Shown here: positions 1 through 58,123 of the stretch, in pieces
Position numbering within the stretch: the first letter of the stretch is position 1
Layout of the letters: each line of letters begins with the position of its first letter
Assembly: GCA_903824855.1 (NCBI GenBank)
Contig: CAIJYI010000022.1
Coordinates: 1-58,123, forward strand
Reading direction: 5' to 3'
DNA: 58,123 bases
Source of the DNA: an uncultured bacterium
GTDB lineage: Bacteria; Patescibacteriota; Minisyncoccia; Phycocordibacterales; CAIJYI01
Notes under the pieces: model-generated
What the model saw: only the letters and a program-made list of their open reading frames with translations
Databases searched by the model: none
What the model was told of the DNA's origin: nothing
Program-made: the position numbers and the translations under genes

Positions 1-64
1 GCACTCTGGTTGCTTTCCAATATTCCTTTTTGTATCGCTCAAATATCTCGTTTTTTGTTGCCAT
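1..64 (-). CDS. Partial ORF, N-terminal 21 codons only (runs off window edge); function unknown
   Basis: ATG at 64..62 on minus strand, open to position 1: MATKNEIFERYKKEYWKATRV; no SD; too short to assign. Confidence 0.3.
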   Translation of the reverse strand, partial: MATKNEIFERYKKEYWKATRV

Positions 65-80
65 ATTCATATGACAACTA

Positions 81-145
81 CGGTAACCTATTTATGGGAT
101 ATCCGCTGGATGTTCGGTAACATTATTTATGGGTGATAACGCGGG
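81..145. repeat. Two imperfect ~30-bp direct repeats upstream of tRNA-Tyr
   Basis: cggtaacctatttatgggatatccgctgg (81-109) vs cggtaacattatttatgggtgataacgcggg (115-145). Confidence 0.6.
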
Positions 146-165
146 CTTTCTTTTTTAATATTTTC

Positions 166-174
166 TGGTATACT
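166..174 (+). promoter_or_regulatory. Extended -10 element (TGgTATACT) for tRNA-Tyr
   Basis: TGg at 166-168 and TATACT at 169-174, 15 nt upstream of the tRNA 5' end; no good -35. Confidence 0.45.
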
Positions 175-189
175 GTCTGAGTGTTCAAT

Positions 190-273
190 GCGTCGGTGGT
201 AGAGTGGTCTAATACACGAGACTGTAAATCTCGCGGCTTTACGCCTTCGTTGGTTCGAATCCAACCCGGCGCA
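190..273 (+). tRNA. tRNA-Tyr (anticodon GTA), long variable arm, no encoded CCA
   Basis: Acceptor gcgtcgg/ccggcgc (one G-U), anticodon loop ctGTAaa, long variable arm, T-loop ggttcgaatcc; followed by CAA, not CCA. Confidence 0.9.
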
Positions 274-280
274 CAATAAA

Positions 281-310
281 AAATCGGCCCTTACGGCCGA
301 TTTTTTGTTG
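281..310 (+). terminator. Intrinsic terminator of tRNA-Tyr
   Basis: aaatcggcc-cttac-ggccgattt hairpin followed by a T-run (301-306). Confidence 0.8.
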
Positions 311-370
311 TTCGTTGTCATCACATTCAGATAGCGATATACTTATTATGTATCAACTATTAATGATTTT

Positions 371-754
371 ATGAAAACAAAAACCGTATACCTTATAAGT
401 GTTGTGGTTTTTATATTAGGTGTTCTCATAGGTGCCATTATCGTTTCTGTTTATCGCACCGAAAATAATCTGATTACCGGCGGTCCGATTGCGTGTACTA
501 TGGAAGCAAAAATCTGTCCTGATGGTTCATCTGTCGGAAGATCAGGGCCGAATTGTGAATTCACTCAATGTCCGGAAATTAAGGTTAGTAATACAACAGA
601 TGGTAATAATGGGGGATCAGCGCAGAGCACCTCAACCATTCCCGGAAATCCGGGGGCAACCGCATGCTCTATGGAAGCACTTGCTTGTCCTGATGGTTCC
701 TTTGTAAGTCGTTCCGGCCCAAATTGCGAGTTCTCGGCTTGTCCCAAGAAATAA
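371..754 (+). CDS. Membrane-anchored protein with two copies of a 4-Cys module
   Basis: N-terminal TM helix; CTMEAKICPDGSSVGRSGPNCEFTQCP (nt 494-574) and CSMEALACPDGSFVSRSGPNCEFSACP (nt 665-745). Confidence 0.75.
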   Translation: MKTKTVYLISVVVFILGVLIGAIIVSVYRTENNLITGGPIACTMEAKICPDGSSVGRSGPNCEFTQCPEIKVSNTTDGNNGGSAQSTSTIPGNPGATACSMEALACPDGSFVSRSGPNCEFSACPKK

Positions 755-772
755 ATAATATTAAATAAAAAT

Positions 773-970
773 ATGGATAATGAAATTTTAGATTTGTTAA
801 AAAAAAATGATGAAAAATTGGAAAAAATATATATCTCCACTGAAAAGACGAGAAAATATTTTCTTTGGACAATGATATTAACGATTGCTCTCGTCGTATT
901 ACCTCTCCTTGGTCTTATTGTTGCAATCCCAAGTTTTCTTTCTAATTACTCATCGGTAACCGGATTGTAA
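773..970 (+). CDS. Small membrane protein, unknown function
   Basis: 65-aa ORF with a C-terminal hydrophobic helix (ILTIALVVLPLLGLIVAIPSF); followed by a terminator. Confidence 0.5.
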   Translation: MDNEILDLLKKNDEKLEKIYISTEKTRKYFLWTMILTIALVVLPLLGLIVAIPSFLSNYSSVTGL

Positions 971-997
971 AATTTTTTCTAGAATTATTTGCAAGGA

Positions 998-1031
998 AAT
1001 ATCAACATTTAATTACGGTTGATATTTTTTT
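998..1031 (+). terminator. Intrinsic terminator
   Basis: aatatcaac / gttgatatt 9-bp stem followed by a T-run. Confidence 0.7.
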
Positions 1032-1155
1032 GAATATTGAATTTATGCACAGGTAATTAAATCTTTTTTTCATATCTCGGTGTATAATAGTATTATAAAA
1101 ATAAAATATACCGCGTATCAATTTAGCTCATTTTTATTTTTTTAATAAACTTATC

Positions 1156-3183
1156 ATGCCAAAATCTCTCACCTTAGGGAACGGAAACATGCTCATTTGT
1201 TACGACAAATTTGGGCAAGTCAATGATCTCTATTTTCCTCAGGTTGGACTCGAAAATCATATCGGCAAAGATTCTCTCCACAGAATTGGCGTTTTTGTTG
1301 ATGGAAGAATGAGTTGGATTTCTGATTCGGGATGGCATATTGAATTTACAACACCGTCAAATACTCACATGGCGGTCATATCTGCTAAGAATCAAAATCT
1401 TGGTGTAACATTGACCTTTAATGATGTTGTCTACAACGAACAGAATATTTTCATTCGCCGCGTGACGGTAAAAAACGATTTACCGAGAGTTCTGAACGTA
1501 AAATTATATTTCTGTCAGGAATGGAATATCTATCAATCGGGAAGGCAAGACACGGGATATTATGATCCGGGAAGTAATTCGATTATTCATTATGAAGGAC
1601 GCCGTGTATTTCTGATAAATGGTCGCGTTGATAATCATGGAATAGATGATTACACCACCGGAATTTATCGAATGGAGGGAAAAGACGGAAGCTATATTGA
1701 TGCAGAGGACGGTATCCTTTCAAAGAATTCAATTGAGCACGGATTAACCGATTCCGTTGTAGGATTTCATCTTGAAATTAGTTCCGGGAGTGAAATAATT
1801 GTACATTATTGGGTCGGGGTTGGGAAAACTATTCCTGAAGTTTTTGATTTGAATAATTACGTTTTGGAAAAATCTCCCGAACACTTATTTCGGACGACAA
1901 AAGATTATTGGAGTGCGTGGGTTGATCGAGAAAATTTTAGTTATTACGGTCTCACAGACGATATGGTGAGCATGTTTAAGAAATCACTTTTTATAATGCG
2001 CTCGCACGTTGATTCAGGTGGAGCAGTAATTGCATCGGGCGATTCAGACATGCTTCAATATGGCCGCGATACCTATAGTTACATGTGGCCGAGGGACGGA
2101 GCTTTTGCCATTATGGCACTAGATCGTGCCGGCGATTCGTATGTTGCTCGAAAGTTTTTCACCTTTTGCAATCGTGTAATAACCGACGATGGTTTTTTCA
2201 TGCACAAATATCGTCCCGATGGCTCGCTCGGGAGTTCTTGGCATCCATGGGTAACAAAGTCCGGCGAATTTCAATTGCCGATTCAGGAAGATGAGACGGC
2301 TCTCGTTTTGTTTGCGCTTTGGGAACATTATAATCTCACAAAGGATCTTGAATTTATCGAAGAAATCTATAATTCTTTTATTCAGAAAGCTGCCAATTTC
2401 ATGGTCATCTATCGCGATAAAGAAACGAGATTGCCGAAACGAAGTTATGATCTTTGGGAAGAAAAACTAGGCGTTTCAACTTTCACCTGTGCTACCGTGT
2501 ATGGGGCGCTTCAATCAGCAGCATTCTTCTCGCAGCTTCTCGGAAAACATGATTCAGAGAAAAAATACCATGACGCAGCAAATGAAATAAAAGAAGGGAT
2601 AATGAAGTATCTATTTAATTCTGAAAGGGGTACTTTTCGGAAGCTTTTCAACCACGATAATGGAATTTTCACCTATGATGAAACGTTAGACATTTCTAGT
2701 GTTTATGGGGTTTTTCGTTTCGGAATTCTCCCCGCGAATGACGCTAAACTGAAGAAAGCATTTGGTATTGCCGAAGAGCGTCTTTTCTGTGCTAGATATT
2801 CGGGAGGAATTGCCAGATATGAAGGAGATAATTATTACAGAGCCGGTCACGATACTCCGGGAAATCCATGGTTTGTTTCCACACTCTGGCTAGTTCAATA
2901 TTATATTGCGCTTGCTGAAGATGAAAAAGATTTTGAGCGTGTAAAACCGTGGTTTGATTGGGTAAGTAAGATGGCATTGCCGACAGGGGTCCTTTCTGAA
3001 CAAATCAATCCTTACACAAGAGAGCAAATTTCTGCGGCACCGCTTACGTGGAGTCATTCAGAATATGTTTTAGCAGTAATTGCGTATATGGAAAAACTGG
3101 AACAGCTCGGCGTCATTACATCAAAAAGTCTAATTATGGAGAGAAATAAAGAGGTTGATAACGGGGAAACGCATATTGGCTAA
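1156..3183 (+). CDS. Glycoside hydrolase family 15 (glucoamylase / glucodextranase-like)
   Basis: 675 aa; GH15-type motifs (YMWPRDGAF, DLWEE, WSHSEY) and typical length. Confidence 0.85.
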   Translation: MPKSLTLGNGNMLICYDKFGQVNDLYFPQVGLENHIGKDSLHRIGVFVDGRMSWISDSGWHIEFTTPSNTHMAVISAKNQNLGVTLTFNDVVYNEQNIFIRRVTVKNDLPRVLNVKLYFCQEWNIYQSGRQDTGYYDPGSNSIIHYEGRRVFLINGRVDNHGIDDYTTGIYRMEGKDGSYIDAEDGILSKNSIEHGLTDSVVGFHLEISSGSEIIVHYWVGVGKTIPEVFDLNNYVLEKSPEHLFRTTKDYWSAWVDRENFSYYGLTDDMVSMFKKSLFIMRSHVDSGGAVIASGDSDMLQYGRDTYSYMWPRDGAFAIMALDRAGDSYVARKFFTFCNRVITDDGFFMHKYRPDGSLGSSWHPWVTKSGEFQLPIQEDETALVLFALWEHYNLTKDLEFIEEIYNSFIQKAANFMVIYRDKETRLPKRSYDLWEEKLGVSTFTCATVYGALQSAAFFSQLLGKHDSEKKYHDAANEIKEGIMKYLFNSERGTFRKLFNHDNGIFTYDETLDISSVYGVFRFGILPANDAKLKKAFGIAEERLFCARYSGGIARYEGDNYYRAGHDTPGNPWFVSTLWLVQYYIALAEDEKDFERVKPWFDWVSKMALPTGVLSEQINPYTREQISAAPLTWSHSEYVLAVIAYMEKLEQLGVITSKSLIMERNKEVDNGETHIG

Positions 3184-3260
3184 TTTTTCACTTTTTTGTC
3201 TTTTTTTGATATGATTGGAAAGCGCCCTGCGAATATTATAAATAGATAACACCGGGAATT

Positions 3261-4592
3261 ATGTCAAATATGATTAAGCTCAACTATAAGGATACGATTC
3301 ATTTGGACGAAAAAGATATTTTGGATGTTTCATCAACGTTGTACGAATATATCGGGACGCTTTCGAAAATTTCGCGAAACGTGGGCTATGAAGATTTAGA
3401 ATCTTTTTTGCAACTTCCTAACGATAAAGAACTCATCGAAAAAAGCCAAAGCATGGCCGCCGGATTAGCGGGCACATCTCTGAAATATGTAATAGTCGTT
3501 GGAATCGGCGGTTCAAATCTCGGAGCTATGGCAGTATACGACGCCTTATATTCAAAATTTGATATCCTTACCTCGCGAAGACCAAAATTGATTTTTTCTG
3601 ATACCACTAATCCGCGAGAAATGGAGGCACTGAAAAAAGTTATTGATGAAAATATCCATGGATCAAAAGAAATCGTTTTGAATATTATTACTAAATCCGG
3701 TACAACAGCAGAAACTGTCGCAAATGGAATGTTCTTGTTTGACATTCTTTCCAATAAATTTGGTGAGAAAGAAGCAATAGAACGAACAGTGATCACTACC
3801 GATGAGGAATCAACTCTCTGGAATATTGCCCGTGAAAAAAATATTCGCGTACTTCCAATCCCGAAAAAAGTTGGTGGTAGATATTCTATTTTTTCTCCCG
3901 TCGGTTTATTTCCACTCCGTTTGGTAGGAGTCAACATTTCAGAATTTATTGCCGGCGCGGTTCAAATGATGAATGCCTCGCTGACACCGAACATTGATGC
4001 AAATCCTGCGCTTAAGCTCGCCACCATTGATTTTCTTCAGCATAAAAAGAAATTAACGATTTACAACAATTTCTTCTTTAATTCAGAATTGGAATCAGTT
4101 GGAAAATGGGGAAGACAACTCGTCGCAGAAAGCCTCGGCAAGAGATTTGATACCGCGGGAAACTCGATTTATGCAGGATTGACGCCGATCGTTTCTATTG
4201 GTTCTACAGATCTTCATTCAATGGTTCAGCTCTATCTCGGCGGGCCTCGAGATAAATTTACCAATTTTATTTATGCGGAAAGTGGCGAGGGTGAACGCGT
4301 GTCGGTTCCAAAATTCTCGATCTTTCAAACGCTCGTTCCTGATGTTGTCGGAAAAGATTATGAAAAAATTCTCTCATCAATTCTTGTCGGAACGATGGAA
4401 GCATATAAAGAAAAAGCCTTTCCTTATATTGAAACAATATTGCCGAGAATAGACGAAAATTCATTGGGTCAATATTTTATGCTTAAAATGATTGAAACGG
4501 TACTTTTAGGAAAACTCTGGAATGTTAATGCCTTTGATCAACCCGAAGTGGAAAGTTATAAGAAAGTCGCGCGCGAGCTAATGAAATCATAA
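3261..4592 (+). CDS. pgi: Glucose-6-phosphate isomerase
   Basis: 443 aa; VVGIGGSNLGA and SKSGTT-like (TKSGTTAET) PGI motifs. Confidence 0.85.
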   Translation: MSNMIKLNYKDTIHLDEKDILDVSSTLYEYIGTLSKISRNVGYEDLESFLQLPNDKELIEKSQSMAAGLAGTSLKYVIVVGIGGSNLGAMAVYDALYSKFDILTSRRPKLIFSDTTNPREMEALKKVIDENIHGSKEIVLNIITKSGTTAETVANGMFLFDILSNKFGEKEAIERTVITTDEESTLWNIAREKNIRVLPIPKKVGGRYSIFSPVGLFPLRLVGVNISEFIAGAVQMMNASLTPNIDANPALKLATIDFLQHKKKLTIYNNFFFNSELESVGKWGRQLVAESLGKRFDTAGNSIYAGLTPIVSIGSTDLHSMVQLYLGGPRDKFTNFIYAESGEGERVSVPKFSIFQTLVPDVVGKDYEKILSSILVGTMEAYKEKAFPYIETILPRIDENSLGQYFMLKMIETVLLGKLWNVNAFDQPEVESYKKVARELMKS

Positions 4593-4609
4593 AGCTATTT
4601 CAATTTTTT

Positions 4610-5428
4610 ATGCATATACTTTTTGACCTTGGAAAAACTAAAATACGAATTGCCGGCTCTCGTGATTTCGAGTCTTTTATTGAACCGAAAATTTTTGAAA
4701 CACCAAAAGATTACGATGCTACTATTGCGCTTATAGCAAAGACTGCGCGGGAAATATCGGGTGATGGAGAAATCGAAATGGTTGTCGGCGGAATCGGCGG
4801 GCCGCTTACAAAAGAAAAAGATGCGCTTCTTCCGGGATATAATTTCCCTGATTGGGGAGGACGTCCTTTTAGGTTAGATCTCGCAAAAGAATTAAACACG
4901 TCGGTTCTTATTGAAAACGATTCAGCTCTCGTCGGTTTAGGAGAAGCTATACATGGAGCAGGTAAGGGCGCGAACATTGTTGCATATGTTACGGTTTCAA
5001 CGGGCCTCGGTGGTGCCCGCATTGTAAATGGAAAAATCGATGCTAATGCTCTCGGATTCGAACCGGGCTGGCAAGTCATATCTGATGACGAGGAATTCCC
5101 TTATGCTTCTGACTTTTTATCGGGAAATTCTATTGAAAAAGAAACGGGCAAAAAACCTTTTGAAACTACTGATTCAATCTTCTGGGACAAGAAGGCTCAC
5201 TACCTCGCGCACTTTTTGAATAATATTATCGTCATGTGGTCGCCGGATGTTGTCGTCGTTGGCGGTTCAATGATGAAAGAAATCGGCATTCCTCTCGTTT
5301 CCACAGAAAAATACCTTCACCATATTTTGAAAATATTTGATGAAATTCCGCCAATTAAGAAAGCCGAACTCCAAGATATTGGCGGACTCTGGGGTGCACT
5401 TGAATATTTAAAATATTCGAAAAAATAA
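4610..5428 (+). CDS. ROK-family sugar kinase (probable glucokinase)
   Basis: 272 aa; ROK-like ENDSALVGLGE and GLGGARIVNG segments; adjacent to pgi. Confidence 0.7.
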   Translation: MHILFDLGKTKIRIAGSRDFESFIEPKIFETPKDYDATIALIAKTAREISGDGEIEMVVGGIGGPLTKEKDALLPGYNFPDWGGRPFRLDLAKELNTSVLIENDSALVGLGEAIHGAGKGANIVAYVTVSTGLGGARIVNGKIDANALGFEPGWQVISDDEEFPYASDFLSGNSIEKETGKKPFETTDSIFWDKKAHYLAHFLNNIIVMWSPDVVVVGGSMMKEIGIPLVSTEKYLHHILKIFDEIPPIKKAELQDIGGLWGALEYLKYSKK

Positions 5429-5454
5429 TTTACAAAGGACCATCATTCGGAGAT

Positions 5455-5495
5455 TTAAAAAAAGAGTACCGAGGATTTCTCCTCGGTACTTTGTT
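5455..5495. terminator. Bidirectional intrinsic terminator between convergent genes
   Basis: gtaccgagga-tttc-tcctcggtac 10-bp stem flanked by an A-run and a T-rich tract. Confidence 0.8.
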
Positions 5496-5506
5496 ACGAT
5501 GTTAGA

Positions 5507-6862
5507 TTATTGTTCTAACTTATAAAAACCTCTATTGAGATCTTTATAAACGGTGACGGTTGGAACATCAATGGTTTTACCATAAGGATATTCGAATCCA
5601 CCGCGCCAGGTCATAGCTTCAGCGATTTCACGAACAGCATATACGATGCCGGCTTCGCGGAATGATTTTAGCTTGTATTGTTCACGTACTTTGTCCAAAT
5701 CGTGGAATGCTTCGCGCATGCGAGATTCCAACCATTCGGCAACACGTTTTGCTGGCCATTTTTGATTTTCTAAGCCTTGGACTTTTTCAGCAGAAGATAC
5801 ACGTACACCACCGCCTGATGCATAGAAGTCAGGAATGACTTCAACGCCACGTGCGGAAAGTATCTCGTCAGCTTCTTCCGTGCAGGGACCATTCGCTAAT
5901 TCAACGATAAATTTTGAAGTAATTTTGCGTGCCATTTCGGCATCAATTTTGTCTTCAAACGCTGCAGGAGCGAAGATGTCAGCCTTCAATGAAAGCAATT
6001 CGGCTTCTTCTGAGGTCAAATTATCTTTGTGAGGATAATCTGAAACCTTGCGAACTTTTGTGCCTTTTGTGTCATAGCAGAAAGCGTGCAAGTCAGCATA
6101 TTCAAAGCCGGCTTTTTTGTAAATGACACCACTACGATCGGAAACGGAAACAATTTTGTGTCCGCGTTCGCTCATTAATTTCGCATAGAAGTCGCCGGCA
6201 TTACCGAAGCCTTGAATTGCGATAGTTTGTGGTCCTCTCATTTGCAATTTTTTGATCATTTCTTCTGATGCATACACGGCACCAAGTGCGGTTGCATCGC
6301 CACGACCAAGTGATCCGCCAAGAACAAGAGGTTTACCTGTGAATTGCGCAGGAGCATGTTCACCTATCATTCTTTCGTATTCATCAAGGAACCAAGCCAT
6401 TTCTGCACCACCGGTATTAACGTCAGGAGCCGGACCATCAACACGAGGGCCGATGTATGGGGCGATGACACGAATATAACCGCGGCAGAGACGCTCACGT
6501 TCTTTCATTGAAAGTGCGAATTTGTCTACACAAATACCGCCTTTACCACCACCGTGACGAATGTCTACGATAGTATTTTTCATTGACATCATGGCTGCGA
6601 GGAATTTTACTTCACTTTCGCAGACGGCCAAGTCAAAACGGGTACCGCCTTGTGTTGGACCGCGGGCATGATTGTGTTGGCAACGGAAAACCTTAAATGA
6701 TTTGAATGAACCGTCATCCATTTCAATGGTTACTTCACCGCGAACTAAAAGTTCGGGAATTTGAAGCCGTTGATATATCACTGGATCAAGATTAAGAATT
6801 GAAGCTGACTTCTCGAGAAGCGCTAAATATTTGTCATAAGCTGTTCTTTTTGCAGCAGACAT
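5507..6862 (-). CDS. gdhA: Glutamate dehydrogenase (Glu/Leu/Phe/Val dehydrogenase family)
   Basis: 451 aa; GGGKGG catalytic motif and GFGNAG Rossmann motif; SD aaggaga upstream. Confidence 0.9.
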   Translation of the reverse strand: MSAAKRTAYDKYLALLEKSASILNLDPVIYQRLQIPELLVRGEVTIEMDDGSFKSFKVFRCQHNHARGPTQGGTRFDLAVCESEVKFLAAMMSMKNTIVDIRHGGGKGGICVDKFALSMKERERLCRGYIRVIAPYIGPRVDGPAPDVNTGGAEMAWFLDEYERMIGEHAPAQFTGKPLVLGGSLGRGDATALGAVYASEEMIKKLQMRGPQTIAIQGFGNAGDFYAKLMSERGHKIVSVSDRSGVIYKKAGFEYADLHAFCYDTKGTKVRKVSDYPHKDNLTSEEAELLSLKADIFAPAAFEDKIDAEMARKITSKFIVELANGPCTEEADEILSARGVEVIPDFYASGGGVRVSSAEKVQGLENQKWPAKRVAEWLESRMREAFHDLDKVREQYKLKSFREAGIVYAVREIAEAMTWRGGFEYPYGKTIDVPTVTVYKDLNRGFYKLEQ

Positions 6863-7002
6863 GATTATCTCCTTGGTTGCATGATTGAAAAAAATCCTTT
6901 TTCAATGTACTAAAACTCCATAATTTGCCTTGTTATTTAGACTTAATTTTTCTTAAAAAATCAATATAACGAGGAACTGCTTTTGGTATACCATATCATT
7001 AA

Positions 7003-7038
7003 TATAAAGTAAAGCCCCCCGCGTGATTGTGGGAGGCT
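7003..7038 (-). terminator. Intrinsic terminator of the M50-like gene
   Basis: Minus strand agcctccc...gggggggct stem (one G-U) followed by a T-rich tract. Confidence 0.55.
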
Positions 7039-7056
7039 TCTAAAGAATACTCGGTT

Positions 7057-7887
7057 TTAGTGCAATAATCCTGCAATAAAGGGAAGAAGAATTGGCTTCA
7101 AATCAGTCTGTAATGCATAGAGAAGCAGGAGTCCAAAAATAAGTGTTTCGACTGAGATGAAAAACGAAACCATCTTCGGCATAAATTTATTTATAATCGA
7201 AAGAGTGATTTGTTCACCATCAAGGGGGATTCCAAAAAATCTCAAAGGAAGCATCATTGATACTCCGAAGAAATTTATGGAAAATGCTCCGGCAAAAAAT
7301 AATGCTCCCGATAATTCGGAAATTTTCCCGGCGGTATGCACCAAACTTACCGTAGTAACTACCGTTGCATTTTGTGAAAAAAATAAAGAATAAAAAGCAA
7401 AGAGGAAAAGGAATACGGGAATGAGAGGAACAATATATGTATAAAATATTTTTCCTCCAAATTTTAATGCAATGAGAAGAACCGCCACAGTAAGACAGGA
7501 GATTATAAGTAGATGATTATTTGGATAACGAGTCATTCCATTTTCAATCATTACGATAAATCCAGAAATGATAAACAAAAAGTAACCAAAAATAATGCTA
7601 GCGATTGGACCGCTCACAAAGAAACGAGATTTTTCCCAGAAGGGAAGTCTTGTCATACCATCTTCATCGCAGGCGGTGAATGCACCGAAAGGACAAAGAT
7701 AATACAGGACAAAATCCGTTCCTAACCATTTACCTTTCATTGGAAAAGTAATCTTTGGACCAAAAGGAAGACCGAAACCAATTTGTTTTACTGCGACTCC
7801 TGATCGTTTCATTGCAACGGCATGACCGAAACATTCATGCACAAAATAGGCAAGAATGATAAAAATTACACTGATAAATATAGACAT
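7057..7887 (-). CDS. M50 / site-2-protease-like membrane metalloprotease
   Basis: HECFGH (HExxH) in first TM segment, polytopic. Start moved to ATG 7887 (GGAG 6 nt upstream) from the track's TTG at 7914. Confidence 0.65.
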   Translation of the reverse strand: MSIFISVIFIILAYFVHECFGHAVAMKRSGVAVKQIGFGLPFGPKITFPMKGKWLGTDFVLYYLCPFGAFTACDEDGMTRLPFWEKSRFFVSGPIASIIFGYFLFIISGFIVMIENGMTRYPNNHLLIISCLTVAVLLIALKFGGKIFYTYIVPLIPVFLFLFAFYSLFFSQNATVVTTVSLVHTAGKISELSGALFFAGAFSINFFGVSMMLPLRFFGIPLDGEQITLSIINKFMPKMVSFFISVETLIFGLLLLYALQTDLKPILLPFIAGLLH

Positions 7888-7921
7888 GACCGCTCCATTT
7901 ATTTCAAAAAACAAGGACTAT

Positions 7922-7950
7922 TTGCCGTAATAGTAACATTATGATACAAT
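7922..7950 (+). promoter_or_regulatory. uvrB promoter: TTGCCG-17-TGaTACAAT, 6 nt before ATG
   Basis: -35 at 7922-7927, extended -10 at 7942-7950, ATG at 7957; implies a leaderless mRNA. Confidence 0.55.
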
Positions 7951-7956
7951 TTGTCA

Positions 7957-9969
7957 ATGACATCAGGTCTCATTCTTAAATCAAAATATCAACCGGCCGG
8001 CGATCAACCGAAGGCTATTACGTCGCTTGTGTCCGGACTGAAAAAGGGTATGCGCTCGCAGACTCTTCTTGGTGTTACCGGTTCGGGAAAAACTTTTACT
8101 GTTGCTAATGTCATAAATACGATTCAAAAACCAACACTTGTTATTGCTCACAATAAAACTCTTGCTGCTCAGCTTGCTCAGGAATACCAGGAATTCTTCC
8201 CTGATGCCGCCGTACATTATTTTGTTTCCTACTATGACTATTATCAACCGGAAGCATATATGCCGATAACTGATACGTTTATTGAAAAAGATGCCCAGAT
8301 TAATGAAGAGATTGATCGACTTCGCCATGCTTCAACACAATCGCTCTTAACAAGAAAGGACGTGATTATTGTCGCTTCGGTTTCCTGTATTTATGGTTTG
8401 GGAAGCCCTGAAGAATACGAAAAGGAAAATTTGAAGCTTGCGGTCGGCGACAAATTTGAACGAAAGGAATTGCTCACTAGATTGATTGATATACATTATG
8501 AGCGAACAACCGGCGATTTGAATCCGGGGGAATTTCGTAGTATTGGCGGAAGAGTTGAAGTTATGCCGGTTTCAGAGCGTTTAGTTTTTAACATTCAGCT
8601 AGAAGGAAACGTCATTTCCGAAATACTAAAAATTGATCCGATTTCAGGAACCGTTATTTCACAACCAAATAATATTTTTCTTTTTCCTACAAAACATTTT
8701 CTTACTGAAGAAACTAAAACAAAGAAGGCGATTAAGGATATTCGTGCGGAACTGGAAGCTCAGTTAAAAATATTTGAGGCGGAAGGAAAACTTCTAGAAG
8801 CGGAACGTATTAAACGCCGAACGAATTACGACATGGCAATGATTCAAGAAATCGGATATTGTAGCGGTATTGAAAATTACTCGAGACATTTATCAGGAAA
8901 GAAGGAGGGTGAACCGCCGGAAACATTACTTTCCTATTTTCCACACAAAGAAGATGGAACTCCGGACTTTTTGACCATTATCGATGAATCTCATGTAACC
9001 CTATCGCAACTTCAGGGAATGTTTGCGGGTGATGCTTCACGTAAAAAAACATTGGTTGAATATGGATTTCGCTTGCCGAGCGCTAAGGATAACCGACCTC
9101 TAAAATATGACGAATTTAAAGAAAGAATTGGTCAGGTAATTTATACCTCGGCGACTCCAGGGACACAAGAAAGGGAAGAGAGCGAACAGATTGTTGAACA
9201 GGTTATTCGTCCGACAGGACTTATAGATCCGGAAGTAACACTTCGCCCAATTCTTCCTTCTGAAAAATACCCGGGACAAATTCAGGATTTTATCGCAGAA
9301 ACTGTTGAGACAGTCCAAAAAGGCGGTCGCGTTATCGCTACAACACTCACCAAGAAAATGGCGGAGGATTTATCCGTTTATCTGAAAGAAAAAGGAATTA
9401 AATCAGAATATCTCCACAGCGATATAAAAACGATTGACCGTATTAAAATTTTAACGGAATTTCGACGAGGTACCTTCGACTGTTTGGTTGGAGTTAATCT
9501 TTTGCGCGAAGGATTGGATTTGCCGGAAGTCACATTCATTGGGATTTTAGATGCTGATAAAGAAGGTTTTTTGCGTTCCGAAACGTCCTTAATTCAGACA
9601 ATCGGTCGTGCCGCGAGAAATGTTGAAGGGCGCGTCATTTTGTACGCCGATAAAATCACCGGTTCTATTGAACGTGCTGTTAGTGAAACTAATCGACGCC
9701 GGAAAATTCAAGTTGCCTATAATACAAAACACGGAATTACTCCTCAAACAATTATCAAACACATTCATGATATCACCGAGCATCTGGAAAGCGCCCACGA
9801 AAAAGCGGTAAATGCGAACCTACTTATCGACGGTGAAGTATTCGGGAAAGAGAAGGAAAAGCTTCTCAAGGTAAAACGAAGACAAATGGCCGCAGCCGTT
9901 CGTGAACTTGATTTTGAAACTGCCGCAATCCTCCGAGACGAAATTAAGATGATTGAAGGAAGGGAATAA
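7957..9969 (+). CDS. uvrB: Excinuclease ABC subunit B
   Basis: GVTGSGKT Walker A, helicase motifs, C-terminal UVR domain. The track's TTG 7951 start lies directly after the -10 box; ATG 7957 preferred. Confidence 0.93.
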   Translation: MTSGLILKSKYQPAGDQPKAITSLVSGLKKGMRSQTLLGVTGSGKTFTVANVINTIQKPTLVIAHNKTLAAQLAQEYQEFFPDAAVHYFVSYYDYYQPEAYMPITDTFIEKDAQINEEIDRLRHASTQSLLTRKDVIIVASVSCIYGLGSPEEYEKENLKLAVGDKFERKELLTRLIDIHYERTTGDLNPGEFRSIGGRVEVMPVSERLVFNIQLEGNVISEILKIDPISGTVISQPNNIFLFPTKHFLTEETKTKKAIKDIRAELEAQLKIFEAEGKLLEAERIKRRTNYDMAMIQEIGYCSGIENYSRHLSGKKEGEPPETLLSYFPHKEDGTPDFLTIIDESHVTLSQLQGMFAGDASRKKTLVEYGFRLPSAKDNRPLKYDEFKERIGQVIYTSATPGTQEREESEQIVEQVIRPTGLIDPEVTLRPILPSEKYPGQIQDFIAETVETVQKGGRVIATTLTKKMAEDLSVYLKEKGIKSEYLHSDIKTIDRIKILTEFRRGTFDCLVGVNLLREGLDLPEVTFIGILDADKEGFLRSETSLIQTIGRAARNVEGRVILYADKITGSIERAVSETNRRRKIQVAYNTKHGITPQTIIKHIHDITEHLESAHEKAVNANLLIDGEVFGKEKEKLLKVKRRQMAAAVRELDFETAAILRDEIKMIEGRE

Positions 9970-10052
9970 AGAAATTGATCTTATTGCGCGAGAACAGAAA
10001 TTAATATAATATATTCTCAGTCATTTATTTCAACATTAATGAGGTGTTCCTT

Positions 10053-10328
10053 ATGAAGGGAAAAATATTACTATTTTGCCTGCTTATACTTTTTTCACTT
10101 TTTGGTTTTGTGTCAGCATCGAATTCGGCTCTAAATTTAAAAGTGGGTGATATTGTTCATTTTACGGCTGAAGCAAGGGCAGAATTTGGCTTAAACGGTT
10201 TTGCAAAAATTCAAAGAATTGAGAGAATCGATGTTTGCAATCCCGAAACAAAAATCTGTGCGTCTCCCGTTCTTGTCGTAGAGCAAGACGAAAATGAACT
10301 TCTCGTAAATTCAGATTGGGTGGAATAA
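10053..10328 (+). CDS. Small secreted protein, unknown function
   Basis: SD gaggtg, then ATG 10053; signal-peptide-like MKGKILLFCLLILFSLFGFVSA. Confidence 0.6.
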   Translation: MKGKILLFCLLILFSLFGFVSASNSALNLKVGDIVHFTAEARAEFGLNGFAKIQRIERIDVCNPETKICASPVLVVEQDENELLVNSDWVE

Positions 10329-10334
10329 AACATG

Positions 10335-10369
10335 ATACCGTTCCGATACATTTCGGAGCGGTATTTTTT
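10335..10369 (+). terminator. Intrinsic terminator
   Basis: ataccgttccga / tcggagcggtat 12-bp stem followed by a T-run. Confidence 0.8.
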
Positions 10370-10381
10370 GTAAATAGTGGC

Positions 10382-10410
10382 TTGACAAAAGCTAAAAAAT
10401 AACGTAAAAT
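10382..10410 (+). promoter_or_regulatory. hyp operon promoter TTGACA-17-TAAAAT
   Basis: TTGACA at 10382-10387, TAAAAT at 10405-10410; SD aggaga before hypF. Confidence 0.7.
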
Positions 10411-10455
10411 CTGCACATAGTACTTTGACAAATTCATCATATTTAGGAGATTAGA

Positions 10456-12774
10456 ATGACTAATCATGGAGACGCAAAAAAACGTCTAAAAATAGAGATA
10501 AAAGGCACTGTTCAGGGGGTTGGATTTCGACCTTTTGTCTGGCGCTTAGCAAATGAACTTGACGTAAAAGGCTGGGTAGTAAATGGGGTGCGTGGTGTGG
10601 TTATCGAGGCGGAAGCTTCAGAATCGACACTTTTGGAATTTCTAAGAAGACTTTCCGATGATGCACCCGTAGTTTCGAGTATTGAATCGAAGAAACATTT
10701 GTTTCTCCAGGACACAGTTTCCTACGAAACTTTTGATATTCGTGAGAGTGATGATGTGGGAGAAAAAACAGCATTGGTACTTCCTGACTTGGCAACTTGT
10801 CCGGAATGTCAAAGTGAAATTTTCAATCAAAAAAATCGTCGCTTCCGATATCCATTCACGAATTGTACGAACTGCGGACCACGATATTCAATTATCGAAA
10901 ATGTCCCGTATGATCGTCCAAATACAACAATGAAAGTTTTTCCAATGTGCCCCGATTGCAGGAAAGAATACAACGATCCTAGTAATCGTCGTTTCTATGC
11001 CCAACCGAATGCGTGTCCCGTTTGCGGACCTCATTTGGAATTATTGGATACTCTTGGATTATCTTTTGCCTCACACGATGACGCTTTGCAAGCTGCAGAA
11101 GATGTCATTCGAAGTGGTGGTACCGTTGCATTAAAAGGTTTGGGTGGTTTTCAATTACTCATTGACGCGACAGAAGAAACTGCGATTAAAAGATTAAGAG
11201 CAATGAAAGGCCGTCCGGGTGAAAAACCGTTCGCGGTTATGTATCCGAATCTTGAACTCATAAAAGCTCATTGCGAAGTCTCAGTCGAAGAGGAAAAAAT
11301 TCTTACTTCAATCGAATCTCCAATCGTGCTTTTAAAAAGAAGAGAAAATCCGAGAGATATAGAGAAACTTCCGCATGAATCAATTGCTCCCGATAGTAAA
11401 ATTATCGGAGTGATGCTTCCTTATACTCCACTACATCATTTACTGATGTCTGATTTAGGTTTTCCTGTTGTGGCTACCAGTGGTAACATTTCAGATGAAC
11501 CAATCATCACGGAGAATAATGAAGCAGTAGAAAAACTTGCTCACATTGCGGATGTTTTCCTTGTTCATAATCGTGGAATTGTTCGTCATGTCGACGACTC
11601 AATCGCGAGAGTGATAGACGGAAGGCCAATCATTTTGAGACGGGCACGGGGTTATGCTCCATTGCCAATCACAATAAAAAACGCATCGGATAAAAGTCCT
11701 TGCGTGGTTGCCTTCGGGCCTGACCTTAAAAATACGGGTGCCGTTTTAATTGGCGATAAAGTGTTTATGACACAACATATCGGCGACATGGAAACAGTAG
11801 CTTCGGAAAAAGCATTAATTCGTTCAATCAAAGACATAATAGCTTTTAGGGATAAAAAACCCGAAGCCGTCGTCTGTGATTTACATCCCAACTATGAGTC
11901 AACAAAAATGGCGGAAACTTTTGCATCGGAATTAAATATTCCTTTGCATCGAATCCAACATCATAAAGCGCATATTTTATCCGCGATGACTGAAAATGGC
12001 ATCATTGGTGAAAATGCACTCGGCGTGGCTTGGGATGGTACGGGTTATGGAGAAGACGATACAATATGGGGCGGAGAATTTTTCTGCGTCAATAAAACCG
12101 GATTGAAACGTCTTGCTCACTTTCGGACATTTGGATTGATTGGTGGCGACACAGCAGCTCGCGAGCCTAAACGCTCCGCGATTGCAATGCTATATGAAAT
12201 TTTTGGGAATGAAATTTTTAATTCCGAGAGATATTCATCAGTCGTCGCACTTTCAGAAAATGAAAGAAAATTATTTCCAAAAATGCTTGAGAACAAGGTG
12301 AACGTTTTCACTACATCAAGCGCAGGCAGATTATTTGATGCCATCGCATCAATATTGGATATTTGTCACTCTTCGGATTACGAAGGGCATGCTGCGATAT
12401 TACTCGAGCAAGCGATTGGAAAAACAGTTACCGATGAAAGCTACCAATTTCGATTTATGGAAAATGGCACGCTTGATTGGGAACCGATGATTCGTTCCAT
12501 TTTGAACGACTTCGAAGAAGGAATTCCTCGTTCAGTTATGTCGGCAAAATTTCACAATACGCTTGCAAAGGCGATTGTAAAGATTGCTGAATTATCAGAG
12601 GAGAAAAAAGTGGTCTTATCCGGCGGATGTTTTCAAAATAAATATTTGTTGGAACGGGTCATGAAGGAATTTGAGGGAACTGAAATAGAGGTTTTTACTC
12701 AAAACAAATTACCGATGAATGACGGGGGAATTGCCCTTGGTCAAATCACCGCATTTCTTATGAACACAAAATAA
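10456..12774 (+). CDS. hypF: [NiFe]-hydrogenase maturation carbamoyltransferase HypF
   Basis: 772 aa; acylphosphatase N-terminus (GTVQGVGFRPF), two CxxC-x18-CxxC zinc fingers, YrdC-like and Kae1-like domains. Confidence 0.92.
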   Translation: MTNHGDAKKRLKIEIKGTVQGVGFRPFVWRLANELDVKGWVVNGVRGVVIEAEASESTLLEFLRRLSDDAPVVSSIESKKHLFLQDTVSYETFDIRESDDVGEKTALVLPDLATCPECQSEIFNQKNRRFRYPFTNCTNCGPRYSIIENVPYDRPNTTMKVFPMCPDCRKEYNDPSNRRFYAQPNACPVCGPHLELLDTLGLSFASHDDALQAAEDVIRSGGTVALKGLGGFQLLIDATEETAIKRLRAMKGRPGEKPFAVMYPNLELIKAHCEVSVEEEKILTSIESPIVLLKRRENPRDIEKLPHESIAPDSKIIGVMLPYTPLHHLLMSDLGFPVVATSGNISDEPIITENNEAVEKLAHIADVFLVHNRGIVRHVDDSIARVIDGRPIILRRARGYAPLPITIKNASDKSPCVVAFGPDLKNTGAVLIGDKVFMTQHIGDMETVASEKALIRSIKDIIAFRDKKPEAVVCDLHPNYESTKMAETFASELNIPLHRIQHHKAHILSAMTENGIIGENALGVAWDGTGYGEDDTIWGGEFFCVNKTGLKRLAHFRTFGLIGGDTAAREPKRSAIAMLYEIFGNEIFNSERYSSVVALSENERKLFPKMLENKVNVFTTSSAGRLFDAIASILDICHSSDYEGHAAILLEQAIGKTVTDESYQFRFMENGTLDWEPMIRSILNDFEEGIPRSVMSAKFHNTLAKAIVKIAELSEEKKVVLSGGCFQNKYLLERVMKEFEGTEIEVFTQNKLPMNDGGIALGQITAFLMNTK

Positions 12775-12794
12775 ACCTAAAGGAGGTGATAATT

Positions 12795-13022
12795 ATGTGT
12801 TTAGGTGTACCCGGAAAAATTATTGAAATAACGGGGGTCGCACCATTTTGCACGGCCAAAGTTAGTTTTGGCGGGGCAGTTAAAAGCGGAATTTCGCTTA
12901 TGGCTTGCCCGGATGCAAAAGTGGACGATTATTGTTTAACTCACGCAGGCAGTGCACTTTCCGTCATTGACGAAGAAGCAGCAAACGAAATACTAGAATG
13001 GCTTCGTTGCTATGCCAAATAA
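12795..13022 (+). CDS. hypC: Hydrogenase maturation chaperone HypC
   Basis: MCLGVPGKI N-terminus (Cys2) when started at ATG 12795, 8 nt after aaggagg. Confidence 0.88.
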   Translation: MCLGVPGKIIEITGVAPFCTAKVSFGGAVKSGISLMACPDAKVDDYCLTHAGSALSVIDEEAANEILEWLRCYAK

Positions 13023-13034
13023 GAGGATTGGACC

Positions 13035-14162
13035 ATGAAATATGTTACAGAATTCCGCGACAAGGAAGTTGCGGAGGGGGTGATTTTAGAAATCAATAAA
13101 GTGGTTGCCGAAATCAAAAAAAATCCCAGAATAAAATTGCCGATTCGTTTGATGGAAATCTGCGGAGGGCAAACACATTCAATTCTTCAGTATGGTATAC
13201 ATTCGGCGCTTCCTAAAGAAGTGGAATTCGTCCACGGACCGGGATGTCCCGTTTGTGTTACTCCAATCGAAACCATTAACCTTGCTTTGGAACTCGCAAA
13301 ACAACCGAATGTGATTTTCACATCTTTCGGTGATATGTTGCGTGTTCCCGGTTCAGACGAAAATATGTTTGAAGCAAAAGCAAAGGGTGCTGATATCAGA
13401 TGGGTGTACGCACCAAGTGAAGCCGTCGAAATTGCAAAACAAAATCCTGATAAAGAAGTAGTATTCTTTGCCATCGGATTTGAAACAACTACATGGCCTA
13501 TTACTGAAGCCCTTTGTATTGCAGAAAGAGACAGTGTGAAAAACTTCTCGATTCTTCCAACAATGGTTCGCGTTCCTCCCGCACTTGAAGTAATTTTGAG
13601 TGATCCCGAATGTATTATCGACGGCATACTTGCCGCCGGTCACGTTTGCACGATTATGGGAACGGAAGAGTATGAACCACTTGTAGAAAAGTATAACGTG
13701 CCGATTGTTGTCACCGGATTTCAACCCATTGATATTCTAACCGGTGTGCTTCTAGCTCTACTACAAATTGAGGAAGGTCGTTCTGATGTTGAAAATGCTT
13801 ATGGATGGGTAGCAAATAGTGCGGGAAGTACCGTCGCTAAATCTCTCATCAATAAATTCTTCAAAATAGTCGACAGAAAATGGCGCGGTATCGGATTGAT
13901 ACCGAATAGCGGTTTTGGACTTCGCGATGAATATCTCAAATATGATGCAGAAATAAAATGGAAAAACATACACGCCCGCAAGGAACCTGAACCCAATAAA
14001 TATTGTGGTCTCGTTCTAACGGGGAAAATTAAACCTACAGAGTGTCCTTTCTACAAAAAGGAATGTTCGCAAGAACACCCAATTGGGGCACTTATGGTTT
14101 CCTCAGAGGGCGCGTGCGCGGCATACTTTTTGTACAACAAAGATACAGGAGAAAGTAAATGA
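13035..14162 (+). CDS. hypD: Hydrogenase maturation protein HypD
   Basis: 375 aa; CGGQTH and GPGCPVCV motifs. Confidence 0.92.
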   Translation: MKYVTEFRDKEVAEGVILEINKVVAEIKKNPRIKLPIRLMEICGGQTHSILQYGIHSALPKEVEFVHGPGCPVCVTPIETINLALELAKQPNVIFTSFGDMLRVPGSDENMFEAKAKGADIRWVYAPSEAVEIAKQNPDKEVVFFAIGFETTTWPITEALCIAERDSVKNFSILPTMVRVPPALEVILSDPECIIDGILAAGHVCTIMGTEEYEPLVEKYNVPIVVTGFQPIDILTGVLLALLQIEEGRSDVENAYGWVANSAGSTVAKSLINKFFKIVDRKWRGIGLIPNSGFGLRDEYLKYDAEIKWKNIHARKEPEPNKYCGLVLTGKIKPTECPFYKKECSQEHPIGALMVSSEGACAAYFLYNKDTGESK

Positions 14163-15202
14163 GTAATTTCAATTTACAATGCCCTGTGATGGGGTACAAA
14201 GATACGGATGTCGTCACAATGGCCCACGGTTCGGGTGGAGAAAGCATGCAACGGCTTATTGGTGAAATGTATGCAAATGCTTTTCCCAAATTACAAAAAG
14301 ATACCGATGCTGCTTGTTTACCTAATATCGGTGAAATGGCTTTTACCACAGATTCATTTGTGGTAGATCCAATTTTCTTTCCGGGTGGTGATATTGGTTC
14401 GCTTGCCGTACACGGTACGGTAAACGATATTGCGATGATGGGAGCTAGGCCAAAATTTATGAGTGTCGCGTTTATTATCGAGGAGGGCTTTCCTCTTAAA
14501 GATTTGAACACGATTGTTCATTCAATGGCAGACGCTGCAAAAAAAAGTAATATACAGATTGTAACCGGTGATACAAAAGTAGTCGGAAGAGGACAGGGAA
14601 ACGGAATATATATTAATACTTCAGCTGTCGGTAATCTAATGATTCATGATTGTAACCAACCTCAATATGTCGACGTTGGAGATAAGATAATTGTTTCAGG
14701 CGATATTGGGCGTCATGGTATGGCCATAATGTCGGTTCGTAACGGTTTAGAGTTAGATCCACCCATACTTTCCGATTCAGCGCCGTTAAACGCAATGGTT
14801 CTATCGATTTTGAACGATGATGTTTACCCATCTTGTATGCGAGATGCGACACGAGGTGGAGTTGCTGCGGTTTTGAATGAAATCGCGCGAACCGCACAAG
14901 TTCATATACGCATAGAAGAAGAAAAAGTTCCCGTTGATGAAAATGTTCGCGGTCTTGCCGAAATTCTTGGTCTTGATCCGTTGCACATTGCAAACGAAGG
15001 AAGATTTGTTCTTTTTGTAAAAGCGGAAGACGCTCTACGTACGGTAAAAATTCTCCAAACTTTTGAAGGCGGAGAAAAAGCTGCGATTATCGGCGAAGTG
15101 GCCGGTAAAAATAAAAATGGTTTGGTTACGGCCAAAACTTTACTCGGCTCAGAAAAACCGATACATATGCCCGCAGGAGAAATCTTGCCAAGGATATGTT
15201 AA
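14159..15202 (+). CDS. hypE: Hydrogenase maturation protein HypE
   Basis: 347 aa; PurM-like fold, C-terminal PRIC motif; ATGA overlap with hypD. Confidence 0.92.
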   Translation: MSNFNLQCPVMGYKDTDVVTMAHGSGGESMQRLIGEMYANAFPKLQKDTDAACLPNIGEMAFTTDSFVVDPIFFPGGDIGSLAVHGTVNDIAMMGARPKFMSVAFIIEEGFPLKDLNTIVHSMADAAKKSNIQIVTGDTKVVGRGQGNGIYINTSAVGNLMIHDCNQPQYVDVGDKIIVSGDIGRHGMAIMSVRNGLELDPPILSDSAPLNAMVLSILNDDVYPSCMRDATRGGVAAVLNEIARTAQVHIRIEEEKVPVDENVRGLAEILGLDPLHIANEGRFVLFVKAEDALRTVKILQTFEGGEKAAIIGEVAGKNKNGLVTAKTLLGSEKPIHMPAGEILPRIC

Positions 15203-15226
15203 AATTTGTTCTTTAGTTATAATTCA

Positions 15227-15254
15227 AAAGGGTGACCGATGTCACCCTTTTTTT
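15227..15254. terminator. Bidirectional terminator between hypE and priA
   Basis: aaagggtgac-cgat-gtcacccttt 10-bp stem followed by a T-run. Confidence 0.85.
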
Positions 15255-15277
15255 ATTGGTACAATTGAGTCTGTAAC

Positions 15278-17209
15278 TTATAGTAAATCTTCCGGATCTA
15301 TCTTCACTTTGAAATATGGCGGTAATGAAATAATTTTTTGAACCAATTCTGCGTCAGGCCATTTTTCCGTAGCTGTTTTCATTATGGCGTTTACTTGAAA
15401 TCGATCTTTAATTTTCGGAATAAAAGCGGGGAAAATTTTGACGCCGTAATTCTTAAAAACGCTTTCAATTAAGTTAGCTTTTTCCGCAACTTCTTGATCG
15501 GTTCCTTCAAAACGAATTTTAATGATCGTTGAATAAGGGGGATAAAAGAAGCGCATTCTTTCTTTTGTTTCATCCTTGTAAAATTCCATCAGATTTCCCT
15601 GCATAAGTGCTCGAAATATCTTTTCCTGAGGATATCTTGTTTGAACAATAAAAGTTTTTTCAGCTTTTGTTTTAACTTCAAGAAGTTTTCTGAGTATTTT
15701 TTCATTTGTTCGAAAGTCCGGAAGAGAAAAAAGTGAATCTACTGAAATGACGGCTGCTAGTGATACTTTGTCGATATAAGGCATCGCAAATTCCGTTCCG
15801 ATAAGAATTGAGCCCCTTGAATTTTTAAAAGTGTTTGAGATTTCTGAACACTTCTTTTCGTTTTTTACCACATCTGAATTCAACTCGTGGATTGGAACTC
15901 CGGGAAACATCTCTTGAATTTCCACGGCCGCCTGTTCGACACCGACTCCAAGTGGCATTAATCTCCAACTGCTACAGATAGGGCACATTATATCAGTCTT
16001 TTTTCTCTCTTCGCATTTATGACAGATGAATATATTTCTCATTCCTTCACGATGAAGAACATAGGGAATCTGACACCTCTGGCACGTTAAAACATTTCCA
16101 CAATCACGGCAGGCGGTAAGGGGAGCAAGTCCGCGTCGCACACCAAAGAGAAAGACATTGCCTCCCGCTGATAGAGTATCGGTGATTGAACGGCGAAGCG
16201 GCTCGGAAATAATTCTCCATGTTTTATCCGGAGAAGGTTCGCGTTTGTCTTTTCTTGTATCAATAACTTCTTGTTCCAATGTTGAGAGAAGTCGAAAACG
16301 TAACGGAATTATTGCGGAAAGTTTCTTTTCCTCATATCGCCAGAGTGTTTCAATTCTCAAAAATGAATCTCCAACGATAAATCGTGCTACCATTTTTTCC
16401 GCATATTTTTCGAGGAAGAAACGAAAATCAAAATAGGGTCTAGAAAATGTTTGGTAAGAATCACGACTTTCTTGTTCAATAATAAATGCGCCAAAATCGC
16501 ATCTTGGAACGGATGCAAACATTGGCGTTCCTATAATAAGAACAGGGTGCGTCGTTTCCATTATTTTTTTCCACGTAGCGACCATTTCTTTCGGCGACAA
16601 TTTTCCGTTCAAAATAAAAGTATATTGCTCAATTCCTCTTGAGAGTTCATGAGAAACCATCTCTGTGCTCATCGTCGTGGAACAGGAAAGAAATACAGAT
16701 GAACCCCTCGCAAATTCTTCTCTAATTATTCCGCGATATACTGAAAATCGATCCTCATGACTCGCTTGAATTGCAAATTTATCAGCATGGAGAATTTTAT
16801 CAGCATGATCTGAACGTTTTATGACAGTAGCATCGTCTTTAAGTAGAGGGGTGAGAATTCCTTTTGGTTTAAGATATTCATCAAAAATTCTTACCGGTAC
16901 TAATCCTGAAATAACACCGCCAACGGTAGATGCATAAAATTTTGCCGTTTCATTTGCCGCCTCAATAAATTCCGGAAGTATAAAATTTCTTTCCGCAATC
17001 TTTTCAACGCGTTTCAATGTAAAACGCGAACTTTTTAGCCTTGATTTTGCTTCATTGGCATCTTCAAACGAAGTCACTAAGCCGGGGACTGATTTTCCCC
17101 GTAGAGGAATAACAACGAGAGAATTATTTTGTATGTCTTTTGAAGTATAGTAGGTCAAAACCTCCTTTAAAACTCCTTGTGTAATTGGGGAAGCATTAAC
17201 TATCTTCAT
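15278..17209 (-). CDS. priA: Primosomal protein N' (PriA)-like, helicase motifs degenerate
   Basis: 643 aa; four CxxC (CRDC, CQRC, CHKC, CPIC) as in the PriA zinc region. QASHEDRFSVY replaces GxGKTEVY and IIEQESRDSY replaces DEEHDSSY. Confidence 0.75.
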   Translation of the reverse strand: MKIVNASPITQGVLKEVLTYYTSKDIQNNSLVVIPLRGKSVPGLVTSFEDANEAKSRLKSSRFTLKRVEKIAERNFILPEFIEAANETAKFYASTVGGVISGLVPVRIFDEYLKPKGILTPLLKDDATVIKRSDHADKILHADKFAIQASHEDRFSVYRGIIREEFARGSSVFLSCSTTMSTEMVSHELSRGIEQYTFILNGKLSPKEMVATWKKIMETTHPVLIIGTPMFASVPRCDFGAFIIEQESRDSYQTFSRPYFDFRFFLEKYAEKMVARFIVGDSFLRIETLWRYEEKKLSAIIPLRFRLLSTLEQEVIDTRKDKREPSPDKTWRIISEPLRRSITDTLSAGGNVFLFGVRRGLAPLTACRDCGNVLTCQRCQIPYVLHREGMRNIFICHKCEERKKTDIMCPICSSWRLMPLGVGVEQAAVEIQEMFPGVPIHELNSDVVKNEKKCSEISNTFKNSRGSILIGTEFAMPYIDKVSLAAVISVDSLFSLPDFRTNEKILRKLLEVKTKAEKTFIVQTRYPQEKIFRALMQGNLMEFYKDETKERMRFFYPPYSTIIKIRFEGTDQEVAEKANLIESVFKNYGVKIFPAFIPKIKDRFQVNAIMKTATEKWPDAELVQKIISLPPYFKVKIDPEDLL

Positions 17210-17225
17210 TTGTTATAAAACGTGT

Positions 17226-17921
17226 TTAATTCGAAAGACCCGAGATTCGATATAGTGAATCGTCGTCTTTTATGATGAGCGTATTGTTGGAGAGAACAAA
17301 AAGTGGGGAAATTCCTTTGTAAACCGGTTGGAAATTTCTTGGAGTTGTTGCCCCAGTTTCTACCGCAAAAATTCCGTCATTTACTGCGACGAGTAATACA
17401 TCGGTTCTTCCGGGGAAAAAATCTGCGGAACGTGCGTTTGCGATACGGGTAGTTTCGAGTGGCTTCAATACATCTTGTCGGATTGTGATTGAATCAAAAA
17501 GTGCAAGAGTATCTTTGTATTCCGAACTCATTTCAATGACCCCATTTGAATAGGAATTTTTGACAATCTCAATAGGTTTTATGTCTTTTTGAACAAGAAG
17601 GGGATTAAGAGTAATTTCTTGTTTTGCTCCTAAATCAATATTCTTTTCCCAAGGCCAAGAATTTCCGCGTGAAATGATAACAGAATGATTTCCTTCAAAA
17701 TAATTATAAGACATTTTTTCACCTGACCCCTGCGAGTGTCCGGCGATTCTTCCGTCAATATATACTTCCGTTCCATACGACGGTGAAATGAGAGATATGG
17801 TTCCTGTGGTTTCCTTTGACCATATACCATAGGCGATTGCCAGCATAACGGCAAAAATTACTGTGATAATAACCTGCGGCGGAATTTGTTCCTTAACAAT
17901 ATTTTTGAGTGTCATCTTCAT
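17226..17921 (-). CDS. Membrane-anchored protein with PEGA-like domain
   Basis: N-terminal TM; VYIDGRIAGHS...GNHSVIISR resembles PEGA; TATAAT 6 nt before ATG. Confidence 0.55.
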   Translation of the reverse strand: MKMTLKNIVKEQIPPQVIITVIFAVMLAIAYGIWSKETTGTISLISPSYGTEVYIDGRIAGHSQGSGEKMSYNYFEGNHSVIISRGNSWPWEKNIDLGAKQEITLNPLLVQKDIKPIEIVKNSYSNGVIEMSSEYKDTLALFDSITIRQDVLKPLETTRIANARSADFFPGRTDVLLVAVNDGIFAVETGATTPRNFQPVYKGISPLFVLSNNTLIIKDDDSLYRISGLSN

Positions 17922-18058
17922 AATGACATTATAATACAGGAAAAGAGTATAAATTGTAAATTGACAACCGTATTCTATTGTTATGAGATAAATAAACGCC
18001 TTTTTTTAAAATAGAAAAAGCCGCCACCGATATTATCAGTGACGACGGTATTCTTTAC

Positions 18059-18172
18059 TTATTTCTTTAGGTGATGATAAACATTTATCCCCAAGACATT
18101 TAATGCTGCGCATATAAACATAATCGGATAAAACGCTATGATTTTTACTATTTTTTTCGCACAATATTTCAT
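18059..18172 (-). CDS. 37-aa hydrophobic micro-protein (not in ORF track)
   Basis: SD aaaggagag 5 nt before ATG 18172; MKYCAKKIVKIIAFYPIMFICAALNVLGINVYHHLKK; G-U-rich hairpin and T-tract downstream. Confidence 0.45.
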   Translation of the reverse strand: MKYCAKKIVKIIAFYPIMFICAALNVLGINVYHHLKK

Positions 18173-18288
18173 GTATGCTCTCCTTTGTAAAATATGGCTA
18201 TAAAAGCCGGAACCTTAGCTGAAGAAATTGTGCCATATAATATAAAATTTTGCAAGCTCTCGGTAAATCTTGAAAAGATTTAAGAAAT

Positions 18289-18320
18289 AAAAAAAGCGTC
18301 TGATATTCAAACGCTTTTTT
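18289..18320. terminator. Bidirectional intrinsic terminator
   Basis: aaaaagcgt...acgcttttt stem with flanking A and T runs. Confidence 0.7.
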
Positions 18321-18338
18321 ATACATAACAATTAAAAT

Positions 18339-18965
18339 TTATGATTCATCCTCATCCTTATCGAAACATAAACTGACTTTTCCAAAAAGGTCTTCAGCTC
18401 TATTGTAAAGGGAAATTAATTTATGTTTAGCTTCCGAATCAGAAAAATTTTCATTTTCGATGTCAGCAAAATCCTTTTTTATTCCGGCTAATTCCATTTC
18501 AAAGGCATTTTTAACATCCGGGTCGGTAATGTCGGAAATCATTGACTCTGAACTGGGCACCCACTGTTTTGTAATAAGTTTTATATAAATTTTCGGATCT
18601 ATTTTTTCCACATCCGCTTCTTCATGATTTGCCGATTTCTGCACTGGATTTGATAGATCTTTCAAATACAAACTAACTTTTCCAACAAGCCGTTCAGCTC
18701 TATTGTAAAGGGAGATTAATTTATGATTAGCTTCCGAATCAGAAAAATTTTGGTTTTCGATGTCAGCAAAATCCTTTTTTATTCCGGCTAATTCCATTTC
18801 AAAGGCATTTTTAACATCCGGATCAGATATGTCGCAAATCATTGATTCTGAACTAGGAATCCATTGTTTTGTGACAAGGTTTATATAAATTTTCGGATCT
18901 ATTTTTTCCACATCAGGCTCTCTATGTCCAGCCGATTCCGGCATTGGATATATATTTTCTTCCAT
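18339..18965 (-). CDS. Acidic protein made of two ~100-aa tandem repeats, unknown function
   Basis: DVEKIDPKIYI.L.TKQW.PSSESMI.DI.DPDVKNAFEMELAGIKKDFADIEN.NFSDSEA.HKLISLYNRAE occurs twice. Confidence 0.7.
   Translation of the reverse strand: MEENIYPMPESAGHREPDVEKIDPKIYINLVTKQWIPSSESMICDISDPDVKNAFEMELAGIKKDFADIENQNFSDSEANHKLISLYNRAERLVGKVSLYLKDLSNPVQKSANHEEADVEKIDPKIYIKLITKQWVPSSESMISDITDPDVKNAFEMELAGIKKDFADIENENFSDSEAKHKLISLYNRAEDLFGKVSLCFDKDEDES
18361..18950. repeat. In-frame tandem duplication, period 300 bp, roughly 90 percent identical by eye
   Basis: ttcagctctattgtaaaggga at 18393 and 18693; long identical runs (e.g. tcgatgtcagcaaaatccttttttattccggctaattccatttcaaaggcatttttaacatccgg). 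Confidence 0.9.
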
Positions 18966-19091
18966 ATAAAAAAATTTTATAAATGATTTTTTATTAATAA
19001 AAATCTCCTTAAATAAAAGTATAGCACAGGCGATTAAATTTTCACAGTTGTCACTTGTTTTTTAAGAGGAAAAAGGTATAATACTGGTACT

Positions 19092-19562
19092 ATGAATGAT
19101 GAAAAAGAATATTTAAGTCAAGAGAAGTTCGACGAGCTTAAAAACGAGCTCGAATACTTGCGTTCAATCGGTCGAAAAAAAGTTCTGACCGACCTTGAAT
19201 ACGCTAAATCCTTAGGCGATCTTTCCGAAAACGCCGAATACCATGAAGCTCGCAGTAAACAAGCTGAGCTTGAAGATCGTGTTGCCGTTTTGGAAACCCT
19301 TCTCAAATCAGCAGTAATTGTTTCGCATCATGATGCCGATACCGTCTCGATGGGGTCTATAGTCACCGTTAAAAAAAGTGGCGAGAAAGAAGATTTAAAA
19401 CTTGAGATTGTAGGTACGGAAGAGGCTGATCTTTCAAAAGGGAAGCTCTCCAATAAATCTCCTCTCGGACAAGCCATAATGGGAAAAAAGAAGGGTGAAA
19501 TCGCTATTATGAAAAAACCGAACGGCGAAGAAACTTCCTTTACTATAACCAGTGTTCGATAA
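19092..19562 (+). CDS. greA: Transcription elongation factor GreA
   Basis: 156 aa; LSENAEYHEAR motif, coiled-coil N-terminus. Confidence 0.9.
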   Translation: MNDEKEYLSQEKFDELKNELEYLRSIGRKKVLTDLEYAKSLGDLSENAEYHEARSKQAELEDRVAVLETLLKSAVIVSHHDADTVSMGSIVTVKKSGEKEDLKLEIVGTEEADLSKGKLSNKSPLGQAIMGKKKGEIAIMKKPNGEETSFTITSVR

Positions 19563-19587
19563 GATTACTTCGTAATCAACTATTTCA

Positions 19588-21060
19588 ATGTCTTCATTTT
19601 TAGACGAGGTTCGCGATGAGAGAATAAAGAAAATCGATATTCTTAAAAAAGATGGCATCAAGTCATATCCCGTTTCAAACAATCGGGATGTTTCTGTTGC
19701 TTCCGTTCTTGAGAAGTTTGATGAACTTTCAGAATCGCAAAAAAAAGTTACACTTGCCGGACGCATCATGGCTCTCCGGGGTCAGGGTGGGCTTCTATTT
19801 TTTAATCTGGATGACGGTACCGGGAAGTTTCAGGGATTATTAAAGAAAGATGACATGGACGAAATCCTTTTTTCTTCTTTTATTGAGATTGTCGATATCG
19901 GAGATTTTGTCGAAGTTTCCGGAACTCTGTTCGTAACCAAACGCGGAGAAAAATCTCTTAAGGTTGAAGGTTGGCACATGCTCTCAAAATGTCTAAGACC
20001 GCTCCCTGATAAATGGAACGGGTTGCAAGATATTGAAGAACGATTCCGAAAACGTTATCTTGATATTCTCATGTCAGAAGAGGTGAAACAAAGATTTGTC
20101 TTGCGTTCAAAATTCGTTGCTCTCTTAAGGAGATATCTTGATTCTGAGGAATTTCTGGAAGTTGAAACACCGATTCTTCAAACTATTGCCGGTGGTGCTA
20201 CAGCCAAACCCTTCCAGACGCATCATCAGGCTCTTGATATGGCGTTATTTCTCCGCATAGCACCGGAACTCTATCTCAAAGAATTATTGGTCGCCGGGAT
20301 GCCTAAAGTCTATGAAATAGGACGTCTCTTTAGAAATGAAGGAATCGACGTGACCCATAATCCGGAATTTACCACCGTAGAATTTTACGAAGCGTACGCT
20401 GAAGCCTCAAAGCACATGGCATTTCTTGAAAAGATGATTCGTTCAATCATCCTTGAAGTCACCGGATCAACAACCGTACTTTTTGATGAAAATGAAATTG
20501 ATTTTGGAAAGAGCTTCGAGGTCGCTTCATTTTTTGACCTCATTGAAAAATACTCCGGAATTAAAGAACCCTTGAAACTTTCATACGAAGAACTTATTGA
20601 GGAAGCCAAAAAATTAAAAATTGAAATAAAGAAAGGTGAGGGAAGTGAAAAGATTTATGATGCCATTTATAAAAAATGTGTACGAGGAAAACTCATTCAG
20701 CCGACATTCATAAAAGACTACACTGTCGCATTTTCTCCATTGGCAAAGAAACAAGAATTACATCCTGAGTTTATCGAGCGATATCAATTAGTTATCGCAG
20801 GGTTCGAAGTAGTTAACGGATTTTCGGAATTAAACGACCCACTCGACCAGCGTGAAAGATTTATTGATCAGGAGTCCAAGAGAGGCGAAGGGGACGAGGA
20901 GGCACAGCCGAAAGATGAAGAATATATTGAAGCCATGGAATACGGTATGCCACCGGCAGGAGGAGTCGGAATGTCTATAGACCGAATGATTATGATTCTT
21001 ACAAATACAAAAAATATTAGAGAAGTCATATTATTCCCGACGCTAAGACCAAGACAATAA
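19588..21060 (+). CDS. lysS: Lysine--tRNA ligase, class II
   Basis: 490 aa; OB-fold N-terminus, class II motifs (FRNEG, GGVGMSIDR). Confidence 0.92.
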   Translation: MSSFLDEVRDERIKKIDILKKDGIKSYPVSNNRDVSVASVLEKFDELSESQKKVTLAGRIMALRGQGGLLFFNLDDGTGKFQGLLKKDDMDEILFSSFIEIVDIGDFVEVSGTLFVTKRGEKSLKVEGWHMLSKCLRPLPDKWNGLQDIEERFRKRYLDILMSEEVKQRFVLRSKFVALLRRYLDSEEFLEVETPILQTIAGGATAKPFQTHHQALDMALFLRIAPELYLKELLVAGMPKVYEIGRLFRNEGIDVTHNPEFTTVEFYEAYAEASKHMAFLEKMIRSIILEVTGSTTVLFDENEIDFGKSFEVASFFDLIEKYSGIKEPLKLSYEELIEEAKKLKIEIKKGEGSEKIYDAIYKKCVRGKLIQPTFIKDYTVAFSPLAKKQELHPEFIERYQLVIAGFEVVNGFSELNDPLDQRERFIDQESKRGEGDEEAQPKDEEYIEAMEYGMPPAGGVGMSIDRMIMILTNTKNIREVILFPTLRPRQ

Positions 21061-21067
21061 AAAGAAA

Positions 21068-21097
21068 ACACCCCGAAAAAATACGGGGTGTTTTTTT
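21068..21097 (+). terminator. Intrinsic terminator of lysS
   Basis: acaccccg...cggggtgt stem followed by a T-run. Confidence 0.85.
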
Positions 21098-21152
21098 ATC
21101 CTAGAAATATAAAATTCTTATAGATATTATAGAAGTTAGGATTCGTAAACTA

Positions 21153-21181
21153 TTGACAAATCATGATTTTTAGTATATGAT
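21153..21181 (+). promoter_or_regulatory. Promoter TTGACA-17-TATGAT
   Basis: TTGACA at 21153-21158, TATGAT at 21176-21181. The track's ATG 21177 lies inside the -10 box. Confidence 0.6.
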
Positions 21182-21209
21182 GTGTTTATACTTATTAGGG
21201 GATATTGAA

Positions 21210-21359
21210 ATGAAAAGAGAAAAGATTCACCACGAAGAAGGCCGTATAAAACCGAGAATTCCGGAAGATGGAAGAAAAAGAATAGTTGGCGGTGGTGTTC
21301 ACAAAGATAAAAAAGTATACGACAGAAAACGTGATAAAAAAAGAGATGAAGAGGTCTAG
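21210..21359 (+). CDS. 49-aa highly basic K/R/D/E-rich protein, unknown function
   Basis: SD agggga before ATG 21210; MKREKIHHEEGRIKPRIPEDGRKRIVGGGVHKDKKVYDRKRDKKRDEEV; own promoter and terminator. Confidence 0.55.
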   Translation: MKREKIHHEEGRIKPRIPEDGRKRIVGGGVHKDKKVYDRKRDKKRDEEV

Positions 21360-21376
21360 GATTGACCTCTTTTTTT
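21351..21376 (+). terminator. Intrinsic terminator overlapping the stop codon
   Basis: gaggtc-taggatt-gacctc followed by ttttttt. Confidence 0.75.
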
Positions 21377-21408
21377 ATTTTTACGCCAAGTGTGTTACTA
21401 TATGAATT

Positions 21409-21990
21409 ATGTTTGATATTGTAACTATAGTAAAAACTGCCGGATATTTTGGTATTGCAGCAATCATCTTTTCGGAGTCCGGACTTCTTGTCGGTTTTTT
21501 TCTTCCCGGAGACAGTCTGCTTTTTACCGCGGGGGTTATGGCAGCTGCCGGTATACTCAATATTTGGGTGCTCATACCTTTGGTATTTCTTTCTGCTGTG
21601 ATAGGTGATAACGTCGGCTTTTATATTGGTGAAAAAGCGGGGGAGAAACTTTTTGACAGAGAGGAATCTATTCTCTTCAAAAAATCAAATGTTTTAAAAG
21701 CAAAAGCTTTTTTTGAAAAACACGGAAATCGTTCGGTAATCCTCGCTCGTTTTATTCCCGTAGTAAGGACTTTTGTACCGATGTTCGCAGGTATCGGACA
21801 AATGAATCATTCTAAATTCTTTTTCTCAAACATCATAGGAGCTTCGCTTTGGGCAGCAGGACTCTCCTTTTTGGGTTACCTACTTGGATCAACGATAACG
21901 GATATAGACCGATACCTGCTTCCGATTATTGCGGTAATAATTGTTATTTCAGTTTTGCCCGTTATTAAGATGTGGTTTTCAAAAAAATAA
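21409..21990 (+). CDS. DedA-family (VTT/SNARE-associated) membrane protein
   Basis: 193 aa; SGLLVGFFLPGDSLLF and ILARFIPVVRTF motifs. Confidence 0.85.
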   Translation: MFDIVTIVKTAGYFGIAAIIFSESGLLVGFFLPGDSLLFTAGVMAAAGILNIWVLIPLVFLSAVIGDNVGFYIGEKAGEKLFDREESILFKKSNVLKAKAFFEKHGNRSVILARFIPVVRTFVPMFAGIGQMNHSKFFFSNIIGASLWAAGLSFLGYLLGSTITDIDRYLLPIIAVIIVISVLPVIKMWFSKK

Positions 21991-22020
21991 TACATCTTCT
22001 CATATATCGTATCGGCATTA

Positions 22021-22051
22021 AAAAACATCCGTCTTCGTGGCGGATGTTTTT
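22021..22051. terminator. Bidirectional terminator after dedA
   Basis: aaaaacatccg...cggatgttttt. Confidence 0.8.
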
Positions 22052-22099
22052 ATCTATGACGGCGACGCAAAAGGAATCGGTCACGGATAAATTTCGGGA

Positions 22100-22204
22100 C
22101 CTCCCAAAATTTTCCGCTACCCCGTCTTGCTTGCCCTTGCGAGGGCATGGCTCCGACCTTCGATTCCTCACGCAAGTGAAGCAGTTCACTTGCTTAGCTC
22201 CCGC
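22100..22204 (-). other. tRNA-linked hairpin element, copy A (candidate structured RNA)
   Basis: Minus strand: GCGGGAGCT (22204-22196), AA, GCAAGTGAA-CTGC-TTCACTTGC (22193-22172), GTGAGGA (22171-22165), then a GC-rich tail with a gccct-cgca-agggc hairpin. Confidence 0.5.
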
Positions 22205-22236
22205 AATATTGTTTTCCTGCAAGCTCGATTGTCAGG

Positions 22237-22264
22237 CAAAAAAATAACCCTGCCGATTACAGGG
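22237..22264 (-). terminator. Intrinsic terminator of tRNA-Trp
   Basis: Minus strand ccctg-taatcgg-caggg followed by ttattttttt. Confidence 0.55.
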
Positions 22265-22274
22265 AGTATTTCTG

Positions 22275-22345
22275 CGGGAGCTAGAGGAATCGAACCCCTG
22301 ATAGTGGTTTTGGAGACCACTGTTATACCATTTAACTAAGCTCCC
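22275..22345 (-). tRNA. tRNA-Trp (anticodon CCA), no encoded CCA end
   Basis: gggagct/agctccc acceptor, D-arm gtta/taac, anticodon loop ctCCAaa, T-loop ttcgatt; 71 nt. Confidence 0.9.
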
Positions 22346-22413
22346 AATGAAAAAAGTTTACCATAAAAAAGATTTGAACGCCATATCGATACCCGGATTT
22401 CATTTTCAGTAGT

Positions 22414-22442
22414 AATAAAAAATCCACCATTTTTTTGGTGGG
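22414..22442 (-). terminator. Intrinsic terminator of rpmG
   Basis: ccacca-(A6)-tggtgg followed by a T-run on the minus strand. Confidence 0.65.
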
Positions 22443-22455
22443 TTTTTTGAAGAGA

Positions 22456-22614
22456 TTATTTTTTTGCTTCTTTGTGAGCGGTATGCTTTCGGCAAACAGA
22501 ACAATGCTTGTTTGGGGTAAGCTTTTTCTCGGCACTCTTTTTATTTCGGGTCGTCATGTAATTGACGTTCTTGCATTTTCCGCAAGCGAGTTTTACCAGG
22601 TGATTTTGTGACAT
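22456..22614 (-). CDS. rpmG: 50S ribosomal protein L33 (below the ORF-track size cut-off)
   Basis: MSQNHLVKLACGKCKNVNYMTTRNKKSAEKKLTPNKHCSVCRKHTAHKEAKK; CxxC...CxxC and YxTxKNK pattern of L33. Confidence 0.85.
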   Translation of the reverse strand: MSQNHLVKLACGKCKNVNYMTTRNKKSAEKKLTPNKHCSVCRKHTAHKEAKK

Positions 22615-22721
22615 AATGATTTTTCTTGTTTTCTTAACGTAATGTGGAGTGTACTATAAATCAACAAATAAATCAAGGGGAAATGTGGTTTCCGAAATAT
22701 CCCCATAAATAAAGCAATTTT

Positions 22722-22752
22722 ATAAAAAAAGACCCACCAAATCGGGGGTCTC
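22722..22752 (-). terminator. Intrinsic terminator of the 43-aa ORF
   Basis: Minus strand agaccc-(10 nt)-gggtct followed by ttttttt. Confidence 0.75.
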
Positions 22753-22794
22753 GGTTTCGGTAATAATAAGACAGAATTGGTTTCTCGTTTAAGG

Positions 22795-22926
22795 CTATAG
22801 ATAAGGGAATCGTTCGGTTACTATTTCATTAATACGTATTTTTGCCAATACTCGGTCTTGTTTATTGCCGACAATCTTTTTTGATGCAGGTTTTTTTGGT
22901 TCTCTTCTTAACACTTGTTTTGCCAT
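22795..22926 (-). CDS. 43-aa basic protein, unknown function (not in ORF track)
   Basis: SD aggtgg 6 nt before ATG 22926; MAKQVLRREPKKPASKKIVGNKQDRVLAKIRINEIVTERFPYL; own promoter and terminator. Confidence 0.55.
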   Translation of the reverse strand: MAKQVLRREPKKPASKKIVGNKQDRVLAKIRINEIVTERFPYL

Positions 22927-22991
22927 TCTTAACCACCTGTTTTTTGTTGTACAAATCGAGGAGAAATTCCTCAATCGATATCATTACACAT

Positions 22992-23019
22992 ATTTTAGAA
23001 TAAAGCAAGCCTTTTGCAA
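22992..23019 (-). promoter_or_regulatory. Promoter TTGCAA-16-TAAAAT for the 43-aa ORF
   Basis: -35 at 23019-23014, -10 at 22997-22992 (minus); leader contains a gagga/tcctc hairpin. Confidence 0.6.
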
Positions 23020-23026
23020 GATATTT

Positions 23027-23629
23027 CTATTTCAGCAATTTTGACTTCATTTTTCGCGAATAGATAATAATCGCAACAACAATAGTATGAAGAATGACGC
23101 CAAGTATCGGATAGATAAAAGACTCAATTTGACCATTCCACCGTAAGGATACGGTTACTAAGAGCATAACAAACGAGAGTGTGAAAATGATCCAAGCCGT
23201 GAGATTTTCATTGGACGGGGTTTTCCACGCATTTTGATAGGTCGGCACAAAAGCTATGATTGTTGCAAACTGAACAATAACATTAGCGCAAAGAGATGAT
23301 TTGAATATGTACCATGCAACGAGCGATGTCAAAACTATTCCCAATGTACACCTTTCATATGAAGTAATCGGTTTGCAGTTTTTCTTTGCAATCGCAATGA
23401 TTAAAGTCACGATGCAAAAAAATGAAGATACGACAGATAAACTAATCTTCATAATATCGCCGGTTACGGCAAAGTAACTTGCGAGATTGATAGTACTTGT
23501 CATTGTCCAGAGTGACCATGAAATTACGTTTGGTTTGCATCTCCCGAGAAATATTTCTTTGTCATACAGGACGTAGCCAAGAAACATAAATACTCCCGCA
23601 AGAATCGAAAATATTTTTGAAATATCCAT
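23027..23629 (-). CDS. Polytopic membrane protein (about 6-7 TM), unknown function
   Basis: 200 aa, hydrophobic throughout; SD ggagg before ATG. Confidence 0.6.
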   Translation of the reverse strand: MDISKIFSILAGVFMFLGYVLYDKEIFLGRCKPNVISWSLWTMTSTINLASYFAVTGDIMKISLSVVSSFFCIVTLIIAIAKKNCKPITSYERCTLGIVLTSLVAWYIFKSSLCANVIVQFATIIAFVPTYQNAWKTPSNENLTAWIIFTLSFVMLLVTVSLRWNGQIESFIYPILGVILHTIVVAIIIYSRKMKSKLLK

Positions 23630-23749
23630 AACACAGACCTCCTTCTTCCGGTGTTAAATAACTTTTTTGCGTAGGCAAATCTACCCCCGTTCTATCAAAC
23701 GAATTGTGTTTTGTCAATTATTGTAATTTCAGAAATGAAAGAAAAAACT

Positions 23750-24205
23750 TTAAATAAAAAGACTTTCGATAACTTCCTTCACGTCAGCGCCTTCAGCTTG
23801 GCCTTTTAATTCTTTCATTACTGCGCCCATGAAAACTCCCATTTTAGATTTATCTAAAACACCGAGTTCTGCTTTTTTAGCGAGAGCAATTTTCAATATC
23901 TCATCTTTGCTCATCATCTTAGGAAGAAAGGTCTCGATTATAGCCAGTTCGGCACGTTCCTTATCTGCGAGTTCCTTTCGGCCGCCGGCTTCAAATTGAG
24001 TAATGGAATCTTTTCGCTGATTCGCTGCACGCTTAATCACTTTTAGGGCATCTTCATCAGGAAGGGAATCTTGGGGAGTGCGTTTTGTTGCGACGAGTTC
24101 ATTAGTGAAAGCGGAAAGAAGCCCGCGCATTGTTTCAAGTCTGAGTGCCTCTCTGGCTAACATTGCTTTTTTAATTTCATCTCGAATTTGTTGTTGTATC
24201 GTCAT
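23750..24205 (-). CDS. GatB/YqeY domain protein
   Basis: 151 aa; typical YqeY sequence (IKKAMLAREALRLETMRGLLSAF...). Confidence 0.85.
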   Translation of the reverse strand: MTIQQQIRDEIKKAMLAREALRLETMRGLLSAFTNELVATKRTPQDSLPDEDALKVIKRAANQRKDSITQFEAGGRKELADKERAELAIIETFLPKMMSKDEILKIALAKKAELGVLDKSKMGVFMGAVMKELKGQAEGADVKEVIESLFI

Positions 24206-24302
24206 AAAATAATGTGTTTTTTATTATGTAAATATTATAACAGAGAGTAGAACATTTGAAAACGGCAGGAAAGTTTTACACTATTCAAGATTATAGCATA
24301 TA

Positions 24303-24336
24303 TGGTATAATCTATTAGTATTAGATAATATCTATT
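24303..24336 (+). promoter_or_regulatory. Extended -10 promoter (TGgTATAAT) and leader palindrome TAGATA-a-TATCTA
   Basis: TGg at 24303-24305, TATAAT at 24306-24311; palindrome at 24322-24334, 7 nt before ATG 24341; no SD. Confidence 0.55.
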
Positions 24337-24340
24337 TGCT

Positions 24341-25882
24341 ATGAAAAAAAACAAAAACGCAGATATCGCAGTTGAAAACTATATCGGAATAATCGGCGGA
24401 TTGATATCTAAACTTCGACTTGAAGTCGGGATGACACAACAGGAGCTTGCGGAAAAAATCGGTTCAACACAAAGTGCGATAGCGAGGATTGAACGAGGTG
24501 AACAAAATATCTCTACGGAAATGGTAGCGAAGATTGAGAACGCTCTTAATAGAAATATAGTTCAGATAGCGAATGGTTCAATAAATATTCGTATAGAAGG
24601 AGGGAGAAAACTTTCCGGAAAGATTGCTACAAAAACATCAAAAAATGGAGCAATGGGTCTTCTTGCTGCATCGCTTCTCAATAAAGATAAGACCACGTTG
24701 AAAAATGTCCCGAAAATTGAGGAGGTAAACAGAATGGTGGAAGTTCTTCAATCAATCGGGGTATCGGTAAAATGGCAGGGAAGTGATCTCGAAATAAAAC
24801 CACCGGAGAAATTTAATCTTGATGCGATAGACGTTGTTGCTGCACAAAAAACGAGAAGTATCGTAATGCTTATCGGTTCACTCATTCATCATTTCAAATC
24901 CTTTAAACTCCCTCAGCCGGGCGGTTGTAAATTAGGTTCTCGTACCGTAAAGCCACATCTTTTTGCTCTGGAAAATTTCGGCGTTCATGTCGCAACGAAA
25001 GAAAAATATTATGAGGTGACGAGTCCAAAACTTCACCCGAGCGAAATTATCCTTTACGAGTCCGGCGATACCGTCACGGAAAATACAATTATTGCTGCCG
25101 CACTCATTCCGGGAACTACCGTTATTAAATATGCTTCGTCAAATTACATGGGGCAGGAGGTTTGTTTTTTTCTGGAGAAATGCGGTGTAAAAATTGAGGG
25201 AATTGGTACGACGACGATAACCGTTCACGGTGTTAAAGAAATAAATACCCCGGTAACATATTTTCTATCAGAGGATCCGATTGAATCAATGTTCTTTATT
25301 GCAACAGCAATAGTGACAAAATCTTCGTTAATCATTGAACGTTGCCCGATTGATTTTCTTGAATTGGAACTCTACAAACTTGAAAAAATGGGTTTCAAAT
25401 ATAAAATTTTAAAACGTTATAAAGCTCTTAACGGAAAAACAAATTTGGTGGATATCCAAACGTTTCCTTCTAACCTTATTGCACTCGAAGAAAAAATAGA
25501 TGCCCGACCATATCCCGGATTAAACATTGATAATCTTCCGTTCTTTGCCGTCATCGCCACACAGGCAAAAGGCCAAACCCTTATACATGATTGGGTTTAT
25601 GAAAAAAGAGCCATTCATACGAAGGATATTGATAAACTTGGCGCCGATACGGTATTAGCAGATCCTCACCGACTCTATATTACGGGGCCGACAAAGCTTC
25701 GCCCTGCGGAGGTTATTTGTCCACCGGCACTTCGTCCTGCCGCTATTCTTCTTATTGGAATGCTCGCAGCCGAAGGTGTTTCCGTATTGCGAAATATTTA
25801 TTCTATCAATCGTGGTTACGAAGATCTTATTGTACGATTAAATACTCTTGGGGCTAGAGTTTCTATTCTCCGCGAATTCTAA
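24341..25882 (+). CDS. murA: XRE-type HTH domain fused to UDP-N-acetylglucosamine 1-carboxyvinyltransferase (MurA)
   Basis: 513 aa. Residues ~17-70 MTQQELAEKIGSTQSAIARIERGEQNIS (HTH_XRE). Residues ~81-513 full-length MurA (KLSGKIATKTSKNGAMGLLAASLL; active-site PGGCKLGSR). Confidence 0.85.
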   Translation: MKKNKNADIAVENYIGIIGGLISKLRLEVGMTQQELAEKIGSTQSAIARIERGEQNISTEMVAKIENALNRNIVQIANGSINIRIEGGRKLSGKIATKTSKNGAMGLLAASLLNKDKTTLKNVPKIEEVNRMVEVLQSIGVSVKWQGSDLEIKPPEKFNLDAIDVVAAQKTRSIVMLIGSLIHHFKSFKLPQPGGCKLGSRTVKPHLFALENFGVHVATKEKYYEVTSPKLHPSEIILYESGDTVTENTIIAAALIPGTTVIKYASSNYMGQEVCFFLEKCGVKIEGIGTTTITVHGVKEINTPVTYFLSEDPIESMFFIATAIVTKSSLIIERCPIDFLELELYKLEKMGFKYKILKRYKALNGKTNLVDIQTFPSNLIALEEKIDARPYPGLNIDNLPFFAVIATQAKGQTLIHDWVYEKRAIHTKDIDKLGADTVLADPHRLYITGPTKLRPAEVICPPALRPAAILLIGMLAAEGVSVLRNIYSINRGYEDLIVRLNTLGARVSILREF

Positions 25883-26013
25883 ATTATTATTTTATTATTA
25901 GTGAAATAATATTGTAGAAGTTTCTCTCTAGTTATCCACAAGTGATAATCTCTTTTGTGATGAATGTGATATTATGGAGTAAAGATCTACGAGAAATAAT
26001 TCTCCTATTAATT

Positions 26014-27303
26014 ATGATAAACAACGAACTTTTAAACTTTATAAAAGAGCGGGTTTCCCAGGGGACAACCAAGGAACAGATTTCTGATATGCTCGTTACT
26101 CATGGAGGTTGGGACGCTAAAGATGTTGATGAAGCATTCGATACTATCGGCCTCTTAGGTTCTTCGATGCCTTCCATTGTGAGTTCAATGACAAAAATGG
26201 CGGATGTGGCAAAAATTTCGACCATTCAAACCCCGGTAGAAGAAAAACCTGTAAACCCAGTCCGTCCTATTAGTATAGGTTTTGATGCGAACACTAAATC
26301 GTTAGCATCTAATTTAAACGTCACAAACCCTGTTCATGTATCTCAACCGATTTCTACTCCTGTCACAATAGTAAGTCCAATTGAAACACCAATTACTGCG
26401 AAGCCCGTTACATCGCCGATAGTTACCAGCCCTCTTACCGCTCCTGCACCGACAATAACCGCCACTCCGGCAGTTGCTGTTTTGCCAATCGTCGAACAAC
26501 ACGAACAAACCCCAATCGCGGTTACTCATATTTCTAAACCGACTGAACCGGTAGTTTCAAATATTTCGTTCAATTCGGAGAAAGTTTCTGATGTCTCTGA
26601 GCCCGAGATGTTCACACAAAAAACACTTGAACCGACCATTCAAACATCACCAATCACCACAGAAAAACCTCGAATTATTCCATCAGCCTCACCTGTAATT
26701 TCACCGACAGACAACGAAAGAAAACCGTCTGCTTCACTAAACACGGGCGTCATTTCAGGGGATACATCACTTGCTGAAATGAGGGCACGCTTTGCTGCAG
26801 GTGCCTCAGTAACACCAGTAACACCTCCAGTAGAAACCTTTCCAAAACAACCGGCTGTTACTTCTTCAATTCAAACCCCGAACGTCGTTAAGACCTCACC
26901 TTTTCAAGAAGTAGCCCCCACTCCAAGTGTGTATCCGGTGTCTCAAAACCCAAACCTTTCCCCTCATACACAATCCGGAATGATTCCGACCATGAACGCT
27001 CAACAATCTTCTCCGTTTTCAACCTCTGCAGTAAAGCCAATTCAACGCTCCGAACCGGCCACTTTTGCCCCGATGCCCGCTCGAAAATTATCCAATGCCG
27101 TCATTTCAAATCAGCCAATGTCGACAGCCTCACGAAAAAATTCCCCTCCAGCAAAAGGAAGAAAATTACTGGCATTCATTATGTTTCTCATTGGTTTAGT
27201 TCTTGGCGCAGTAGCGATGCACGCTTATATAAATGAATATTTTGATCCTGTTATTAACTGGGCGCAAAATAATGTCCCCGGACTACAGAGTCCAACAAGC
27301 TAA
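26014..27303 (+). CDS. P/T/S/V-rich low-complexity protein with C-terminal TM anchor
   Basis: Small N-terminal domain (MINNELLNFIKERVSQGTTKEQISDML..), ~330 aa Pro/Thr/Ser/Val-rich region, TM LLAFIMFLIGLVLGAVAM; start uncertain (track: 25942). Confidence 0.6.
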   Translation: MINNELLNFIKERVSQGTTKEQISDMLVTHGGWDAKDVDEAFDTIGLLGSSMPSIVSSMTKMADVAKISTIQTPVEEKPVNPVRPISIGFDANTKSLASNLNVTNPVHVSQPISTPVTIVSPIETPITAKPVTSPIVTSPLTAPAPTITATPAVAVLPIVEQHEQTPIAVTHISKPTEPVVSNISFNSEKVSDVSEPEMFTQKTLEPTIQTSPITTEKPRIIPSASPVISPTDNERKPSASLNTGVISGDTSLAEMRARFAAGASVTPVTPPVETFPKQPAVTSSIQTPNVVKTSPFQEVAPTPSVYPVSQNPNLSPHTQSGMIPTMNAQQSSPFSTSAVKPIQRSEPATFAPMPARKLSNAVISNQPMSTASRKNSPPAKGRKLLAFIMFLIGLVLGAVAMHAYINEYFDPVINWAQNNVPGLQSPTS

Positions 27304-27313
27304 TTTAATTACA

Positions 27314-27344
27314 AAACCCCCGGAGACAGGGGGTTTGTTTTTTT
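27314..27344 (+). terminator. Intrinsic terminator
   Basis: aaaaccccc...gggggttt followed by a T-run. Confidence 0.85.
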
Positions 27345-27423
27345 ATTGACAAATAAACAAAAATTCTGTTTACTTATACACAGGTTTGTTATTTTATAAT
27401 AATAATTGAATAGGGAGGTTTTT

Positions 27424-28548
27424 GTGGCTAAGCTTTGGAAGACGGGCGGACCATACTCAGATTTCTTTTTCTCATTTGAAAAGGAGGAGAAACAGGCGAT
27501 TCTCTATATTCGTAATATTGATAGGAAACAATTTATTCGAACTCAACCTGAACTTTTCTCATTTGACTGTTTTTCACTTAAAAATATAAACGAAACGAAG
27601 TGCGATGAAAATCGTTTATGGTTCAATCCTAATCTGAAAAAGGGAAATGCGGGGGTTCTTATTCTTGTTACTTCAAACACAAGAAAGGAGCTAATTGATA
27701 TTCCGGAAAGATTTTTTCATTCCAAGAATGCGCAGGTTTCAAAAAGGGTATATTTACAAGAGGAAGATCTTTTTGATTATTCTTCTCGAGAAGTACAAGG
27801 CGTCGTTTCTCAAATAAATAATACACTTTCAGTCGAGAAAAAAGGCAATCCATATTTTCAAGCGCTCTCAGCACTTCAGTGGTCAAATTGGAATATAAAA
27901 TATTGCCGCGCAACAAAAGAGATGGTAAAAAAACTGGAGAAATCACTTTACCAATATCCAAATCATGATATTTATTCTCTTCTTCTTGAAACGTTTACCT
28001 CAAATGAACTTCCCGGAAACATGAGCGAGATTAAAAAAATTGCATCTGATATAATCGTTCCCGGATATATGACAAAAAATTTTCAGAAGGCATGCTATAT
28101 TCTCAATGAATTTGATAGAAAACATCCGTTTTTTTTGGAGCGATGGCCGTTCGAAAATTATCTCTCAGCAAGTAATACCATTCGCAATCGATTAGGAAAA
28201 TGTGATTGTATAACCCATGTATTTATCGCTCTTTGCAGAGCTATGGGAATTCCGGCAATTAAAATTCTCGGACAATTACATCCCGAAGGATGGCATGCAT
28301 GGGCGTCAATATATCTTCATCCTTTTGGGTGGATTGATGTTGACCCGACGAATAGTTCACGCTTTGAAAAATTTAATCATCGAAGTCATCTTTATCACAT
28401 ACTCGGCCCGCAATTCAAAGGAGAAGTTGATTTTTTACCTCTTGATGAACCGATAACCGACGAGATGATTCATTCATGCAAAAAATTCTATGAGCAATCA
28501 TCCGTGAATCCTTCACTCTATTCATTATTATCATCTATAGAAAAATAG
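27424..28548 (+). CDS. Transglutaminase-like cysteine protease-fold protein
   Basis: GKCDCITHVFIALCRAMGIPA...GWHAWASIY...WIDVDPTN (Cys-His-Asp core); GTG 27424 sits 6 nt after gggagg. Confidence 0.75.
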   Translation: MAKLWKTGGPYSDFFFSFEKEEKQAILYIRNIDRKQFIRTQPELFSFDCFSLKNINETKCDENRLWFNPNLKKGNAGVLILVTSNTRKELIDIPERFFHSKNAQVSKRVYLQEEDLFDYSSREVQGVVSQINNTLSVEKKGNPYFQALSALQWSNWNIKYCRATKEMVKKLEKSLYQYPNHDIYSLLLETFTSNELPGNMSEIKKIASDIIVPGYMTKNFQKACYILNEFDRKHPFFLERWPFENYLSASNTIRNRLGKCDCITHVFIALCRAMGIPAIKILGQLHPEGWHAWASIYLHPFGWIDVDPTNSSRFEKFNHRSHLYHILGPQFKGEVDFLPLDEPITDEMIHSCKKFYEQSSVNPSLYSLLSSIEK

Positions 28549-28553
28549 ACGAC

Positions 28554-28582
28554 ACAGGCCAAATTTATTGGCCTGTTTTTTT
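28554..28582 (+). terminator. Intrinsic terminator
   Basis: acaggcc...ggcctgt followed by a T-run. Confidence 0.8.
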
Positions 28583-28583
28583 A

Positions 28584-28612
28584 TTGACAATATTTATTAT
28601 TTTAGGTACGAT
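28584..28612 (+). promoter_or_regulatory. Promoter TTGACA-17-TACGAT
   Basis: TTGACA at 28584-28589 (the track's TTG start codon is this -35 box), TACGAT at 28607-28612. Confidence 0.6.
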
Positions 28613-28624
28613 TGCCTGTGTCAC

Positions 28625-28660
28625 TCCGCGGCACAAACATGTCTGCGGATTTTGTTTTTT
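28625..28660 (+). promoter_or_regulatory. Terminator-like hairpin plus T-tract inside the 5' leader (possible attenuator)
   Basis: tccgcgg (28625-31) / ctgcgga (28643-49) followed by ttttgtttttt, between the promoter and ATG 28701. Confidence 0.4.
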
Positions 28661-28700
28661 GAAAATACACTCAATAAATTCCAATAGAGGAGTAGTAAAT

Positions 28701-29597
28701 ATGAAAGAAATTCATGTCCCGAAATTTATAAATAAAATAGAATCAAAATTGGATCGCACTGTGAAATATGTCTTTTCCTCCCCTGAAATTATAGAATGCA
28801 GTTATATTGATAAACAGGATGGAAAAGATATTCTTTGCGTACCAACGCAAACATCCTGTAACCTCGGTTGTAAATTTTGTTTTCTCTCCGACTACAAAAT
28901 GAAAGTGAGAAATTTAACCGCGGATGAAATTGTCCAATCTATCGACTATACGATAAAAGATATGGAACTTCCGAAAAAGAACGTTGTTTTACTCATTTCA
29001 TTTATGGGTTGTGGCGAACCTTTGCTCAATCTGAAAAACGTTATTTCTGCAATGATAATCCTTCGTAAAAAATATCAAAAGAAATATTGTATCGTAAGAT
29101 TTGCCGTCGCAACACTCGTCCCAAAGATTTTGCCGTTCAAACGACTTACTGAACAGGTGATTAAAAATAATCTTCAAGTTAAGGTTCATTTGTCGCTTCA
29201 TTCTCCTTTTCAGGATATTCGGGAAAAGCTTATGCCTGGCGCCTTCCATATTTGGGATAGCTTGTGGTGGCTCGAACAATATATCGAAAGAACGGGGAAC
29301 TCGGCCGAAATTCATTATTCCATGATTGATGGAGTAAATGATAAGGAAAACGATTTAAAACAACTCATTCAGCTGTTCGGAACAAAAAAGATACCCATAA
29401 AATTTCTTGCATATAATGAAAAACCTTCGATTGAATTAAAACAATCGAAACGTGTAGAATATTTTCGAGAAGAACTTTCGAAGTATGGAATTGTGACTGA
29501 ATATTATGTACCGCCCGGTCGTGATATCGGGAGCAGTTGCGGTCAATTCCTCATGGAATATTATTTACAGTATAATAAGAAAAGGATAGTTAGTTAA
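28701..29597 (+). CDS. RlmN/Cfr-family radical SAM methyltransferase-like, short N-terminus
   Basis: 298 aa; LCVPTQTSCNLGCKFC (CX3CX2C), MGCGEPLLN, C-terminal SSCGQF; SD agaggag. Confidence 0.75.
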   Translation: MKEIHVPKFINKIESKLDRTVKYVFSSPEIIECSYIDKQDGKDILCVPTQTSCNLGCKFCFLSDYKMKVRNLTADEIVQSIDYTIKDMELPKKNVVLLISFMGCGEPLLNLKNVISAMIILRKKYQKKYCIVRFAVATLVPKILPFKRLTEQVIKNNLQVKVHLSLHSPFQDIREKLMPGAFHIWDSLWWLEQYIERTGNSAEIHYSMIDGVNDKENDLKQLIQLFGTKKIPIKFLAYNEKPSIELKQSKRVEYFREELSKYGIVTEYYVPPGRDIGSSCGQFLMEYYLQYNKKRIVS

Positions 29598-29603
29598 TCA
29601 TTT

Positions 29604-29629
29604 AACCCCCGAAATATTCGGGGGTTTTT
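29604..29629 (+). terminator. Intrinsic terminator
   Basis: aacccccg...cgggggtt followed by a T-run. Confidence 0.85.
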
Positions 29630-29684
29630 ATTATATTTTGTCAATTTGCACCATTTGAATATTTCGTCTATTATTAATTCACAT

Positions 29685-30698
29685 ATGGGATTCTTCACTA
29701 AAAAACTCGGCATCGACTTAGGGACGGCAAATACATTAGTATACGTTCCCGGAAAAGGTATCGTATTGAACGAACCTTCTGTTGTGGCTGTTTCTCCTCA
29801 CGATAACAAAATTCTTGCCGTTGGTTTAGATGCCAAGCAAATGATAGGACGTACTCCTGATGATATAACCGCCTATCGGCCTATGCGCGATGGCGTTATC
29901 GCCGATTATCGTGTCACCGAGGCAATGCTTCGTTATTTTATCAACAAAGCTCTCGGGAAATGGAGTCTCTTCAAGCCGGAAGTCATGATTTCTGTCCCCG
30001 CCGGTGTTACCTCAACAGAACGAAGAGCGGTCGTCGAAGCTGCGGTTCGAGCCGGAGCAAAAAACGCTTATGTCGTAAAGGAACCCATCCTTGCTGCCAT
30101 TGGAGCCGGAATTCCCATTCACGAACCGTGTGGCCATATGGTTGTTGATATCGGAGGAGGTACCACCGATGTCGCCGTTATTTCGCTCGGAGGTATTGTC
30201 GCTTCTAAATCTGTGAAATGCGCCGGAGACAAAATTGACCGCGCCATTGCCGATTATATAAAAAAAGTTTTTAACCTCGCCATCGGAGACAAGACGGCCG
30301 AAACCATCAAAATAAAAATTGGATCAGCTATTCCTTTAGAAGAAGAAATCGCTCTTATTATTAAAGGCCGAGATTTTATTTCCGGACTTCCGCGCTCTGC
30401 AAATATCAGCACGAATGAAATCGTAAAAGCGATACAAATGGAACTCATCGAAATCGTCAAGACAATTAAAGACGTACTCCAGGATACTCCACCCGAACTT
30501 TCCGCAGATATTATTGACCAGGGGATTATTATGACAGGCGGTTCTTCCATGCTCCGAAATCTTCCGGAATTAGTTTTCCGAAAAACAGGAGTTAAGGCTC
30601 GCCTCGCCGAAGATGCGCTTTATTGCGTCTCAAAAGGCACCGGAATCACTCTGGAACACCTAGATACTTATAAGAAAAGTATCATCGCAAAGAAATAA
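29685..30698 (+). CDS. mreB: Rod shape-determining protein MreB (copy 1)
   Basis: GIDLGTANTLVY, DIGGGTTD, actin-fold motifs; start at ATG 29685 (MGFFTKKLGIDLGT). Confidence 0.9.
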   Translation: MGFFTKKLGIDLGTANTLVYVPGKGIVLNEPSVVAVSPHDNKILAVGLDAKQMIGRTPDDITAYRPMRDGVIADYRVTEAMLRYFINKALGKWSLFKPEVMISVPAGVTSTERRAVVEAAVRAGAKNAYVVKEPILAAIGAGIPIHEPCGHMVVDIGGGTTDVAVISLGGIVASKSVKCAGDKIDRAIADYIKKVFNLAIGDKTAETIKIKIGSAIPLEEEIALIIKGRDFISGLPRSANISTNEIVKAIQMELIEIVKTIKDVLQDTPPELSADIIDQGIIMTGGSSMLRNLPELVFRKTGVKARLAEDALYCVSKGTGITLEHLDTYKKSIIAKK

Positions 30699-30747
30699 GC
30701 AGGCCATGAGCTTTTAAGTGTAAGCTTTTAGGATTGCTCATCTCATT

Positions 30748-31437
30748 ATGAATTCAAATTGGAAACAAAAAATAGGGAATAGGGAGAACGGGCTTTCTCA
30801 CCACGCTTTTCTTTTGGAGGGGGAAATTTCTTCAAATGTATTGGAATTGCGCAATTTTCTGGAAAGTGAAATGGAAATCGTCACTACTGCGAATCCCGAT
30901 TATTTCCAGTTAGTCTTAGAAACATTTGGTATTGATGATGCGAGAGATTTAAAAGAAACACAATCGCGCCACTCATTCAAGGAGAACGGGAAAAAAATAT
31001 TTATTATCGGTGCAAATATTTTTACCGTTGAAGCACAGAATTCTTTGCTTAAAGTTTTCGAGGAACCGACCGAAGGAACACATTTTTTTGTATTAACGCC
31101 ATCATCACAATTTTTTCTTCCAACACTTCTTTCGCGCGTTGTTTGTATCTATAATGAAGGGGGTTCCAACAACGAAGAGGTTACAGAATTTCTCAAAAAA
31201 TCCTATCTCGAGCGCTTGTTATTTGTTGTGGAACTTAAAGATGACCACGCTCATGCAAAACGTTTTATTGAAGACGTAACGAAATATTTTTACGAAAAAT
31301 ACCCCGCAGAAAAACGTTCAAAAGAAATATCAAAAACCCTTGAATTACTTATCGATTATCGATCCTATGCCAACGGAAAGGCACCATCTCTAAAAAATAT
31401 GCTTGAACATATAGCTCTCGTTGCCCCCGCACAATAA
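30748..31437 (+). CDS. holB: DNA polymerase III delta'-like clamp-loader subunit
   Basis: 229 aa; HAFLLEG, AQNSLLKVFEEP, LLSRV motifs. Confidence 0.7.
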   Translation: MNSNWKQKIGNRENGLSHHAFLLEGEISSNVLELRNFLESEMEIVTTANPDYFQLVLETFGIDDARDLKETQSRHSFKENGKKIFIIGANIFTVEAQNSLLKVFEEPTEGTHFFVLTPSSQFFLPTLLSRVVCIYNEGGSNNEEVTEFLKKSYLERLLFVVELKDDHAHAKRFIEDVTKYFYEKYPAEKRSKEISKTLELLIDYRSYANGKAPSLKNMLEHIALVAPAQ

Positions 31438-31504
31438 AAAAGAATGCTTCTTTTTTTTCATTTTTTTTGATATACTTTATACATAATAAATTAATTAACT
31501 TTTT

Positions 31505-32056
31505 ATGGCATACGACTTCACCGCATTTAAAAAAGGACTTCTCACTGTTGAAGAATGGTTGAGTAATGAATATTTAACGGTGAGAACCGGCCGAGCAACC
31601 CCGGCTATTTTGGATAGCGTATGGCTCGAATCATACGGAGCGAGAACTCCGATAAAACACGTCGCCAGTATTTCCATCGAGGACGCAAGGACAATTCGTG
31701 TTTCTCCCTGGGATAAAGCACAAATAAAAGCCATTGAAAAAGCTATTGCGGAAGCTAATCTCGGACTTGGCACTTCTTCAGATTCTCAAGGGGTGAGAGT
31801 ATTCTTCCCCGAATTAACGGCCGAGCGACGCACGGCATTAATGAAAGTTGTTCGCGAGAAACTTGAACACGCACGTGTTTCAGTGAGATCTGAAAGAGAT
31901 GAAATTTGGAGTGATCTTCAAGAGAAAGAAAGAGACGGTGAAATAGCTGAGGATGAAAAATTCCGATTGAAGGAAGAAATGCAGAAATTTGTTGATTCAA
32001 CAAACTCCAAACTCGAAGAAATGTCCATCAGAAAAGAAAAAGAAATTTCCGAATAA
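31505..32056 (+). CDS. frr: Ribosome recycling factor
   Basis: 183 aa; canonical RRF sequence (LTVRTGRATPAILD..., LTAERR). Confidence 0.92.
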   Translation: MAYDFTAFKKGLLTVEEWLSNEYLTVRTGRATPAILDSVWLESYGARTPIKHVASISIEDARTIRVSPWDKAQIKAIEKAIAEANLGLGTSSDSQGVRVFFPELTAERRTALMKVVREKLEHARVSVRSERDEIWSDLQEKERDGEIAEDEKFRLKEEMQKFVDSTNSKLEEMSIRKEKEISE

Positions 32057-32062
32057 TAACCT

Positions 32063-33172
32063 ATGAACATTATCATTTTCATCGTTATTCTTGCGATTCT
32101 CATTCTCGCACATGAATTCGGTCATTTTATTGTGGCTAAAAAAAGCGGAATTCGCGTTGATGAATTTGGCATCGGCTTTCCTCCAAAAATCTGGGGTAAA
32201 AAATTTGGCGAAACTGAATATACTATAAATGCTCTTCCTTTCGGTGGATTTGTAAAAATATTCGGAGAAACCCCGGATGAAGAATCTATTTCCGGAAGTA
32301 CTTCTTCCAGAAGCTTTGTAAATCAACCGAAATTAATTCAGGTTGCCGTACTTTCCGCCGGTGTATTTTTCAATTTATTGTTGGCGTGGTTCTTGCTTTC
32401 ATCATCTCTCATGCTTGGAACTACGTTTTCGTCTTCGTCTCCATTACCAAATGGTGTTTGGACGGAGAAGCCGGTACTGACGATTATTGAAGTTTTAAAA
32501 AAATCACCCGCTGAAAAAAGTGGGATAAATATCGGAGATAAAATTATTTCTTATTCTGAGTCTACCGATTTATCTGTCAGTACAAATTCAACACCTGAAC
32601 AATTTCAGAATTTCATTGCTACTCACGGTACTCATCCCGTTTCTATACTCGTAGATAGGGGAGGATCAAAAAAAACAATAACAATGACTCCTGTTGTAGG
32701 TGTTACCGGCAATAAACCTGCAATCGGCATTGGAATGGATATGGTCGGAACAATGAGACTTCCATTTACGCTCGCCGTTGTAGAAGGGGCAAAATTCACT
32801 GCGCTTTATACTTCTGAAACTTTTAAGGGCATCATGGGTCTGCTTTCCGCCTCGGTTCGTGGAAAAGCAAACATGTCGGAGGTATCGGGCCCCGTCGGTA
32901 TTGTGAAGATTGTCGGAGAAGCGAGCAAGCTCGGTTTCGAACGCCTTTTAACTTTGACGGCGATTATTTCTATCAATCTTGCCGTGGTAAATATTTTACC
33001 AATCCCGGCCCTTGATGGTGGTCGCGTTTTCTTTGTTCTTATCGAAGCGGTAAAGCGTTCACCAATCAAACCGAAGTTTGCGAATGCGGTAAATACCATT
33101 GGATTCTTCGTTCTTATTGCTCTCATTATTATTATCACCTTCAGTGATATCTGGAAGATCATCGTAGGTTAG
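32063..33172 (+). CDS. rseP: RIP metalloprotease RseP-like (M50 with PDZ)
   Basis: HEFGH in TM1, central PDZ-like region, NILPIPALDGG motif. Confidence 0.88.
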   Translation: MNIIIFIVILAILILAHEFGHFIVAKKSGIRVDEFGIGFPPKIWGKKFGETEYTINALPFGGFVKIFGETPDEESISGSTSSRSFVNQPKLIQVAVLSAGVFFNLLLAWFLLSSSLMLGTTFSSSSPLPNGVWTEKPVLTIIEVLKKSPAEKSGINIGDKIISYSESTDLSVSTNSTPEQFQNFIATHGTHPVSILVDRGGSKKTITMTPVVGVTGNKPAIGIGMDMVGTMRLPFTLAVVEGAKFTALYTSETFKGIMGLLSASVRGKANMSEVSGPVGIVKIVGEASKLGFERLLTLTAIISINLAVVNILPIPALDGGRVFFVLIEAVKRSPIKPKFANAVNTIGFFVLIALIIIITFSDIWKIIVG

Positions 33173-33180
33173 CATATTAT

Positions 33181-33216
33181 AAAAAATCACAGAGCCAAGG
33201 CTCTGTGATTTTGTTT
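33181..33216. terminator. Bidirectional terminator
   Basis: aatcacagagcc...ggctctgtgatt long stem flanked by A and T runs. Confidence 0.85.
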
Positions 33217-33223
33217 TGCACGA

Positions 33224-33628
33224 TTATGAAAATAATTTCATAAAAGGATAGGCAATAATAAATGTTAGTGCGGCCCCGAAAAGCATAATCGAAAGAAGAA
33301 GAGCAACAACCAAAAGTATGAAAAGATTAAAGATTACCTTAAAACCCCAAAATACATTCATTATGAATATGTAATCATTGCGAGATACCTTATTAGGCAA
33401 GGAATCTCGATAACAATCATCATATTCGTCCTGATTAAAATTCGGGTCATTGCGTCTCAAATTTCTTCGGTCACTAATAGTTGCAATCGGCCAGAAAACA
33501 TACATTTTCCAATCAGGTTTATCGGTCCTTGAATGAAAAGTGTCATACATATAATTGGAAATTGGCCTTCCAACATAAAAATAACAAAACACTAAAACAA
33601 AAATTCCAACTCCGGATAAAATATTCAT
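33224..33628 (-). CDS. Membrane protein, unknown function
   Basis: 134 aa; TM helices at both ends. Confidence 0.5.
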   Translation of the reverse strand: MNILSGVGIFVLVFCYFYVGRPISNYMYDTFHSRTDKPDWKMYVFWPIATISDRRNLRRNDPNFNQDEYDDCYRDSLPNKVSRNDYIFIMNVFWGFKVIFNLFILLVVALLLSIMLFGAALTFIIAYPFMKLFS

Positions 33629-33737
33629 GGGATACCTCTTTGTAATATGAACGGAAATCTATCAATAAGTTTGATATATTTTATATGGAAAGTCAAATCA
33701 TTTTGATTATTTAAATAAAAAATGGTAATCTGAATAA

Positions 33738-34979
33738 ATGAAACAATCTCAACTTTTCACTAAAACACGCAAAGAAGCACCTAAGGACGAGGTATCCAAA
33801 AATGCCGAGCTTCTCATTCGTGCCGGGTATGTCCATAAGGAAATGGCGGGGGTTTATTCCTATCTTCCGCTTGGTCTTCGCGTTCTACGCAAAATCAAGA
33901 ATATTATCCGCGAAGAAATGGACGCTATTGGCGGACAAGAGATTGAGATGACGGCACTTCAAGAGAAAAGTCTCTGGGAAAAAACTGACCGTTGGGATGA
34001 TTCAAAAGTTGATAATTGGTTTAAAACAAAACTAAAAAACGGCAGCGAACTTGGTCTTGGCTTTACTCACGAAGAAGCAATTACCAATATCATGACGAAT
34101 CATATTTCGTCATACAAAGATTTGCCGATTTATGCCTATCAGATTCAAACAAAATTTCGCAATGAAGCGAGAGCAAAAAGCGGAATTATGCGCGGGCGTG
34201 AGTTCTCAATGAAAGACCTTTATTCCTTTAGTGCGACGCAGGAAGATCTCGATATCTTCTATGAAAAGGCAAAACAAGCCTATGTAAATATTTTTGAACG
34301 TGCAGGATTGGGAGACCGAACGTTTATCACGTTTGCGAGTGGCGGATCATTTTCAAAATATAGTCATGAATTTCAAACCTTATCCATAGCAGGGGAGGAT
34401 ACAATTTATCTTTCGAGAAAAAAGGGCATTGCCGTCAACAAAGAAGTTTTGAATGATGAAGTATTAAAAGATCTTGATTTATCGAGAGAGGAATTGGAAG
34501 AGGTTTCGTCTATTGAAACCGGTAATATTTTCAAACTTGGGACGCGATTTTCAGAACCGATAAATTTAACCTATAAAGACGAAAAAGGTCAGCCACACCC
34601 TGTAATAATGGGTTCATACGGAATTGGCCCCGGACGCCTCATGGGGACGATTGTGGAGTCATTTGCGGACGAAAAAGGCATTATCTGGCCCGAAAGTGTC
34701 GCTCCTTTTAAGGTTCATCTCATTGATATCCGTTCGAAGGAAGCATCAGACAAACTCTACGAAAAAATGTGTAAACTCGGTATCGAAGTTCTCTACGATG
34801 ACCGCGACCAAAGCGCAGGGGAGAAGTTCGGTGGGAGTGATTTGCTCGGCATTCCATACCGCGTTGTTGTTTCAGGAAAGACGATTAGTTCAGGGCAGTA
34901 TGAAGTGAAGGTGAGAAAAAATGGGGAAGTGCTCATGCTAACGGAATCCGAATTATTTGCAAAACTTCAAGGTAAATAA
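33738..34979 (+). CDS. proS: Proline--tRNA ligase, short form without the INS editing domain
   Basis: 413 aa; N-terminus aligns to bacterial ProRS (SQLFTKTRKE...LIRAGYV...GVYSYLPLG), class II motifs, anticodon-binding C-terminus. Confidence 0.85.
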   Translation: MKQSQLFTKTRKEAPKDEVSKNAELLIRAGYVHKEMAGVYSYLPLGLRVLRKIKNIIREEMDAIGGQEIEMTALQEKSLWEKTDRWDDSKVDNWFKTKLKNGSELGLGFTHEEAITNIMTNHISSYKDLPIYAYQIQTKFRNEARAKSGIMRGREFSMKDLYSFSATQEDLDIFYEKAKQAYVNIFERAGLGDRTFITFASGGSFSKYSHEFQTLSIAGEDTIYLSRKKGIAVNKEVLNDEVLKDLDLSREELEEVSSIETGNIFKLGTRFSEPINLTYKDEKGQPHPVIMGSYGIGPGRLMGTIVESFADEKGIIWPESVAPFKVHLIDIRSKEASDKLYEKMCKLGIEVLYDDRDQSAGEKFGGSDLLGIPYRVVVSGKTISSGQYEVKVRKNGEVLMLTESELFAKLQGK

Positions 34980-34992
34980 ATTTCTATAAAAA

Positions 34993-35022
34993 AACTCCGG
35001 CATAAAAACCGGAGTGTTTTTT
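34993..35022 (+). terminator. Intrinsic terminator of proS
   Basis: actccgg...ccggagt followed by a T-run. Confidence 0.8.
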
Positions 35023-35041
35023 GGTCGGCTATATCAGCCGA

Positions 35042-35341
35042 TTAAATTTTAAAAAAAATGAGTGAAGCAAAAATGAAGATTATCAGACCGCAGAAAATGC
35101 CGCCAAAGGCATATCGTGCTAATAATACTTTAAAAGTTTCATCCGATGGAGTATTGTTATCCATCCAAAAATACGTAAAAATGGGAGCTACTAATGCAAT
35201 ATATTGAGGATGCATTTTTGATATTATTTCAGCCGGAACGATTTGCAAATCAACGCCTGACTTGTAGGCGATGATGGTAACAAGTGAGGAAACAGCTGCG
35301 GCAAAAATGGCCAATACATTAATTTTTAATTTAAGTTTCAT
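35042..35341 (-). CDS. Small membrane protein, unknown function
   Basis: 99 aa, 3 predicted TM segments; SD aaaggagg. Confidence 0.55.
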   Translation of the reverse strand: MKLKLKINVLAIFAAAVSSLVTIIAYKSGVDLQIVPAEIISKMHPQYIALVAPIFTYFWMDNNTPSDETFKVLLARYAFGGIFCGLIIFIFASLIFFKI

Positions 35342-35526
35342 TGGTACCTCCTTTCAGTACGATGTAAAAACTAGCTCTGATTTTTATATTACTCATTTAT
35401 TTAAAATCTGTCAATGCTTTGTTCATCGACGCAAATATTATAAAAATATGATATTTTTCAACACAATATTGACTTCGGTCAAGTTTTGACGATAACAAAC
35501 CTTTGAAGTAGAATAGGGGTACTTCT

Positions 35527-36576
35527 ATGTTAAAAAAATTCAGAAAATTGTTTGATAATAATATTGGTATTGATCTCGGGACCGCCAATACTTTGGTCTA
35601 TGTGAGCGGCCACGGAATCATTATTAATGAACCCACCGTTGTTGCTGTGAATCAAAAAACAGGGCAAGTTGTGGCGGTAGGCCACGCGGCGAAGGAAATG
35701 CTCGGCAGAACGCCTTCACATATAGTCGCAGTCAGACCTCTTGTTGACGGCGTTATTTCAGACTTTGAAGTCACACAGGAATTGCTCAGTTATTTTATTA
35801 ACAAAGCTAATAAATTATCAAAAAAACTCGCTCGTCCACGAATTGTTATCGGTGTTCCTTCAGGAGTAACAAATGTAGAAACTCGCGCTGTTAAAGATGC
35901 GGCGAGAAATGCCGGTGCAAGGGAAGTCTACATCATCGAAGAACCAATGGCGGCGGCAATCGGAATACGGCTTCCTGTGAATGATCCGATTGGAAGTATG
36001 GTTGTCGACATCGGCGGTGGTACGACTGATATTGCGGTTATCTCACTCGGAGGAATTGTAAAATCAAAAAATCTTCGAATCGCGGGAGACAAACTAAACA
36101 GTGACATCATTTCATATATTCGAAACGAATTCAAAATTTTGACCGGTGAAAAAACTGCGGAAACCATAAAAATTAGTATCGGTTCCGTTATTAGAAATGA
36201 AATTCCTCTTGAAGCTCCGCTCCGCGGACGCGACCTTATTACAGGTCTTCCTCGGGAGGTTGTTATAACGGACTCAGACATTAGGGAGGCGATATCTCAA
36301 TCAATCGCAATGTTGATATCTTCCGTCAAAGAAGTTCTTGAAGAAACACCACCGGAAGTTTTGTCAGACATTATGAACCGAGGAATTATGTTGGTCGGTG
36401 GCGGAGCATTGATTCGAGGTCTCGATATAATCCTTTATGAGGAGCTTAGAATACCTATTCACATTGCCGATGATCCGTTAACCTGTATCGCGAGAGGCAC
36501 CGGCATAGTCGTTGAGAATATTAATTTATATAAAGAAGCTCTCATTTACGAGGATGACGAAGCACCACCTTCATAA
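35527..36576 (+). CDS. mreB: Rod shape-determining protein MreB (copy 2)
   Basis: GIDLGTANTLVY, DIGGGTTD; heads the mreC-mreD-PBP2 cluster. Confidence 0.92.
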   Translation: MLKKFRKLFDNNIGIDLGTANTLVYVSGHGIIINEPTVVAVNQKTGQVVAVGHAAKEMLGRTPSHIVAVRPLVDGVISDFEVTQELLSYFINKANKLSKKLARPRIVIGVPSGVTNVETRAVKDAARNAGAREVYIIEEPMAAAIGIRLPVNDPIGSMVVDIGGGTTDIAVISLGGIVKSKNLRIAGDKLNSDIISYIRNEFKILTGEKTAETIKISIGSVIRNEIPLEAPLRGRDLITGLPREVVITDSDIREAISQSIAMLISSVKEVLEETPPEVLSDIMNRGIMLVGGGALIRGLDIILYEELRIPIHIADDPLTCIARGTGIVVENINLYKEALIYEDDEAPPS

Positions 36577-36586
36577 AAATTACGCG

Positions 36587-37384
36587 ATGGTATATAAATC
36601 ATTTCAACCAAAAAAAGAAAAAAAGGGTGTAAAAAAATTCGCTATTTTTATTGCCGTTTTTTTGCTCGCAATTTTAACTATCTTTCCGTCAATTTTTAGG
36701 GGATTTTCGGCGTCTGCAAATAATGGAAGTGTTCCTTTTTTGATATTTGGAAATAATGTAGCCTCAAGTTTTTCGGGAGTCGCTTTCTATTTTAAATCCA
36801 GGCAGTCACTACTTGATGAAAACAAAGCTCTATCAGTAAAATTATCTAAGATGGAAGCTGAACTTTCGGGATTTGATTTTGTTGTTCAAGAAAATCTTGA
36901 GCTCAAAAAAAATCTGAAGGAAAATGTGGGGAAAAATATTTTTGCACAAGTAATAGCTCGTCCGAATGTGACGGCCTATGATACCTTTCTTCTTGATGCG
37001 GGAACAAAGAAGGGAGTAAAAATAAATTCAAAAATTCTTACCGACGGTATTTTTGCGATAGGTATTATTGATGAGGCATATGCCGATTCTTCAAAAGCGA
37101 GGCTCTATTCAACGTCCGGACAAATTACGAATGTACTTATCGGACCGAACAATATCCCCGTCGAAATACACGGCCTTGGTGGAGGTTCTTTTTCAGCCGA
37201 AGTTCCAAACAGTGTCGACATTCAGATAGGCGATGCTGTTATTTTAGCAGAAAGCTCGAATAGTATTATTGCAATTGTTCGCTCTGAGGAAAAAACAAAC
37301 GTCGATTCATTCCGAAAATTTTATTTGCAAAGCCCCGCGTCACTTTTTTCGCTGAAGTATGTTGAGATTGAGAATACAAAATAA
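36587..37384 (+). CDS. mreC: Rod shape-determining protein MreC
   Basis: N-terminal TM, coiled coil, beta-rich C-terminus; position after mreB; ATG 36587 preferred over the overlapping upstream start. Confidence 0.7.
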   Translation: MVYKSFQPKKEKKGVKKFAIFIAVFLLAILTIFPSIFRGFSASANNGSVPFLIFGNNVASSFSGVAFYFKSRQSLLDENKALSVKLSKMEAELSGFDFVVQENLELKKNLKENVGKNIFAQVIARPNVTAYDTFLLDAGTKKGVKINSKILTDGIFAIGIIDEAYADSSKARLYSTSGQITNVLIGPNNIPVEIHGLGGGSFSAEVPNSVDIQIGDAVILAESSNSIIAIVRSEEKTNVDSFRKFYLQSPASLFSLKYVEIENTK

Positions 37385-37407
37385 TAATTATTTAAACAGA
37401 CATCATT

Positions 37408-37704
37408 ATGATAGCCGATGATTTCCAGCATCAATCTCTTATGAAACGTTGCGTGCTTCTCGTCGCGCTTTTTATTTCGGTTTTATATTTCCCTTGGTGG
37501 TGCTTTGTTATGGTAACTATAGTTGGTGGATTGTTGTTTAAGAACTACTTTGAATCATTTATCGCGGGCCTTTTTATGGATGCCTTCTATGGAACGAATG
37601 CCGTTTCTTTTCATAATTTTTTTCTTTTTTTTTCACTTTTATCCTTGGTAGTACTTCTCATTACAGCTATTCTTAAAGAGAAAATTCGTTTTCTTCAAAA
37701 ATGA
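37408..37704 (+). CDS. mreD: Probable MreD (small polytopic membrane protein)
   Basis: 98 aa, hydrophobic; located between mreC and PBP2; overlaps the PBP2 start. Confidence 0.5.
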   Translation: MIADDFQHQSLMKRCVLLVALFISVLYFPWWCFVMVTIVGGLLFKNYFESFIAGLFMDAFYGTNAVSFHNFFLFFSLLSLVVLLITAILKEKIRFLQK

Positions 37705-39437
37705 TGTTTAGATTTAAACGAAATAGAAATACAGAGATAGACCCTAATGAGATTTTTTTGGATTCCAGAAATCTCCCTAATTTTAACGTACAACAATTTG
37801 AGGGTCGCATTGAAAAAACTCTTCCAAAATATACCGTCGTATCTCTCGGGATATTTTTTGTTATAGTACAGGCTATATTTCTTTGGAAAGTTTGGACACT
37901 ACAAATTTTACAAGGAAGTGATCTGAAAAAGAGAGCAGAAAATAATCGATTGGAGCAATCGACAATTTTTGGAGACAGGGGAATTATTTACGATAAAAAT
38001 AAAGTTCCGCTCGCGTGGAATGTTTTATCGGATAACGTGCAGCTCTGGGAAAATGCCACGACGACAAACGGTGCAAGTGACGCGCTTAATGATTTCTCAT
38101 TAAGAAAATATATTGATTCACCGGGATTCAGTCACATTCTCGGATACATCAGTTATCCGGCAAAAGACAGCTCCGGATATTATTATACGACTGAATATGG
38201 AGGAAAGGATGGCGTTGAAAAAATATATAACACTTCACTTAATGGAACTACCGGCATTAAAATTCAGGAGGTTGATGCATTGTCAAAGGTTCACTCAGAA
38301 AGTGTAATTGAACAACCAATAAACGGGAATGACTTAAACTTAACAATAGATTCTCGTGTACAAAAAGAATTATATAAGGTTATTTCTGATGCCGCGATAA
38401 GTTCAGGATTCCGCGCCGGGGCGGCTGTTATTATGGATGTAAAAACAGGCGAGATTCTTGCCATGACAAGTTATCCTGAATATTCATCACAAGTACTTAC
38501 CGATGGTTCAGATCGTAAAACAATAGCGAGTTATCGAACGAATACAGGAACACCGTATTTGGACAGAGCTGTTTCTGGTTTATATACTCCGGGATCTATC
38601 GTCAAACCATTCATGGCAATAGCCGCCTTGGATCTTGGGATTATTTCTCCTGAGAAAAAAATCTTAAGTACCGGTTCAATTTCAATTCCCAATCCGTATT
38701 TTCCCGATCAACCATCCGTATTTAAGGACTGGAAAGCTCATGGCTGGGTTGATATGAGAGATGCGATTGCTGTTTCTTCGGACGTATATTTCTACGCGAT
38801 TGGCGGCGGATATAAAGATCAAAAGGGAATCGGTATCGCAAATATAGATAAGTATATGAGAATGTTCGGGTTTGGCAGTAAAACAGGAATAGATGTTGAA
38901 GGTGAGGCAGAGGGCTCAATTCCAACCCCTGAATGGAAAGAGAAAAATTTCGCTGATGGAACGTGGCTCCTTGGTGATACCTATCATACCGCAATCGGTC
39001 AGTATGGATTCCAGGTTTCCCCAATTCAAGCCGTTCATGCGGTTTCCTCAATTGCGACAAAAGGCACATTAGTTACTCCTCATATCGTAATGAATTCGGT
39101 CATACAAAAAAAAGAACTTACAAATATTTCATCATCATATTTTGAGGTTGCCGGAGAGGGGATGCGCAGAGGAGTTCTCTATGGTATTGCCGGCGCACTT
39201 AATGTTCGCACCGTTAATATTGCCGCAAAAACAGGAACAGCTGAGCTCGGAGTAAAAAAAGATATGGTCAATTCGTGGATTACGGGATTCTTCCCTTATG
39301 AAAATCCGCGTTACGCTTTTGCCTTGGTCATGGAACGCGGACCTGTAAAATATACACAAGGAGCCCCCGCCACGATGAGATTGATGATTGATTGGATGGG
39401 AATCTACACGCCGGAGTATTTCAAGACGACTAAGTAA
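37701..39437 (+). CDS. mrdA: Penicillin-binding protein 2 (class B transpeptidase)
   Basis: 578 aa; SIVK (SxxK) and KTGTA motifs, N-terminal TM. Confidence 0.88.
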   Translation: MMFRFKRNRNTEIDPNEIFLDSRNLPNFNVQQFEGRIEKTLPKYTVVSLGIFFVIVQAIFLWKVWTLQILQGSDLKKRAENNRLEQSTIFGDRGIIYDKNKVPLAWNVLSDNVQLWENATTTNGASDALNDFSLRKYIDSPGFSHILGYISYPAKDSSGYYYTTEYGGKDGVEKIYNTSLNGTTGIKIQEVDALSKVHSESVIEQPINGNDLNLTIDSRVQKELYKVISDAAISSGFRAGAAVIMDVKTGEILAMTSYPEYSSQVLTDGSDRKTIASYRTNTGTPYLDRAVSGLYTPGSIVKPFMAIAALDLGIISPEKKILSTGSISIPNPYFPDQPSVFKDWKAHGWVDMRDAIAVSSDVYFYAIGGGYKDQKGIGIANIDKYMRMFGFGSKTGIDVEGEAEGSIPTPEWKEKNFADGTWLLGDTYHTAIGQYGFQVSPIQAVHAVSSIATKGTLVTPHIVMNSVIQKKELTNISSSYFEVAGEGMRRGVLYGIAGALNVRTVNIAAKTGTAELGVKKDMVNSWITGFFPYENPRYAFALVMERGPVKYTQGAPATMRLMIDWMGIYTPEYFKTTK

Positions 39438-39443
39438 AAATTT

Positions 39444-39481
39444 AATAGATACTTGACAATCTATCATTTGCTGTGTTATTC
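39444..39481 (+). promoter_or_regulatory. Promoter with AATAGATA / ATCTAT inverted motif bracketing the -35 TTGACA
   Basis: AATAGATA at 39444-51, TTGACA at 39453-58, ATCTAT at 39459-64; weak -10 (TTATTC); SD agaggag before ATG 39510. Confidence 0.5.
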
Positions 39482-39509
39482 TTAATTCAGAAAAAAGAGG
39501 AGCCATAAA

Positions 39510-39761
39510 ATGAGAAAGAAAAGGTACAAAGGAAAAAGAGATTCGGTTTCTTTATATAAAACCTTGCTTGAAGCTGAACGACTTATTGCGAGCCAGGACA
39601 AATATCAACAATCGACCGGCGAGACACTTAAACGACTCATGCTTAAACTTATAGCAAAGAGAAAGCAAGAAGCAGAGGAAGCCGAGAAAAAAGCGATTGA
39701 TGATAAATATAAAAAGACCGGTCCTTATACGCATGCACAAGCAACTGCACCTAAAGATTAG
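39510..39761 (+). CDS. 83-aa basic, helical protein, unknown function
   Basis: Strong SD; K/R/E-rich sequence; own terminator. Confidence 0.6.
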   Translation: MRKKRYKGKRDSVSLYKTLLEAERLIASQDKYQQSTGETLKRLMLKLIAKRKQEAEEAEKKAIDDKYKKTGPYTHAQATAPKD

Positions 39762-39766
39762 AAACC

Positions 39767-39799
39767 ATACTCCGACTATTTAGTCGGAGTATTTTTTTT
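39767..39799 (+). terminator. Intrinsic terminator
   Basis: actccgacta/tagtcggagt followed by a T8 run. Confidence 0.85.
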
Positions 39800-39834
39800 A
39801 ATAGATAGCTATACTTGACGATATCTATTATAAC
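39800..39834 (+). promoter_or_regulatory. Second AATAGATA / TATCTATT-bracketed TTGACG box
   Basis: AATAGATA at 39800-07, TTGACG at 39815-20, ATATCTATT at 39821-29; -10 unclear. Confidence 0.35.
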
Positions 39835-39842
39835 GTGTTGAA

Positions 39843-40001
39843 ATGCTAAAAAAGGCATTTTTGACCGAAATCGGAAAATCGTCAAAATTAAGAGGTTTGG
39901 GGTATAAAATAAGAGGATGTAAGTATCAACTATTTTTAACCACGAGCCGCACAAAAGGGCAGGAGAGTTTGAAAAAAAAATTATTGATCAAAATTTTATA
40001 A
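39843..40001 (+). CDS. Possible 52-aa basic ORF (weak)
   Basis: MLKKAFLTEIGKSSKLRGLGYKIRGCKYQLFLTTSRTKGQESLKKKLLIKIL; no SD; lies in an otherwise unassigned ~360-nt region. Confidence 0.2.
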   Translation: MLKKAFLTEIGKSSKLRGLGYKIRGCKYQLFLTTSRTKGQESLKKKLLIKIL

Positions 40002-40160
40002 CAAATATATATTTGCATAATTATTTATTACCCAAAAACTAATCCTTCCACACCTCGGGGAGTACACAGACAGGCCCATCCATAGCCATATTGATATTAT
40101 GTGAACGTCGCACAATATATCTTTTACGACATTGAGTAATTGCGATTCCTATAATTACTT

Positions 40161-40189
40161 ATAATAAAAGGCCGAGTAATCCCGACCTT
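40161..40189 (-). terminator. Intrinsic terminator of the 86-aa gene
   Basis: Minus strand aaggtcg...cggcctt (one G-U) followed by ttattat. Confidence 0.5.
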
Positions 40190-40222
40190 GAATAGTTGGC
40201 ACGCTTATAATCGTTCAGATTA

Positions 40223-40483
40223 TTATTTTCCCGTTATTACCGGTGCAATATTTTTCCATCCTTCCACTAATATGTTTTTCCAAATAAACGCCACTACCCC
40301 GCCTATATAGTCATTCCAAGTTTGTTTGATGAAGTTGATCATCCTTGTTAGGAATGCGCTGATTTGCGGATGAGAATCAATGAAGCCCCTTACGTCTAAT
40401 TTAAAATACCAGATGATGACGCAAAAAACCAAAAACAAAATTATCATGTGAATAAAACCACCTTCTGTTTTTTTTGATTTCAT
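40223..40483 (-). CDS. Small membrane protein, unknown function
   Basis: 86 aa, N-terminal TM; directly downstream of the M23 peptidase. Confidence 0.55.
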   Translation of the reverse strand: MKSKKTEGGFIHMIILFLVFCVIIWYFKLDVRGFIDSHPQISAFLTRMINFIKQTWNDYIGGVVAFIWKNILVEGWKNIAPVITGK

Positions 40484-40503
40484 ATGTATTTATTTTTATA
40501 AAT

Positions 40504-41919
40504 TTAAATTTTTGGAAGATATGCCTCGGGATCCAAATAGGCATTGGTAGCCGTCGGCAACGGCATGGTAAAGGTTCTACCTGAACATGCCTTACTCGGC
40601 AAAGTCCCAACCGTAACACCGTCTGATGCGAACAAGCTGATGTGAAGATGTGGACCTGTTGAATATCCGGTATTTCCACTATAGCCGAGAAGTTCTCCGG
40701 ATACGACACGTTGACCTTGGCTGACTTTAATTAATGAAAAGTGAGCCATAAGCGTGGTAAGACCGTTGTCGTGTTTAACGAGCACCCATTTTCCATAGGA
40801 GGCTTTGGGACAAGCGACGTCGGTATCTCCGGTTCCCTGAATGACACCCGACGCCGCTGCGGTGATTGGTGTACCTGAGTTTACACCGAGGTCCACACCG
40901 TTGTGAGTGCCTGATGCATAGAGCCGAACGGAATCTTTAGTAATTCCAAAATGTTGAGTTACACGAGGATTTGTAATCGGCCATGATAATATTTTACTTC
41001 CACTCGTTGGGATTTCATTGCCGGATAATTTCCTTGTCAGTTTTGATTCATAGTCAGAGAGTTCTTTCTCCAACATTTGTGCCTTGGCTTTGTTTATATC
41101 GAGAATCTTTTGGTAATCACTCTCGCGACTTTTTGTTAATTTTAGAAGATCGTTTTTTTCTTTCTTTGCATTATCAAGAAGCGTTTTTTGATCGGTCAAT
41201 GTTGATTGATAGTTGGCAAGATTTTTCTTTTCAATTTCAACTAAAGCTTTTTTATCAACGAGTGATTTTTTATAAGCCAAAAGCTCTGTTACACGATTAC
41301 TGACTTTTTCGCGAAGTGCCGTAAGCTGAATTCCTTCATCAAGAATTTCAGAAAGTTTACCGTTCGAAAGAACCATCTCCACGGTAGTTCTCGAATCTGA
41401 TTGATCGAGTGTTCGAAGCATTTCGGCCACGGATTTATTTATGAGAACGATCTTTTTTTCAGTATCGCCAATAGACATGTTCAAGCTCGTAAACTTAAGC
41501 ATTGAAGATTCGAGTTGTTTTTGAGTCAACTGGATACTCGTATTCATTTTTTGTCTGCTAATATCAAGCACCTTCACCGTATTCTGCAAAGTGACCGCCT
41601 CGGTGTGTGTGAAAGTAAGTTGCTTTTCGTAGGTATCAATTTGTTTCTTTAAATCAGTCAGCTCGGTGTTTTTTTCAGAGATTTTTTGATTGAGTTCTAC
41701 CTCGCTCGCATCTCCGGGCACTGTATTTGTGGAATCGGTGGCAGAAACTACATCAGTCGCAGAAGTCTCAGCAACTGCGTTCTGAATTGGAAAATTTAAA
41801 AATAAAAGAGAAAAGACAGAGAAAAATGCCGTAGATAATATGAACATTACCCTCCATTGTTTTTTTGTTTCTTTTTCTGATATTTTCGAATGAACCATTT
41901 CCCTGTTATTATTACGCAA
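40504..41919 (-). CDS. M23-family peptidoglycan metalloendopeptidase with long coiled-coil N-terminus (EnvC-like architecture)
   Basis: 471 aa; HNGVDLG and GYSTGPHLH zinc motifs; ~250 aa coiled coil. Confidence 0.85.
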   Translation of the reverse strand: MRNNNREMVHSKISEKETKKQWRVMFILSTAFFSVFSLLFLNFPIQNAVAETSATDVVSATDSTNTVPGDASEVELNQKISEKNTELTDLKKQIDTYEKQLTFTHTEAVTLQNTVKVLDISRQKMNTSIQLTQKQLESSMLKFTSLNMSIGDTEKKIVLINKSVAEMLRTLDQSDSRTTVEMVLSNGKLSEILDEGIQLTALREKVSNRVTELLAYKKSLVDKKALVEIEKKNLANYQSTLTDQKTLLDNAKKEKNDLLKLTKSRESDYQKILDINKAKAQMLEKELSDYESKLTRKLSGNEIPTSGSKILSWPITNPRVTQHFGITKDSVRLYASGTHNGVDLGVNSGTPITAAASGVIQGTGDTDVACPKASYGKWVLVKHDNGLTTLMAHFSLIKVSQGQRVVSGELLGYSGNTGYSTGPHLHISLFASDGVTVGTLPSKACSGRTFTMPLPTATNAYLDPEAYLPKI

Positions 41920-41941
41920 TATAATTGACGAATGTCAATCG

Positions 41942-43078
41942 CTATGTTTTATTGTGTTCAAGTGACGTGCGGAGTAGTTGTAGTGCTATTGATTGTGCCG
42001 CTGTTGCATTATGTTTTCCGAAAAGAAGGGCTGCATCCTCCATAGCTTTCCTCATTTTTGGATTTGTCATGTATCGGTCGATTTCAGCGACGAGAAGATG
42101 TGGAGTGAGATTCTGCTCCTCAATAACAATCGATGAACCGCTCCTTGCGTAATGAAAGGCGTTCTGCCTCTGGTGATCACCATTTGATTCCGTAATCGGA
42201 ATAACAATACTTCCCCTCCCCCAAGAGGCAATTTCAAAAATAGTGGAGCCCGCACGGGAAATAACTAAATCAGAAACACCCGCAGACATTCTGAGAGTTA
42301 GGTCATTAAGGTATGGATATGATTTATAACGATCTCGATTTGGGATTCCGCTGAGAATCGTTTCCAATCGGCTATCAATTTCATTTTTATTCAGATCGCC
42401 GACCTGATGAATTATTTGGTATTTTTCAAGAAGGTCCGGGAGGGCATCAAGTATTACATTATTGATGATTTGAGAACCCTGTGAACCGCCGAGTATTAAA
42501 ATAACAGGAATACCTTCTACGAGATTGAGATACTTGAAACTTCCTTGAGTGAGCGGCATCAAAATTTCTTTACGAATCGGATTGCCGGTGACTACGGTTT
42601 TATCTTTTGGAAAAAATTTAACGGCGTCCGAGTAAGAAACTGCGATATATTTAGCGAATTTTGAAGCCCACAGATTTACTCTTCCAGGTACTGTATCGGA
42701 TTCATGGATCATTACGGGAATGTTTAATAGCCGTGCTGCAAAGAGCGTTGGATAGCTTGCAAATCCGCCTTTCCCAAATACAACATCGGGATAAATTGAA
42801 AACAGTATTCTTAATGATTTAAGAATAGCAAAAAAAGTTACAAAAAGATCGGAGAAATTCTTTAAGGAAAAATATCCGCGACGCTTTCCTGTTTTAACCT
42901 CAATATAAGTTACATTATGGTTAAATAAAAGTTTTGCATCATACGGGGCGTTAGAAACAAAATAAATTTCGCTCGGTAAGAGATGTTCTTTTGTTTCAAT
43001 ATCTTGGATTGCTTCGACAACGGCGATTATGGGATAAAAATGTCCGCCTGATCCCCCGCCGGCAAATAGTATTTTCAT
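41942..43078 (-). CDS. murG: Lipid II synthase MurG (UDP-GlcNAc transferase)
   Basis: 378 aa; GGGSGGHFYP N-terminal motif, GT28 fold. Confidence 0.9.
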   Translation of the reverse strand: MKILFAGGGSGGHFYPIIAVVEAIQDIETKEHLLPSEIYFVSNAPYDAKLLFNHNVTYIEVKTGKRRGYFSLKNFSDLFVTFFAILKSLRILFSIYPDVVFGKGGFASYPTLFAARLLNIPVMIHESDTVPGRVNLWASKFAKYIAVSYSDAVKFFPKDKTVVTGNPIRKEILMPLTQGSFKYLNLVEGIPVILILGGSQGSQIINNVILDALPDLLEKYQIIHQVGDLNKNEIDSRLETILSGIPNRDRYKSYPYLNDLTLRMSAGVSDLVISRAGSTIFEIASWGRGSIVIPITESNGDHQRQNAFHYARSGSSIVIEEQNLTPHLLVAEIDRYMTNPKMRKAMEDAALLFGKHNATAAQSIALQLLRTSLEHNKT

Positions 43079-43182
43079 AGACTTATATTATAACCGATTT
43101 TCAATATTATTTCACACTTAAAAAGAGTAAAACTGGGGAAATATTAAATGAAATAAATGTTGACAAAACATATAAAAATCTG

Positions 43183-43394
43183 TACTCACTGAACCAGTGA
43201 GAAGGTGTTGCTTTTTACTGCTCTAGAAATTAAATGGTCATATTTCTTCGAGTCGTGCAAATACAAGGGCTGAGCAACCTCCCCATGGTTGAATTTACGG
43301 ACTAATAACCTCCGCAAATGGTACCCGCAATCATGATATTCTTTTAAAGAAACGGAAGAATATTTGGAAGCCCCACGATTGTGGGGCTTTTTTT
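43183..43394 (+). ncRNA. Candidate ~200-nt sRNA antisense to the ftsW-murG intergenic region
   Basis: Strong plus-strand terminator at 43369-43394 with no plus-strand gene upstream. TTGACA at 43160 (poor -10) or ATGAAA-17-TATAAA (43148-43176). Two AACCTCC motifs (43276, 43307). Confidence 0.35.
43369..43394 (+). terminator. Plus-strand intrinsic terminator (orphan)
   Basis: agccccac-gatt-gtggggct 8-bp stem followed by T7; on the minus strand no U-tract follows. Confidence 0.8.
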
Positions 43395-44508
43395 ATTGTG
43401 AGATTGATCCGACTTTATACCGCGAAATATTCAAAATTATTCCTACCTCTGCGAGAGCAAATAAAAGCGCAGTCCCACCGTGACTAATGAAAAGAAGAGG
43501 GACTCCTGTTAGCGGAAAAAGCCCAACCATAGAGGCGATGTTAATAAATGATTGCGTAATGATAAGAATGACTATTCCAATTACCAGGAGTCTGGAAAAA
43601 CGATCGGGGGCTTGAGAGGAAATACGGAAACCTCTCATGGCAAATAATACAAACAAAAAAATAATTAAGGAGCTACCGACAAAACCAAATTCTTCTGACG
43701 CAACAGCAAAAATGGAGTCGTTAGTTGGTTCAGGTAAAAACGGCGGAAATTTTTGAATTCCCTGCCCGAAACCACGCCCGAACAATTTTCCCGATCCGAC
43801 GGCTATCAAGGATTGATTCATTTGATAACCTGCGCCTTGTGGATCTTTGTCGGGATTCATAAAAATATCGATACGATCCCAAAGATAGGGTTTCAATTGA
43901 ACTACAATGAAGAATAAAATTATTCCGGTAATGATAATTGCGAAAATGTGAGAAAGTTTTCCACCTGCAGAAAAGAACATTGCCATACCGGCAGCCACGA
44001 TAATACCGAAGGTTCCAATGTCCGGTTGAGCTACTAAAAGCATAGCCGGAAACAAAAGGAAAATTAAAAAAGGCATCGTTCCGAACTTGAATGTTCGAAC
44101 CTTATCTTTTGCGGAAGAAAGCCACGCCGCTAAATAAAGAACAAAACCCAATTTAAGCAATTCGGAAGGTTGAAATGTTGTTAGACGAAGATCAATCCAT
44201 CTTTTTGCTCCGCCGTGCGCAAAACCAATCCCGGGGACAAACACAAAACAGGTAAGAATTATACTGATGACAAAAAGATAAAAGGAAAAAGAACGAAGGT
44301 ATTTATAATTAAAACGAGAAGCCATATACATCGCCGTTATGCCCAAAACCAACCCAAGGAGTATCTGGCTGACAAATACATTTTCAAAGGATTCGCCCCC
44401 ATTGCGGGCAAGTAAACCGAATGATGCCGAAAGAAATACAAAAAAACCGCCAAACAAAAGTAAGAGTGTTATACCGAGAAAAATTTTGTCGACCGATTTT
44501 CCGCTCAT
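43393..44508 (-). CDS. ftsW: SEDS-family peptidoglycan polymerase (FtsW/RodA)
   Basis: 371 aa, about 10 TM; FtsW/RodA/SpoVE-type sequence; between mraY and murG. Confidence 0.88.
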   Translation of the reverse strand: MSGKSVDKIFLGITLLLLFGGFFVFLSASFGLLARNGGESFENVFVSQILLGLVLGITAMYMASRFNYKYLRSFSFYLFVISIILTCFVFVPGIGFAHGGAKRWIDLRLTTFQPSELLKLGFVLYLAAWLSSAKDKVRTFKFGTMPFLIFLLFPAMLLVAQPDIGTFGIIVAAGMAMFFSAGGKLSHIFAIIITGIILFFIVVQLKPYLWDRIDIFMNPDKDPQGAGYQMNQSLIAVGSGKLFGRGFGQGIQKFPPFLPEPTNDSIFAVASEEFGFVGSSLIIFLFVLFAMRGFRISSQAPDRFSRLLVIGIVILIITQSFINIASMVGLFPLTGVPLLFISHGGTALLFALAEVGIILNISRYKVGSISQ

Positions 44509-44526
44509 TAAATAATTAATTTTTTA

Positions 44527-45606
44527 TTAAATTAAATTTCCGGAGAGTGCGATAATAACCCCAATCAAGGCAAAAATAATAGAAATGACCCAATAGCGCA
44601 TGGTGACTTTGTAGGCCGGCCATCCGATTGCTTCGAAATGATGATGTATCGGTGCGATAAGAAAAACCTTTTTTCCGTGTCTAAATTTTTTGGAGGTTAC
44701 CTGAATTACATTCGAAAGTACGGTTATGGTAAGAGGAAATGCAACAACAGGAAGAACCGCCAATCCTTTACCTTCAACATGAGCGTCTGTAAGAAAAGCA
44801 ACGACGGCAAGCGTGAGTGTTAACCCCATACTGCCGGTTTCAGACATATAAAACCGTGCAGGCGGAATATTAAACCAGAGAAAAGCCAGCAAACCGCCGA
44901 CTATAACGAAACAGAACGCGGAAATATCAATTTGTTGTTGGTAAAAGGAAATTACACCGTAAGCAGAAAAAATGACAGCAAATACTCCTCCGGCTAATCC
45001 GTCGATTCCGTCTATTACGCCACTCGAGTAAACGGCAAGCATCACCAGAGAAAAAATCGGGATGAACCAAATGCCGATATCGACAGATCCATCAAAAGGA
45101 ACGGAGACTATGGAAACGCCAAGTTTTGTGTAAAACCACCACGCACCGACTAGCGAAATTAGAAATACAATAAAAAGACGTTTTTTCAGAGAAAGACCTC
45201 CTGCGATATGATCTCCTGTACCCATGACTTCATAAAAATCATCAATGAGCCCAATGAGAGAGCCCGCAATCAGCGTGAAAAGAGGGAGCCATGTCGTATT
45301 ACGATGAAGAAAATTAAGTTTGCCTGTTATACTATTTGGGAAAAATTCAGAAAGAAGCCAGATAATAATGACGGTAAGTAGAACACTCCCCCAAATAATT
45401 ATTCCGCCCATTTTTGGCGTGCCTACTTCCCTATCTTTATGGAGCGAATTAAAAATTGGAGTAGCGCTTCCATCCATGGCAACCTTGCCGGATTTCTTTT
45501 TCCACATTTTATGCTTATACAGAAAATGCGTTAAAGCAGGAGTCATAAGAATCCCGACAAAAAAAGCGATAGCTGTTGGCACAAATACTTTTACAACGTC
45601 TAGCAT
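44527..45606 (-). CDS. mraY: Phospho-N-acetylmuramoyl-pentapeptide transferase
   Basis: 359 aa; polytopic; MraY motifs (GLIDDF, DGIDGLAGG, HHHFE). Confidence 0.92.
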   Translation of the reverse strand: MLDVVKVFVPTAIAFFVGILMTPALTHFLYKHKMWKKKSGKVAMDGSATPIFNSLHKDREVGTPKMGGIIIWGSVLLTVIIIWLLSEFFPNSITGKLNFLHRNTTWLPLFTLIAGSLIGLIDDFYEVMGTGDHIAGGLSLKKRLFIVFLISLVGAWWFYTKLGVSIVSVPFDGSVDIGIWFIPIFSLVMLAVYSSGVIDGIDGLAGGVFAVIFSAYGVISFYQQQIDISAFCFVIVGGLLAFLWFNIPPARFYMSETGSMGLTLTLAVVAFLTDAHVEGKGLAVLPVVAFPLTITVLSNVIQVTSKKFRHGKKVFLIAPIHHHFEAIGWPAYKVTMRYWVISIIFALIGVIIALSGNLI

Positions 45607-45649
45607 TTATATAGTATAAGCGAAAACGGATGAAATATAAAGAGTGCAT

Positions 45650-45686
45650 AAAAAAAACGAGTCCTGCTGTACAGAACTCGTTTTTG
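45650..45686. terminator. Bidirectional terminator
   Basis: acgagt...actcgt stem flanked by A7 and T5 runs. Confidence 0.7.
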
Positions 45687-45691
45687 TAATA

Positions 45692-46003
45692 CTAACACTC
45701 AGATAAATGTTTGAGTTTTCCTCCGGGAAATTTTTGAATAAGGGTAAAAAAGGATCGGCCTATTTTGTTTTGATCCGTCGGCTCATAAACAACAATCTCG
45801 TAATTTTTTCCGCCAAGAGTAACTCCATCGGGAAATGATTTTTTTGCCAATTCAATTAATTCCGGTGTAGCCGTTAGACCGGGAGTGTGATTTTTAAAAT
45901 GATTAATTATTCCATCGAGCAATTCCGTAGCCTCCTTCGATATTTCCTCATTCTCGCTCAACTCATTCCACCATTCGCTCTCAGGTAAAGCAATTTCATG
46001 CAT
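45692..46003 (-). CDS. 103-aa protein, unknown function (paralog 1)
   Basis: C-terminal half aligns with the neighbouring ORF: NYEIVVYEPTDQ...FPGGKLKHLSEC vs EFELMIFEPTSE...YPNGKIKILSEY. Confidence 0.6.
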   Translation of the reverse strand: MHEIALPESEWWNELSENEEISKEATELLDGIINHFKNHTPGLTATPELIELAKKSFPDGVTLGGKNYEIVVYEPTDQNKIGRSFFTLIQKFPGGKLKHLSEC

Positions 46004-46061
46004 AAAAATAATATAGTTAATGTTTAATTATTTAATTATAAGATAAATCATTAAAAATGCA

Positions 46062-46092
46062 AATAAAAAAGGCTCCGTAATACGGAGCCAAA
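46062..46092 (-). terminator. Intrinsic terminator
   Basis: Minus strand ggctccgta..tacggagcc followed by tttttt. Confidence 0.8.
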
Positions 46093-46102
46093 TAAATAAA
46101 AA

Positions 46103-46411
46103 TTAATATTCGGAAAGAATTTTAATTTTCCCGTTCGGATATTTTTCTTCAAGAACAAAGCAATATTCATTCGGTTTTTCGCTTGTCGGCTCGAATATCA
46201 TAAGTTCAAATTCTCTATTCTCAATTTCGATAATGCCGGAAGAAAAATACTCTTTCACATAGGTAATTTGTTCACATGAACAGGGATACTTGAATCCCCT
46301 GTTGCGACAAATCAAAAGTATTCGAAGAATGTGTTTAATGTCTCCGCGAAGCGATACCTCCTCAATTTCATCAATCCAAGCTTTTTCTGTTAAAACAATC
46401 TTTTTTATCAC
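46103..46411 (-). CDS. 102-aa protein, unknown function (paralog 2)
   Basis: GTG start 6 nt after aggagag; paralogous to 45692..46003. Confidence 0.6.
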   Translation of the reverse strand: MIKKIVLTEKAWIDEIEEVSLRGDIKHILRILLICRNRGFKYPCSCEQITYVKEYFSSGIIEIENREFELMIFEPTSEKPNEYCFVLEEKYPNGKIKILSEY

Positions 46412-46500
46412 TATTACTCTCCTGTCTTAGATATGAATTATACTAAGAAGTAGAATAGCACACTATTTAAATACTGGCAAGTAATTTAACAATTTATATT

Positions 46501-46529
46501 TTGACGTATTGCCGTGTTAATTATATACT
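46501..46529 (+). promoter_or_regulatory. miaA promoter TTGACG-17-TATACT, 7 nt before ATG
   Basis: -35 at 46501-06 (used as a TTG start by the ORF track), -10 at 46524-29, ATG at 46537. Confidence 0.65.
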
Positions 46530-46536
46530 CACAAAC

Positions 46537-47439
46537 ATGACAAATATCCTGCCAAAAATAATAGCGATACTTGGTCCAACTTCATCAGGAAAAAGCGATG
46601 TGGCTGTTTTGCTCGCCAAAAAATTTGACGGAGAAGTCATTTCCGCTGATTCAAGACAGGTATATAAAGGGCTCGATATTGCCACAGGAAAAATCACAAA
46701 GGAGGAAATGCGTGATATTCCTCATCATATGCTTGATGTCGCCGATCCAAAAGACCAATATTCTGTGGCTCAATTTAAAAGAGAAGCGGAAAAAATAATT
46801 GATGATATTTTAAAACGGAATAAGACCCCAATTATCTGCGGAGGTACCGGGCAATATGTCGATGCTATTACGGAAAATTATATTACTCCGACGACACTTC
46901 CGAATTATGAATTAAGAGAAGAACTTTCCGGAAAAACTGTCGAGCAGTTATATTCGGAGTTGCTCATTTTAGACCCGAAACGTGCATTAGATATTGACCG
47001 AAATAACCCACGACGACTTATCCGAGCGATTGAAATTGCACATGACTTAGGTACTGTTCCGAAACAGGAAGAAACACCTCTTAAATATGATGCGTTAAAA
47101 ATTGCTATTTCAACCGACAAAGAAACGCTTCGATCGCGAATTGAAATGCGTACCCAAAAACGTATTGATCAAGGGATGATTGATGAAGCAAAATCGCTCC
47201 ATGAAAATGGTTTAACATTTAAAAGGATGAGAGAACTTGGTCTTGAATATAAATATCTTGCGGATTATCTTGAAGGAGAAATCACTATCGACAAATTGAA
47301 ACAGGAAATATTCTTCAAGGACTGGCAGTATGCAAAACGACAAATGACATGGCTGAAGCGAGATACAAATATTCACTGGTTCGCACTTTCAGATATGCAA
47401 AAAATATTTGATGAGGTGAAATATTTTCTAGAGAAATAA
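46537..47439 (+). CDS. miaA: tRNA dimethylallyltransferase
   Basis: GPTSSGKS P-loop, DSRQVYKGLDIATGK motif. Confidence 0.92.
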   Translation: MTNILPKIIAILGPTSSGKSDVAVLLAKKFDGEVISADSRQVYKGLDIATGKITKEEMRDIPHHMLDVADPKDQYSVAQFKREAEKIIDDILKRNKTPIICGGTGQYVDAITENYITPTTLPNYELREELSGKTVEQLYSELLILDPKRALDIDRNNPRRLIRAIEIAHDLGTVPKQEETPLKYDALKIAISTDKETLRSRIEMRTQKRIDQGMIDEAKSLHENGLTFKRMRELGLEYKYLADYLEGEITIDKLKQEIFFKDWQYAKRQMTWLKRDTNIHWFALSDMQKIFDEVKYFLEK

Positions 47440-47443
47440 AAAT

Positions 47444-47478
47444 TTAAAAAAACGCCCCAACAATTTTGTCGTGGCGTT
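47444..47478. terminator. Terminator between convergent miaA and protease genes
   Basis: aacgcc...ggcgtt stem; clear T-run on the minus strand. Confidence 0.6.
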
Positions 47479-47494
47479 GATGTATTATATATTA

Positions 47495-48391
47495 TCAATG
47501 AACTACTTTCTTAACGTATTTATTGATAACACTATTTGGAACAAAAAGACCAATGCTAACGAGGGTTCCTGAACCCGGTTCAACCATAACCTGAGAAACG
47601 ACACCGACTAACTTCATGTCGTCTAGTGTGATAACAGGACCGCCGGAATTGCCGGGAACAATGGGTGCAATCACATACATGAATTTCCCCTCTTCGGTTT
47701 TTACATCTTCAGACCTCGCGATTCGTCCATCCATTATAGCATTATGAACACCAAGAGGACCTCCGATCATGACGACCGCTTTATCTGACAAAGCAGAGCT
47801 GTCGGCATCTGATAGTACTACTCCGGGAGCGTTGAAATTTTTATACTTATTAACTCTCAACATTCCAAGTTCCTCATCACCTAATGCGACAACCGAGGCG
47901 AGAAAAGTATCCCCATCGCGATTGGTTAAGGTGTATTCAGGGACAAGTGTCATATCGACATACATTCCCGGACTCTTTTTCTCAAGAGTCACTTTTGTCT
48001 TTTCCATTAAAGCAAGTGCTCCTTCAGGATTAATAACGTGTTTTGCTGTAATCAAATATCCTTTACCATTCGAGATAACAGTAGCACCGCCACCGACGCC
48101 AAACAATAATTTACGAACGCGGTTTAACGGTTCGCCTTTTTTTTCAGGATTATCATATAATTTAACATCGACAAAGTAACGTGAATTGACGGAAAAATAT
48201 GACTTATCGGCAATATTGTCACGCACATATTTATGCGCGTCATCAAGGGCTAATACGGTATTCTGACCGGGATACAATTCGGACTTGCCGGAATAATAGC
48301 CATTATTATGATTAAAAGTAAAGATAATTATAAAAAGCAGGGCAAGCAGAGAAATTACGCAATAATGCTTAATTTTTAAATCGGTCTTCAT
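47495..48391 (-). CDS. Trypsin-like (S1) serine protease, membrane-anchored, no PDZ
   Basis: 298 aa; N-terminal TM; TAKHV (His), GNSGGPV (Ser) motifs. Confidence 0.8.
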   Translation of the reverse strand: MKTDLKIKHYCVISLLALLFIIIFTFNHNNGYYSGKSELYPGQNTVLALDDAHKYVRDNIADKSYFSVNSRYFVDVKLYDNPEKKGEPLNRVRKLLFGVGGGATVISNGKGYLITAKHVINPEGALALMEKTKVTLEKKSPGMYVDMTLVPEYTLTNRDGDTFLASVVALGDEELGMLRVNKYKNFNAPGVVLSDADSSALSDKAVVMIGGPLGVHNAIMDGRIARSEDVKTEEGKFMYVIAPIVPGNSGGPVITLDDMKLVGVVSQVMVEPGSGTLVSIGLFVPNSVINKYVKKVVH

Positions 48392-48499
48392 TGAACTCTC
48401 CTATGTGAAAGAAGTTTATCTAATGTAAAGCGTAGCTTTTTCGCCGAAATAGGTCAATTTACATATACTTTTTTTTATGCTCAAATATATTTTTTTTGA

Positions 48500-48541
48500 A
48501 ATAGATAAGGGTATTGACAAATCTATCGATTGTAGTATACT
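48500..48541 (+). promoter_or_regulatory. Promoter TTGACA-16-TATACT bracketed by AATAGATA / ATCTAT
   Basis: AATAGATA at 48500-07, TTGACA at 48514-19, ATCTAT at 48521-26, TATACT at 48536-41. Confidence 0.65.
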
Positions 48542-48589
48542 GTTTTCGGGTGCCAATAACACATATATTAAACTCAAAAGGAGGATATT

Positions 48590-48694
48590 ATGTTATCTCA
48601 AATAGCTTTTGCATTCATTGCCGTCGGAAGCGTCTTTGTTTTCTGCCTCGTCCTAGTCTGGAAACATATCACGTTGAACATGAAGGACAAATAG
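48590..48694 (+). CDS. 34-aa hydrophobic micro-protein upstream of tsaD (not in ORF track)
   Basis: SD aaaggagga 4 nt before ATG 48590; MLSQIAFAFIAVGSVFVFCLVLVWKHITLNMKDK. Confidence 0.55.
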   Translation: MLSQIAFAFIAVGSVFVFCLVLVWKHITLNMKDK

Positions 48695-48742
48695 CATCTA
48701 TGACTCGTGCCCCAATCCGGAGTACGAGCCATTTTTTTACCC

Positions 48743-48770
48743 TTTACATATCCTTAAAACACCATATAAT
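48743..48770 (+). promoter_or_regulatory. tsaD promoter TTTACA-16-TATAAT, 7 nt before ATG
   Basis: -35 at 48743-48, -10 at 48765-70, ATG at 48778. Confidence 0.6.
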
Positions 48771-48777
48771 CGACATT

Positions 48778-49983
48778 ATGAACATACTTGCCATCGAAAC
48801 ATCCTGCGACGAAACAGCGATTAGTATCATCGAAATCCCCCACGCGAATAAAAATACCACGACAATACTTTCCAATGTGGTAGTTTCCCAGATAGAACTT
48901 CATAGGCCTTATGGGGGTGTATTTCCGATGCTGGCAAAAAGGGAGCATTCAAAAAATATTGTACCCGTTCTCGAAACAGCACTTCGCGATGCCGATCTTT
49001 TGAAACTAAAAAAGAAAACTTCCCCATTACCTGAAAATATTCTTGCAGGTTTAAAAAAGATTTTTGAAAGAGAGCCGGAACTTCACGATATTTTTATTGA
49101 ATTTTTTTCGAAGATTACAACGCCAAAAATTGACGTCATTGCTTTCACTCGAGGTCCGGGGCTCGCTCCCGCTCTTTGGGTCGGAGTCAATTTTGCTCGT
49201 GCCCTTTCTTTCGTTTGGGAAAAACCGTTACTGCCGGTAAATCATATGGAGGGGCACATGCTTTCCCCTTTGTTAAAAAGAACCACTGAAAAGAAAGCCT
49301 TCATCACAAAACCTGAATATCCCATTCTTGCGTTACTCATCAGTGGAGGTCATACAGAAATAGTGCTCTCGAAGAAACTTTTTTCCTATAAGGTTATAGG
49401 AACCACCAGAGATGATGCGGTAGGCGAAGCTTTTGATAAAGCTGCGCGAATTCTTGGACTTCCCTATCCCGGTGGACCGGAAATTTCACGGCAGGCTGAT
49501 AGATTTCGAAAAAAAGGAATCGCTGCCAGCGGAAAATATAAACTGCCTCGCCCGATGATACATTCGGATGACTTTGATTTCTCATTTTCAGGAATTAAAA
49601 CCGCCGTTCTGTATATGGTACAAAAAATACCGAATTTAACGGAAGATATTCGAGAAGAAGTTTGTTTTGAATTTGAGAACGCCGTCACAGAAACATTGCT
49701 TTCAAAAATGATGAAGGCAACGATAAAATATAATCCGCAGACGGTACTTCTCGGCGGAGGTGTTGCTTCTAACTCGCATATTCAAAAAGAGTTCCACGAT
49801 TCCTTTAAAAAGGAATTTCCTGAAGTAAGTGTTTCTGTTCCGGAAAAAGAACTTTCGACTGACAATGCACTTATGATAGCACTTGCCGGCTCTCTTCGTT
49901 TTTTGGGTGACAAAAAAAGCGTTCTTGCTTTTGATTCGAGAAAGATTAAAAACATCAAGGCCGACGGAAATTGGTCACTTTAA
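48778..49983 (+). CDS. tsaD: tRNA N6-adenosine threonylcarbamoyltransferase TsaD (Kae1/Gcp family)
   Basis: MNILAIETSCDETA N-terminus, HMEGH, GGGVASN motifs. The 88-codon N-terminal extension in the track covers a promoter, another ORF and a hairpin. Confidence 0.9.
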   Translation: MNILAIETSCDETAISIIEIPHANKNTTTILSNVVVSQIELHRPYGGVFPMLAKREHSKNIVPVLETALRDADLLKLKKKTSPLPENILAGLKKIFEREPELHDIFIEFFSKITTPKIDVIAFTRGPGLAPALWVGVNFARALSFVWEKPLLPVNHMEGHMLSPLLKRTTEKKAFITKPEYPILALLISGGHTEIVLSKKLFSYKVIGTTRDDAVGEAFDKAARILGLPYPGGPEISRQADRFRKKGIAASGKYKLPRPMIHSDDFDFSFSGIKTAVLYMVQKIPNLTEDIREEVCFEFENAVTETLLSKMMKATIKYNPQTVLLGGGVASNSHIQKEFHDSFKKEFPEVSVSVPEKELSTDNALMIALAGSLRFLGDKKSVLAFDSRKIKNIKADGNWSL

Positions 49984-50044
49984 TTTCTCTCATCATTAAC
50001 CGGCTCTGTTTGTGCTTTTTTGCTCTGCATATTATTATAGTTAC

Positions 50045-50917
50045 ATGATGAATAACCAAACCCCATTTATTTTTTTTGGAACACCCGCATTTGCCGTTGG
50101 TATTCTTGATGAACTGGAAAAAAATGGATTAATTCCGTCTCTTGTTGTTACCGGCTTGGACAAACCAAAAGGGAGAAAACTGATTCTCACTAAACCGGAA
50201 GCAAAGGTTTGGGCAGAAAAACGGAATATTCCCGTCCTACAACTGGAAAAACTGGATGATGATGCTGTTGAGAAATTGAAGATTTATAACTCACCTCTTT
50301 TTGTTGTCGCCGCCTATGGAAAGTTAATTCCGAACAGAATTCTTGAATTGCCAAAATTAGGGACAATAAACGTCCATCCTTCATTACTGCCGAAACTCCG
50401 AGGTGCATCTCCCCTTCAGTCAGCTATTCTTTCCGAAAATAAAACCGGGGTGTCTATTATGCTTATCGACGATGAAATGGATCATGGCCCGATTCTCGCA
50501 CAAGAGGAATCGATATCTTGGGAAAACAATCTGTTAAATCTTCCAAAATCAAGTGTGCTTCAAGATATGCTTGCAAAAATCGGAGGGCGCATGCTTTCCG
50601 AAGTTATTCCAAAATATGTTCGTAATGAAATAGTTCCGGTAGTTCAGAATCATGTTCAGGCGACTTATACAAAAAAGATTTCAAAAGATGACGGATTATT
50701 GAATTTTGAGGACAACATGGAGAGCAATTATAGGAAAATTAAGGCTTTCGATGTATGGCCTCGTGCATACTTTTTTCAAGAATGCCATGAAAAACAGATT
50801 CGTGTAATAGTCACAGACGCCACGATTAAAAATAATGAACTTGTTCTCATGAAAGTAATTCCCGAAGGAGGAAAGGAAATGCCTTACGAAGAATTCCTTC
50901 ACAAGTGTAATAAATAA
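50045..50917 (+). CDS. fmt: Methionyl-tRNA formyltransferase
   Basis: FFGTPAFAV, NVHPSLLPKLRGASP motifs. Confidence 0.9.
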   Translation: MMNNQTPFIFFGTPAFAVGILDELEKNGLIPSLVVTGLDKPKGRKLILTKPEAKVWAEKRNIPVLQLEKLDDDAVEKLKIYNSPLFVVAAYGKLIPNRILELPKLGTINVHPSLLPKLRGASPLQSAILSENKTGVSIMLIDDEMDHGPILAQEESISWENNLLNLPKSSVLQDMLAKIGGRMLSEVIPKYVRNEIVPVVQNHVQATYTKKISKDDGLLNFEDNMESNYRKIKAFDVWPRAYFFQECHEKQIRVIVTDATIKNNELVLMKVIPEGGKEMPYEEFLHKCNK

Positions 50918-50924
50918 ATATTTT

Positions 50925-50950
50925 AAAACCCCCTCACAGGAGGGGGTTTT
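50925..50950. terminator. Bidirectional terminator
   Basis: aaaccccct-cacagg-agggggttt. Confidence 0.85.
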
Positions 50951-50959
50951 AAGTATATT

Positions 50960-51328
50960 TTAATTCTCTCGCTGTTGTAACCCGTGATTATTTTTAGTTG
51001 GTGTTATATTTTCGTTTTGCATTTCGGTATATACCTCATTGTATTTTCCTATTGATGTTAGTTCCATTTGATATTTAACCAGGTCTTGATTATATTGATC
51101 GATAAAATTTAGAATCATACCGGTAAATATTATCGAGGAAATTGAAAAAATAAGCCAATATCCTCCCTCCCTTTTATGGAGAGGCCTTTTCATCTGGTAG
51201 AAAAATCTAATTATGTTTTCCTTTGTAAAAGACTTCTTTAAAATGCTCCACGAAAATAAATTTGAAAAAGAGAAATCATTTTCAAATTCATAATATTCAG
51301 AATTTTTATCATTCGGAACGGCAGTCAT
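50960..51328 (-). CDS. Membrane protein, unknown function
   Basis: 122 aa with a central TM (GGYWLIFSISSIIFTGMILNFI). Confidence 0.5.
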   Translation of the reverse strand: MTAVPNDKNSEYYEFENDFSFSNLFSWSILKKSFTKENIIRFFYQMKRPLHKREGGYWLIFSISSIIFTGMILNFIDQYNQDLVKYQMELTSIGKYNEVYTEMQNENITPTKNNHGLQQREN

Positions 51329-51340
51329 ATACTACTGCGA

Positions 51341-51697
51341 TTATCTGCGAATCATCTTCTTGATTATAGCTTCTCCTCTTTTTGCAAGTGTTTGTCTTTT
51401 GTCTTTTCGCGAAATACATTCTCTTTCAATTTTATCCTTCATTTCGTCTATTGCCGCATAAAGATCTTCTTTCTCTGATTCCGCAAAAAGCTTTTTTCCA
51501 TTGGCGGTTAAATTAATTTCGGCGCGAAACACCTCACCTGATTTATGGTGGTGTGTCGACATTCCGACCTCAACTTCTGCTAAAACATTTTCTATATCGT
51601 TGCGAAGGAATTTCTCCAACGACTCAACTCTTTTCTCAACGTACTCTTTGATTGAGGGGGTCAAAGCGATCCCCGTCCCTTTGATATTTATTTTCAT
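51341..51697 (-). CDS. hpf: Ribosome hibernation factor (HPF/RaiA family, short form)
   Basis: 118 aa; MKINIKGTGIALTPSIKEYVEKR... typical S30AE family; TGtTATAAT 6 nt before ATG. Confidence 0.88.
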   Translation of the reverse strand: MKINIKGTGIALTPSIKEYVEKRVESLEKFLRNDIENVLAEVEVGMSTHHHKSGEVFRAEINLTANGKKLFAESEKEDLYAAIDEMKDKIERECISRKDKRQTLAKRGEAIIKKMIRR

Positions 51698-51801
51698 ACA
51701 TATATTATAACAAGCGTCATAAAAAAGGGAAACGGAAATGGTGATAACTTTGGGATATTGAAATATATTTAAATATAATGTACAATAAAAAAGTTACATA
51801 T

Positions 51802-51874
51802 CCGCCCATAGCTCAGTTGGTAGAGCAGATCCCTCTTAAGGATAAGGTCGTAGGTTCGAACCCTACTGGGCGGA
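51802..51874 (+). tRNA. tRNA-Lys (anticodon CTT), no encoded CCA end
   Basis: ccgccca/tgggcgg acceptor, D-arm gctc/gagc, anticodon loop ctCTTaa, T-arm gtagg-ttcgaac-cctac; 73 nt. Confidence 0.9.
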
Positions 51875-51877
51875 CAA

Positions 51878-51906
51878 GAAAAAATGCCTTTGCGGAGGCA
51901 TTTTTT
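51878..51906. terminator. Terminator of tRNA-Lys (usable in both directions)
   Basis: aaaatgcct-ttgcgg-aggcatttt. Confidence 0.8.
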
Positions 51907-51912
51907 GTTGTT

Positions 51913-51965
51913 CGCCCACGCAAATGAACTGCTTCATTTGCGTGTGGGATGTGATGGGAACCGCG
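51913..51965 (+). other. tRNA-linked hairpin element, copy B-plus (after tRNA-Lys)
   Basis: CGCCCA (51913-18, matches tRNA-Lys 5' strand), CACGCAAATGAA-CTGC-TTCATTTGCGTG (51917-51944), then GTGTGGGAT. Confidence 0.5.
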
Positions 51966-51974
51966 CGGCTCGTT

Positions 51975-52037
51975 GCGACATGCTCAACATCTTCTCGTCC
52001 TCACGAAAGAGACGCAGGTCTCTTTCTTCCTGGGCGC
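51975..52037 (-). other. tRNA-linked hairpin element, copy B-minus (after tRNA-Leu)
   Basis: Minus strand: GCGCCCAGG (52037-29), AA, GAAAGAGAC-CTGC-GTCTCTTTC (52026-52005), GTGAGGA (52004-51998), ...CATGTCGC (51982-75). Confidence 0.5.
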
Positions 52038-52064
52038 AAAAAAACCGGCTCTACGCCGATTTTA
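52038..52064 (-). terminator. Intrinsic terminator of tRNA-Leu
   Basis: Minus strand atcggc-gtaga-gccggt (one G-U) followed by ttttttt. Confidence 0.65.
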
Positions 52065-52067
52065 TTG

Positions 52068-52149
52068 TGCCCAGGAGAGGACTCGAACCTCCAAGGATTG
52101 CTCCACTAGTTCCTAAGACTAGCGCGTATACCAATTCCGCCACCTGGGC
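52068..52149 (-). tRNA. tRNA-Leu (anticodon TAG), long variable arm, no encoded CCA end
   Basis: gcccagg/cctgggc acceptor, anticodon loop ctTAGga, long variable arm, T-loop ttcgagt; 82 nt. Confidence 0.9.
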
Positions 52150-52197
52150 TTTAACTTGATGACACTATAACATAGTTTTTCATTTTCTGCATTTAAT

Positions 52198-52226
52198 TTG
52201 ACATATTTCGCCCTATTCATTAGTAT
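52198..52226 (+). promoter_or_regulatory. Transketolase promoter TTGACA-17-TAGTAT
   Basis: TTGACA at 52198-203, TAGTAT at 52221-26; SD aaggggg before ATG 52276. Confidence 0.65.
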
Positions 52227-52275
52227 GAATTTACTGTAGTTCATTGAAATCAAACAATTATAAAGGGGGTTCCGA

Positions 52276-54552
52276 ATGACAGAAAAAACCGAAAAAGCTG
52301 TAGAATTTAATGTTGGTAAAGTATATGAATATATACCTTATTGGCGCATGATAAACTCATGTGGTGGAAGTCAAAAAGGAAGTTATCTTAATTTGAGAGG
52401 ACACGATAATCTGCCTCCACTCGACGGAATAGATGAACAAAAAATTGCCGAGCTTTGTAGAATTGTTCGGGGTCTTATTTTTACCATGGTAGACGTTTCA
52501 AAATCGGGACATCCCGGCGGATCGTCTTCTAAGGTAGAACAATTAGTTACTCTTTTGTGTTCAGAATCATTTCGCTTTGATGCGGAACATCCAAAAAATC
52601 CCGGACGTGACCGTTTAGTATGGTCAGCCGGTCATTGTTCCCCATTGGCACATTCATTGAACGCTTTGATTAAAGAAATCCTGCGATTGGAAGGAATTAA
52701 TCTTTCTGATGAAGAATTGAAATATTATTTTTCTCTTGAAGATTTGCTAAAATTCCGTACCTTCGGCGGTCCATCAGGGCACGTTGAATCCCATTATGCA
52801 CTTGAAGACGCATCAACCGGTTCATCCGGTCATGGTCTTTCTGCAGGCTTGGGATATGCAACACTCCATAAAACGAGTGGCCTACCAACAAAAGTTTTTG
52901 TTGTTATGGGTGACGCTGAAACAGAAGAAGGAATGGTTCATGAAGCACGCAACGTTGCGATTGCTTCCGGAATTTCAAACCTTGTTGTTCTATTGGATAA
53001 TAATGGATTTGGTATTGATGGTCACATAGGTGAAGCGATACCGAGTGAATTAGTCGATGATTGGAGAAAATGGAACGTCATAGAAGTCGACGGTCACAAC
53101 ATTCGTGAATTGGCATATGCTTATAAAATCGCGGCATTAAAAACCGATAAACCAACCGTTATTATTTCCCACACAACGAAGGGAAAATTCTACGGAAAAT
53201 TGGAAAATACATCTGATTCACATGGTACCCCACTTTCACACGATGAATATGTTGAAGCGATGAAAGGTTTAGTACGTGAAAGCGATTTTGATTTCAGAAA
53301 TATGTCTGAGATTAAGACGGCCATATTCTTTAGTGAGGAAAGAAAATATTTCTTGAGACAATTAAAAGTTGCAAAAGAGAAAATTCTTCCCGAAAGCGAA
53401 CTTGTCGCAGAGATGAAAAAAGCTCTCAAAGACAGACCGCTTGTCGACCACACCTCGATTAAACGTCCTGTTGAATTACCTCCGGAACTCCTCTTTAAAG
53501 AAGGCGTTCCCAAAGCAACACGATTTGCAACCGAAGCATTCTTTGAATGGTTGATGAAAAAAACCGGATTCTTCTATATAGGAACCGGCGATCTTTCAAA
53601 ATCAATCCTCACAAGAAAAGCAGAAGATGTTTACGGAATTATTAATCGTGAAAATCCTCTTGGACGCGGTATTCGTTTTGGTATTGCCGAACAAAATATG
53701 GCGATGATGTCGGTGGCGATGTCGCAAGATGTTCTCCCCGGCGGACTTAAACCGTTTAATGTTTTCGGTTCCTATGGCGTGTTTACCTCAATGATGGCAA
53801 ACTCTGTTCGTATGGGACTTGTCAATAATGCAATGAATCCTGAAGCAAAAAGTTGTTTCTGTATGCTCGCTGCTCATGACGGACCTGAAACAGGTGAAGA
53901 CGGACCGACTCATCACGGACTTTTCTGGATGTCGCTCTTTATGGCATATCCCGGAATCAAGGTGTACAAACCGCTTGATGCGAACGAAGCCGTGGAAATG
54001 TTATTCCTCGCAATAGAACGCAACGAACCGTTTGTCATGTCTGTCGCTCGTCCGAATACTCCTGTGTTTGAACGAAATGAAATAACAAAAGTTCCACCTG
54101 CGCGCGAAGCATGCAATGGCGCTTATGTATTCAAGAATTATTCATTAAACGAAAAAGTCAAACTTCCGATTGTTGTAGCGGGCGGACAAATGGTCGCTAA
54201 CCTTTTGAAAGCGTTGCCACAGATTGAGGAACAATATGATGTTAAAATCATTGCCGTTACCTCACCGGAATTGTTTAATGAACTTCGCGAAAGTGACCCA
54301 AAGAAAGCACTAATGATATTCAGCGAATATGACAGACACAATGCCATTACGCTCCATAACGGTTGGACCGGATTTCTCGACTCGTTTATTTTGCCGACGA
54401 ATTATAAGATGCGTGCACTCGGCATAACAAAGTTTCTCCAGTCAGGCAGACCTGAAGAAGTTTATCTTCAAGCTGAATTTGATTCGAACGGAATCGCGGA
54501 GAAAATAATTAAATCAGCAAAAGTCGACAAATGGTCGCCGATTGCTTCATAG
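52276..54552 (+). CDS. tkt: Transketolase-family TPP enzyme (long form)
   Basis: 758 aa; SGHPGGSSS, GDAETEEG (TPP binding), pyrimidine-binding and C-terminal domains. Confidence 0.8.
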   Translation: MTEKTEKAVEFNVGKVYEYIPYWRMINSCGGSQKGSYLNLRGHDNLPPLDGIDEQKIAELCRIVRGLIFTMVDVSKSGHPGGSSSKVEQLVTLLCSESFRFDAEHPKNPGRDRLVWSAGHCSPLAHSLNALIKEILRLEGINLSDEELKYYFSLEDLLKFRTFGGPSGHVESHYALEDASTGSSGHGLSAGLGYATLHKTSGLPTKVFVVMGDAETEEGMVHEARNVAIASGISNLVVLLDNNGFGIDGHIGEAIPSELVDDWRKWNVIEVDGHNIRELAYAYKIAALKTDKPTVIISHTTKGKFYGKLENTSDSHGTPLSHDEYVEAMKGLVRESDFDFRNMSEIKTAIFFSEERKYFLRQLKVAKEKILPESELVAEMKKALKDRPLVDHTSIKRPVELPPELLFKEGVPKATRFATEAFFEWLMKKTGFFYIGTGDLSKSILTRKAEDVYGIINRENPLGRGIRFGIAEQNMAMMSVAMSQDVLPGGLKPFNVFGSYGVFTSMMANSVRMGLVNNAMNPEAKSCFCMLAAHDGPETGEDGPTHHGLFWMSLFMAYPGIKVYKPLDANEAVEMLFLAIERNEPFVMSVARPNTPVFERNEITKVPPAREACNGAYVFKNYSLNEKVKLPIVVAGGQMVANLLKALPQIEEQYDVKIIAVTSPELFNELRESDPKKALMIFSEYDRHNAITLHNGWTGFLDSFILPTNYKMRALGITKFLQSGRPEEVYLQAEFDSNGIAEKIIKSAKVDKWSPIAS

Positions 54553-54558
54553 TAACAA

Positions 54559-54584
54559 CAAACCCCCTTCACTGGGGGTTTTTA
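54559..54584 (+). terminator. Intrinsic terminator
   Basis: aaccccc...gggggtt followed by a T-run. Confidence 0.85.
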
Positions 54585-54601
54585 TTTACGAATAAAATTT
54601 C

Positions 54602-54630
54602 TTGACACTTTGTTGTTCTTATGATAATCT
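54602..54630 (+). promoter_or_regulatory. Promoter TTGACA-17-(TGa)TAATCT
   Basis: TTGACA at 54602-07, TGa at 54622-24, TAATCT at 54625-30. Confidence 0.6.
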
Positions 54631-54692
54631 ATCAAACGGTAACCAAAGGGTAACCGAAACATAGTTCTTTAAATTTATTGGAGATTAATATA

Positions 54693-54920
54693 GTGATACT
54701 TAAAGTTCAAAAAGATGCTTTTGTTTTACGTCAAAAACTAGAGCAGGAATTACAAAAACTTCGCAGAGTTATCGTTACTGTTGAAGTTGTAGAAAGAGGT
54801 CTTTGTCTACAGCATTTATTAGACGGATACGAAGCGCGAACTCTTCGCGGATATGACTTATCCAATGCGGTAGTAAAAAAACTTGGAGAAGAATTCCCCG
54901 AGTTAATTATAGAAAAATAG
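54693..54920 (+). CDS. 75-aa protein, unknown function
   Basis: GGAG then GTG 54693 (the track uses TTG 54678); own promoter and terminator. Confidence 0.5.
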   Translation: MILKVQKDAFVLRQKLEQELQKLRRVIVTVEVVERGLCLQHLLDGYEARTLRGYDLSNAVVKKLGEEFPELIIEK

Positions 54921-54928
54921 AAGTAATT

Positions 54929-54965
54929 CCGCGAATCGACAAGGAGGTCGCTTTGCGGATTTTTT
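54929..54965 (+). terminator. Intrinsic terminator
   Basis: ccgcgaatcgac / gtcgctttgcgg imperfect 12-bp stem followed by a T-run. Confidence 0.65.
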
Positions 54966-54983
54966 GTAAAAAGGAAGACGTCG

Positions 54984-55106
54984 ATGCATCTAACATTTAT
55001 AATTCTTGCGCTTTTAGTATTTCTGCAAGGTCTGGCTCGATTTATTCGCGCCTTAGGAAAAGAAAAACACTTTGAAAAAAAACTAAAAGATACAGAAAAG
55101 AAATAG
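54984..55106 (+). CDS. 40-aa micro-protein with N-terminal TM (not in ORF track)
   Basis: aggaag 6 nt before ATG 54984; MHLTFIILALLVFLQGLARFIRALGKEKHFEKKLKDTEKK. Confidence 0.4.
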   Translation: MHLTFIILALLVFLQGLARFIRALGKEKHFEKKLKDTEKK

Positions 55107-55110
55107 ACAC

Positions 55111-55147
55111 AAAAAAACCGCACCGATTACTCGGCGCGGTTTTCTTT
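55111..55147. terminator. Bidirectional terminator (micro-ORF / uvrA)
   Basis: aaccgc(a)ccg...cgg(c)gcggtt stem flanked by A7 and a T-rich tract. Confidence 0.75.
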
Positions 55148-55155
55148 ATTAGTGA

Positions 55156-57864
55156 TTACTTTTTGAGAGCTCTTCTTAAATATTTTCCGGTATGCGATGC
55201 AGGATTGTTTGCAACTTCTTCCGGTGTACCCTTCGCGACGATTTCTCCTCCCCCGGTACCCCCTTCCGGTCCGATATCGATAACATAATCGGCGCTTTTT
55301 ATGATATCCATATTATGTTCAATCAAAATTACCGTATGCCCTTTTTTTACCAATTCCTGAACAATTTCAATAAGTTTTTTTACATCTTCGTAATGCAATC
55401 CGATAGTCGGTTCATCGAGCAAGTAAATTGTTTTCTGAATATTAACTCGATACATTTCGGAAGAAATTTTGACGCGTTGGCTTTCTCCGCCGGAAAGAGT
55501 CGTCGCTGATTGTCCGAGTTCAAGATAACCAAGCCCGACTTCATTCAAGGTTTTAATTCTGTCGGAAATTGCAGGGATGTCTTCAAAAAAAGTCATTGCT
55601 TCCTCAACGGTCATACGAAGAACATCGTAAATTGATTTGTTTTTGTATTTTACCTCCAACGTTTCTTTCATGAATCTCTTTCCTTGGCAGACATCACACG
55701 GAACATAAACGGTCGGCAAGAAATGCATTTCAACGGCAATTTCTCCGTTACCCTGACACGTCTCACACCTTCCTCCTTTTACATTAAATGAAAAACGGCT
55801 GGCTTTCCATCCTCGTACGCGTGCTTCGGCTGTTGCGGCGAACATGTCGCGAATATGAGTGAATGCTCCGGTATAGGTCGCAGGATTTGAACGAGGAGTT
55901 CGTCCGATCGGAGACTGGTCTACCATAATAACACGACTCAGTTCATCTGTTCCTGAGAATTCGGAACAATTGTAAATCTGTGCCGTTCTGTATTTGTGTT
56001 CAAGTTTTCCTAATAGGTTCTTGTGAACGATTTCATAGAGGAATGAAGATTTTCCCGATCCTGAAACACCGGTGACGACGACAAATTTATTAAGCGGAAT
56101 ATCCACATTCATATTTTTAATATTGAAAATGTTTCCGTTTCTAATTCGAATGGCGCCTTTATCTTTTGTTCGTCTTTCTTCCGGGACTTCGATAACTTTA
56201 TCTCCACGCAAATAATCAAGCGTTACTGAGCCTGATGTATTTTTCTTCGCCGTTAAGAGTTCTTCCATATCACCGGCAACGACAACATGCCCACCGTGAA
56301 TACCTGCTCCAGGCCCGATATCAACGAGATAATCCGAGGCATAGATAGTATCTTCATCATGTTCAACGACAATAATAGTATTTCCAAGATCCCTTAAATG
56401 AAGAAGTGTTTTTACCAGCCGGTCATTATCGCGAGAATGAAGCCCGATAGTTGGTTCATCGAGTACATACAAAGCACCAACGAGCCCGCTACCAAGTTGA
56501 GAAGCAAGGCGAATACGCTGTGCTTCCCCTCCTGAAAGCGTGTTAGCGCGACGATCAAGAGCGAGATATTCAATACCGACATTCAACATGAATTGCAGGC
56601 GGGAAATAATTTCTCGAAGAAGAACTTCTGATATTTTGGCGTCGCGTTCAGAAAGTTTGAGGTGTGTGAAAAAATGATGCGCATCAGCAATAGAGAGACC
56701 TGCGACTTCAACAATGTTTTTTCTTACCTCAACAACATTAACAATCTCAGTTTCTGCATTAGTTACATTCTTTTTGTTTTTCTTTTTTGATTCTAGTTTT
56801 AATTCGGCAGAATTTTTTTCCGGTAATTCACCGTGAATAAATACATTCAGTGCTTCCGGCCGTAAACGTTTTCCTTCACAGGTATCACAAGGTTCTATTC
56901 CAAATAAAAACTTCGTTCCAAGTCCATTACATTCCGCACACGCGCCGTAAGGTGAATTAAAGGAGAAAAGACGAGGTTCGATTTCGGGATAAGAGAATCC
57001 GTCATTCGGGCAGGAAAATTTTGAAGAGGTAAGGAATTCTTCGGTCGGGTTTTCAGGGTCACCGAAGGAAATAACGACGAGCCCGTCTGATTCTACGAGC
57101 GCTCTTTCTATAGATTCGGCAATTCGTTCAATAAAACCTTTTTTATCTGATTGCATCTCCGCCATGTCCATCTTATCGACAAGAATATCAATATCGTGTT
57201 TTTTAGTTTTGGTGAGAATTATCTGCTCGCGAAGTTTCTTCATTTTTCCGTCGACACGCGCCTCAACATAACCTTTCCCGAGCATATCGTAGAGAAGTTG
57301 ATAGTATTCGCCTTTTCTTCCGCGAATAACCGGGGCAAAAATTGAAATACGGAAAGTGTTAACTTTTACATCAAAAACTTTTTTCTCATGAGAGGTCGTA
57401 TCAATCTTCTCGAGACGTTCCATGACGAGATTTAATATTTCTTCGTTTGAAAGTTTCGTAATGACATCCCCACAGATAAGACAATGAGGTTTTCCGATAC
57501 GAGCATAGAGCACACGAAGATAATCGTATATCTCGGTAATAGTTGCTACCGTCGAGCGAGGATTATTTGAGCGACTTTTTTGGTCAATTGAAATTGCGGG
57601 AGAAAGACCGGTAATCTCATCAACATCGGGTTTTTGAAATTGTCGTAAAAATTGCCTGGCATATGAAGAAAGAGATTCAACATATCGTCTCTGACCTTCC
57701 GCAAAGATAGTATCAAACGCCAACGAGGATTTACCCGACCCTGAGAGTCCGGTGAATGCAATCATTTTATTACGTGGCATCTCAACACTGATGTCCTTCA
57801 GGTTGTGCGTTCTTGCTCCCCGAATGACGATCTTTTCGAGTTGAGAAAATTCTTTTTTTGTCAT
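55156..57864 (-). CDS. uvrA: Excinuclease ABC subunit A
   Basis: 902 aa; two ABC ATPase modules (GLSGSGKSS, GVSGSGKSS), zinc-finger CxxC pairs. Confidence 0.95.
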   Translation of the reverse strand: MTKKEFSQLEKIVIRGARTHNLKDISVEMPRNKMIAFTGLSGSGKSSLAFDTIFAEGQRRYVESLSSYARQFLRQFQKPDVDEITGLSPAISIDQKSRSNNPRSTVATITEIYDYLRVLYARIGKPHCLICGDVITKLSNEEILNLVMERLEKIDTTSHEKKVFDVKVNTFRISIFAPVIRGRKGEYYQLLYDMLGKGYVEARVDGKMKKLREQIILTKTKKHDIDILVDKMDMAEMQSDKKGFIERIAESIERALVESDGLVVISFGDPENPTEEFLTSSKFSCPNDGFSYPEIEPRLFSFNSPYGACAECNGLGTKFLFGIEPCDTCEGKRLRPEALNVFIHGELPEKNSAELKLESKKKNKKNVTNAETEIVNVVEVRKNIVEVAGLSIADAHHFFTHLKLSERDAKISEVLLREIISRLQFMLNVGIEYLALDRRANTLSGGEAQRIRLASQLGSGLVGALYVLDEPTIGLHSRDNDRLVKTLLHLRDLGNTIIVVEHDEDTIYASDYLVDIGPGAGIHGGHVVVAGDMEELLTAKKNTSGSVTLDYLRGDKVIEVPEERRTKDKGAIRIRNGNIFNIKNMNVDIPLNKFVVVTGVSGSGKSSFLYEIVHKNLLGKLEHKYRTAQIYNCSEFSGTDELSRVIMVDQSPIGRTPRSNPATYTGAFTHIRDMFAATAEARVRGWKASRFSFNVKGGRCETCQGNGEIAVEMHFLPTVYVPCDVCQGKRFMKETLEVKYKNKSIYDVLRMTVEEAMTFFEDIPAISDRIKTLNEVGLGYLELGQSATTLSGGESQRVKISSEMYRVNIQKTIYLLDEPTIGLHYEDVKKLIEIVQELVKKGHTVILIEHNMDIIKSADYVIDIGPEGGTGGGEIVAKGTPEEVANNPASHTGKYLRRALKK

Positions 57865-57879
57865 AATTTTGTGACTACC

Positions 57880-57908
57880 ATTATATCACGCATAAAGACA
57901 TTTGGGAA
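57880..57908 (-). promoter_or_regulatory. uvrA promoter TTCCCA-17-(TGa)TATAAT
   Basis: Minus strand: -35 at 57908-03, TGa at 57888-86, TATAAT at 57885-80, 15 nt before ATG; no SD. Confidence 0.55.
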
Positions 57909-57939
57909 GAGACAGAGGTGTGACTCATTATTCCCGTCC

Positions 57940-58066
57940 GTCATTTCGACCGCGACATGGAATCCATGGCGTAGTCACGTGGATTCTGAATCGCACCACA
58001 AGAGTATTTCCATTTTTATAGTCGCTTCACTCCTTAAAAATTAGGTCAGTTCAGAATGACGACGAG
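57940..58066 (-). other. Degenerate/expanded copy C of the tRNA-linked element
   Basis: Minus strand: TTTTTTTGCGCCC as after tRNA-Leu; attctgaa / ttcagaat 8-bp pairing (58057-50 with 57990-83) around a 59-nt insert; GTGACTA (57978-72); CATGTCGC (57959-52). Confidence 0.3.
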
Positions 58067-58070
58067 GGCG

Positions 58071-58097
58071 CAAAAAAATCGCCATCTGGGCGATTTT
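58071..58097 (-). terminator. Intrinsic terminator of the edge RNA gene
   Basis: Minus strand atcgcc-cagat-ggcgat followed by ttttttt; homologous to the tRNA-Leu terminator. Confidence 0.7.
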
Positions 58098-58101
58098 ATT
58101 G

Positions 58102-58123
58102 TGCCGGAGGGGAGACTAGGTCA
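58102..58123 (-). tRNA. 3' end of a stable RNA gene (probably a tRNA), truncated by the window edge
   Basis: ...tgacctagtctcccctccggcA followed by the same CAATAAAATCG trailer as tRNA-Leu; the T-loop position reads ACCTAGT, which is non-canonical. Confidence 0.35.

Follow-up and report, generated by a model that had tools for sequence, protein, structure and literature searches.

What is the sequence that trails the tRNA-Trp gene in this stretch of CPR/Patescibacteria DNA? A sequence-only reading of the window, by which we mean the whole 58,123-nt stretch analyzed here, had noticed that a piece of the tRNA's own end recurs behind the gene, joined to a perfect hairpin, and that similar arrangements follow tRNA-Leu and tRNA-Lys. 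It had proposed three possible roles, namely a helix that sequesters the tRNA 3' strand in read-through precursors, an independent tRNA-like small RNA, or a recombination footprint. We analyzed the arrangement behind tRNA-Trp (copy A) together with its relatives in other genomes.

Copy A contains a split antisense copy of the end of tRNA-Trp

All parts of copy A lie on the minus strand, as does the tRNA-Trp gene itself (CCA anticodon; 22274-22345), which was called by ARAGORN and by the Rfam tRNA model at 66.3 bits. The interval between tRNA and element holds a terminator-like hairpin with a T-run (22238-22264); the hairpin proper, CCCTG-TAATCGG-CAGGG (22264-22248), has a GC-rich stem followed by TTATTTTTTT, as expected of an intrinsic terminator. 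This layout agrees in every sequence statement with the earlier reading, which had also found that the next segment, GCGGGAGCT (22204-22196), is complementary to 22282-22274. The perfect match is in fact 11 nt long, 22195-22205 against 22273-22283, and makes up the proximal arm a' (TGCGGGAGCTA, 22195-22205), a perfect complement of tRNA nt 65-73 plus the trailer bases CA. The 9-bp hairpin that follows, GCAAGTGAA-CTGC-TTCACTTGC at 22193-22172, is perfect, as had been reported. This hairpin, P1, has a CUGC loop, an A before it and GU after it, and sits between the complements of tRNA nt 65 and 64.

Beyond P1, the sequence-only reading had missed that GTGAGGAATCGAA (22159-22169) is a perfect 11-nt complement of 22284-22294, the T-loop and T-stem 3' strand of the tRNA (nt 54-64). 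This second arm, t' or anti-T (GAGGAATCGAA, 22159-22169), also provides the 5' strand of helix P2; the GTGAGGA..GA flank once taken for an independent motif is simply this antisense of the T arm. The two arms together therefore copy the whole last 22 nt of tRNA-Trp (22294-22273) in antisense around a 25-nt insert. The copy is perfectly Watson-Crick, spans from the T-loop to two bases past the discriminator, and is split by the P1-bearing insert at the junction of T stem and acceptor stem.

The interior of copy A (22085-22158), assigned to type 2 by motif scan, fold and covariance-model match, consists of a GGUCGGAGCC-hairpin-CAAGAC module followed by GGGGUAGCGGAA and a hairpin, and its 3' closure (P3/P4) is supplied by GUGACC of the next part. 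That part (22072-22084) comprises GUGACC, the 3' strand of P3, and CGAUUCCU, which repeats in sense orientation the 3' half of the T-loop and the 3' strand of the T-stem and serves as the 3' strand of P2. Pairing of 22161-22168 with 22072-22079, likewise overlooked before, folds the 3' part back on the 5' part, so that copy A forms a folded unit of ~150 nt ending at its own terminator, 22051-22021 (predicted fold -63.6 kcal/mol, z = -4.2). Behind the back-folded strand, TTTTGCGTCGCCG (22057-22071) is a weak match to the acceptor 3' strand, a decayed sense copy whose intact form would be CTAGCTCCCGCA, and a perfect 11-bp terminator-like hairpin (22021-22051) closes the copy.

The layout of copy A is not due to chance. 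We calculate a probability near 1e-9 for finding a perfect but split 22-mer complement within about 200 nt, and the shared P1 pattern was seen twice in the window against 0.04 expected. A covariance model of the family matched copy A at 22070-22195 with 50 bits (E = 2e-9) and made only three matches across the 58 kb, all of them tRNA-adjacent. The single sigma-70-like promoter match, CTGACA-16-AACAAT at 22235-22208, was weak and no better than chance. Copy A has rpmG/tRNA-Trp and a DedA/VTT gene as neighbors. The window was identical in its strain-level relatives, contigs with an identical DedA protein belonged to near-identical strains, and DedA homologues at 71-73% identity had another gene order and no tRNA-Trp close by; the L33 protein of the window, looked up for an orthologous-locus comparison of copy A, was not on record.

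Two open reading frames overlap the element, one of 41 aa (22050-22175, minus strand) and one of 85 aa (21965-22222, minus strand). We rejected a small-protein reading because relatives differ by non-triplet lengths and by whole interior types. The view that this is a nucleic-acid element and not a gene is thus upheld, since interiors vary in type and in lengths that are not multiples of three.

Two convergent copies lie elsewhere in the window

The Leu and Lys copies described earlier are both present, each as a 5' module only, and their stem changes relative to copy A are compensatory. The Leu copy (51992-52037, minus strand; 32.8 bits in the covariance model) reads GCGCCCAGG-AA-P1(GAAAGAGAC-CUGC-GUCUCUUUC)-GUGAGGACGAGAA, with P1 at 52005-52026; its template is tRNA-Leu (TAG; 52067-52149, minus strand), and the start of its interior resembles the element at locus L051. 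The Lys copy (51912-51951, plus strand; 31.7 bits) reads (U)CGCCCA-C-P1(GCAAAUGAA-CUGC-UUCAUUUGC)-GUGUGGGAUG, with P1 at 51920-51941 and tRNA-Lys (CTT; 51802-51875, plus strand) as its template; with the terminator it makes up a 23-nt, 91% palindrome that extends into the tRNA-Lys 3' end. What had not been noticed is that the two converge and cut each other short, the Lys copy truncating the Leu copy. The tRNA-Tyr terminator of the window shows a weak outward extension and carries no element.

Related copies follow tRNA and tmRNA genes across CPR bacteria

Collection scans and the covariance model yielded about 90 related copies, all in CPR/Patescibacteria-type assemblies. Most sit directly 3' of tmRNA or of a tRNA, and the tRNAs have many identities. 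Scanning GTDB species genomes for the P1 pattern returned 42 loci, about 34 of them real; the real ones came without exception from CPR-type assemblies, a few of which were labelled Bdellovibrionales/Oligoflexia, and nearly always lay behind a tRNA, with tmRNA as the upstream gene at L035 and L057. Verrucomicrobial matches in the genome scan were a coding-sequence false positive, in which GAAAAGGAACTGCGTCTTTTGC forms no hairpin. As the sequence-only reading had anticipated, the element keeps its tRNA adjacency in other genomes: 38 of 51 covariance-model matches lay within 160 nt 3' of a same-strand tRNA or tmRNA, the remainder being mostly tandem copies or at contig edges. A core-motif scan of metagenomes added about 47 copies, with tRNAs of 17 anticodon species upstream. 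A looser P1 scan of viral contigs gave two phage coding-sequence families only, without hairpin complementarity, and a viral origin was rejected. Copies were recruited by sequence patterns, so that the diversity of the family is under-sampled.

By our own count, roughly 40% of the non-index tRNAs in the examined loci carry a copy. Most copies sit behind a terminator and have no evident promoter. Five (L040, L050, L052, L063 and L066) lie inside tRNA operons with no terminator before the element and must therefore be transcribed. Presence also varies between genomes, in that tRNA-Glu carries the element in some and lacks it in related ones, and three copies (L065, L078 and L034) have no tRNA partner.

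In Rfam 15, gathering-threshold matches were confined to tRNA and tmRNA, and nothing credible fell over the elements of the window, L032 or L064 at E values up to 1-10. RNase P, SRP, 6S, tmRNA, T-box, Y RNA/YrlA, ribozymes and omega/bridge-type RNAs from the same database gave no match to the element. The literature we searched held no description of anything similar, in keeping with the earlier failure to recognize the arrangement. A structured element of 110-160 nt that trails many CPR tRNA and tmRNA genes has thus apparently gone undescribed.

P1 and the core covary, with signs of a fold on the tRNA-sense strand

In the family alignment, which was fitted by the model, pairing was kept in 92.4% of cells, compared with 71% in shuffles and 36-50% in slid controls, and double changes occurred in 29 of 32 pairs. 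For P1 alone, 98.9% of cells were paired, with double changes in seven of nine pairs. The compensatory changes seen between copies in the window thus hold across the family, in P1 and in the core helices alike. The CUGC loop was present in 37 of 39 copies that had been chosen without reference to P1, and the only conserved positions flanking the hairpin were the A before and the G after it. Core helices held 104 G.U against 18 A.C combinations, and this richness in G.U suggests that it is the tRNA-sense strand that folds.

Folds of high stability are predicted for complete copies: the Val element at L046 has z = -9.4 and an 11-bp closing stack continuous with P2. An acceptor-on-T-stem stack with a continuous 3' strand was found in complete copies only, the window copy having lost its 3' acceptor strand. 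The earlier suggestion of a tRNA-like small RNA therefore captures the closing stack of complete copies, but not the rest, since the element has no D arm, anticodon arm or 7-nt T loop. The consensus fold places the single hairpin P1 where D and anticodon arms would be and a long helix where the T loop would be, and neither ARAGORN nor the Rfam tRNA model calls any element. Interiors fall into several unrelated types, even at orthologous tRNAs.

The arms track the neighboring tRNA

The antisense segment follows the identity of its own neighboring tRNA, as had been claimed: it matched that tRNA at 8.1 of 10 positions and tRNAs for a different amino acid at 3.3 of 10. The sequence-only reading had taken the segment for a repeat of the tRNA 5' acceptor strand. 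Loci with a G.U pair in the acceptor stem tell the two possibilities apart, and in at least 10 of about 12 informative tRNA and tmRNA loci the segment was the Watson-Crick complement of the 3' strand. The claim of a 5'-strand repeat falls by this test, which also ruled out a tandem tRNA gene duplicate with its 5' strand copied; arm a' of copy A was assigned by analogy with it. Arm-versus-tRNA mismatches were evenly divided between G.U-type (17) and A.C-type (16), an absence of wobble bias that is more in line with DNA-level templating than with selected RNA pairing to the tRNA.

A direct copy of the tRNA end lies at the distal side. Among the 27 copies with a known tRNA, 15 keep a distal repeat scoring at least 14 (about 14-21 nt). 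The acceptor sense copy is intact in about half of the relatives and decayed in about half, including the window copy, and P1 and the core stay intact. Element ends read UG-N-acceptor and acceptor-N-CA, varying from copy to copy.

Spacers between tRNA and element are frequently perfect palindromes with arms of 29-31 bp: taken between the acceptor 3' strand and the a' arm, 12 of the 67 tRNA-to-P1 intervals were at least 97% perfect. These palindromes had no wobble bias (9 versus 6), and at orthologous loci, where neighboring proteins were 42-80% identical, spacer sequences were unrelated. Across genomes at that same protein identity, the 5' module was as conserved as the tRNA itself.

Cores are modular, retargeted and prone to arrays

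Nearly the same interior can stand between different arms. The interiors of L040 (tRNA-Val) and L032 (tRNA-Asp) are about 95% identical, as are those of L056 (Leu(caa)) and L042 (Trp), and in all four the arms match the respective tRNA. Tandem and decayed copies occur at L026, L032, L042, L043, L046, L054 and L059, with the most intact copy of the L026 array adjoining the tRNA; truncated, convergent and orphan copies and head-to-head palindromic element pairs are also found. At L050 the core is flanked by a perfect 44-nt direct repeat, made of the tRNA end plus 24 nt of spacer. At L032, two near-identical copies lie on either side of 1.2 kb of cargo, which has a promoter of its own and a methyltransferase-like ORF. 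At L131, L121 and L127 the tRNA has been replaced except for its last 4-8 nt.

We caught no excised form and no pair of filled and empty sites within one population. ORF clustering, together with the ORF list of the window (N-terminal sequences), revealed no transposase, integrase or reverse transcriptase in the elements or recurrently near them, and when clustering was used to look for a partner gene recurring beside the copies, nothing but housekeeping synteny came up.

Comparison with known systems

Tyrosine-integrase islands, such as the tycheposons of Prochlorococcus, insert into tRNA and tmRNA 3' ends. The CPR element resembles them in this target, in its tandem build-up at one tRNA, in its occasional cargo and in the direct repeat, from T-loop to 3' end, at its far border. 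It differs in its length of 110-160 nt with no integrase gene inside, in its extra inverted target copy split by a conserved hairpin, and in its conserved, covarying core, one type of which serves many tRNAs.

Integron attC sites and the attP(+) site of CTX phage are folded single-strand recombination sites, in which the folded stem rebuilds a duplex site. Imperfect inverted repeats, a variable center, strand-specific structure with extrahelical features and cassette-like arrays are common to these sites and the CPR element. Unlike attC, however, the CPR sequences read directly contain no RYYYAAC/GTTRRRY boxes, and the element has neither integron integrase nor attI context; unlike CTX-phage attP(+), it has no dif-like XerCD site; and its stem sequence is copied from the neighboring tRNA instead of being intrinsic. 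With MITEs and REP/BIME sequences it shares a short, non-coding, non-autonomous, hairpin-forming nature, many copies per genome, decay and arrays, and with MITEs in particular target duplication. Its terminal inverted repeats, however, are target-derived and differ between copies, where those of MITEs are element-specific, and it has a strict target class (tRNA-like 3' ends) and a fixed orientation, unlike both groups. No autonomous relative or parent transposon appeared in the 42 genome loci, the 57 metagenome loci or the viral scan. IS200/IS605-derived PATE and REP/RAYT repeats go with a TnpA(Y1)/RAYT gene and carry a conserved tetranucleotide at the hairpin foot; beside P1, conservation is limited to the preceding A and the following G.

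The Mauriceville and Varkud mitochondrial retroplasmids of Neurospora have a tRNA-like 3' end; variants capture tRNA sequences through template switching by the polymerase, and integration at tRNA genes proceeds through a hybrid copy. They are a precedent for templated capture of tRNA ends. They differ in being kb-sized plasmids of a eukaryotic organelle that encode a reverse transcriptase, an enzyme to which the CPR elements have no link, and the arms of the CPR elements include trailer bases (CA plus spacer) and not CCA. Class C group II introns also sit just behind a terminator hairpin and, through EBS-IBS pairing, also have two internal segments complementary to contiguous upstream sequence. 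The CPR element, by contrast, is about 130 nt long, has no group II domains and comes with a target duplication, whereas group II intron insertion makes none; the Rfam models Intron_gpII and group-II-D1D4 did not match the elements even at permissive E values. Nor does it look like a retron, for which an adjacent reverse transcriptase is expected: copy A is flanked by rpmG/tRNA-Trp and DedA/VTT, and no ORF recurs beside the copies.

Among tRNA-like noncoding RNAs, mascRNA, viral TLS and bacterial YrlA also close with an acceptor/T-stem-like coaxial stack and lie beside, or are processed with, other RNAs. The CPR element differs in lacking T loop, D loop and anticodon arm and in matching neither the Rfam tRNA clan (CL00001) nor YrlA. 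Moreover, pairing of its termini is complete up to the discriminator and past it, and its acceptor sequence follows the neighboring gene.

A retargetable insertion element as the leading explanation

We favor, somewhat short of an even chance, the explanation that copy A, itself partly decayed, belongs to a large family of structured insertion elements in CPR/Patescibacteria that are non-autonomous, retargetable and specific for tRNA-like 3' ends. On the tRNA strand, a complete unit consists of a spacer, usually a terminator-like palindrome; the complement of tRNA nt 65-73 plus CA; A-P1(CUGC)-GU; the complement of nt 54-64; a variable structured interior, often GGGGUCGCGAA-hairpin-UUUGUGACC; and a direct repeat of tRNA nt 56-73 plus CA. 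The two target-derived ends pair, so that the unit folds as a three-way junction, closed by a stack that reproduces the T-stem/acceptor helix.

We infer that such units move and that their arms, rather than being fixed parts, arise through templated copying of the local target at the DNA level, which would leave an inverted copy across the hairpin and a direct target duplication; arms made in this way would match each tRNA. The part that is propagated and selected would be the core (P1 and P2-P4), probably working as a folded single strand of tRNA sense; in the simplest case this would be RNA within operon transcripts or transcripts that read through from the tRNA. No enzyme for this movement is encoded in the element. 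Several points sit uneasily with insertion: no transposase, integrase or reverse transcriptase turned up in the elements or recurrently near them, no excised form or filled and empty pair was caught within one population, and no mechanism is known that would put in place both an inverted and a direct copy of the target together with a hairpin whose internal position is fixed. In addition, conservation of the 5' module equals that of the tRNA, which a host-beneficial RNA would likewise show, and copies on so many tRNAs would weigh heavily on streamlined genomes if the element were purely selfish.

Something more novel is conceivable, if on balance doubtful: that the family stands for a class of target-templated elements in which a structured module rebuilds both ends or, equally novel, for CPR-wide tRNA-partner RNAs, one per tRNA gene. 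A module that rebuilt its ends, one inverted and one direct, from the local tRNA-like 3' end would be able to retarget itself without an element-encoded guide or protein. The likely route would be copy-back or template-switch synthesis across hairpins, possibly via an RNA intermediate.

Competing explanations

An unlikely but serious competitor is that these are host-beneficial partner RNAs, co-transcribed with the tRNA and released as stable three-way-junction RNAs. Their closing stack would copy the cognate acceptor/T-stem helix and discriminator, making them candidate partners in processing or quality control, decoys for acceptor-end factors, or platforms acting through the CUGC loop and the GGGGUCGCGAA/UUUGUGACC helix. 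The strand-specific, G.U-biased covariation of the core, the invariant loop and helix motifs, the tRNA-like conservation of the 5' module across diverged genomes, the necessarily transcribed operon copies, the stability of complete copies and the 40% occupancy in small genomes are all consistent with such a role. However, about half of the copies have let the 3'-end acceptor copy decay and kept P1 and core, mismatches in the acceptor helix show little wobble bias (14 versus 9), and unrelated interiors occur even at orthologous tRNAs. Tandem, truncated, convergent and orphan copies, and the position of most copies behind a terminator with no evident promoter, also speak against it. Finally, with neither T loop nor D loop the element would not be bound by the usual elbow-reading tRNA enzymes.

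The sequence-only reading had itself suggested a helix that sequesters the acceptor 3' strand in read-through precursors. In such a model the 5' module pairs with the 3' third of the upstream tRNA in transcripts that run past the terminator, and so controls or marks the maturation of these precursors. Thermodynamic prediction agrees that such a helix would form. In the predicted minimum-energy fold of tRNA-Trp with the element (-117 kcal/mol, z = -5.7), the last 22 nt of the tRNA pair with the 5' module, the cloverleaf is disrupted and P1 becomes a branch; moreover, 10 of 33 elements are complementary to their own tRNA at 21 of 21 positions, and many spacers lengthen the helix to more than 40 bp. 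Nevertheless, the even split of arm mismatches means that RNA-level selection for tRNA-arm pairing is not visible, and the arm of the L050 operon copy pairs better with the element's own 3' copy than with the tRNA. The conserved interior, the distal sense copy, the tandem arrays and the tRNA-less copies would also go unexplained. We therefore consider regulation in cis improbable.

We see equally little prospect for the units being scars of integrase islands, in which source elements integrated into the T-loop/acceptor region and left the distal direct repeat as attR and the attL-attR content as a deletion remnant. The direct repeat of tRNA nt 56-73, the targeting of tmRNA, the gradient of intactness in the L026 array, the replaced tRNAs at L131, L121 and L127 and the cargo at L032 would all fit. 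The units are only 110-160 nt long, however, with no integrase inside or close by, one core is found with arms for different tRNAs, and unrelated remnants would not share a covarying core, a CUGC hairpin at a fixed position and an inverted target copy. A recombination footprint in the general sense proposed earlier comes nearest to the direct and inverted target copies, but it leaves the conserved, covarying core unexplained.

Last, the hardly credible idea that there is no element, and that the match arose by outward growth of a bidirectional-terminator palindrome through replication template switching beside a conserved gene, would suit the wobble-free perfect palindromes, their differing sequences at orthologous loci and the weak extension of the tRNA-Tyr terminator, but it leaves unexplained the fixed position and invariant loop of P1, the conserved interior motifs, the distal sense copy and the palindrome-less copies at L040, L050 and L065, and is already contradicted by the family-wide conservation of P1 and core.

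Implications for CPR genomes and tRNA biology

Much of bacterial diversity belongs to the CPR/Patescibacteria, whose genomes are very small. With the covariance model the element can be annotated, which should improve the annotation of CPR genomes by helping to recognize tRNA pseudo-ends and contig-end artefacts and to discard spurious small ORFs, the 41-aa ORF at 22050-22175 among them. The long perfect palindromes and the inverted copies of tRNA ends are also likely to promote rearrangements, and to break assemblies, in metagenome-assembled CPR genomes. A conserved and so far unannotated element that follows a large fraction of CPR tRNA and tmRNA genes either matters greatly to the RNA biology of these bacteria or is a highly successful parasite of their genomes with unusual target specification. 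If tRNA-partner RNAs are real, they would represent a step of tRNA/tmRNA biology in reduced bacteria that is new to science; if arms derived from the target are indeed built around a constant core, this would be a new principle of target choice by a mobile element.

Copy A repeats the 3' end of tRNA-Trp in antisense

Copy A, the structured element 3' of tRNA-Trp, closes a minus-strand series of rpmG (22614-22456), the tRNA-Trp gene (22345-22274), and a terminator-like hairpin with a T-run (22264-22248). A repeat finder showed that its proximal arm (22195-22205, minus strand) is a perfect 11-nt complement of 22273-22283, and that a second antisense arm (22159-22169, minus strand) is a perfect 11-nt complement of 22284-22294. 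The tRNA segments matched by the two arms adjoin, so that the last 22 nt of the gene are repeated in full in antisense, spanning the T loop, the 3' strands of the T stem and acceptor, the discriminator G, and the CA that follows it. The copy is split, at the junction of the nt-65 and nt-64 complements, by a 25-nt insert consisting of A, P1 (a 9-bp CUGC-loop hairpin), and GU. The 9-mer, hairpin, and GTGAGGA that the sequence-only reading had described here are all present, and the repeat finder extends the pairing beyond them. Further along, CGATTCCT (22079-22072) base-pairs back with AGGAATCG, and a terminator of perfect 11 bp closes the copy (22051-22021, minus strand).

Folded by itself, the 156-nt copy A stretch gave -63.6 kcal/mol (z = -4.2); when tRNA-Trp was included, the minimum-free-energy structure paired the last 22 nt of the tRNA with the antisense module, with P1 as a branch. 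A covariance model recognised copy A as a family member (50 bits), with perfect proximal arms, intact P1, P2, and P3, and a type-2 interior, one of several variable kinds. Its distal acceptor copy has decayed, and the 36-nt non-palindromic stretch between terminator and arm is atypical. Strain-level relatives are identical except for one base. After rpmG/tRNA-Trp the usual secE-nusG is absent, its place being taken by copy A and a convergent gene for a DedA/VTT membrane protein (21409-22614); relatives with a 71-73% identical DedA have a different gene order.

The model found only the three known copies in the window. The Leu and Lys copies share the 191-nt gap between convergent tRNA-Lys and tRNA-Leu genes and retain only their 5' modules, each running into the other; in both, terminator and arm form a single long palindrome extending into the tRNA acceptor strand. 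No copy was found in the flank of tRNA-Tyr. The tail of the terminator palindrome there is a 14-mer, TTTTTTGTTGTTCG, that is found again ahead of the Lys copy (275-320 and 51876-51918) and weakly mirrors the tRNA-Tyr 3' end; judged from this likeness, the flank may be an empty or eroded element site. The product of the ORF 3' of tRNA-Tyr (371-754) is a small protein with a membrane anchor, in which Cys-rich motifs of the C-P-D-G-S type are repeated. By their N-terminal sequences only, ORFs at 10456-15202 resemble a HypF/HypD/HypE hydrogenase-maturation cluster, and their neighbours are housekeeping genes, apparently uvrA, uvrB, mreB, murG, ftsW, mraY, tsaD, and fmt.

The element belongs to a family found behind CPR tRNA and tmRNA genes

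A scan of 596 Gb of GTDB species genomes with P1 + GTGWGG matched 42 loci, where by our own estimate about 0.5 matches would be expected by chance. Thirty-four of these were in CPR-type assemblies (Saccharibacteria, Nomurabacteria, Paceibacterota, Moranbacteria, and Parcubacteria), nearly all 3' of a tRNA and two 3' of a tmRNA gene. A few were labelled Bdellovibrionales or Oligoflexia, yet shared synteny with Moranbacteria loci; some MAG taxonomy labels are unreliable. Eight of the 42 matches were one verrucomicrobial coding sequence, rejected since no hairpin is formed (false-positive loci L031, L038, L044, L053, L055, L060, and L067). Loose P1 patterns also matched two conserved phage coding sequences (viral loci L001-L025), neither of which forms the hairpin. 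Pattern matches therefore need a complementarity check.

A covariance model and a search of relatives, the check proposed by the sequence-only reading, bore out the link to tRNA genes. Built from twelve short copies and applied to 320 kb at E < 0.01, the model gave 51 non-overlapping matches: 38 on the same strand as a tRNA or tmRNA and no more than 160 nt 3' of it, 2 behind another copy, 4 at a contig edge, and 8 elsewhere, mostly in arrays, assembly gaps, or orphan arrays (this tally sums to 52, as the Lys copy of the window is added back despite its overlap with the convergent Leu copy). A metagenome scan with the core 18-mer TCGAATAGGGGTCGCGAA, leaving P1 unconstrained, yielded 57 loci, about 47 of them real, behind tRNAs of 17 anticodon species. 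Recruitment by two sequence patterns and one model may miss divergent or non-CPR relatives, and other genomes were viewed as 8-15-kb pieces. Rfam 15 held no matching family, even at permissive thresholds, and full-text searches found no description of the element within the library searched.

Complete copies (113-160 nt) comprise, in order, the spacer; UG-N73' with the acceptor and nt-65 complements; an unpaired A; P1; GU; the T-stem/T-loop complement; the interior; and tRNA nt 56-73 with CA, repeated in sense orientation. About half of all copies, copy A included, have lost the distal acceptor part. CCA is not encoded in the tRNA genes of the window and of CPR loci L026-L066, almost all of which carry CA right after the discriminator and then an A/G-rich trailer (window 274-276, 22272-22273, 51875-51877, and 52065-52066); this CA is also copied into element arms.

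The arms are probably derived from the neighbouring tRNA

Of its 10 positions, the acceptor 10-mer matched 8.1 in its own tRNA and 3.3 in tRNAs of other amino acids, upholding the earlier claim that the segment tracks the neighbouring tRNA; matches of at least 8/10 occurred in 19/34 own pairs versus 4/924 others. That reading had also taken the segment as a repeat of the 5' acceptor strand. At acceptor G.U pairs, the arm is instead the complement of the 3' strand (tRNA-Asp, Val-tac, Val-gac at five loci, Trp at two loci, tmRNA, and Leu-gag in L050), with L052 as an exception and one Arg locus ambiguous. The same holds in the T stem of the window's tRNA-Trp, where the arm has GAGG rather than GGGG.

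Spacers are frequently perfect palindromes. Among 67 distinct intervals between tRNA and P1, taken as running from the 3' strand of the acceptor to the a' (proximal antisense) arm, 12 have 29-31-bp arms at least 97% perfect. Their sequences are unrelated between orthologous tRNA-Val(gac) loci whose tRNAs are 96-100% identical and whose flanking proteins are 42-80% identical. The perfect tRNA-element palindromes are uniform in size, 61-65 nt overall with 29-31-bp arms, and unrelated in sequence (L028, L039, L042, L043, L049, L083, L084, L105, L106, L110, L122, and L128), which hints at a length constraint or ruler in whatever makes the spacers. Head-to-head element pairs sharing one spacer form giant palindromes with no tRNA between (L036 1-170; L078 620-970), and these could cause inversions and contig breaks.

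Core and arms follow different pairing regimes

RNAalifold on 13 copies gave four helices. Alongside P1 there are P2, in which the complement of the T arm pairs with its sense copy, P3 (GGUCG/UGACC, one G.U pair being fixed), and P4, a variable hairpin. Across 42 copies, in an alignment itself fitted to the model, 92.4% of cells were paired (71% in shuffles and 36-50% with partners slid), 29 of 32 pairs had changed on both sides (18.4 in shuffles), and 219 cells had done so (60 in shuffles). In a set chosen without reference to P1, 37/39 copies kept the CUGC loop, and their P1 stems varied freely in sequence while keeping Watson-Crick pairing, in line with the compensatory changes noted in the sequence-only reading.

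Pair types fall into two regimes. The core (P2-P4) had 558 Watson-Crick, 104 G.U-type, and 16 A.C-type pairs, versus 364, 0, and 2 in P1; the corresponding counts, ungapped and so crude where copies carry indels, were 599, 17, and 16 for arms against their own tRNA and 640, 9, and 6 for spacer palindromes. The pattern in the core is that expected of a fold under selection on the single strand of tRNA sense, and the pattern in arms, P1, and spacers is that expected of DNA palindromes which arise by copying and afterwards decay at random.

Signs of movement and a ranking of explanations

The elements of L040 (tRNA-Val) and L032 (tRNA-Asp) have interiors about 95% identical over about 85 nt, yet their arms match Val and Asp, respectively. 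Likewise, the L056 Leu(caa) and L042 Trp copies have P1 and core in common and differ exactly at the bases derived from the T loop, on either side of P2. Orthologous tRNAs can bear different interior types (L040 versus L046), and tRNA-Glu carries a copy in L046, L033, and L058 and none in L039, L040, L049, and L054. Tandem, truncated, and decayed copies are common. In L050, a Moranbacteria-type tRNA operon, a perfect 44-nt direct repeat of the tRNA-Leu end and 24 nt of spacer flanks the core, and in L032 a 1.2-kb segment holding a methyltransferase-like ORF and a consensus promoter lies between two near-identical copies. Near copies in the loci examined, no gene for a recombinase, transposase, or reverse transcriptase recurred.

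Several loci carried further arrangements. L032 1-1660 (minus strand) reads tRNA-Asp, element, 5'-truncated second element, 1.2-kb cargo, and a third, near-identical element terminating in a copy of the Asp 3' end; inside the cargo are a TTGACA-17-TATAAT promoter, tandem repeats of CAGTGCTT, an assembly gap, and the SAM-methyltransferase-like ORF, and a recurrent 35-nt sequence ending GTGCGCA borders the cassette. In L131 (1900-2050), L121, and L127, spacer and element match those of tRNA-linked loci (L084 and L111, both tRNA-Lys, for L131), and the upstream sequence has been replaced so that only the last 4-8 nt of the tRNA are left; by their layout, these may mark the far junction of an insertion at the very 3' end of the tRNA. 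In one Nomurabacteria MAG, two contigs have identical elements at their ends (L030 8-89 and L034 61-142); upstream of the L034 element there is no tRNA or Rfam gene, and its upstream 500 nt appear highly structured with no Rfam match. L065 (250-660) holds two to three elements in an orphan array, whose distal copies read GATTCCCTCTGGGCGCACA, with only a degenerate tRNA-like 3' end upstream, where ARAGORN calls no tRNA.

The match between flank and tRNA is best explained if the arms were copied from the target, and did not evolve as an RNA device for binding the tRNA; P1 and the core would be the part that is propagated and selected. On these grounds we place first, though tentatively and at somewhat short of even odds, a non-autonomous, retargetable insertion element for tRNA-like 3' ends, whose mobility we infer. 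A host RNA that partners tRNAs, made as a putative transcript, comes second and is rather unlikely, with the single-strand behaviour of the core in its favour and the decay of the distal acceptor part in about half of the copies against it. The helix sequestering the tRNA 3' end in cis, proposed in the sequence-only reading and matched by the predicted joint fold with tRNA-Trp, is improbable given the target-derived arms, and ordinary island scars, given the covarying core, are improbable to the same degree. Extension of terminator palindromes alone, which the spacers bring to mind, would not explain P1 and the core and is very improbable, and all other readings together keep a slight chance. 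The insertion-element and host-RNA readings overlap, as a mobile element with its own RNA as transmissible form or cofactor would satisfy both.

What the first reader, a model, noticed from the sequence alone, without database searches (positions are those of the whole stretch)
24341..25882. XRE-family helix-turn-helix domain fused in-frame to a full-length MurA
The 513-aa ORF begins with about 75 residues that look like an XRE/Cro-type HTH (MTQQELAEKIGSTQSAIARIERGEQNISTEMVAKIENAL). It continues without a stop into a complete enolpyruvyl transferase of about 433 aa, including the catalytic Cys context PGGCKLGSR. MurA catalyses the first committed step of peptidoglycan synthesis and is normally a stand-alone enzyme. 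A DNA-binding module on it would link cell-wall precursor synthesis to transcription, or tether the enzyme to DNA. The gene has an extended -10 promoter and an SD-less leader containing a palindrome.
Basis: partly seen in the sequence, partly recalled or inferred. Interest (0 to 1): 0.62.

Follow-up and report, generated by a model that had tools for sequence, protein, structure and literature searches.

The report
DNA-binding MurA with own operator
The only MurA (first enzyme of cell-wall synthesis) of this tiny lake bacterium carries a built-in DNA-binding domain, and a matching palindromic site covers the gene's own promoter here and in relatives as distant as Streptomyces (where the gene is called murA2), so the enzyme most likely switches off its own gene, a form of cell-wall control I could not find described.

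Summary
ORF 24341-25882 is one uninterrupted 513-aa protein: an XRE helix-turn-helix (Pfam HTH_3, aa 22-73, E=2.6e-16), a short linker, and a complete MurA with all catalytic residues. It is the only MurA in a complete 1.1-Mb Paceibacteria (CPR) genome that also has MurB.

The fusion is not an oddity of this genome. About 11% of 401 sampled Patescibacteria genomes carry it, and so do cultured actinomycetes. Streptomyces "murA2" (SCO5998) is the same 509-aa fusion.

It is a dyad on the promoter, ATAGCATATATGGTAT (24293-24308, extending to a 26-bp palindrome at 24288-24313), which overlaps the extended -10 box.

- A matrix trained only on other genomes ranks this site first in the whole genome.
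- The dyad is invariant among close relatives whose intergenic DNA has otherwise diverged.
- It is present upstream of 36/48 fused genes and 0/25 unfused genes.
- It is lost whenever the HTH is lost or its recognition helix diverges.
- It recurs at -28 in 80/80 actinomycete loci.

Best reading: a bifunctional enzyme-autorepressor (confidence about 0.75). Binding and repression are inferred, not shown at the bench.

The parts
24341..25882 (+). HTH-MurA gene: one 513-aa ORF, stop codon included
   Evidence: All of the top 120 homologues (69-86% identity) carry both Pfam domains.
24404..24559 (+). XRE/Cro-C1-type helix-turn-helix domain (aa 22-73)
   Evidence: Pfam HTH_3, E=2.6e-16. AF2 helices H7-28, H33-40, H44-51 and H59-69, with pLDDT about 63-91. 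Nearest solved relatives are restriction-modification controller proteins, 434 repressor, ClgR, SinR and HipB.
24470..24493 (+). Predicted recognition helix (aa 44-51, QSAIARIE)
   Evidence: Q44, S45, A48, R49, E51, G53, Q55 and N56 are invariant in 69 homologues. The motif TSQSA[VI][AN]R[MI]E is conserved across Patescibacteria and actinomycetes.
24548..24580 (+). Short linker between the HTH and MurA (aa 70-80)
   Evidence: Low pLDDT, with aa 75-78 below 50. The spacing from the QN motif to the MurA SKN motif is 46 +/- 1 residues in 116/116 fused proteins.
24584..25867 (+). MurA (UDP-GlcNAc 1-carboxyvinyltransferase) moiety, aa 82-509; catalytic Cys196 codon at 24926-24928
   Evidence: NF006873: 321 bits against a cut-off of 297. 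Foldseek TM 0.84-0.91, normalised to target, against solved MurAs. K101, N102, R172, C196, R201, D397, R465 and R491 are invariant. It is the only PF00275 hit in the genome.
24293..24308 (.). Core 16-bp dyad ATAGCA-TATA-TGGTAT, the predicted operator of the fused HTH
   Evidence: Top PWM hit of the entire 1.1-Mb genome, with a matrix trained only on other genomes. The block is invariant in four close relatives although the intergenic mean identity is 56%. The family consensus is ATATCA-TATA-TGATAT.
24288..24313 (.). Extended 26-bp palindrome AGATTATAGCATA|TATGGTATAATCT (one mismatched pair)
   Evidence: It arises in 20 of 20,000 shuffles of the intergenic region. The genome holds 51 such palindromes, mostly GC-cored terminator hairpins.
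24303..24311 (+). Extended -10 box TGgTATAAT (hexamer at 24306-24311), overlapped by the right arm of the dyad; a weak -35-like TTCAAG lies at 24284-24289
   Evidence: Read directly from the sequence. TGnTATAAT is invariant in the relatives. The generic promoter scan missed this promoter because its -35 is weak.

Best explanation
HTH-MurA is one polypeptide with two jobs. Its C-terminal 430 residues are an active MurA and supply the cell's only enolpyruvyl-UDP-GlcNAc. Its N-terminal XRE helix-turn-helix, held on a short linker of fixed length, recognises a palindromic operator (here 24293-24308, extended 24288-24313). That operator fills the spacer of the gene's own promoter and overlaps its -10 box. 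Two HTH domains (a dimer, as in 434 repressor and controller proteins) would bind the two half-sites, exclude RNA polymerase and repress murA. The concentration of the enzyme would then set the rate of its own synthesis, which is negative autoregulation. Shown here: the architecture, intact catalytic residues, conservation of the recognition helix, and the conservation, position, genome-wide uniqueness and co-evolution of the dyad. Inferred: physical binding, dimerisation and the sign of regulation.
For: (1) The domains and the frame are real, the fold is MurA, the catalytic residues are invariant, and this is the sole MurA in a genome that has MurB.
(2) A shared dyad, ATATCA-N4-TGATAT, lies between the -35 and -10 boxes upstream of fused genes.
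(3) A PWM trained without this genome ranks 24293 first among about 2.2 million positions. The next hits lie inside secA or beside ksgA and a permease, so there is no regulon.
(4) Footprint: TATAGCATATATGnTATAAT is invariant in four relatives whose intergenic DNA is only 56% identical, and in one of them it is a perfect 16-bp palindrome.
(5) A site of at least 15 bits is found upstream of 36/48 fused genes and 0/25 unfused genes. For held-out loci the figures are 13/25 against 0/25, Fisher p=2.9e-5.
(6) The tree needs at least 9-11 fused/unfused transitions, and each unfused sister lacks the dyad. Only 1/25 unfused loci has any HTH ORF nearby.
(7) All four fused proteins with a diverged recognition helix lack the dyad.
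(8) An independent high-GC lineage agrees: 80/80 actinomycete loci have ATCTCATATsTGAGAT at -27/-28 from the start codon, and it is the best PWM hit of each 4.5-kb locus.
(9) S. coelicolor murA2 (SCO5998) is listed as a leaderless transcript (PMC4895711, Suppl. Data 2). By extrapolation from the 80 other actinomycete loci (the S. coelicolor sequence itself was not read), this places the dyad at about -28 to -13 from the mapped TSS, against the -10 box.
(10) The closest solved HTHs are dimeric palindrome binders that autoregulate.
(11) The dyad occurs with co-directional upstream genes in 12 of 36 loci, several of them directly after a terminator, so it is not a by-product of divergent promoters.
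Against: There is no biochemical or genetic test of binding or repression. Whether this protein dimerises is untested, and I recall E. coli MurA being described as monomeric, so the dimer interface is unknown. The right arm of the dyad coincides with an extended -10 box (TGnTATAAT), so part of its conservation is promoter conservation. Only the left arm and the symmetry are specific evidence. The PWM instances were picked with a consensus in mind, and the loci are phylogenetically related, so the p-values are optimistic. Of the 48 fused genes, 12 lack a strong site; about 5 of these have a degenerate dyad at the same position. The site in this window is imperfect (14/16 to the consensus, with one G/G mismatch). 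No RNA data were available for this organism.
Confidence: 0.75

Rival explanations
1. The protein does bind the dyad, but it is mainly a metabolite-gated switch (a true trigger enzyme). The open/closed state of MurA, or its complex with UDP-MurNAc, PEP or UDP-GlcNAc, would control DNA binding, so that transcription follows precursor pools and not just protein level.
For: The linker is short and of nearly invariant length, 46 +/- 1 residues between motifs in 116/116 proteins, which suits mechanical coupling. From established knowledge: MurA undergoes large domain closure and binds its pathway product UDP-MurNAc tightly (PDB entries 3su9, 3swd and 6q03 are listed). BirA, PutA and NadR work this way.
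Against: Nothing in the sequence data separates this from plain autorepression. AF2 gives low confidence for the linker and shows no docked HTH-MurA interface. This refines the best explanation and does not exclude it.
Confidence: 0.25
2. The HTH is not a sequence-specific regulator of murA. It would serve another role (protein-protein contact, a non-specific nucleoid tether, or a vestige), and the promoter palindrome would be bound by another factor or by none.
For: HTH loss is tolerated repeatedly, with at least 7-9 losses, so the domain is dispensable for the enzyme. There is no direct binding evidence.
Against: The recognition helix is nearly invariant across two phyla. The dyad disappears each time the HTH is lost or its helix diverges. 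The dyad is the single best site in the genome. A vestige would not keep Q44, S45, R49, E51, G53, Q55 and N56 invariant.
Confidence: 0.08
3. The palindrome is only a promoter feature, namely two back-to-back extended -10 boxes of a bidirectional promoter, and not an operator.
For: In this window the left arm read on the minus strand is TGcTATAAT, and the upstream gene (yqeY, 23750-24205) is divergent. In 24 of 36 operator-bearing loci the upstream ORF is divergent.
Against: In 12 of 36 loci the upstream gene is co-directional, several with a terminator hairpin directly before the dyad. Unfused murA genes of the same subfamily have promoters but no dyad, 0/25. A separate promoter-like site for yqeY exists at 24234-24262. 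In actinomycetes the half-site TGAGAT is not a -10 consensus.
Confidence: 0.05
4. The HTH-MurA activates its own promoter instead of repressing it, or it controls a wider cell-wall regulon.
For: The -35 here is weak (TTCAAG), so an activator is conceivable. Regulons cannot be excluded in other species.
Against: The site covers the spacer and the -10 box, the classic position for repression. The promoters have extended -10 boxes and often a good TTGACA. In this genome no other promoter-placed site scores near the murA site.
Confidence: 0.08

Closest known systems
Streptomyces MurA2 (SCO5998 / sven5810 / vnz_28735)
   Same: It has the same architecture (509 aa, HTH_3 + EPSP_synthase). The Nonomuraea orthologue is 53% identical to the window's protein over the full length, HTH included. 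The recognition-helix motif, the linker length and the 6-4-6 dyad at the promoter are the same. The actinomycete clade nests inside the Patescibacteria clade.
   Different: In actinomycetes it is a second MurA beside a canonical one, and it is developmentally controlled by BldM-WhiI (PMC4125116). Here it is the only MurA. The half-site is ATCTCA there and ATAGCA or ATATCA here. The transcript is leaderless there (PMC4895711), whereas this window has an SD-less leader of about 23 nt. The papers I could read treat murA2 as an ordinary MurA paralogue and mention neither the HTH nor self-regulation.
Bifunctional enzyme-repressors ('trigger enzymes' with a fused DNA-binding domain): BirA, PutA, NadR
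   Same: One polypeptide combines a metabolic enzyme with a DNA-binding domain that acts at the promoter of its own gene or pathway.
   Different: The enzyme is different (an enolpyruvyl transferase of peptidoglycan synthesis) and so is the DNA-binding fold family (XRE/Cro-C1, against winged-helix in BirA and ribbon-helix-helix in PutA). Ligand control of DNA binding, which defines those systems, is untested here.
XRE-family autorepressors: 434 repressor/Cro and restriction-modification controller (C) proteins such as C.Esp1396I and C.BclI
   Same: They are the closest solved HTH sequences. They bind as dimers to 14-20-bp palindromes that overlap their own promoters.
   Different: Those are small stand-alone regulators, or regulators with a dedicated oligomerisation domain. 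Here the C-terminal partner is a 430-aa essential enzyme.
Known post-translational controls of MurA: ClpCP/ReoM/PASTA-kinase control of MurAA in Firmicutes, and feedback by UDP-MurNAc
   Same: [quoted passage not shown]
   Different: Those act on protein stability or activity through separate partners (for example PMC12077105, listed). Here control would be transcriptional and built into the enzyme itself.

Membership tests
MurA (UDP-N-acetylglucosamine 1-carboxyvinyltransferase, EC 2.5.1.7) | Profile match above curated cut-offs | tested here: met
   The NF006873 subfamily model scores 321 bits against a cut-off of 297. The strict equivalog TIGR01072 scores 314 bits, below its cut-off of 392.7, so this is a divergent subfamily.
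MurA (UDP-N-acetylglucosamine 1-carboxyvinyltransferase, EC 2.5.1.7) | Two-domain inside-out alpha/beta barrel fold of enolpyruvyl transferases | tested here: met
   AF2 mean pLDDT is 86.9. Foldseek against solved MurAs gives E down to 1e-39 and TM 0.84-0.91.
MurA (UDP-N-acetylglucosamine 1-carboxyvinyltransferase, EC 2.5.1.7) | Catalytic residues (E. coli numbering Lys22, Cys115, Arg120, Asp305, Arg371, Arg397) | tested here: met
   K101, C196, R201, D397, R465 and R491 are present here and invariant in 69 homologues.
MurA (UDP-N-acetylglucosamine 1-carboxyvinyltransferase, EC 2.5.1.7) | Enzymatic activity and a physiological role in peptidoglycan synthesis | not testable with these tools
   Indirect support only: it is the only PF00275 protein in a 100%-complete genome, and MurB is present.
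XRE / Cro-C1 helix-turn-helix (Pfam HTH_3, PF01381) | Profile match above the gathering score, and a five-helix fold | tested here: met
   59.8 bits against a cut-off of 23. AF2 places helices where expected. PDB relatives are 434 repressor and controller proteins.
XRE / Cro-C1 helix-turn-helix (Pfam HTH_3, PF01381) | Sequence-specific binding, as a dimer, to a palindromic operator | not testable with these tools
   Comparative support only: a conserved dyad, co-loss of the dyad with the HTH, and helix/operator covariation.
Bifunctional enzyme-repressors (BirA / PutA / NadR type) | A DNA-binding domain and a catalytic domain in one polypeptide | tested here: met
Bifunctional enzyme-repressors (BirA / PutA / NadR type) | An operator at the promoter of its own gene or pathway | tested here: met
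   The dyad lies on the spacer and -10 box of its own promoter in two phyla. TSS support comes from the leaderless SCO5998 transcript.
Bifunctional enzyme-repressors (BirA / PutA / NadR type) | DNA binding switched by the enzyme's substrate, product or catalytic state | not testable with these tools
   No data. The fixed linker length is only suggestive.
Streptomyces MurA2 orthologous group | Full-length similarity including the HTH, shared subfamily insertion, phylogenetic nesting | tested here: met
   53% identity over 507 residues. The 11-residue insertion (around aa 358-368) is shared by the whole subfamily. The tree supports nesting. Synteny of the S. venezuelae gene with aconitase matches SCO5998/SCO5999.

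The most novel reading that the evidence does not exclude
HTH-MurA is a one-protein feedback loop that senses cell-wall precursor status. Domain closure of the MurA body on UDP-GlcNAc and PEP, or its dormant complex with the pathway product UDP-MurNAc, would reposition the rigidly linked HTH domains and so gate operator binding. Transcription of the first committed peptidoglycan gene would then track metabolite pools directly. On this reading the module was invented in Patescibacteria and later captured by actinomycetes as the developmental gene murA2.
Probability: 0.25. Interest if true: 0.85.

Novelty: new variant of a known kind. Interest (0 to 1): 0.7.

Why it matters
Control of MurA sets the flux into peptidoglycan. 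It is an active research topic (proteolysis and kinase control in Firmicutes, product feedback), and MurA is an antibiotic target (fosfomycin). A MurA that carries its own repressor domain would be a new and very economical solution. It would also be one of the few predicted transcription-factor/operator pairs in CPR bacteria, which have few regulators and cannot yet be grown alone. The same module is Streptomyces murA2, so the hypothesis can be tested directly in a tractable laboratory organism, and it would reinterpret a gene already known as a sporulation-stage target. The nesting of actinomycete murA2 inside Patescibacteria diversity also points to gene flow from CPR bacteria into actinomycetes.

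Tried and rejected
1. The leader palindrome TAGATAaTATCTA (24322-24334) as the operator. It is not conserved in four close relatives, and 36% of shuffles of the intergenic region give one as good.
2. A frameshift or two-gene artefact. This is rejected by the open frame and by the same frame in hundreds of genomes.
3. Split forms, that is a separate HTH gene next to unfused murA. Only 1 of 25 unfused loci has any HTH ORF within 1.5 kb.
4. A regulon in this genome. The next-best PWM hits lie inside secA or other coding DNA, or beside ksgA and a permease.
5. A bidirectional-promoter origin of the palindrome. Rejected; see the rival explanations.
6. RNA evidence. Streptomyces RNA-seq contigs did not map at 95% identity or better, and this organism is found only in lake-water DNA runs.
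7. The 11-residue MurA insertion as a fusion-specific dimerisation element. It is present in the basal unfused members too, so it marks the subfamily and not the fusion.
8. Literature searches for a description of the fusion. None was found. An apparent hit in an XRE-motif paper was only an author name.
9. The generic promoter scan did not call this promoter because its -35 is weak. The promoter is inferred from the conserved extended -10 box.
Full report
OBSERVATION. The ORF at 24341-25882 (+) is a single open frame of 513 aa. Pfam finds HTH_3 at aa 22-73 (E=2.6e-16, 59.8 bits, cut-off 23) and EPSP_synthase at aa 86-497 (E=1.4e-44). NCBIfam places aa 82-509 in the MurA subfamily model NF006873 (321 bits, cut-off 297). 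The score falls below the strict equivalog TIGR01072 (314 against 392.7), which marks a divergent MurA. The AlphaFold2 model (mean pLDDT 86.9, pTM 0.80) has a helical N-terminal domain (H7-28, H33-40, H44-51, H59-69), a low-confidence linker (aa 70-80) and a MurA body. That body superposes on solved MurAs with TM 0.84-0.91. No solved MurA covers the first ~75 residues. The catalytic residues K101, N102, R172, C196, R201, D397, R465 and R491 are present and invariant in 69 homologues. The genome (1.106 Mb, 45 contigs, 100% complete) has no other PF00275 protein and does encode MurB. This protein is therefore almost certainly the working MurA of the cell. The organism is a Paceibacteria-type member of Patescibacteria (source names) from lake water.

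DISTRIBUTION. All 120 best database hits (69-86% identity, about 500-520 aa) carry both domains. In 401 genomes sampled evenly from the phylum, 369 have a MurA, nearly always exactly one. The scores are bimodal. About 68 genomes have this divergent type (at least 426 bits, 45-65% identity), and about 300 have a canonical MurA (268 bits or less, about 35% identity) with no HTH. By my count from the listed matches, about 44 of the divergent type are fused and about 24 are not.

A junction-spanning search of 1.8 billion representatives found more distant full-length fusions. One cluster of these comes from Nonomuraea. The Nonomuraea protein is 53% identical to the window's protein over 507 residues, HTH included. 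A scan of species-representative genomes with it gave at least 593 matches. The 80 loci kept are from Nonomuraea, Streptomyces (including S. venezuelae ATCC 10712 and S. rimosus), Kitasatospora and Actinacidiphila.

The S. venezuelae gene (509 aa, HTH_3 E=3e-13) lies divergent from aconitase. This is the published arrangement of murA2 (SCO5998) and acnA (SCO5999) (PMC12161575). SCO5998 is 1530 nt, which is 509 aa (PMC4895711). Streptomyces MurA2 is therefore this fusion. S. venezuelae also has a canonical MurA (434 bits on TIGR01072, against 301 for MurA2).

THE DNA TARGET. I extracted the upstream regions of 28 fused genes without assuming a motif. They share a dyad, consensus ATATCA-TATA-TGATAT, usually placed TTGACA-N(3-5)-[dyad]-AAT, so it fills the promoter spacer and its right arm forms an extended -10 box. 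In this window the homologous site is ATAGCATATATGGTAT (24293-24308), whose right arm is part of TGgTATAAT (24303-11). It extends to a 26-bp palindrome, AGATTATAGCATA|TATGGTATAATCT (24288-24313), with one mismatched pair. Such a palindrome arises in 20 of 20,000 shuffles of the intergenic region.

Six independent tests support a functional operator recognised by the fused HTH.
(a) A weight matrix trained on 23 sites from other genomes only ranks 24293 first among all positions of the 1.1-Mb genome (18.2 bits). The runners-up lie inside secA or other coding DNA, or beside unrelated genes.
(b) Among four relatives with proteins 77-86% identical, the intergenic DNA has a mean identity of 56%, yet TATAGCATATATGnTATAAT is invariant. 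In one relative it is a perfect palindrome, ATAGCATATATGCTAT.
(c) A site of at least 15 bits within 200 nt upstream occurs in 36/48 fused genes and 0/25 unfused genes. For loci not used in training the figures are 13/25 against 0/25 (Fisher p=2.9e-5).
(d) A maximum-likelihood tree of the MurA moiety needs at least 9-11 fused/unfused transitions, and in each sister pair the unfused member lacks the dyad. Only 1 of 25 unfused loci has any HTH-like ORF nearby, so these are losses and not gene splits.
(e) The four fused proteins whose recognition helix has diverged from TSQSA[VI][AN]R[MI]E all lack the dyad. The subclade with [ST]TQS, which includes this window, carries ATAGCA instead of ATATCA.
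(f) In 80/80 actinomycete loci (67-74% GC) the dyad ATCTCATATsTGAGAT lies at -27/-28 from the start codon and is the best matrix hit of each 4.5-kb locus.

One published experimental datum fixes the geometry. S. coelicolor murA2 is listed among leaderless transcripts (PMC4895711, Supplementary Data 2), so its TSS is the start codon. The dyad would then span about -28 to -13, abutting a TAnnnT -10 box at -13 to -8. I read this arrangement from the S. venezuelae sequence and extrapolate it to S. coelicolor, whose sequence I did not hold.

TAGATAaTATCTA (24322-24334) exists. The region between the -10 box and the ATG is not conserved in close relatives, and 36% of shuffles of the intergenic region (5% for the 29-nt leader alone) contain an equal or better palindrome. 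I treat it as chance. The leader (about 23 nt from the inferred TSS) indeed lacks a Shine-Dalgarno sequence. Many relatives place the dyad 25-30 nt before the start codon and are probably leaderless.

MECHANISM. The nearest solved HTH domains are restriction-modification controller proteins, 434 repressor, ClgR, SinR and HipB. From established knowledge, these are dimeric binders of palindromes, and many repress their own promoters. A 6-4-6 dyad puts the half-site centres about one helical turn apart, which suits a dimer. A site covering the spacer and -10 box predicts repression by exclusion of RNA polymerase. I therefore read HTH-MurA as an enzyme that represses its own gene (confidence 0.75).

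The distance between the HTH and the MurA active-site lysine motif is 46 +/- 1 residues in 116/116 fused proteins of both phyla. This is compatible with coupling between the state of the enzyme and DNA binding but does not demonstrate it. That stronger trigger-enzyme reading gets 0.25.

The bidirectional-promoter rival arises because the left arm mirrors the -10 box. Three observations weaken it. In 12 of 36 loci the upstream gene is co-directional, some with a terminator right before the dyad. Unfused genes of the same subfamily lack the dyad. The actinomycete half-site is not a -10 consensus.

EVOLUTION. Rooted on canonical MurAs, the basal lineages of the divergent subfamily are unfused. 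The HTH appears once, at the base of a 66-sequence clade, and is then lost at least seven times. The tight actinomycete group nests inside one Patescibacteria subclade (SH-like support 0.92-0.98, FastTree). This suggests transfer from CPR bacteria to actinomycetes of the gene together with its operator. An 11-residue insertion (around aa 358-368, with invariant Y360 and N364) marks the whole subfamily, fused or not.

KNOWN OR NEW. Databases annotate these proteins as MurA or as 'helix-turn-helix domain-containing protein'. Streptomyces murA2 is known as a second MurA and a BldM-WhiI target (PMC4125116), is a predicted DmdR1 target (PMC12161575), and has been overexpressed in S. venezuelae (PMC11005364 / bioRxiv 10.1101/2023.08.23.554472). 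None of the passages I read mentions the HTH or self-regulation, and targeted searches found no description. Many subscription papers are not in the searchable library. Enzyme-repressor fusions as a class are known (BirA, PutA, NadR). I therefore rate this a new variant of a known kind.

LIMITS. All functional claims rest on comparative sequence evidence plus one published TSS annotation. The matrix instances were chosen with a consensus in mind. Related loci are not independent. The counts of fused and unfused genomes come from one even sample of 400 genomes. The oligomeric state and the sign of regulation are inferred. Earlier notes of this scan on other genomes proposed the same idea. I used them as leads only and re-derived each point here.

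Noticed in passing
L077-L156 (actinomycete loci) against L009-L068; tree: The whole actinomycete MurA2 group nests deep inside one Patescibacteria subclade (family code f28). The recognition-helix region is nearly identical between them (TSQSA[VI]NRIE.G.QNISLEM[IL]ARI). This suggests horizontal transfer of the gene and its operator from CPR bacteria into actinomycetes.
   Followed up: partly
window 24341-25882, aa 356-378; alignment: An insertion of about 11 residues (Y-x-[SA]-x-N-G-x-T-x-L-V-D) relative to canonical MurA, holding invariant Y360 and N364, marks the whole divergent MurA subfamily, including its unfused basal members. Its role is unknown.
   Followed up: partly
window 25942-27303 (+): The gene downstream of murA encodes a 453-aa protein rich in Pro, Thr, Ser and Val, with a hydrophobic C-terminal segment and no Pfam match. 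A protein of similar size with no Pfam match holds the same position in close relatives (L032, L034). A transglutaminase-core protein follows it (27406-28548).
   Followed up: partly
L005, L006, L008 (family code f33), 72-95 nt upstream of the start codon: These loci carry the best dyad further upstream, just after a terminator, plus a second dyad-like element near the start codon (for example GATATATATCAT). They may have two operators.
   Followed up: no
L002, L032-L035, L062 against the other fused loci: There is possible specificity covariation. Proteins with [ST]-T-Q-S at the start of the recognition helix have the half-site ATAGCA, while T-S-Q-S proteins have ATATCA, ATACCA or ATCTCA. L007 is an exception.
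   Followed up: partly
own genome, contig C8, centres at 603, 1277, 1977 and 2830 (outside the window): The near-identical 26-bp palindrome GGTAGTCCTGTGT|ACACAGGACTACC recurs four times at intervals of about 700-850 bp on one contig. It is a repeated element of unknown nature.
   Followed up: no
own genome: The genome has only one EPSP-synthase-family protein, so it has no AroA. This fits the reduced biosynthetic capacity of CPR bacteria.
   Followed up: no
L037 (G261), + strand 359-1045, upstream of an unfused murA: This is the only unfused locus with a nearby HTH-like ORF (32 bits to the family HTH profile, within an open frame of about 229 aa). It could be an unrelated XRE gene or a relic.
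   Followed up: no

Follow-up and report, generated by a model that had tools for sequence, protein, structure and literature searches.

Tail-mirror elements, a family of predicted structured RNAs behind tRNA and tmRNA genes of Patescibacteria, with two probably decayed convergent copies between tRNA-Lys and tRNA-Leu

The interval between the convergent genes for tRNA-Lys(CUU) and tRNA-Leu(UAG) in the 58-kb stretch of DNA analysed here (hereafter the window) holds two convergent copies of an element that recurs behind tRNA and tmRNA genes of Patescibacteria (CPR), and whose 5' arm mirrors the tail of the gene that it follows. We term these tail-mirror elements, the name being our own coinage. 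We favour, at about even confidence, the reading that the two copies are decayed, and that the family consists of tRNA-operon spacer or trailer RNAs which would be released by tRNA end-processing in the manner of the RtT RNA of Escherichia coli. The family is new to Rfam 15 and to the literature that we searched: Rfam models run at gathering thresholds and at permissive E-values on the window and nine of the loci described below retrieved only tRNA, tmRNA and, in E. coli, RtT, and the literature search turned up no report of a tRNA-linked RNA of this kind from the CPR.

The window is a segment of a bacterial chromosome with about 39% GC, whose genes include those for UvrA, a transketolase-like protein, TsaD, Fmt and HPF, along with four tRNA genes detected by both ARAGORN and Rfam (Table 1). 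CCA is encoded in none of these four, and all four trailers begin with CA. In the tRNA-Lys gene the acceptor 3' strand occupies 51867-51873 and the discriminator A 51874, with a trailer that begins CAAG. The trailers of tRNA-Tyr and tRNA-Lys have TTTTTTGTTGTTCG in common; behind tRNA-Tyr (190-310, plus strand) there is only an A-tract, a hairpin and a T-tract. Elsewhere in the window, the TsaD homologue (48514-49983, plus strand) is 489 residues long and matches the Pfam TsaD model only from about residue 200 onward, being preceded by a long N-terminal extension.

The interval is GC-rich, as the original prediction had it, at 0.57-0.58 versus 0.32-0.44 for 1-kb windows. Upon re-reading the sequence we recovered all the motifs from which that prediction had been built, namely CGCCCA at 51913-18 and the 12-bp hairpin CACGCAAATGAA-CTGC-TTCATTTGCGTG at 51917-44 behind tRNA-Lys; GCGCCCAGG (52037-29), AA, GAAAGAGAC-CTGC-GTCTCTTTC (52026-05) and GTGAGGA (52004-51998) on the minus strand behind tRNA-Leu; and a CCGCGCGG palindrome, which lies at 51961-68. 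Its central proposal, that these are two convergent copies of one tRNA-linked element, was borne out by a covariance model (R1) built from 14 copies in relatives. This model has exactly three matches in the window, each just 3' of a same-strand tRNA (Trp, Leu and Lys) and none behind tRNA-Tyr, with E-values of 2e-10 for the Leu copy and 6e-8 for the Lys copy. The pattern CTGC-N7-14-GTGWGGR occurs four times in the window against 0.2 expected, three of the four being behind tRNAs. The fourth occurrence, at 53606-53623 inside the transketolase-like ORF, has no R1 match and was set aside as a chance match.

Table 1. Positions of tRNA genes, tail-mirror copies and terminator palindromes in the window
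Feature	Position	Strand	Basis
tRNA-Tyr	190-274	+	ARAGORN, Rfam
Trp-linked copy, best preserved of the three	22064-22202	-	R1, 105.8 bits; fold z = -4.6
tRNA-Trp	22274-22345	-	ARAGORN, Rfam
tRNA-Lys(CUU)	51802-51875	+	ARAGORN; Rfam RF00005, 68.5 bits; sequence
Long imperfect palindrome around the tRNA-Lys terminator-like hairpin	51867-51918	+	Sequence
Lys-linked copy	51908-51971	+	R1 match 51911-51971, 29.2 bits; fold
Leu-linked copy, truncated	51946-52041	-	R1 match 52035-51946, 36.8 bits; alignment with L071, L033, L049; tail match
Palindrome around the tRNA-Leu terminator-like hairpin	52028-52076	-	Sequence
tRNA-Leu(UAG)	52067-52149	-	ARAGORN, Rfam

The three copies share a module made up of a 7-mer, a linker of 1-2 nt, a 9-bp hairpin with a CUGC loop and GUG(A/U)GG. 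In the Trp copy, the 5' arm GGGAGCU leads through AA into the hairpin, after which come GUGAGGAAUCGAA and a body of two modules that GGAAUCG/CGAUUCC closes; 11 + 11 nt are complementary to the tail of tRNA-Trp, and the copy lacks any version of the acceptor 3' strand. It is also the only one with a promoter-like site, a sigma-70-like CTGACA-16-AACAAT at 22235-22208 whose predicted start is the first G of the 5' arm; none was found when such a site was looked for at the Leu and Lys copies. The Leu copy begins with the leader and 5' arm UUUUGC-GCCCAGG (52041-52029, the 7-mer being a perfect match), continues through AA (52028-27) into the hairpin GAAAGAGAC-CUGC-GUCUCUUUC (52026-52005) and then has GUGAGGAC (52004-51997), the complement of the T-stem 3' strand. 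About 30 nt of its body are left, a remnant GAGAAGAUGUUGAGCAUGUCGCAACGAGCCG that reaches about 51966 and belongs to the class GAAGAUGUUGAGCAUGUCGCAACGAGCC common to L071, L033 and L049; alignment with these relatives shows the copy to lack the next ~60 nt of body as well as the 3' arm. In the Lys copy, the leader and arm UUGUU-CGCCCA (51908-51918) precede the family hairpin GCAAAUGAA-CUGC-UUCAUUUGC (51920-51941), which can extend to 12 bp over 51917-51944, and a degenerate GUGUGGGAU (51942-51950). The U of its arm UCGCCCA forms U.G with the tRNA. Only the 5' module is recognisable here, with neither body nor 3' arm, and in the R1 alignment 9 nt stand in for 94 model positions.

Two further parts of the original prediction did not hold. 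The 3' tails of the copies had been thought to overlap antisense; the recognisable parts in fact abut with no overlap, for the Lys module extends to about 51950-58 and the Leu remnant stops at about 51966. Likewise, RNAs of roughly 150 nt, each ending at the terminator of the other tRNA, are not what the family predicts, as its full-length members are self-contained units of 110-190 nt and both copies in the interval are truncated. The Lys and Leu copies are best read as decayed remnants that most likely no longer make the RNA of the family and that at most extend two terminator palindromes. In the palindrome at tRNA-Lys, the left arm (51867-51889) consists of the tRNA tail, trailer and A-tract, the loop spans 51890-51895, and the right arm (51896-51918) consists of the T-tract, the leader and the 5' arm UCGCCCA, with Watson-Crick pairing at 21 of 23 positions, one G.T and one mismatch. 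In the one at tRNA-Leu, one arm is formed by the tRNA tail and trailer (CAAUAAAA) and the other by the leader and 5' arm with which the Leu copy begins; three of the 22 positions of these arms are non-Watson-Crick.

These palindromes bear on a more ordinary account of the interval, in which two bidirectional intrinsic terminators and some chance hairpins, or else small peptides, would suffice to explain the sequence between convergent tRNA genes. An A-tract, hairpin and T-tract do follow both tRNAs, and short Arg-rich ORFs of 18 codons in the Leu copy and 33 codons in the Trp copy can be read. However, the CUGC hairpins run into GTGAGGA or GTGTGGG, with no T-run, and do not classify as intrinsic terminators, in contrast to the separate hairpins next to tRNA-Lys and tRNA-Leu, which do have T-runs; neither of the latter was called by a consensus terminator scan, which we attribute to their stems continuing through the A/T tracts. 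The E-values given above, the existence of dozens of homologues and the covariation described below also contradict this account, and we regard it as very improbable. Peptide coding was rejected in its own right on the evidence of the Leu-type ORF, which is not conserved, being interrupted by an in-frame UAA in the L033 homologue.

The homologues were gathered with a hairpin pattern in which 19 bases were fixed; run against a single genome for each species, it yielded 64 loci against roughly four expected by chance, the latter being our estimate. About 55 of these loci lie in Patescibacteria/CPR, spread over Paceibacteria, Nomurabacteria, Saccharibacteria, Moranii-, Uhr- and Lloydbacteria, and nine are chance matches within coding DNA of other phyla. 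The hairpin is conserved across relatives, in support of the original prediction. Within the ascertained loci R1 gives 81 matches above about 20 bits, amounting to about 80 copies: 50 of the 81 have a same-strand tRNA or tmRNA at most 120 nt upstream, five come after tmRNAs found by Rfam only, seven follow another copy, and nine are at contig ends. The tRNAs so linked have at least 17 identities (Leu, Val, Ser, Gly, Trp, Tyr, Ile, Lys, Cys, Met, His, Asp, Arg, Glu, Phe, Pro and Asn). Copies linked to tmRNA occur at seven loci of CPR genomes (L002, L013, L034, L044, L059, L060 and L062), where five of the tmRNAs are missed by ARAGORN and detected by Rfam RF00023. Copies are also found in tandem and between the genes of tRNA operons, and the arrangement Glu/Val(gac)/element recurs in metagenome-assembled genomes labelled Saccharibacteria, Nomurabacteria and Parcubacteria. 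At the same time, the element is absent behind many tRNAs and in some relatives. One copy, at 29-138 (minus strand) of L010, is separated from tRNA-Asp by about 1.4 kb and by another Asp-linked copy, yet has a 17-nt perfect copy of the tRNA-Asp tail.

The anatomy of the family is that of a tRNA tail seen in a mirror. The 5' arm of a full copy is the Watson-Crick reverse complement of the last 22-25 nt of the preceding gene together with its trailer. Ahead of the hairpin, the arm mirrors the acceptor 3' strand, the discriminator and the first bases of the trailer; past the hairpin, it complements the T-stem 3' strand and T-loop, variable positions 59 and 60 among them. As segments on both sides mirror the tail, the 9-bp CUGC-loop hairpin, which splits the arm at the acceptor/T-stem (65/66) junction, can be described as an insertion at that junction of the mirror image. 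The original prediction had taken the acceptor-like segment for a copy of the tRNA 5' strand. This view fails at G.U pairs, where 12 of the 13 copies that are informative agree with the 3'-strand complement; among the informative positions is the G3.U70 of tmRNA, which the mirrored arm turns into A-U. Similarly, an encoded CCA appears as UGG in the arm, and a second copy in tandem complements the trailer of the first. That each copy is matched to its own tRNA, with the match co-varying across genomes, was confirmed by permutation: cognate pairs agree at 6.44 of 8 and 9.83 of 11 positions versus 4.35 and 7.93 for non-cognate pairs, and 0 of 5000 permutations reached the observed value. Orthologous tRNA-Val(gac) genes show the two sides changing together, the T-loop and arm being UUCGAAU and AUUCGAA in L018 versus UUCGACU and AGUCGAA in L026.

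The tail itself, from the T-stem 3' strand to the discriminator and CA, is repeated directly at the end of many copies, after which comes a new A-tract, hairpin and T-tract. This direct copy is present in many full-length relatives; of the three window copies, the Trp one lacks its acceptor part, and the Leu and Lys ones lack the whole 3' arm. Where the direct copy is present, the predicted fold brings the ends together in an acceptor/T-stem-like helix from which the hairpin branches off. The 5' arm is nevertheless perfectly complementary to the tRNA tail in units that have no 3' acceptor strand of their own (the Trp copy of the window, L005, L017, L020, L029 and L071), and it complements the tRNA T-loop in copies whose own 3' arm does not. 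At L050, the T-stem segment of the arm follows the unit's own 3' arm and not the tRNA. Some copies can fold locally at the 3' end into something resembling a T arm; this was considered and rejected, since the stem has only 4 bp and the 8-nt loop is not a T-loop.

Several loci depart from this plan. The first copy of L047 (~5800-5960, minus strand) has no CUGC hairpin: its GCCGAAG runs straight into GUGGGACUUGAA, giving an uninterrupted mirror of the tRNA-Leu(caa) tail, and the unit ends in a tail copy, which makes it the closest to E. coli RtT in architecture. In L071 (~60-296, minus strand) and L054 (~1620-1700, plus strand) the hairpin loop is enlarged by about 35 nt with CCGUAGCCUUGGCGAAGGAGGG, a word found again at the end of the L071 unit. 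In L029 (516-672, plus strand), a second tRNA-Glu copy adjoins an intact tRNA-Glu (696-770); its T-loop (TTCGA) is replaced by a family unit of about 100 nt, consisting of hairpin and body, which is closed by the T-stem of the tRNA itself, and its acceptor 3' strand is degenerate. This nesting of an element within a tRNA gene hints at how the family may arise.

The stretch from the T-loop to the 3' end of a tRNA or tmRNA gene is the classical target of integrases, and the units might be DNA-level entities with no RNA function: selfish or recombinational repeats of the MITE or CIME kind, leftover integrase att sites, or terminator palindromes extended by template switching. The direct tail repeats, tandem arrays, truncated copies and presence or absence among relatives would all fit, as would the position of a terminator at the centre of the long palindromes. 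Other observations speak against such an origin, which we consider quite improbable. The hairpin-pattern scan gave no match in 2.9 million viral contigs, and no recombinase was noticed beside the copies, the neighbouring ORFs of the loci being unannotated. Compared with att repeats, direct tail repeats do occur in relatives, in units of 110-190 bp that show RNA covariation. Nor do the copies behave as dispersed repeats of the REP/BIME or MITE type: R1 had no match in 487 kb of related metagenomic DNA with only two tRNA genes, all three copies in the window lie behind tRNAs, and the arms differ from one tRNA to the next. Inverted tail copies are absent from 40 of 45 tRNAs without the hairpin, so a general extension of palindromes was rejected, and the 11 + 11 nt complementarity of the Trp copy spans a 35-nt spacer that is not palindromic. 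Finally, the Glu/Val(gac)/element arrangement persists across different CPR lineages, and the body has strong covariation with near-invariant G.U pairs.

This body, a rod-like, G.U-rich and covarying structure of several modular classes, follows the 5' module. In an alignment of 75 sequences, itself fitted to the model, compensatory changes are seen at 41 of 41 model pairs, and pairing is seen in 95% of cells, versus 40-52% in controls with slid partners. At one pair 54 of 63 sequences have G.U, which is also frequent at several other pairs. Such pairs would be C.A mismatches on the opposite strand, which indicates that the element is an RNA encoded on the strand of the tRNA. Full-length copies have fold z-scores of -5.7 to -9.1. 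The elements possess no D, anticodon or T arm, and are recognised as tRNA or tmRNA by none of ARAGORN, RF00005 and RF00023. Some copies begin 1-24 nt after the tRNA with no terminator between, and others lie between genes of an operon, as in L036, whose order is Leu-E-Val-E-Phe-Met-Gly (E being the element); co-transcription with the tRNA is therefore very likely at such copies. At other copies, a terminator-like hairpin stands between tRNA and element.

On the favoured reading, the tRNA promoter would drive transcription of the units, which would be operon spacers or else be reached by read-through of the terminator-like hairpin. The 5' arm would pair with the unit's own tail copy and thereby re-create the acceptor/T-stem helix of the cognate tRNA, so that the enzymes that process tRNA ends could free the unit as a stable RNA by-product. 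Units that have no tail copy may use the arm differently, folding it back onto the upstream tRNA at its tail and trailer. That the units are transcribed, where their RNAs end and how they are processed are here predictions from sequence. Two points strain this scheme. An arm matched to the tail where there is no internal partner points to pairing with the upstream tail, which a pure tRNA-like closing helix would leave unexplained. In predicted precursors, moreover, the leader pairs with the discriminator and trailer, and such pairing is unfavourable for cleavage of RNase P substrates. The hairpin and body, for their part, could bind a factor.

The nearest known relative by architecture, homology not being proven, is the E. 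coli RtT RNA (RF00391; rttR) of the tyrT/tyrV operon. Like the CPR elements, RtT lies 3' of a same-strand tRNA, within an operon and in tandem. Its unit ends with the tail of tRNA-Tyr itself, AAUCCUUCCCCCACCACCA, as many CPR units end in a tail copy, and its 5' arm GGGGAAGGAU pairs with that tail and closes a rod-like RNA. The arm is followed by AUGAGAA, a variant of the T-loop complement that appears in CPR copies as ACGAGAA, UCGAGAA or AUGAGAA. In the RefSeq annotation RtT is a processing product of the tyrT transcript, and what it does is still unsettled (PMC3318445; bioRxiv 10.1101/2024.07.17.603846). Unlike the CPR family, RtT has no CUGC hairpin, its 5' arm covers the acceptor strand incompletely, and at the locus examined it accompanies only two tRNA-Tyr genes, whereas the arms of the CPR family are re-matched to each of the many tRNAs and to tmRNA. 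RF00391, with a 45-bit criterion, had no match at E cut-offs of 1 to 10 in the window regions or in L003, L015, L020, L026, L033, L042 and L052, E. coli RtT itself scoring 121-134 bits as a positive control, and R1 had no match to E. coli RtT. As each model misses the other family, what is common is an architecture and not proven homology, and the parallel may be one of convergence. At E. coli tyrT/tyrV (L066, 1335-1941), RtT has UCGAGCGAAAGCGAGAG, and several CPR bodies (e.g. L020 and L042) have UUCGAGCGAAGCGAGG in the apical loop, a similarity that by a rough estimate is not significant alone.

Other known RNAs offer partial parallels. Plant mitochondrial t-elements and mascRNA at the MALAT1 3' end are tRNA-like signals, and by analogy the terminal acceptor/T-stem-like helix of a unit could recruit RNase P and RNase Z. 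These signals are generic in sequence, whereas the tail-mirror helix reproduces the neighbouring tRNA and the arm mirrors its T-loop and trailer as well. The 3'ETS-leuZ sponge RNA of E. coli is, like the proposed units, a by-product of tRNA-operon processing with a life of its own. The spacers of E. coli tRNA operons make short pairings with sRNAs; in contrast to the elements described here, they hold no tail mirrors and no conserved fold common to operons.

The main alternative to the processing scheme would make the 5' module the functional part, as a guide or antisense device: the two arms would pair with the 3' tail of the cognate precursor in a three-way junction at nt 65/66, the CUGC hairpin would recruit a protein for quality control, 3'-end processing or modification, and a unit's own tail copy would only mask the guide. 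The arm does track the tail, down to the T-loop, discriminator, trailer and CCA, even where it has no internal partner; the coordinated change at tRNA-Val(gac) agrees with this, and it is exactly the 5' module that the truncated window copies retain. The topology is that of a bipartite guide of the H/ACA type. The H/ACA RNAs of archaea and eukaryotes have a hairpin with an antisense arm on either side, the two arms making a three-way junction with the target as the tail-mirror arms would. For a guide whose gene adjoins or lies inside that of its own tRNA, there is a precedent in the box C/D guide of the archaeal pre-tRNA-Trp intron. However, the likeness to H/ACA RNAs extends to the bipartite-arm topology only, with no H/ACA box geometry or k-turn established; nucleotide 65, which would be the H/ACA-type target, is not consistently U among the linked tRNAs, and the target region is hidden in the folded tRNA. 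The complementarity tracks the genomic trailer (CA) rather than mature CCA, so a guide would act only on precursors or in cis. The hairpin-less copy of L047, the T-stem part of L050 and the many tRNAs and relatives with no element also fit such a role poorly. No candidate partner protein was identified; to our knowledge, bacteria have no Cbf5- or Nop-type partner, and we know of no bacterial guide-RNA system that acts on tRNAs. We hold this alternative to be unlikely. A specific form of it, in which each unit is the guide RNA for its own tRNA or tmRNA, with the arm binding the precursor tail and the hairpin recruiting a protein specific to Patescibacteria to process, check or modify it, we judge decidedly unlikely.

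The remnants in the window belong to a family in flux. At the neighbouring transketolase-like gene, a relative with 72% identity in that gene has tRNA-Leu(tag) and its terminator with no element; among 80 metagenomic loci compared by synteny through this gene, tRNA-Leu(tag) is kept in only one (L068), which has no element. In L054, the same convergent Lys/Leu tRNA pair is found with a full-length Leu unit. The absence in the one and the intact unit in the other mean that the element is gained, lost and eroded, and it is apparently dispensable where tRNA-Leu(tag) has its terminator only.

Patescibacteria make up a large and mostly uncultured part of bacterial diversity and have minimal genomes, so that conserved non-coding DNA in them is unlikely to be idle. 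The tail-mirror elements, whose function we infer from sequence, constitute in them a widespread and structurally well-supported family with arms re-matched to each neighbouring tRNA or tmRNA. For annotation, the family accounts for GC-rich filler behind CPR tRNA genes and reveals the five tmRNAs that ARAGORN misses. If the guide interpretation were true, it would give bacteria their first known RNA-guided system directed at tRNAs, and hairpin-only remnants such as those in the window could still be active. The family supplies dozens of natural variants for testing RNAs that bear tRNA tails, including a possible guide-like recognition of tRNA 3' ends, and it would turn the RtT repeat of E. coli from a curiosity of one operon into a representative of a possible general class.
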